Positions 1 to 18,463 of a DNA stretch of 18,463 nt are shown here, piece after piece. Numbering within the stretch: the first letter of the stretch is position 1; each line of letters opens with the position of its first letter. The position numbers and the translations under genes were made by a program. Source of the DNA: Promethearchaeota archaeon (GTDB taxonomy: Archaea > Asgardarchaeota > Lokiarchaeia > Sigyniarchaeales > SOKP01); contig RDOA01000001.1 in the NCBI GenBank assembly GCA_011364925.1, positions 191,137 through 209,599 on the forward strand. The letters run 5' to 3'. A model generated the notes under the pieces. It had not been told where the DNA came from, did not search any database, and worked only from the letters and a program-made list of their open reading frames with translations.

Positions 1-782
1 TTTCCAAATTCAGGTTTAGGCTTTCCAATAAATAGTAAAGACCACTTCACGTAAGAACCGTATTTCATTCCCCAATACTCCTTTTCGTGAGGCTCCCATA
101 AATAGTTGTGGCTTGGTTGAGCAATTTCGGGAACTTTCAAAAGCAGGAAATCTTTATTCATATCCGTAGTCTTAACATCTCCAGCAATGGCAGGGGGCAA
201 TTCTTCGACCTTGCTACAAGTCTGACCGTAAGCTTCACAGTAGCAGATTAAATTTGCTTTTTGTAAAAGTCTTATCTCAACTTGTTTAAGCTCCTGAGAT
301 GAAAAGTTAATTTTAATCGTCTCACCAGGACGATACACGTCTTTAGATAAGTTAATATTTAATCCTGAAATTGAAAGTGACAGAGGATTCGGTTTAATTA
401 TTTGCTGATCCGTACCTTTTGCCTTGATTTCAATTTTCTGGGTTTTATTAATTACTAAATCATCATCTGGATTAGTAGGATGAGGTTCTCTTAAGATTAA
501 TTTAATCTCGTATTCTAAATTCCTATTCTTAATGGTAGGAATAACATTATTCTTAATTAGAAACGATTTTTCTCGGATATATTCACCCTTTTCGAAGTAG
601 CCTTTCGAGAAAATATCTTCTTTAGTGATTTGTAGTTCCTTTAAACAAGGAGGATGAGTCAACAGGCGGATGCCAGACCATAAAATTAACGAGTCTTCGT
701 CAAAATTAAAAGTGGTTCTAACTTTTAGCTTATCCCCTAAGTAAACATATCCGTTGTTCAAATCACTAAGGCTTAATTTCAT
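1..782 (-). CDS. Arrestin-fold (arrestin/Vps26-like) protein, 3' end cut by window edge; absent from ORF track
   Basis: Manual translation from ATG at 782 stays open to position 1: MKLSLSDLNNGYVYLGDKLKVRTTFNF...IPTIKNRNLEYEIKLILRE...LNINLSKDVYRPGETIKINF...VEIRLLQKANLICYCEAYGQTC...LLKVPEIAQPSH...YVKWSLLFIGKPKPEFG. The two beta-rich halves each begin with the arrestin-type 'xxY/VxxG(D/E)xI' motif and end with 'P(S/T)...Y/WxL'. In-frame TTG codons at 797 and 806 are alternative starts. Confidence 0.75.
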   Translation of the reverse strand, partial: MKLSLSDLNNGYVYLGDKLKVRTTFNFDEDSLILWSGIRLLTHPPCLKELQITKEDIFSKGYFEKGEYIREKSFLIKNNVIPTIKNRNLEYEIKLILREPHPTNPDDDLVINKTQKIEIKAKGTDQQIIKPNPLSLSISGLNINLSKDVYRPGETIKINFSSQELKQVEIRLLQKANLICYCEAYGQTCSKVEELPPAIAGDVKTTDMNKDFLLLKVPEIAQPSHNYLWEPHEKEYWGMKYGSYVKWSLLFIGKPKPEFG

Positions 783-977
783 GAGATCTGCTCTCAATAA
801 TGTCAAAAAGAAACTATTGATTACTAAGTTAATTAATATTAATTGTAGAACTCTATTAATATTTTTTTTTACTATCTAATGTAAATTACAAACTATTAAA
901 ACTTTATTTCTAACCATTTTATACTTGTTTGAGAAAAATAAATAACAAATTATAATTGCTACTGTGATTTAGATTTA

Positions 978-985
978 TTATAAAG
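978..985 (+). promoter_or_regulatory. Putative archaeal TATA box for the HAD gene (leaderless transcript)
   Basis: TTATAAAG ends about 25 nt upstream of ATG 1011. The region is very AT-rich, so specificity is low. Confidence 0.3.
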
Positions 986-1010
986 CATTTATTTCAATTC
1001 TTTTATAATT

Positions 1011-1706
1011 ATGGGACAACTTAAAGCAATTCTATTCGATTTAGATGGCACTTTATTAGATGTCGATTTAGATAAATTCATCCCAGGATACTTGAATTTA
1101 ATAGCAGATAGCTTAGCACATTTAATTCCCCCGAAAAAAGTTGTTAGAGCTTTACTTAAAGTATCTGAAATCATTAACCGTAACGACGGGAAGATAACCA
1201 ATGAAGAAGCGTTTATCAAATCTTTTTTCCCCCTTGAGGGTTATAATAGGGAGGATCTTGAACCTATATTTGACAAATTCTATGAAAATAAATTCCAAGA
1301 ATTACGGAAATTCACTAGGAAGAAACCAGAAGCTCGAAAGGTTATGGAAACCGCTTTTAATAATGGTTACAAGGTAGCTATTGCAACAACACCAGCATTA
1401 CCATTAACCGCTATGGAACAACGCCTTGATTGGGCTGGAGTTGGCGATTTTCCATATGATCTTATAACAAGTGTTGAAAATTCGTACGCTACAAAACCAA
1501 ATCTTCTCTACTATGAATTGATATTCAAATATCTTAACGTATCTGCTCAAGAAAGCATTATGGTCGGGGATGAGGATAAAGATATGGTTTGTGCCAAGTT
1601 AGGCTCTCAGACATTTCTAGTAAATAGTCCAAGCACAGATTTGAAAGAAGACACTCCCAAACCTACTTATAATGGAGAACTAAAAGATCTATTGGACATT
1701 TTGTAA
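1011..1706 (+). CDS. HAD-superfamily hydrolase (phosphoglycolate-phosphatase-like, class IA)
   Basis: Motif I FDLDGTL, motif II IATT, motif III KP, motif IV MVGDEDKD. Confidence 0.92.
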   Translation: MGQLKAILFDLDGTLLDVDLDKFIPGYLNLIADSLAHLIPPKKVVRALLKVSEIINRNDGKITNEEAFIKSFFPLEGYNREDLEPIFDKFYENKFQELRKFTRKKPEARKVMETAFNNGYKVAIATTPALPLTAMEQRLDWAGVGDFPYDLITSVENSYATKPNLLYYELIFKYLNVSAQESIMVGDEDKDMVCAKLGSQTFLVNSPSTDLKEDTPKPTYNGELKDLLDIL

Positions 1707-1721
1707 TCTCTTATAAAAAGA

Positions 1722-1727
1722 AGGAGG
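1722..1727 (+). promoter_or_regulatory. Shine-Dalgarno site AGGAGG for the TTG start at 1737
   Basis: Perfect AGGAGG 9 nt upstream of the TTG. Confidence 0.6.
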
Positions 1728-1736
1728 AACACCTAT

Positions 1737-2681
1737 TTGAAAGGAAATAATCATAAGATTTTACCTTTTAATAATTTTAATATTAAAGAGATATCAAAGG
1801 ATAACATTCTTAATATACATCAATTGTTTGAAAAGAATTCCCGCTTTTTTTCATTACCATTTGACTATTTTCAGAGAGGAACTCTAGAAGACGACGGTTT
1901 GGATCGTAATTTGTCTCTAATACTATATGATCAAAAAGAAGACAGACCAATTGCAGCGGTTCTCGTTGTTAGGAGAAAAGAAATTGATGAAAAGTATTGC
2001 TTCTTTAAAGGCTACGTAGTTTCCGCGCAATATAGGCGCCAAGGGCTTGGTTCCAAGATGTTTTCGGAGTTGGTAAAGCGATTAAGAGAAGATGGTATAA
2101 CTCAAATAATCTACGGACCCAGCGTTCCAAATTATTGGCAACCAGGTGTGGATATTCGCGATACTAGTCTCTATTTCTTTTTGAAAAGACACGGATTTAA
2201 ATCAAGTAGAGCTATTTATAATCTCACGGTTCCATTGAATACAATTAATAAGGAACCTGCGAAGGAGAAAGATGGATATATTTTCGAGCGCGTTCTGCCT
2301 AACGATTTTAATAAAACAATCGAGTTTATAAAAAAGCTTTTTCCTAATAACACCTGGGCTGACGAAGTCAAATTCTCGTTAAAACTTCAACCTCCTACGA
2401 CCTTTATTGCAAAAAATGAGACAATGGAGATCGTTGGATGGGCAACTCATAGTCAATTTTTCCCAGGCTCGTTTGGACCAACTGGAGTTGAGCCATCTAT
2501 ACGTGGGAAAGGGATCGGAACTAAACTCTTCTTATGGTGCTTATGGGACATCAAACAAAAAGGATTGGATACTTGTGAAATTATGTGGGTTGAAGGAGAC
2601 ACGATCAAATTCTACTCAAAAGCAACTGGAGCGTATATTTCACCCATATATTATCCAATGTATAAAAAGATAAAATATTAA
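1737..2681 (+). CDS. Tandem (two-domain) GNAT N-acetyltransferase
   Basis: Two acetyl-CoA-binding motif A copies, VSAQYRRQGLGSKM and GVEPSIRGKGIGTKL, followed by FLKRHGF and FYSK. Confidence 0.9.
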   Translation: MKGNNHKILPFNNFNIKEISKDNILNIHQLFEKNSRFFSLPFDYFQRGTLEDDGLDRNLSLILYDQKEDRPIAAVLVVRRKEIDEKYCFFKGYVVSAQYRRQGLGSKMFSELVKRLREDGITQIIYGPSVPNYWQPGVDIRDTSLYFFLKRHGFKSSRAIYNLTVPLNTINKEPAKEKDGYIFERVLPNDFNKTIEFIKKLFPNNTWADEVKFSLKLQPPTTFIAKNETMEIVGWATHSQFFPGSFGPTGVEPSIRGKGIGTKLFLWCLWDIKQKGLDTCEIMWVEGDTIKFYSKATGAYISPIYYPMYKKIKY

Positions 2682-3919
2682 ATTCGCAGCGCTTTTATCA
2701 ATGTTGGGACGAGTTTCACACTATTTTTAATACCTAGAAGTTTTACTAATTTCCACTTGCGAGACATCATAACATCCCAGCTGTGTTTTCTGGTTTCGCT
2801 TCCTGTAAACAATGAGATTGTCGATTGCATCATTTCTGGATCGTCTTGAGCCATAGTATAAGCTGCTTCGATAATTCGTTCCAACAAACCACTGTGATAT
2901 AATAGGTGATGGAACTTATAGGAATACCTCAATTCTTCTTGGTAGAGATATTTCATTAGAAGTTCGTGGTATTTCGAAAGGCTCGCGTCTCCAAAATCTT
3001 CTTTTTCATACGCTTGATAAAATACTTCTGCCGCGATTTTTCCAGAGAGGCGAGCTTGATAAATCCCTTCGTACAAGATAGGATCTGCAGTTCCACAAGC
3101 GTCTCCAACAACCATAACTCTGTCACGATAAGGTTTCATGATTATTCGGTCTGGTATAGGAGCGGCCCACACTTTACGCCCTCCAAATACTCTCATTTTC
3201 CTTCCTTCAATTTTTTCTTTTATGAACGGATTTTTGAGAAATGCTTCAAAATGGTTCATTTTAGCTCCTTTCCCTAAAACCCCCACGCTTAATGTCTGAC
3301 TTTTTGGAAAGACCCAGGCAATCCCGTGTTCAATTAAGTCGCGATTAAAGAATTCCCACACTCGGTTGCCAAATTGTTCGTCTACTATTGATTCTGGAAC
3401 ATCAATCTCAGCTTGTATTCCGTTTACCATCGGTGGTACCTCCAATCCAAGATTTCTTTGGAGTATACCACCCCCCAATCCAGTTGCTAGGATCACGCAT
3501 TCGCTTTGGAACTCTTGGGGCCCTATTATTTTAACAGCATTGCCTTTATTAATCTCAATTCTTTTTACACGGGCTCCATACATTATTTGAGCTCCCGCGT
3601 CTTGTGAAACGTCTAGGAGATACTTGTCGAAATCGGTTCGAAACATGCAATAACCCTTGTTTTCTTTCCCAGAAGCTTCGAATTCCATTGGTCCACTTTT
3701 TGGAGTAAATAAAACGCCTCCGGTAATCTCACGTTCACCAACTCCTTTAGGAATCGGTGTAAAATCCTCGTTTCTTATAGGAATCCCTCCTGCACAGCAC
3801 TTGTATCTACTCTCTTCTGCGGCTTCAATTAAAAGTACCTTTACACCACTCTCTGCTGCAATTTTTGCAGCTGTTGCTCCACCAGGGCCACCACCGACTA
3901 TGACCAAGTCATACTTCAT
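2678..3919 (-). CDS. Geranylgeranyl reductase family FAD-dependent oxidoreductase
   Basis: YDLVIVGGGPGG Rossmann motif, KCCAGGI, RTDFDKYL, AWVFPK and VGDACGTADPILYEGI. ATG at 3919 is preferred to the TTG at 3934 in the track. Confidence 0.88.
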   Translation of the reverse strand: MKYDLVIVGGGPGGATAAKIAAESGVKVLLIEAAEESRYKCCAGGIPIRNEDFTPIPKGVGEREITGGVLFTPKSGPMEFEASGKENKGYCMFRTDFDKYLLDVSQDAGAQIMYGARVKRIEINKGNAVKIIGPQEFQSECVILATGLGGGILQRNLGLEVPPMVNGIQAEIDVPESIVDEQFGNRVWEFFNRDLIEHGIAWVFPKSQTLSVGVLGKGAKMNHFEAFLKNPFIKEKIEGRKMRVFGGRKVWAAPIPDRIIMKPYRDRVMVVGDACGTADPILYEGIYQARLSGKIAAEVFYQAYEKEDFGDASLSKYHELLMKYLYQEELRYSYKFHHLLYHSGLLERIIEAAYTMAQDDPEMMQSTISLFTGSETRKHSWDVMMSRKWKLVKLLGIKNSVKLVPTLIKALRI

Positions 3920-4054
3920 ATTAAAGCACTTCAAATAAAAAAAATAATTTAGTTTATAATTAATTTATTTACTATTATAAAACTGTGGATATTAAAGTAG
4001 AGCTTAATTTACATCAATGACTACAAAAACTAACATTAACGATGTGCTATTAGG

Positions 4055-6730
4055 ATGAGTAAGAAAGCTTTTGGTTCAGGGTATTTTGGAGAATGGATCG
4101 AGGACGAATTTGGATTACCCGCTTATCGTTATACTTGCGATCAAATAAGCGATCCTAAAGCAATAACCCCAATGAACGAACAATGGCGTGCTAATACAGA
4201 ACATTTGCACCAAGTTGGAAACGATAGAATCGTTGGAGTAGCTTCGAATTATGGCCACATACAAGTTAGACAAGACGAAGGAAGCCCCAAGTACTTAAAT
4301 GAATTTTACCCCGAACAGAGGCAGTACGCCGGAGGGTTTGGTTATCTAACCGACGGTGATAAATTTTTGAGTACGTTCTATCCCGGTAATGCGGACTCTT
4401 TCCAGAGAACCTTTGGGATTGGGTATTACCGAAAAAAGGTGATTGGACATAAGTATGTGGTGGATCAAATCGTTTTCGCTCCCTTCGGGGACGATCCAGT
4501 TTTAGGCTCTCAAGTAAAAATAACGAATAATGGAGATAAACCCGTTGATTTACGATGGATCGAGTATTGGGGCTGTTATATGTATCAATTTTCATCGTCT
4601 GCGTTTGCTTCCATCCTTATAGGCAAACCAAGTAAATTTCCAAGAGACATTCGCCACGATTTCAGCGATAGATTTAAGCACGAGTTTAATGTAATTCCTA
4701 ATCAAGTAGGGCTTATCAATAACCAAAATTTAGAAGATTTAAAAGAAGCATTTGATCCAACTTACCTTAAACCTACTTTTGTGGATAATTTCCCCCCTAA
4801 AACATTCTTAGTCTCTTTAGATAAGGAAGCTGACGCTTTTACGACAAATGGAGCAATATTTTTTGGAGAAGGCGGTGTAGAAGCACCAGATGGTTTGAAC
4901 GCTAAATTAACTAATGATATTAATTCTACTGGAATTGAAAGTGCCATGCTTTTGGAGCAAGAAATAAGACTTAATCCCGGTAAGAGTCAAACTTTATCCT
5001 TTCTTTATGGTTATGTCCCTGAAAGTTTCGAACTAGAATCCTTAATTATAAAGTACAAAGAAAATAAGTCGAAAGTATTCGAGCAATCGTGCCAGCAATG
5101 GAAGTCCAACAGAATGGAATTACAACTTCAAGAAGAACCTTGGGTTAACAGAGAACTTTTCTGGCACTACTATTACTTGCGAGGAGCGATGACTTACGAT
5201 AGCTTTTTCAAAGAGCACATTCTTTCCCAAGGACATGTCTATCAGTATATAATCGGTTTTCAAGGAGCCGCACGAGATCCACTACAACACGCTTTACCCT
5301 TTGTTTATTCTGATCCTTCTATCGTAAAAAATGTAATTAGATATACCCTAAAAACTGTCCGTAAAAATGGAGAAATTCCATGGGGAATCACCGGGTGTGG
5401 TCAAATATTGCCCGTCCCACTTAAACCGAGCGATCAAAGTTTATGGTTACTTTGGTTAATAAGTGAATATGTGCTTGGGACGAGAGATGCGGAGTTTCTT
5501 GATGAAGAAATCTCCAGATATCCTTGCTATGGTTCGAGGGTAGAAGTAGTTACAGTTAAAGAAATCGTCGCACGTTGCTATAATCACATTACAAAGAAAA
5601 TAGGAATAGGTCAACATGGGTTGCAACGATTATCTAACGGCGATTGGAACGATAATGTTGTATTTGGCCACATTTCGCCAGAAAAACATAAAGAGATTCA
5701 AGAAGTCGCAGAAAGCGTTTTGAATGCTTCAATGGCGATATATGTTCTTAGCATGTATTCCAACATGCTAAAGTTTGTAAACGAGGATGAGATGGCTGAA
5801 AATGTTCTGAAATACTCCAACTTTCAGCGGGAAGCCGTAAAAGCTCAATGGAATGGAAATTGGGTTAAAAGAGCTTGGTTAACCGAAGATTTAGGTTGGA
5901 TTGGGGACGATCAAATGTGGTTAGAACCGCAACCTTGGGCCATAATTGGAAACGCTTTAAGTGATGACCAAAAATTAAAATTAGTTCACAATATAGATAA
6001 TCTAATGCGAAAACCATCAAAAATTGGCGCATTAATCCTAAATAAGGGACTTAATGTGCAATATCCGCCCGGACAAGGAACTAACGGTGGTATATGGCCG
6101 TCTATTAACGGTATTTTAATTTGGGCATTATCCTTAGTAAACGGTGAGATGGCCTGGGATGAATGGAAAAAAAATACTTTGGCTTACCACGCAGAGAATT
6201 ATCCCAATGTTTGGTATGGTATCTGGAGTGGACCAGATACCTATAACTCGAGCATGTCGAAATATCCGGGTCAAACCGCATTTAACGAAGCAGTGCTTAC
6301 GGAAAAAGTAATCCCACTCAATGTAGAAGTAAATTTGGGCTTTGAAACAATTAACTGGACTGATTTTCCCGTTTTCAACTTACACCCTCACGCGTGGCCT
6401 TTATATGACATAATACGCCTATTAGGAATTACTTTCACCCCTGAAGGTGTAGAATTAAGACCTAAACTCCCCCAAGAAAGCTTTAAGTTTAGTTCTTCCC
6501 TTATCGGATTAGAAAAGACTAATAACGGATACTCTGGGTGGTATAATCCACAAAAAGAAGGAATTTGGAAAATCTCGTTAGAATTGAGTGAGAATGAACG
6601 TGAAACTCTTGATTCTGCGTTAATAAATGGAATCGAAGCGAAGGTTACTACAATGGGGGATCGAATCGTCTTAACCGGAAATAGCAAATTTGGTAAACCT
6701 TTATCTTGGGAAATACAATTCAAAAAATAA
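4055..6730 (+). CDS. GH94-like (cellobiose phosphorylase-related) glycoside phosphorylase/hydrolase
   Basis: 891 aa. N-terminal beta-sandwich-type region (HQVGNDRIVGVASNYGH, VKITNNGDKPVDL), then GAARDPLQH, the catalytic-type GDWND motif (5639-5653) and TNGGIW. Confidence 0.8.
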   Translation: MSKKAFGSGYFGEWIEDEFGLPAYRYTCDQISDPKAITPMNEQWRANTEHLHQVGNDRIVGVASNYGHIQVRQDEGSPKYLNEFYPEQRQYAGGFGYLTDGDKFLSTFYPGNADSFQRTFGIGYYRKKVIGHKYVVDQIVFAPFGDDPVLGSQVKITNNGDKPVDLRWIEYWGCYMYQFSSSAFASILIGKPSKFPRDIRHDFSDRFKHEFNVIPNQVGLINNQNLEDLKEAFDPTYLKPTFVDNFPPKTFLVSLDKEADAFTTNGAIFFGEGGVEAPDGLNAKLTNDINSTGIESAMLLEQEIRLNPGKSQTLSFLYGYVPESFELESLIIKYKENKSKVFEQSCQQWKSNRMELQLQEEPWVNRELFWHYYYLRGAMTYDSFFKEHILSQGHVYQYIIGFQGAARDPLQHALPFVYSDPSIVKNVIRYTLKTVRKNGEIPWGITGCGQILPVPLKPSDQSLWLLWLISEYVLGTRDAEFLDEEISRYPCYGSRVEVVTVKEIVARCYNHITKKIGIGQHGLQRLSNGDWNDNVVFGHISPEKHKEIQEVAESVLNASMAIYVLSMYSNMLKFVNEDEMAENVLKYSNFQREAVKAQWNGNWVKRAWLTEDLGWIGDDQMWLEPQPWAIIGNALSDDQKLKLVHNIDNLMRKPSKIGALILNKGLNVQYPPGQGTNGGIWPSINGILIWALSLVNGEMAWDEWKKNTLAYHAENYPNVWYGIWSGPDTYNSSMSKYPGQTAFNEAVLTEKVIPLNVEVNLGFETINWTDFPVFNLHPHAWPLYDIIRLLGITFTPEGVELRPKLPQESFKFSSSLIGLEKTNNGYSGWYNPQKEGIWKISLELSENERETLDSALINGIEAKVTTMGDRIVLTGNSKFGKPLSWEIQFKK

Positions 6731-6744
6731 AGAATCTTCCAAAT

Positions 6745-7923
6745 TTAGTTAGAATCTAAAGGTGGTAGCGGAGGAACCTCAAAATCATTCCAATTTTCCA
6801 CTGTTGGATAATCCCACCAATGGTCGGGAATTTTTGAGTAATCACCATATTTTTCAATTCCTTTAGAAAACGCTTTGATGTTTTTCCTTGGTACGTTGAT
6901 TACTTTGGCATCGTCGTAAAAGTATGCTCCATAACCTCCCTCTTTTGTTCCCAAATTCCGCACCATATGCCAGACTTCTCTCTCTATTTCTTCTGGCGTT
7001 CCTTTCCAATAGAGAGATTGAATATTTACACAGCCCCAAAACATAATTTTTCCCCTGTATGGCTTCAAGTCGGTGTATCCGCTCATTCTAGGGCTATCAA
7101 ATTGAATTCCGTTTAATCCCCATTTAATCAAAACTGGTAACAAGGGATCAACTTTTCCACAGCAATGTAGATGAACATCTAAACCTAAATCGTGAGCTAC
7201 ATCGAACATTCTTTTATACGAAGATTCGTAAAACGATTCAAACATTTTCGGGCTTAGAAAAGGACCACGCTGTTCCCCGAGATCATCCGTTAACCAAAAG
7301 CCATGGGGTTCTAATCCAAACTTTATTGAATTCTTTATCAACTGTATATGATAATCTGCAATGTGTTCAAGTAGTCTTTTTAATTGAGTAGGATTTTTTT
7401 TATGATCTATTAAATAGTTATTAAATCCACGTATATATGAAGCGAGTTGCGTCGGACCATGATACATTGGTGTAATTACACGATATTTTTCAGGATCAAT
7501 CTTCTCTTTTAAATCAAAAGCCAGTCTAAACCTAGATTTATCTGAGGGACTAGGAGTATATTTCTCAATATATTTCTCATAATTTTTCCAATCTGGTAAC
7601 GCAGCCCTTCCAGGATGCCCCTGACTTATGTCATTTCCCTGCATGTTCCATATACAACCCCAACCATCAACCTCTTCATGCGGTATTGTTCTCCATTTAC
7701 TCCCCTCAAATTCTGGTTTTTTAGCCCAATCAGGCCTTTCCCATCTATGAAATCCTCTTGTATGAGGAAATAACATTTCTTCTCCTTCTTTCCATCCCGG
7801 TTTCCAATTATTAGAAAAGGTCAATGGTAAGGGCAAGACATCGCCACCTACTAAATTAAAAACTGGAACTTTATCTGGACGATTAAAATAGAGTGCTGCT
7901 TTTACCCGTTCTATAGAATTCAT
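6745..7923 (-). CDS. Uroporphyrinogen decarboxylase / MtaA-CmuA superfamily protein
   Basis: MNSIERVKAALYFNRPDKVP N-terminus, DGWGCIW, DDLGEQRGPFLSP, LHCCG and GTPEEIEREV...GGY. Confidence 0.85.
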   Translation of the reverse strand: MNSIERVKAALYFNRPDKVPVFNLVGGDVLPLPLTFSNNWKPGWKEGEEMLFPHTRGFHRWERPDWAKKPEFEGSKWRTIPHEEVDGWGCIWNMQGNDISQGHPGRAALPDWKNYEKYIEKYTPSPSDKSRFRLAFDLKEKIDPEKYRVITPMYHGPTQLASYIRGFNNYLIDHKKNPTQLKRLLEHIADYHIQLIKNSIKFGLEPHGFWLTDDLGEQRGPFLSPKMFESFYESSYKRMFDVAHDLGLDVHLHCCGKVDPLLPVLIKWGLNGIQFDSPRMSGYTDLKPYRGKIMFWGCVNIQSLYWKGTPEEIEREVWHMVRNLGTKEGGYGAYFYDDAKVINVPRKNIKAFSKGIEKYGDYSKIPDHWWDYPTVENWNDFEVPPLPPLDSN

Positions 7924-8034
7924 AACTTTTTATTTAAACTTGTTAAAATCATTTAATTTACTTTTATTTTAGAAATTTAGCAAATTTGAAAATTAGGAAG
8001 AAAAATGTTCTTAATCGAGAATATTAGATGTTTG

Positions 8035-8166
8035 TTACAAATTAGGATCTTTAGATTCCCTTAATTCTTCTTTACATTCTTGAGGGGCATTTTTGTCGAT
8101 TTTCGATTTTACACATTCTTCGCAATACTTTAACCAAACATCTTTCTGGGAGTTTTTACCATCCAT
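8035..8166 (-). CDS. Small 43-aa hypothetical protein with CxxC motif; below ORF-track cutoff
   Basis: MDGKNSQKDVWLKYCEECVKSKIDKNAPQECKEELRESKDPNL*. Sits in an otherwise empty gap of about 450 bp, co-oriented with both neighbours, with protein-like composition. Confidence 0.5.
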   Translation of the reverse strand: MDGKNSQKDVWLKYCEECVKSKIDKNAPQECKEELRESKDPNL

Positions 8167-8379
8167 GTCTGCTCAACAAGTTAAGTATTAAAACTCATTA
8201 ATAGAATGTTATTACTTTATTTTAAAGTTTTTTAAATTCCCACTTTTTGTACAATAGGGGAGAACATCCTAACAAACACAAGCATATATAATAATATCAT
8301 TATAGAGAAAGGGGGAGGGGGGAGTGAAACTAAAATTAAAAAATTTAAGAAAAGCCATTTAGAGAGATAAAACCGTGTA

Positions 8380-9078
8380 TTAATAATCAAAGAGGAGAGC
8401 TCTTCCTTTGTTACCTACAACTTTAATAATTTCCATTTTACGCAAACAATAACTCATCTTTCGCGCTAATCTTATAGGTTTTTCAAGTAATTCTGCCAGT
8501 TCAGCATTAGTAAAAGGAGGTTTGATGCTTGAAGGTTTTAACATAAGAAAGTCGATTGGCGAATAAAGGATTTTTCTCTCTAATACGTTTACTAACCTTC
8601 TATCTTGGATACTCCATCCATTTCTTCTCCAACTTCCTTTTCCATCGTTAACGCGAAATTCTTCAATTTGAACCAAGAGCAATTCTATTGTGAGATTTGG
8701 ATTAGCGATTAAATCGGGAATTCGAATTAGTTCCTCAAAAATATCTATATAGGAATGATGTGCTGGAGACAATCTTTTGCGGATTACCTTGTTCAATTGT
8801 TGATCGATGGAAATAATCCATTTATCTTGGACAATGGGATGGATTAATAAGATTCTATGATTCTTAAGTAATGTCTCAAGTTTTTTCCTAATCATAGAAA
8901 AATTCTTGATTTGTATCTCAATGAGGAGATCTTTTCTTAAGATATCGATAACAAAATTTTCTATTGGTACCTCGAGTTGATCCCCCTGTTTTCTATACCA
9001 TAATTTTAGATTGGAATGAAGAGTACTCTCGCGTAAAGTACCAATGCTATTGACGCCACCTAAGACTTTTCCGTTCAC
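8380..9078 (-). CDS. Hypothetical PD-(D/E)xK-like nuclease with C-terminal winged HTH
   Basis: ESTLHSNLK...EVPIENFVIDIL...LIEIQ fits the E...D...ExQ restriction-like core. C-terminal PFTNAELAELL...ARKMSYCLRKMEIIKVVG has a wHTH pattern. Confidence 0.65.
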   Translation of the reverse strand: MNGKVLGGVNSIGTLRESTLHSNLKLWYRKQGDQLEVPIENFVIDILRKDLLIEIQIKNFSMIRKKLETLLKNHRILLIHPIVQDKWIISIDQQLNKVIRKRLSPAHHSYIDIFEELIRIPDLIANPNLTIELLLVQIEEFRVNDGKGSWRRNGWSIQDRRLVNVLERKILYSPIDFLMLKPSSIKPPFTNAELAELLEKPIRLARKMSYCLRKMEIIKVVGNKGRALLFDY

Positions 9079-9196
9079 AGTGTCATGATCATCAATAATT
9101 GAATTAAAAAGGATGTAATATTGTCATAAGAAATTTTAATTTCTAACAATAATTTGAATGAATTAGAAGTAATTAGCGTTAAATTGATGGAATAAA

Positions 9197-10609
9197 ATGT
9201 CTAAAGAAAAATACGATGTAATAGTAGTAGGAGCTGGTACAGCAGGTACTTATATGAGTTGGCTCTTAGCTAAGAAAGGGCATTCGGTTTTAACTATTGA
9301 AAAAGACGAGCGAGAACGCGTAGGAAAGAGGTTGGATATTATCCACTTTGAAACCGATAGAATCGAAAAAGCGGGTATTCCTCCATTTAAAGTTGGAGAG
9401 CCAGATTGTATTGAAATCCGTGATACTTCGATTGTAGGAACTCCAGATTTCACTACAGGAATTAAAGTTAGAGCCCTTCAAACAATTGTAAGACTTACGC
9501 CTTTTCTTCACAGAATGTATAAAGAACTTGAAGAAGAAGGGGTTCATTTGGAATTTTCTTGCTCTTTTAATGAACTCATTTTTGAAAATAAGAAAATTAT
9601 AGGGATAAAGGCAACCAAGGGCACCGAAAAGGTAGAATATCATGCCCGAGTAGTAATTGATGCAACAGGAAAAGTGGCCGCATTGAGAACCTCTCTACCA
9701 GATGATTATGGAGTTGAAACATTTAAGTTAGGTTCAAATGATGTTATGTATGTTCTTCTTCAATATATCAAATGGAAATACCCTGAACAAGAACATCCTA
9801 ACCCTGATACAGGATATAACTGGTGGTTACTATGGTTTGGTCCCTCTTACGATAAAAATCAAGCTATTTTAGGTGTTGGATCCCCTGGTTCTTATGAGAA
9901 CGCTCGATTGATGCGAGAGGACTTTCTTAATAGAGCAAATCTTCCCGCATATGATATTGTCAAAGAGGAACAAGGGATGACGCCTTACAGAAGAACTCCA
10001 TATTCTTTTGTAAGTGATGGATTTATAGCAATTGGAGATGCAGGTGCATTGACATATCCTTTTTCTGGTCACGGTGTCACAGCAACATGGATGCTATGTA
10101 TGATTGTAGCAGATGTGCTTAACGATGTGCTTAAAAAGGAAGGTTATATTGCGAGAGCAGACTTATGGGAAATTAATGTAAGATATTTTAAAGACCAAGG
10201 AGCCAAATTTGCTAGTCTATATATGCAACTATCTGGAGCTTTGAATTTTAAGGAAAATGAGTGGAATTACTTCTTAAAGAAGGGCTTTCTCTATCAAACT
10301 GGGGAGGATGAGGAAGATATTCCCGAACCAAATAAAGAGTATGAAGAAGAAGAGATGAGTATTGGAGAGCTTTTAAAATTCATGGGTAAGTTAATCTGGG
10401 GCATCTTAAAAAGAAAATTCACAATTGGGCATGTTTCTCGTCTTATCAGCGTAAACGGGCTTGCAGGTAAGATTAAAAAACATTACGAGAATTTCCCAGA
10501 AAATCCAGAAGATTTTGACGAGTGGGTTAAAAAAACTGAAGCGTTATGGATTAAGAAAAATGTAGCTGTGAAACACTTATCAAATAATGTTTCTATTGAA
10601 TTTCATTAA
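9197..10609 (+). CDS. FAD-dependent oxidoreductase, divergent geranylgeranyl-reductase-like
   Basis: YDVIVVGAGTAG, VVIDATG and IGDAGALTYPFSGHGV. Confidence 0.85.
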   Translation: MSKEKYDVIVVGAGTAGTYMSWLLAKKGHSVLTIEKDERERVGKRLDIIHFETDRIEKAGIPPFKVGEPDCIEIRDTSIVGTPDFTTGIKVRALQTIVRLTPFLHRMYKELEEEGVHLEFSCSFNELIFENKKIIGIKATKGTEKVEYHARVVIDATGKVAALRTSLPDDYGVETFKLGSNDVMYVLLQYIKWKYPEQEHPNPDTGYNWWLLWFGPSYDKNQAILGVGSPGSYENARLMREDFLNRANLPAYDIVKEEQGMTPYRRTPYSFVSDGFIAIGDAGALTYPFSGHGVTATWMLCMIVADVLNDVLKKEGYIARADLWEINVRYFKDQGAKFASLYMQLSGALNFKENEWNYFLKKGFLYQTGEDEEDIPEPNKEYEEEEMSIGELLKFMGKLIWGILKRKFTIGHVSRLISVNGLAGKIKKHYENFPENPEDFDEWVKKTEALWIKKNVAVKHLSNNVSIEFH

Positions 10610-10692
10610 GGATTCAGAAAACTTTCCATTGAATGAATTCCTCATCGTAGTTAATTCCACATATTCTGAAGACATTCTTTCCTAAATTATTT

Positions 10693-11070
10693 TTAAGCAA
10701 ATAGTTCAAGAAAATATCCTGCTATCCCAAAAAAATCTAAATCGTCTAGATTCTCTGTATTTCCCTTTAGTTTTAAGACTATATTTTTATCTGAATCGTA
10801 TATTGTTCCCTCTTCTTTTGAAAATTCGTACAATAGACCTCCGCCTTGGTAAGTAAATATTTTTCCATTTTCCAAACGACCTTGTTCGTCGCCATCACTA
10901 TAAGTTATGACGCCATCTTCCCGGAGGATTAACAATAGATCTGCTCCTTGATAAAAATTATTGCCATCCAGATAAGCTACTAACTTCTTTTTTCTATTCA
11001 AGTATTCCTTTCCATTAATGTATCCATCAATTTTATCTTTCTTAAACCTATAATTATATACTTCAATCAT
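10693..11070 (-). CDS. Hypothetical beta-hairpin-repeat protein (beta-flower/Tubby-C-like)
   Basis: About five 16-18 aa Gly/Asp-turn hairpin repeats followed by a hydrophobic C-terminal helix (DFFGIAGYFLELFA). Start is ATG 11070, or TTG 11085 as in the track. Confidence 0.7.
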   Translation of the reverse strand: MIEVYNYRFKKDKIDGYINGKEYLNRKKKLVAYLDGNNFYQGADLLLILREDGVITYSDGDEQGRLENGKIFTYQGGGLLYEFSKEEGTIYDSDKNIVLKLKGNTENLDDLDFFGIAGYFLELFA

Positions 11071-11164
11071 ATTGATTTCAACCAATATTGTAACATTTAC
11101 AATAACGTTAATTATTATGATTTACCTTTAAATTTTTATATTTGATTGAAAGTAGAAAGAAATC

Positions 11165-11180
11165 AAAAAAAAAAAGAAAA
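11165..11180 (-). terminator. Oligo(T) tract, putative archaeal terminator of 11198..11944
   Basis: Reads TTTTCTTTTTTTTTTT on the minus strand about 18 nt past the stop codon. Confidence 0.45.
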
Positions 11181-11197
11181 TTTAGAATATAAAGAAA

Positions 11198-11944
11198 TTA
11201 CTTAATTTCAGATCCACATAAAGCACAGAATCGACCTAATCTAGATAATTCTGCTCCGCAATTTGGGCAAAATTTAATTTTAGAGTCCTGATCCAAAACT
11301 ACAACTTGGGGCTTAGGGGTTTCTATTTGCTGTTCTTGCGCCTTAGGAGCATCAAAGATCGACAACTTGTTTAAAGTTGCTAGTTTAAAGTATCCCTTGA
11401 CTTGATAAATAAATCCAATAATTGCAGGTACGATTAAAAACCCAAGGGAAGTTAAGAGAGCACCTGTTCTTAATTTTTCACATCCTTTAATTGCTTCGCT
11501 TGAGACTTGTGCTGGAAACATTTCGTTGTTATTTTCAAAAAACATTTTCAGATTTTTCCACGCATTCATTTCAGCAGCGACTCCCACATATACAAACACG
11601 ATTCCCGATATCATAAGAACTACAGATAACGAGAGCGTGAAATAGAAAGGGAACGCAGATGGAATAAAGAAAAACAGTACTAAATTAGCAACTCCAGTGA
11701 GGAGGATGGCCATACCCGATATTTTTGATATGAACCCTCTGATATATCTCGAGCGAAATTCTTGTAGCGACGAGTTATTTAAAGAGTAGTTTGCTCTTTT
11801 AATACACTTTAAAGCAACGAAGATAAAAATTAAAGCGATTAAACCAGCAATCCCCGTAGCTAAGCTCACTATAGTTAGGATTGCGCTGACTTGTATAAAT
11901 TTCCCAAAATCATGGAATTCTTTATTAACACTTGTATTTGACAT
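11198..11944 (-). CDS. Multi-pass membrane protein (DUF973/DUF996-like) with C-terminal zinc ribbon, paralog 1
   Basis: Several hydrophobic helices. C-terminal FCPNCGAELSRLGRFCALCGSEI carries two CxxC motifs. Confidence 0.8.
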   Translation of the reverse strand: MSNTSVNKEFHDFGKFIQVSAILTIVSLATGIAGLIALIFIFVALKCIKRANYSLNNSSLQEFRSRYIRGFISKISGMAILLTGVANLVLFFFIPSAFPFYFTLSLSVVLMISGIVFVYVGVAAEMNAWKNLKMFFENNNEMFPAQVSSEAIKGCEKLRTGALLTSLGFLIVPAIIGFIYQVKGYFKLATLNKLSIFDAPKAQEQQIETPKPQVVVLDQDSKIKFCPNCGAELSRLGRFCALCGSEIK

Positions 11945-12134
11945 TTTTTTTTTAGAATTTTAACATTTAGTTCTTTAATATCAATATTTCAAAGACAATT
12001 GATTAACAAATGGGAGTCCATTAATTGAATTTTTTTCTTAAATCCAAAAGAAACTTAAATATAAGTATTAAGATGATATTATAAGTAGTATATCTTGATT
12101 AGTTCGCAACAAAACTTTCAAATATTTGTTTGAT

Positions 12135-13514
12135 ATGTCTTTCATAAAAGCTAAACCTAATATCGTAGAGAATTATACCCTTTTTGTTATTCCTAGTTGG
12201 GGCCATTTACTTGGTTATCCAACTTTGGGCACATACTCTAACCAAAGTGTTTCGAAAATATCTCAAGACCTTGTTGTCTTTTTTGGTGCAGCTGATTCCT
12301 CTGTTCTAACAGAGAAAGGAACTCTCTACTACTTATTTGGCTTAGGTTATTACTACACCAAATTTGAACTCCAAAGTGGGAGATACATTACGGACAACCG
12401 ACAATTAACAGGTTTAGTACTTTCGGATTTTGTATACGATTATCTTGCAACCTCAAAAAATGTAACTTTAGAGGATGATCGCGATGTAATAGTGAGTGAA
12501 AATCTCTTCAGAGTTCCATTAGATTTATCTTTCAAATCTGAAAATAAACGCACTTTTATTCAAGGAACTCTTATGAGGAATTTATTTATTCCCTACAAAG
12601 ATGTTTTTCTAGAGTTTATGGAAAATCTAAAACATCCAAATTTCCTACAAGTATATAAAACCGGACCAATCCTTCTAAGCACAGATTGGGATTCTTACAA
12701 TCAAGTATTACTCTCTTCTGATATGCGTGGTGATAATAAAGCAAATTTCGTAAATCCAACTGCAGGAATAAATAAAATAACATTTGACTCTAAAAAGCAT
12801 TTGGAACGCTTTTACACAATCAAGGATTTGAAGTTTATTGAAGATTTGATATTGAATCTTAAGGAAGTTTATTCTATGATTGATTACGATCCAATGTATT
12901 TGTTCTCGATATTAATTAATGCCTCATTAAAATTGAGACCAAGAATAAGCCTTTCTAGGGCTCAAAAGAGTAGTAAACCAAAATACAAAATGCCAAAGGA
13001 ATCAGCGTTTCTTTCTGCTGAGGAAAGAATGGATGCTTTTGTCGATTGGCCAGAAACATTCAAAAGGAAAACGAAGAACGAGCTTGAGAAATCTGTTGTT
13101 CGTGTAGAGTCTAAACTATATCAACCAAAAGAAGAAGATGAAGAAACTCCAAGTGTACCAATTTTCCGAGAAGAACAAAAGGAATTTAAGATTAGAACTA
13201 TGAAACGCCCAAAAGTATTCGCTAAACAGCTTCCAATCATTCCAACGAGTAATTCACTAGAGATTCTTCTCGTAATTAAGGAGATCGTTAATCAAGATTA
13301 TGACATTCGATCAATCGCAAGAGCTCTTGAAACTGCTAGAGATTATATTAAAAGCATGATACTTCATTCTAATGTGTTATGGGAAATGAGTAAGTATGTT
13401 AACCTCTACATGAAGGTCGAGCCTAATGTAGGATTAAGCTCTAGAGAAAAGGATGAATTAATGGAACAAATAGAAAGATGGATTAATTTAATAAGTAAAA
13501 TAAAATCAATTTAA
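12135..13514 (+). CDS. Hypothetical protein: globular N-domain, charged linker, C-terminal four-helix bundle (Vps28-CTD-like)
   Basis: Long ORF with ATG at 12135 or TTG at 12126. The CDS itself is secure; the domain assignment is tentative. Confidence 0.75.
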   Translation: MSFIKAKPNIVENYTLFVIPSWGHLLGYPTLGTYSNQSVSKISQDLVVFFGAADSSVLTEKGTLYYLFGLGYYYTKFELQSGRYITDNRQLTGLVLSDFVYDYLATSKNVTLEDDRDVIVSENLFRVPLDLSFKSENKRTFIQGTLMRNLFIPYKDVFLEFMENLKHPNFLQVYKTGPILLSTDWDSYNQVLLSSDMRGDNKANFVNPTAGINKITFDSKKHLERFYTIKDLKFIEDLILNLKEVYSMIDYDPMYLFSILINASLKLRPRISLSRAQKSSKPKYKMPKESAFLSAEERMDAFVDWPETFKRKTKNELEKSVVRVESKLYQPKEEDEETPSVPIFREEQKEFKIRTMKRPKVFAKQLPIIPTSNSLEILLVIKEIVNQDYDIRSIARALETARDYIKSMILHSNVLWEMSKYVNLYMKVEPNVGLSSREKDELMEQIERWINLISKIKSI

Positions 13515-13527
13515 ATGGTGGTTTGTT

Positions 13528-14160
13528 ATAGTCAATTTTAAGTCAATTATTAAAGATTTACAAAAGCATTATTCTGACGCAACAGAAGTGGTTGTAATCA
13601 ATAATAAAGCGAAAGTTCTTTACTCCACTAGTAATTGGAATGTAGCGAAAGACATTAAAGGATTACTAGCCAGCTGGAGTAGTGGTAACGCTCAATCTGT
13701 GAAAATGAATGATATAAGATTCTCAGTACTTCAAATGGAACCCGAACGATTCATAGCTACTAATAGACAGAAAAAGGGTCATCTAGTAGGTTCATCCATT
13801 CCTGGAACTGATATGTATCTTATTGCTCACATAAAACCAAAAGCTAAAGCTTGGGAGCATATGGCTTATCCTGCTATCGCAAGGGCGGCAGCAATGATGA
13901 GAAAAGGTTCAAAATCGCAATTTATGGAGACTGAAGTAGACACTTCTAACGATGGCGAGCTCGCTCAAGTTAGTAGTAGAATGGCGCAACCGTCAATTGA
14001 TCCATACCTCAAAGCTGAATTGGACAGTTTCTTAGGCTGGATGAAAGATCCTCAAGGTTTACCCTATTATCTTGATTATACTTTACAAGAAAACGATCCA
14101 TACAAAATTTCCAAACTTGCAGAACTTTATAATGAATTGTATAGAATTTTCTATACTTAG
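13528..14160 (+). CDS. Asgard (Loki-type) profilin domain with C-terminal helical extension; probable ATA start at 13528 (track start is GTG 13588)
   Basis: (I)VNFKSIIKDLQKHYSDATEVVVINNKAKVLYSTSNWNVAKDI...SVKMNDIRFSVLQMEPERFIATNRQKKGHLVG...YLIAHI...YPAIARAAAMM matches the recalled Loki profilin pattern (TxNW, S-h-x-h-x-x-I-K/R-Y/F, ER-x-I-x-TN-x3-KGH). Confidence 0.8.
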   Translation: MVNFKSIIKDLQKHYSDATEVVVINNKAKVLYSTSNWNVAKDIKGLLASWSSGNAQSVKMNDIRFSVLQMEPERFIATNRQKKGHLVGSSIPGTDMYLIAHIKPKAKAWEHMAYPAIARAAAMMRKGSKSQFMETEVDTSNDGELAQVSSRMAQPSIDPYLKAELDSFLGWMKDPQGLPYYLDYTLQENDPYKISKLAELYNELYRIFYT

Positions 14161-14171
14161 GAGTTGACTTA

Positions 14172-14408
14172 ATGAATATGAATTGTATTCATCGTGGGAT
14201 AAATCTCTTGAGAATTTTTAGGGATGATTTGACTTCGCCAAAATTTTGTCCTTCATATGAAGTGGAAATTCCGCCTGAAGAGCCGAAGGAGATAATGAAC
14301 AAATGGATTTATCGTTTGGCATTAGCCTTTATTCTTATTATTATATTAGGAATTCTTTTTTGGGTAATACAAGGTATAATCAAATATTATTACCGAGTAT
14401 TTTACTAA
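14172..14408 (+). CDS. Small single-pass membrane protein
   Basis: AGGAG ribosome-binding site at 14159-14163 overlapping the profilin stop. One TM helix, LALAFILIIILGILFWVIQGII, and two N-terminal Cys. Confidence 0.65.
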   Translation: MNMNCIHRGINLLRIFRDDLTSPKFCPSYEVEIPPEEPKEIMNKWIYRLALAFILIIILGILFWVIQGIIKYYYRVFY

Positions 14409-14432
14409 TTAAGAAAATCAAAAGAAAATCGT

Positions 14433-15200
14433 TTAAATTTTCGAACCACAGACTTGACAGAATTTACCTCCTTTATCCAATTCTGACCCACAATTAGGAC
14501 AAAACTCTTTTATCTCTGTAGTATTTATTTCCGGTTGCCCAGCTACAGATAGAGGAGCCTTAGGTGTTGTTTTTTTCATTTGCGGCTCAGTTTGTTCGTA
14601 GTACATCAATTCGCTCAATTTAGCTAGTTTGAAGTAACCAACGGCTTGGAATATCCAACCAATAATGGCAGTAATTATAAATATCCCCAGTGCCCATAAT
14701 AAAGCACCAGTTCGAAGTTTATCGCACCCATCAATTAATTCGTGCCTTAGATGTTCGGGGAATAATGACTTATTCGTCATGAAAAAAATTCTTAGGTTTT
14801 CCCATGCTTTCATCTCAATTGCAGAGCTTACAATAAAGAGTATGACTCCAGTTACCATCCCAGTGATCGTTATCGGAAGACCTATAACCATAAACTCATA
14901 AGTAACTGGTGGAATTCCTAAAGATATACCAAGGACGATTGCCCCTCCAAACAAAAGTATAATACCAAATATCACTAATACAGTTGTTCGGATATAATTC
15001 TTCCTAAAATTTTGAAGGTTTGAATCAAACAATTGATAATTGATAGCTTTAATATCTCCAAGCGCCGAAAAAATAAAAATAATTGCGATTAAACCCGCGA
15101 ATGGTGTTATTGGAGGAATTAATGCTAATACCGTCGCTACAGCCGCTGTATGCATGTGTTTTCCAAACTGGTAAAATTGAATTGTAGTGTTGTTTTCCAT
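14433..15200 (-). CDS. Multi-pass membrane protein (DUF973/DUF996-like) with C-terminal zinc ribbon, paralog 2
   Basis: Shares GC(D/E)KLRTGALL, EMxAWxNLxxFF, GYFKLA and FCPNCG...FCxxCGS with 11198..11944. A GGTGA ribosome-binding site lies at 15207-15211. Confidence 0.8.
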   Translation of the reverse strand: MENNTTIQFYQFGKHMHTAAVATVLALIPPITPFAGLIAIIFIFSALGDIKAINYQLFDSNLQNFRKNYIRTTVLVIFGIILLFGGAIVLGISLGIPPVTYEFMVIGLPITITGMVTGVILFIVSSAIEMKAWENLRIFFMTNKSLFPEHLRHELIDGCDKLRTGALLWALGIFIITAIIGWIFQAVGYFKLAKLSELMYYEQTEPQMKKTTPKAPLSVAGQPEINTTEIKEFCPNCGSELDKGGKFCQVCGSKI

Positions 15201-15454
15201 GTAATTTCACCTTTTTAAAAATATACATTTACGTGATTTAAAATAGGAGACGGAATATAAATTTATAATGGGCATGTTTTATTTAAAAAGAAAGAGAAAA
15301 AGCTAAAATTCATAATGAAAATCTTGTCGAATTAATATTATATAATTTTAGCATTTTAGCTGAATTCGAAACATTCCTTTGTTAATAGATAAATTAACTT
15401 CAATTTAAAATTTGTAAAAAAAGATATAAAAGTAAAATTAAGTAGTTAAGAAAT

Positions 15455-16375
15455 TTAATCTGAGTGAGCAGAGATGATTAAATCTGCAAAAAGCTTCATA
15501 TCGTTAAGTAAAACGTTCAATTTGTCTTGAGAATCTCTGTCTAATTCTTGCGACTTCATGACAAATACTGAGATGATGTATTTAAAGATGTGAAGTTCGA
15601 TTCCCTTCCCATCATCACTTTGTCCCATAAATCGGCACGAATCGGACATGAAGATATTCTCTCTAACTGTGTTCGCTGCGTCGATGAAATCTCGCAAATC
15701 GCCTCTAAGTGTCAAGCCACTACTTACTCCTTGAACGTTATGAACTAATACATTTCCAGATACGTCGGAAATTATTATCTTAGCTTTAATTTCTTCAAGT
15801 TGGCTTTCAGCTTTTTCTACAGAAGCTTTCAAGTCCTTGTAAGAAGAAATTAATAAATCTCGAAATACTTTAGCTAATTCGTCCTGTTGATAAATACTCG
15901 TCAATTTTAAATCAAAATCGTAATCTTTAAACATGTCAGAAAAGATATCCTTAGCACTCTTAACGTTTGTATCCAAGAGTTCCTTGGGATAATCTTCAGT
16001 GTCGTATTTATGCAAGAAAAGTAGAACTCTGGGTTTCTCGTTGTTTTTCCTATGAATATCTAGTAATCCTTCAAAATATTCTTTCGCTTGATTGAAGGAA
16101 TCCGGATCGTGTAAATCTACAATGCAGATCAATATATCAGTACCTTTGAAAATCTCGGGTTTTTCCATATATTCCTTTCTGTATTGTTCTTGACCTCCAA
16201 AGTCAAATATTCCGACTTGAAGTCCTAAAAATGGGTGTCTTCTCGTTTCATAGAGGATTGTGGGGCTTAATTTTTTAGTGTCTTCTGGTTTTTTTTCGGC
16301 AAAAGCGACGGAATACAAACTAGTCTTACCACATCCTCCAAGTCCTACAAGAGATATTTTAATAGTAAATTTCAC
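15455..16375 (-). CDS. Rag/Gtr-like small GTPase with C-terminal roadblock-like domain
   Basis: G1 GLGGCGKTS, G2 SPT, G3 DFGGQ, G4 HKYD and G5 TSIY; HKxD and TSI are Rag-type. The last about 120 aa show an alpha-beta-beta-alpha-beta-beta-beta-alpha pattern. Confidence 0.85.
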   Translation of the reverse strand: MKFTIKISLVGLGGCGKTSLYSVAFAEKKPEDTKKLSPTILYETRRHPFLGLQVGIFDFGGQEQYRKEYMEKPEIFKGTDILICIVDLHDPDSFNQAKEYFEGLLDIHRKNNEKPRVLLFLHKYDTEDYPKELLDTNVKSAKDIFSDMFKDYDFDLKLTSIYQQDELAKVFRDLLISSYKDLKASVEKAESQLEEIKAKIIISDVSGNVLVHNVQGVSSGLTLRGDLRDFIDAANTVRENIFMSDSCRFMGQSDDGKGIELHIFKYIISVFVMKSQELDRDSQDKLNVLLNDMKLFADLIISAHSD

Positions 16376-16436
16376 CTTGTTTTGTTATATATTTTTATAT
16401 TTATCCATCTAATTAAGTTCTTTATAACATTAAAAT

Positions 16437-17933
16437 TTATTTTTCTTCTTTAGGGGCTAATTTAAAAGTTCTTGAGAAAATTTTGCCATATTTTTCAGTT
16501 GATGCTTCCACTAACACATTAGAGTATACTATTTCGTCATCCACTGTTTCTAAGGGATATCCGATATCTATTGACTCAAAAGGAAATAGTTCTCTTATTG
16601 TTGTTATCCAAGGTTTCTTCTCAAACAATTCTTCTACTATAACGACTCTGATCTTAATATCTTCTAATATGTAACCAACGGAATTAGTTAACGAAATTTT
16701 CAAGATTTTTTCTCCTTCATCAATATCTTTTGAAACACTGAGAAATTTTCTGGAACCAAGAGGCTTAGCAACAGTTTCTTCCTCTGGTTTAGTCTCAACT
16801 CGTGGCTCTTCGACTTCACGAGGCTCTCTGACAATAAATACTTTACGTTTCTGAATGTTGTATTGAGAAACTTTCTTAAGTTTTGCGAGGAACAACACCG
16901 CGTTCAAATTTATTGCATTGTATGGTTCTATTGTTAGGTATCCTTTACTCGCTGCGTCTTCTACGATTTCTGTTCCGATCCCTGTTCGTGCAAACACCGT
17001 GTTTTTCTTAGCACCACTCCCTACAGAGCCTACAGAAATATCTGCGTTTTCGGCTGTTAAATCAGTACAAAAATTGCAACTGGACGACTTGAATTTATCT
17101 AATTGCGCGATTGTGTATGATTTCACGGGTTCTCCGTCACGTTCGTAATAGATATGAAACTTACCTTTATTTATATCCATTTTAGCAACTTTAGTTAAAT
17201 CAATCCCATCATTTTCGAAGAATGGATACAAAGCTTCGGGAGCAAACGAATCCATGCAAAAGAGACCAATTTTAAGAATGTGAGCTCGCATAAAATACTT
17301 TAACATACCTGCTGGTGAGTTTGTCATCTTATCTACGGCATCGATATTACAAGGAGTGCCAACAAAAGCTATTGATCGATAATCTTCTCGAATAGCATCC
17401 ATAAGTGCCTCCACGGTTTGAGAATGGGAGTAAATTGAGCCAGATGCTTTAATTGCGTCATCTTTGCTCGTAATAATTTGAGCAACGGGATGCCAAGGGT
17501 TATCAGGATCCTTCATGGAAACAATAGCGGCGTCAATTAAGTGTTCGTCAAATAAATAACACAACAAGGACGTAACAGTCCCTCCATCCTGTCCTCCGAG
17601 TACTTCCGGAATATTGGTATTTGATACATATCCCGTTTTAAATTCACCCATTAATTGAATAGGGTCCGTTATTGTTCGAGGACATTGATTATAACAAATT
17701 CCACACCCAGTACATTTTCCTACTAATTTAGGTTGACCAGAGAGATGATCCCATTCAAGTACTGGACAAACTGCGGCACATGTTCCGCATTCTGTACAGA
17801 TACCCGCTCGAATAATCTCCTTCATTAACATTCCATACGAATCCTTTTTTCCCTCAAGCTTCTTTTGAATATAATCAAACGAATAGTCATACTGAGTGGA
17901 TTCCGGTTTCGATTCAGTTGGATTTTCCGTCAT
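16437..17933 (-). CDS. Coenzyme F420 hydrogenase/dehydrogenase beta-subunit (FrhB/FdhB/FpoF) family protein with N-terminal 2x[4Fe-4S] ferredoxin and an extra C-terminal beta-sandwich
   Basis: CTECGTCAAVCP and CTGCGICYNQCP ferredoxin motifs. FrhB motifs GQDGGTVT, VGTPC, IGLFC and CNFCTD...ADISVG. Confidence 0.9.
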   Translation of the reverse strand: MTENPTESKPESTQYDYSFDYIQKKLEGKKDSYGMLMKEIIRAGICTECGTCAAVCPVLEWDHLSGQPKLVGKCTGCGICYNQCPRTITDPIQLMGEFKTGYVSNTNIPEVLGGQDGGTVTSLLCYLFDEHLIDAAIVSMKDPDNPWHPVAQIITSKDDAIKASGSIYSHSQTVEALMDAIREDYRSIAFVGTPCNIDAVDKMTNSPAGMLKYFMRAHILKIGLFCMDSFAPEALYPFFENDGIDLTKVAKMDINKGKFHIYYERDGEPVKSYTIAQLDKFKSSSCNFCTDLTAENADISVGSVGSGAKKNTVFARTGIGTEIVEDAASKGYLTIEPYNAINLNAVLFLAKLKKVSQYNIQKRKVFIVREPREVEEPRVETKPEEETVAKPLGSRKFLSVSKDIDEGEKILKISLTNSVGYILEDIKIRVVIVEELFEKKPWITTIRELFPFESIDIGYPLETVDDEIVYSNVLVEASTEKYGKIFSRTFKLAPKEEK

Positions 17934-18207
17934 TTTTAGTAAATCGTGTATAAGTTTATATTAGCCTTATTTAATTATTTGGAAACTATGTAAGGATATG
18001 GATTACTCAAATTAAAATTTACTAAAAAAGTAACAATGCGATACCCATCGCGACTTTTTCGTCAAGAACAAATAAACGAAATTTCCTTTTTCCGTATTTT
18101 TACAATTAAGGTTAGAAGAAGCTGAGTATTTCAACCTTATATCTACAAGAATGTATATTAATGAATTCAACTTAATTATTAATTACTGCTTTACTGGCGA
18201 ATCTAAT

Positions 18208-18463
18208 ATGAAATCACATACGAAATCAATAAAAGCGTTTTCAATTGCTTTAGGAATTCTTTTCGTCTTTTTACCTATCACTAAAAATCCTCTCTATATT
18301 CAAGGAGCAAATAGTATTGAGAGTTATGAGAATAAAAAAAATCTCGAAATCTCAGCAGTTTCAGGAAAAATCCATATTAATAGTAATTGGTCTACTGCTA
18401 AAGCTGCGGGAATTTGTACGGGTAAAGGCACTTATTCCGATCCTTATGTCATAGAAGATTTTG
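18208..18463 (+). CDS. Secreted/surface protein N-terminus (likely NosD/parallel beta-helix type), cut by window edge; absent from ORF track
   Basis: MKSHTKSIKAFSIALGILFVFLPI (signal/TM segment)...IHINSNWSTAKAAGICTGKGTYSDPYVIEDF. The GxGTxxDPYxI motif typically precedes beta-helix repeats. The frame is open to the end of the window. Confidence 0.75.
   Translation, partial: MKSHTKSIKAFSIALGILFVFLPITKNPLYIQGANSIESYENKKNLEISAVSGKIHINSNWSTAKAAGICTGKGTYSDPYVIEDF

Follow-up and report, generated by a model that had tools for sequence, protein, structure and literature searches.

Do the three closely spaced genes at this lokiarchaeial locus specify a membrane-tethered complex that couples actin monomers to ESCRT-like membrane remodelling? 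The initial annotation had proposed such a complex from a Vps28-like protein, an extended profilin and a single-transmembrane (TM) peptide. Coordinates below are positions in the window, the whole stretch of 18,463 nucleotides that was analysed, and all three ORFs lie on its + strand.

The three genes and their starts

We re-derived three co-oriented ORFs at 12135-13514, 13528-14160 and 14172-14408, spaced by 13 and 11 nt as had been described, and with an ORF1 of 459 aa where about 460 aa had been given. The features are as follows.

12135-13514, + strand: ORF1, a soluble two-domain protein of 459 aa; its Loki family comprises this short form and coiled-coil forms of 600-800 aa
12147-12959, + strand: ORF1 N-terminal domain (aa 5-275), mixed beta/alpha, about 270 aa
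12960-13241, + strand: ORF1 linker (aa 276-369), of low model confidence and partly disordered, with pLDDT < 50 at 277-296 and 325-355
13242-13505, + strand: ORF1 C-terminal four-helix bundle (aa 370-457), a divergent Vps28-C-like domain by structure and indirect sequence links
13515-13527, + strand: spacer between ORF1 and ORF2, 13 nt, with an SD-like GGTGG and an out-of-frame ATG
13528-14160, + strand: ORF2, a tailed profilin of 210 aa counted from ATA
13528-13905, + strand: profilin domain of ORF2 (aa 1-126), net charge +10, with profile matches to solved profilins
13993-14154, + strand: helical tail of ORF2, 55 aa, which also occurs stand-alone and fused to Ras-like GTPases
14172-14408, + strand: ORF3, a single-TM peptide of 78 aa, lineage-restricted and weakly selected

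The SD-like sites reported ahead of ORF2 and ORF3 hold up as well: GGTGG and AGGAG, the latter overlapping the ORF2 stop, are both compatible with the 16S end of this genome (GATCACCTCCT), and GGTG is kept at the spacer position in many ORF2 orthologs. Several observations support the unusual ATA start of ORF2: the first 20 codons show conservation and a coding-like codon score, residues 1-20 align with orthologs having an ATG start at the same column, and three orthologs likewise have no in-frame canonical start (ATA in L003 and L005, ATC in L002). The exact start is nevertheless slightly uncertain, because the sequence of the sister species L072 is shorter by one G, which brings an ATG right behind the ORF1 stop into frame and gives an ORF2 of 214 aa. 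Scanning for promoters and terminators with sigma-70 models, which are ill-suited to archaea, yielded matches at chance level only; a repeat search and an Rfam scan gave no match, nor did Pfam and NCBIfam scans of the three ORFs.

A profilin with a helical tail

The first 126 residues of ORF2 are an Asgard-type profilin. The family profile matches solved profilins in the PDB (5zza_P, E 2.5e-20; 7pbh, 3.7e-18; 5yed, 3e-15; 6yrr, 1.2e-4), and the single sequence already does so at E 2e-8; the Pfam model PF00235 matches neither ORF2 nor the canonical Loki profilin encoded on contig C20 of the same genome. The designation as an extended profilin was thus well chosen, the domain being followed by a linker and a helical tail. 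The named ones among the 353 homologs are from Lokiarchaeota/Promethearchaeota, and dN/dS is 0.09. The host genome also encodes a second tailed profilin, a paralog of ORF2 on contig C44, and others.

Compared with the Asgard profilins of solved structure (PDB 5zza chain P, 7pbh, 5yed/5yee, 5zzb, 6yrr; Akil and Robinson 2018; Survery et al. 2021, PMC8410842), ORF2 has the same full domain, the core motifs and the basic lipid-binding position. It differs from them in an 80-aa C-terminal extension (the linker and the 55-aa tail), in the absence of the Loki loop, in a C-terminal helix with a two-residue insertion and one acidic residue fewer, in its non-canonical start codon and in having a putative operon partner. 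Its three-strand motif, which is said to contact actin (PMC10933270), aligns gap-free with that of 5zza/7pbh. Residues W37, S66, E73, R74, G84, H85, G88 and R119 are kept in 41-42 of 42 family sequences, and the W, S, ER, TN and GH..G positions common to the actin-binding Odin and Loki profilins are nearly invariant. The position aligned, under a presumed numbering offset, with the predicted lipid-binding Lys of Odin and Loki profilins (PMC8410842) is R or K in 42/42. By homology with other Asgard profilins, the most likely ligands of this domain are actin monomers and acidic lipids.

The tail is set off from the profilin domain by a variable linker of about 30 aa. It is present in all 61 genomes of the host family and in 4/4 of the sister family; the other 185 genomes gave three borderline matches only, with no convincing match outside the host Loki order, and none was found in Pfam or the PDB. 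A genome usually holds two tailed profilins and one stand-alone protein of 55-65 aa, and in two genomes (G015 and G004) Ras-like GTPases carry the tail as a fusion. Carried on a flexible linker, this small portable module probably targets the profilin to a partner or site.

The fusions also raise the question of whether the tailed profilin has given up actin altogether and serves as a GTPase adaptor of the roadblock/longin kind. Profilin, roadblock and longin have a core fold in common (PMC10933270), the canonical Loki profilin is encoded separately, on C20, and the commonest of the varied downstream neighbours of ORF2 are DRG and Rag GTPase genes, at about 10 and 9 loci. These neighbours are convergent, however, lying on the opposite strand, and the near-invariance of the putative actin-contact motif and of the W, S, ER, TN and GH..G positions is at odds with a profilin released from actin binding. 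We consider such a change of function rather improbable.

A Vps28-C-like bundle behind an Asgard-specific domain

ORF1 has 448 homologs, the named ones again from Lokiarchaeota/Promethearchaeota, a paralog on contig C33 of the host genome and a dN/dS of 0.16. Its AlphaFold model consists of two domains joined by a disordered linker. When the C-terminal bundle was compared with the PDB, the top match was yeast Vps28-C (2j9u; Z 11.5, rmsd 2.1, 88 aligned residues, 9% identity; next fold 8.7). A repeat search placed three Vps28-C entries, from yeast and Xenopus, on top (Z 11.2-11.6, 8-9% identity), and Foldseek matched the bundle to Vps28-C with probability 1.00 and TM 0.72 by target. A Z of 11.5 is also within the range of unrelated helical bundles.

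Because helical bundles match easily, we sought support at the sequence level. A direct scan of ORF1 with PF03997 gave no match; in the host genome this model recognises a 797-aa protein on C21 as well as the genuine Vps28, which C64 encodes. When other Asgard families were searched with a profile built from the bundle, single-copy matches over the full length emerged, most of them proteins made of a coiled coil, a linker and the bundle; Makarova et al. (PMC10936438) matched one such coiled-coil protein, from Thor, to 2j9u. Another match is a stand-alone gene of 106 aa (E 1.3e-5, hhalign 83.8%). It belongs to a complete ubiquitin-ESCRT cluster in a different Asgard family, with an E2/UEV-Vps23-Vps28 fusion on one side and Vps22 on the other, the arrangement described in PMC10936438. 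Once widened, the profile aligned with a PF03997-positive PCI/UFM1-ligase family (hhalign 93.6%, E 2e-7); the score was 40.7, whereas the highest null score was 20. With Loki Vps28 proper the hhalign value was 2%. In a comparison of the narrow bundle profile with Loki Vps28 families the positive control itself attained only 3.5%, so that this narrow test is insensitive and only the widened profile is informative. Sequence searches of the PDB with the bundle profiles returned 2j9w at E 0.21 only. Matches of these profiles to sigma-70 region 4 (PDB, E 0.015) were rejected, as they cover 25 residues of a short helix pair and are at odds with the fold model.

A D-x-E in helix 4 of the PCI-type family, for which we assume a correspondence in human Vps28 numbering, aligns with Q/K-I-E/D in ORF1. 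The conserved Vps20/CHMP6-binding patch of Vps28 is formed by human F206, D207 and E209 (PMC4772496). Taken together, the 2j9u match (Z 11.5) and the chain of profile links lead us to regard the bundle, PF03997-negative as it is, as a divergent homolog of Vps28-C, related to the recognised domains indirectly and by transitive links; the initial annotation had pointed in this direction.

ORF1 itself is not a Vps28 ortholog, because it has no steadiness box and other such bundles occur in the genome: there are several further Vps28-C-like proteins, some of them TrmB-type. With the eukaryotic ESCRT-I subunit (PDB 2j9u, 2j9w, 2g3k) it shares the four-helix bundle, at an rmsd of 2.1 over 88-89 residues, but the two are only 8-9% identical, ORF1 is PF03997-negative and without the steadiness box, its N-terminus is a beta-rich 270-aa domain, and its gene lies away from the ESCRT cluster. 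A closer likeness is found in the Asgard multidomain Vps28-C proteins (Makarova et al. 2024, PMC10936438; Liu et al., 10.1101/2020.10.19.343400). These likewise have a linker followed by a C-terminal bundle, lie outside the ESCRT cluster and are patchily distributed. The partner domains described there are adaptin appendage, longin, TPR, Ig, PCI and BAR, whereas that of ORF1 is a 270-aa domain without a known fold, although its architecture may already be drawn in Figure 6B of PMC10936438; ORF1 also differs in that its gene is paired with a profilin gene.

The N-terminal domain is well folded as modelled by AF2 alone from 70 sequences (pLDDT 93.8, pTM 0.91). Against 48,161 PDB chains its best Z was 2.4, Foldseek gave no match, and no corresponding fold was found in the PDB, PDB-wide VIA or BFVD; being unmatched does not by itself prove the fold new. 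ESM Atlas proposed outer-membrane beta-barrels (score 0.92), which we rejected, as only 112-122 features are shared and the TM-scores are 0.16-0.19. The domain is present in 123/251 Asgard genomes of 14 families. In proteins labelled Heimdall, Hod and Hermod it stands behind a helical N-terminal part and without the bundle.

One conserved pair and a passenger

We surveyed gene order around the 52 ORF2 orthologs of the host family, 50 of which can be assessed, two being at contig edges. ORF1 lies directly upstream of ORF2 on the same strand in 35/50 and does not in the other 15; the pair is found in four genera (g1, g12, g13 and g15), with ORF1 identities of 44-74%. ORF3 follows ORF2 at none of the 49 assessable loci of other species, so that the expected co-conservation of three genes stands for the first two and fails for the third.

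The absence of ORF3 bears directly on the membrane-tethered complex, for which this peptide would be the anchor. ORF3 does have one hydrophobic helix (KD19 2.87), as had been predicted, and its strong SD site and 11-nt gap from ORF2 would suit a third member of the unit; its frame survives a 6-nt deletion in the sister species, and the TM half is nearly invariant. Yet among 5.8 billion proteins it has only two homologs, both at the same locus of near-identical genomes, whose ORF1 and ORF2 are about 90% identical to those of the host. A search of the genomes of 40 relatives returned nothing better than E 0.006, and none of the 49 loci has a co-directional hydrophobic ORF in its place. Its dN/dS values of 0.84 and 0.48, based on few changes, stand against 0.16 for ORF1 and 0.09 for ORF2, and its codon score is at the 5th percentile of real genes. 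ORF3 is thus outside the conserved unit, a recent local passenger. No TM segment was found in ORF1 or ORF2, and since ORF3 is not conserved, the conserved unit contains no membrane anchor. As a conserved system the three-gene complex is largely refuted; the only form left to it would be an innovation of this one species, and we consider it very improbable indeed. ORF3 resembles small Loki proteins made of a double zinc ribbon and a TM helix (L063, L065, L084) in size, in its C-terminal TM helix and in traces of CxxCG and KFCPxC, but each of its copies has only one or two cysteines. It scores 12.9-14.7 against a zinc-ribbon model that included two sequences found with ORF3 itself (null 95th percentile 11.0, maximum 17.8), a hint, and only a hint, that it may be a decaying gene of this type.

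The remaining pair is old and conserved within its family. In a quick tree all 31 profilin-adjacent ORF1 sequences form one clade (SH-aLRT 87) without a non-adjacent member; the long ORF1 forms and the other short forms fall outside it and are never paired, and the C44-type tailed profilin is never paired with ORF1 either. The pairing therefore goes back to a single event within one Lokiarchaeia family, whose descendants have retained it. The 35 paired genomes share that single origin and are therefore not independent. In the sister family, ORF2 orthologs occur without ORF1, and at four loci of the host family (L002, L013, L017, L019) ORF1 was cleanly lost and ORF2 kept; ORF1 of the paired clade depends on the neighbourhood more than ORF2 does. 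Upstream of the pair the neighbours vary (a DUF973 zinc ribbon, a proteasome-type ATPase and others). ORF1 and ORF2 are likely co-transcribed.

A shared promoter alone could hold ORF1 and ORF2 together. It may be, then, that two functionally unrelated genes have remained neighbours only since ORF2 uses the promoter of ORF1. The single origin of the pairing and the four losses of ORF1 agree with such simple inheritance, and the convergent, non-operonic GTPase neighbours of ORF2 are likewise kept within sub-clades. What this leaves out is the difference between the two sides of ORF2: any one downstream neighbour recurs at no more than about 13/49 loci, compared with 35/50 for ORF1 upstream, in four genera and down to 44% identity, and the adjacent ORF1 clade has no profilin-less member. 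We hold inheritance without a common function to be a serious rival, though the less probable one.

Alternatively, a direct ORF1-ORF2 complex could link the supply of actin monomers to ESCRT sites, with the bundle on ESCRT-II and the N-terminal domain or linker holding the profilin tail. The partners would be at hand, as Vps22/36 of ESCRT-II is present in 25/25 family relatives, and Makarova et al. 2024 (PMC10936438) propose direct ESCRT-II binding for multidomain Vps28-C proteins; the tight, conserved pairing and the 106-aa bundle homolog inside an ESCRT cluster point the same way. However, wherever the pair and the Vps22/36 gene could both be placed, in 17/17 genomes, they lie on different contigs; the profilin is often found with no ORF1; and the several other Vps28-C-like proteins of the genome, TrmB-type ones included, suggest that the domain is promiscuous. 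An uncontrolled complex prediction for ORF1 and ORF2 scored 0.00 and weighs neither way. In all, we think such a complex unlikely. The same caution applies to the idea of a dedicated actin-ESCRT link, in which the adaptor, its N-terminal domain being of a new fold, would recruit the tailed profilin and so supply actin monomers where ESCRT shapes the membrane, for example at vesicle buds or the necks of protrusions; one might speculate along these lines, but we regard it as improbable.

The explanation that we find reasonably probable, and which overlaps in part with the others, is that two soluble proteins, a profilin targeted by its tail and a Vps28-C-type adaptor, are made from one transcript and contribute to one broad process, ORF3 being a passenger. 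ORF1 and ORF2 would form a two-gene transcription unit of one origin in one Lokiarchaeia family. ORF2 would act on actin monomers and acidic lipids, directed to its partner or site by the tail. ORF1 would be a soluble adaptor of the Asgard multidomain class, whose Asgard-specific N-terminal domain probably recognises a cargo or partner, while the bundle, behind its floppy linker, may attach to ESCRT-II or to some other partner of helical structure. The two are most likely co-expressed and active in a common, broadly cytoskeletal or membrane-related process, and ORF3, incidental and recent, provides no anchor. Several observations run against this explanation: the pairing has a single origin and could be kept by a shared promoter; ORF2 is without ORF1 in 15/50 genomes and in the sister family; the long ORF1 forms, the other short forms and the C44-type profilin are never paired; and the ORF1 bundle is only 9% identical to Vps28, is PF03997-negative and has a Z that unrelated helical bundles also reach.

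Both families, profilin and Vps28-C, are already known kinds of Asgard eukaryotic signature proteins, and the multidomain Vps28-C class has been described. In the literature that we searched, with incomplete coverage of the relevant reviews, we found no description of tailed profilins, of the ORF1 architecture or of the ORF1-ORF2 pair. A conserved unit of two genes for soluble proteins should replace the three-gene, membrane-anchored model. The N-terminal domain of ORF1, well folded, present in about half of the sampled Asgard genomes and without a solved relative, is a target for structural genomics. Asgard actin nucleators or profilin recruiters are not known (PMC9433394). A tailed profilin beside a Vps28-C adaptor provides two concrete soluble proteins with which a link between actin and ESCRT can be examined. 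Tailed profilins are also encoded, there without an ORF1 partner, in complete genomes of the host order (G032 and G038), and the family may therefore be testable in cultured strains.

Genes flanking the profilin unit

The conserved pair formed by ORF1 (Vps28-C-like bundle) and ORF2 (tailed profilin) has the following neighbours in the window:

10693-11085 (-), 130-aa protein with weak Pfam matches to beta-flower (E 0.007)
11198-11944 (-) and 14433-15200 (-), two DUF973-like membrane protein paralogs with a C-terminal zinc ribbon
15455-16375 (-), Rag/Gtr1-like GTPase (dN/dS 0.005)

The conservation of the GTPase is extreme, and in nine relatives its gene directly adjoins the profilin gene in convergent orientation. 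The DUF973-like paralogs, 42% identical, stand here on either side of the unit, whereas in other genomes they lie in tandem upstream, which points to a local rearrangement that also brought in ORF3, the single-TM peptide gene behind ORF2. In the 3' half of ORF3 (14298-14408), comparison with the sister species revealed 0 synonymous changes (approximately 4-5 expected). Either recent recombination or a signal at the nucleotide level that serves the convergent gene could account for this deficit.

Vps28-C-like C-termini and ESCRT genes

Four additional weak Vps28-C-like C-termini were detected in the source genome (G000), two of them carried by proteins that combine a TrmB-HTH with a coiled coil:

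C12:1076-3082
C38:154108-156285
C38:98396-99040
C27:18156-20135

Neither Vps22/36, Vps25 nor a clear Vps4 was found in the whole G000 assembly, rated 100% complete, whereas Vps22/36 is present in 25 of 25 family relatives; the ESCRT cluster was probably left unassembled. Another Asgard family possesses a complete ubiquitin-ESCRT cluster (L172:2953-10195), with an E2/UEV-Vps23-Vps28 fusion and, as a gene of its own, a 106-aa Vps28-C-like sequence undetected by Pfam.

Tail domains, profilin neighbourhoods and start codons

The helical tail domain of ORF2 also occurs outside profilins, and further profilin loci were identified:

G000 C22:45217-45420 (= L082:3218-3421), stand-alone tail-domain protein (55-65 aa, no other domain)
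L146:181-1239 (-) and L147:514 onward (+), Ras-like GTPases with the tail domain (genomes G015 and G004)
G000 C32:44319-46831 (L085), 444-aa protein whose N-terminal part is a profilin domain, and a second actin gene (381 aa)
G000 C44:10568-11116, with L020, L022, L148 and L149, tailed profilins belonging to the other clade and orthologs in genus g5

The stand-alone protein, smaller than many annotations call, was found in most genomes of the family; in G000 an actin-family gene lies about 8 kb away. The tail-bearing GTPases have a degenerate P-loop. The second actin gene is directly upstream of the 444-aa protein gene. A second conserved profilin neighbourhood is formed by small zinc-binding (CxxC...H) genes from a single family, which sit 3' of the other-clade tailed profilins and of the orthologs in genus g5.

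Alternative starts occur close to the ORF2 start in some genomes. The start codon itself (13528-13530) varies among ATG, ATA, ATC and ACG (window, L002, L003, L005, L018, L132 and L136), a drift that possibly reflects tolerated non-canonical initiation in Loki archaea.
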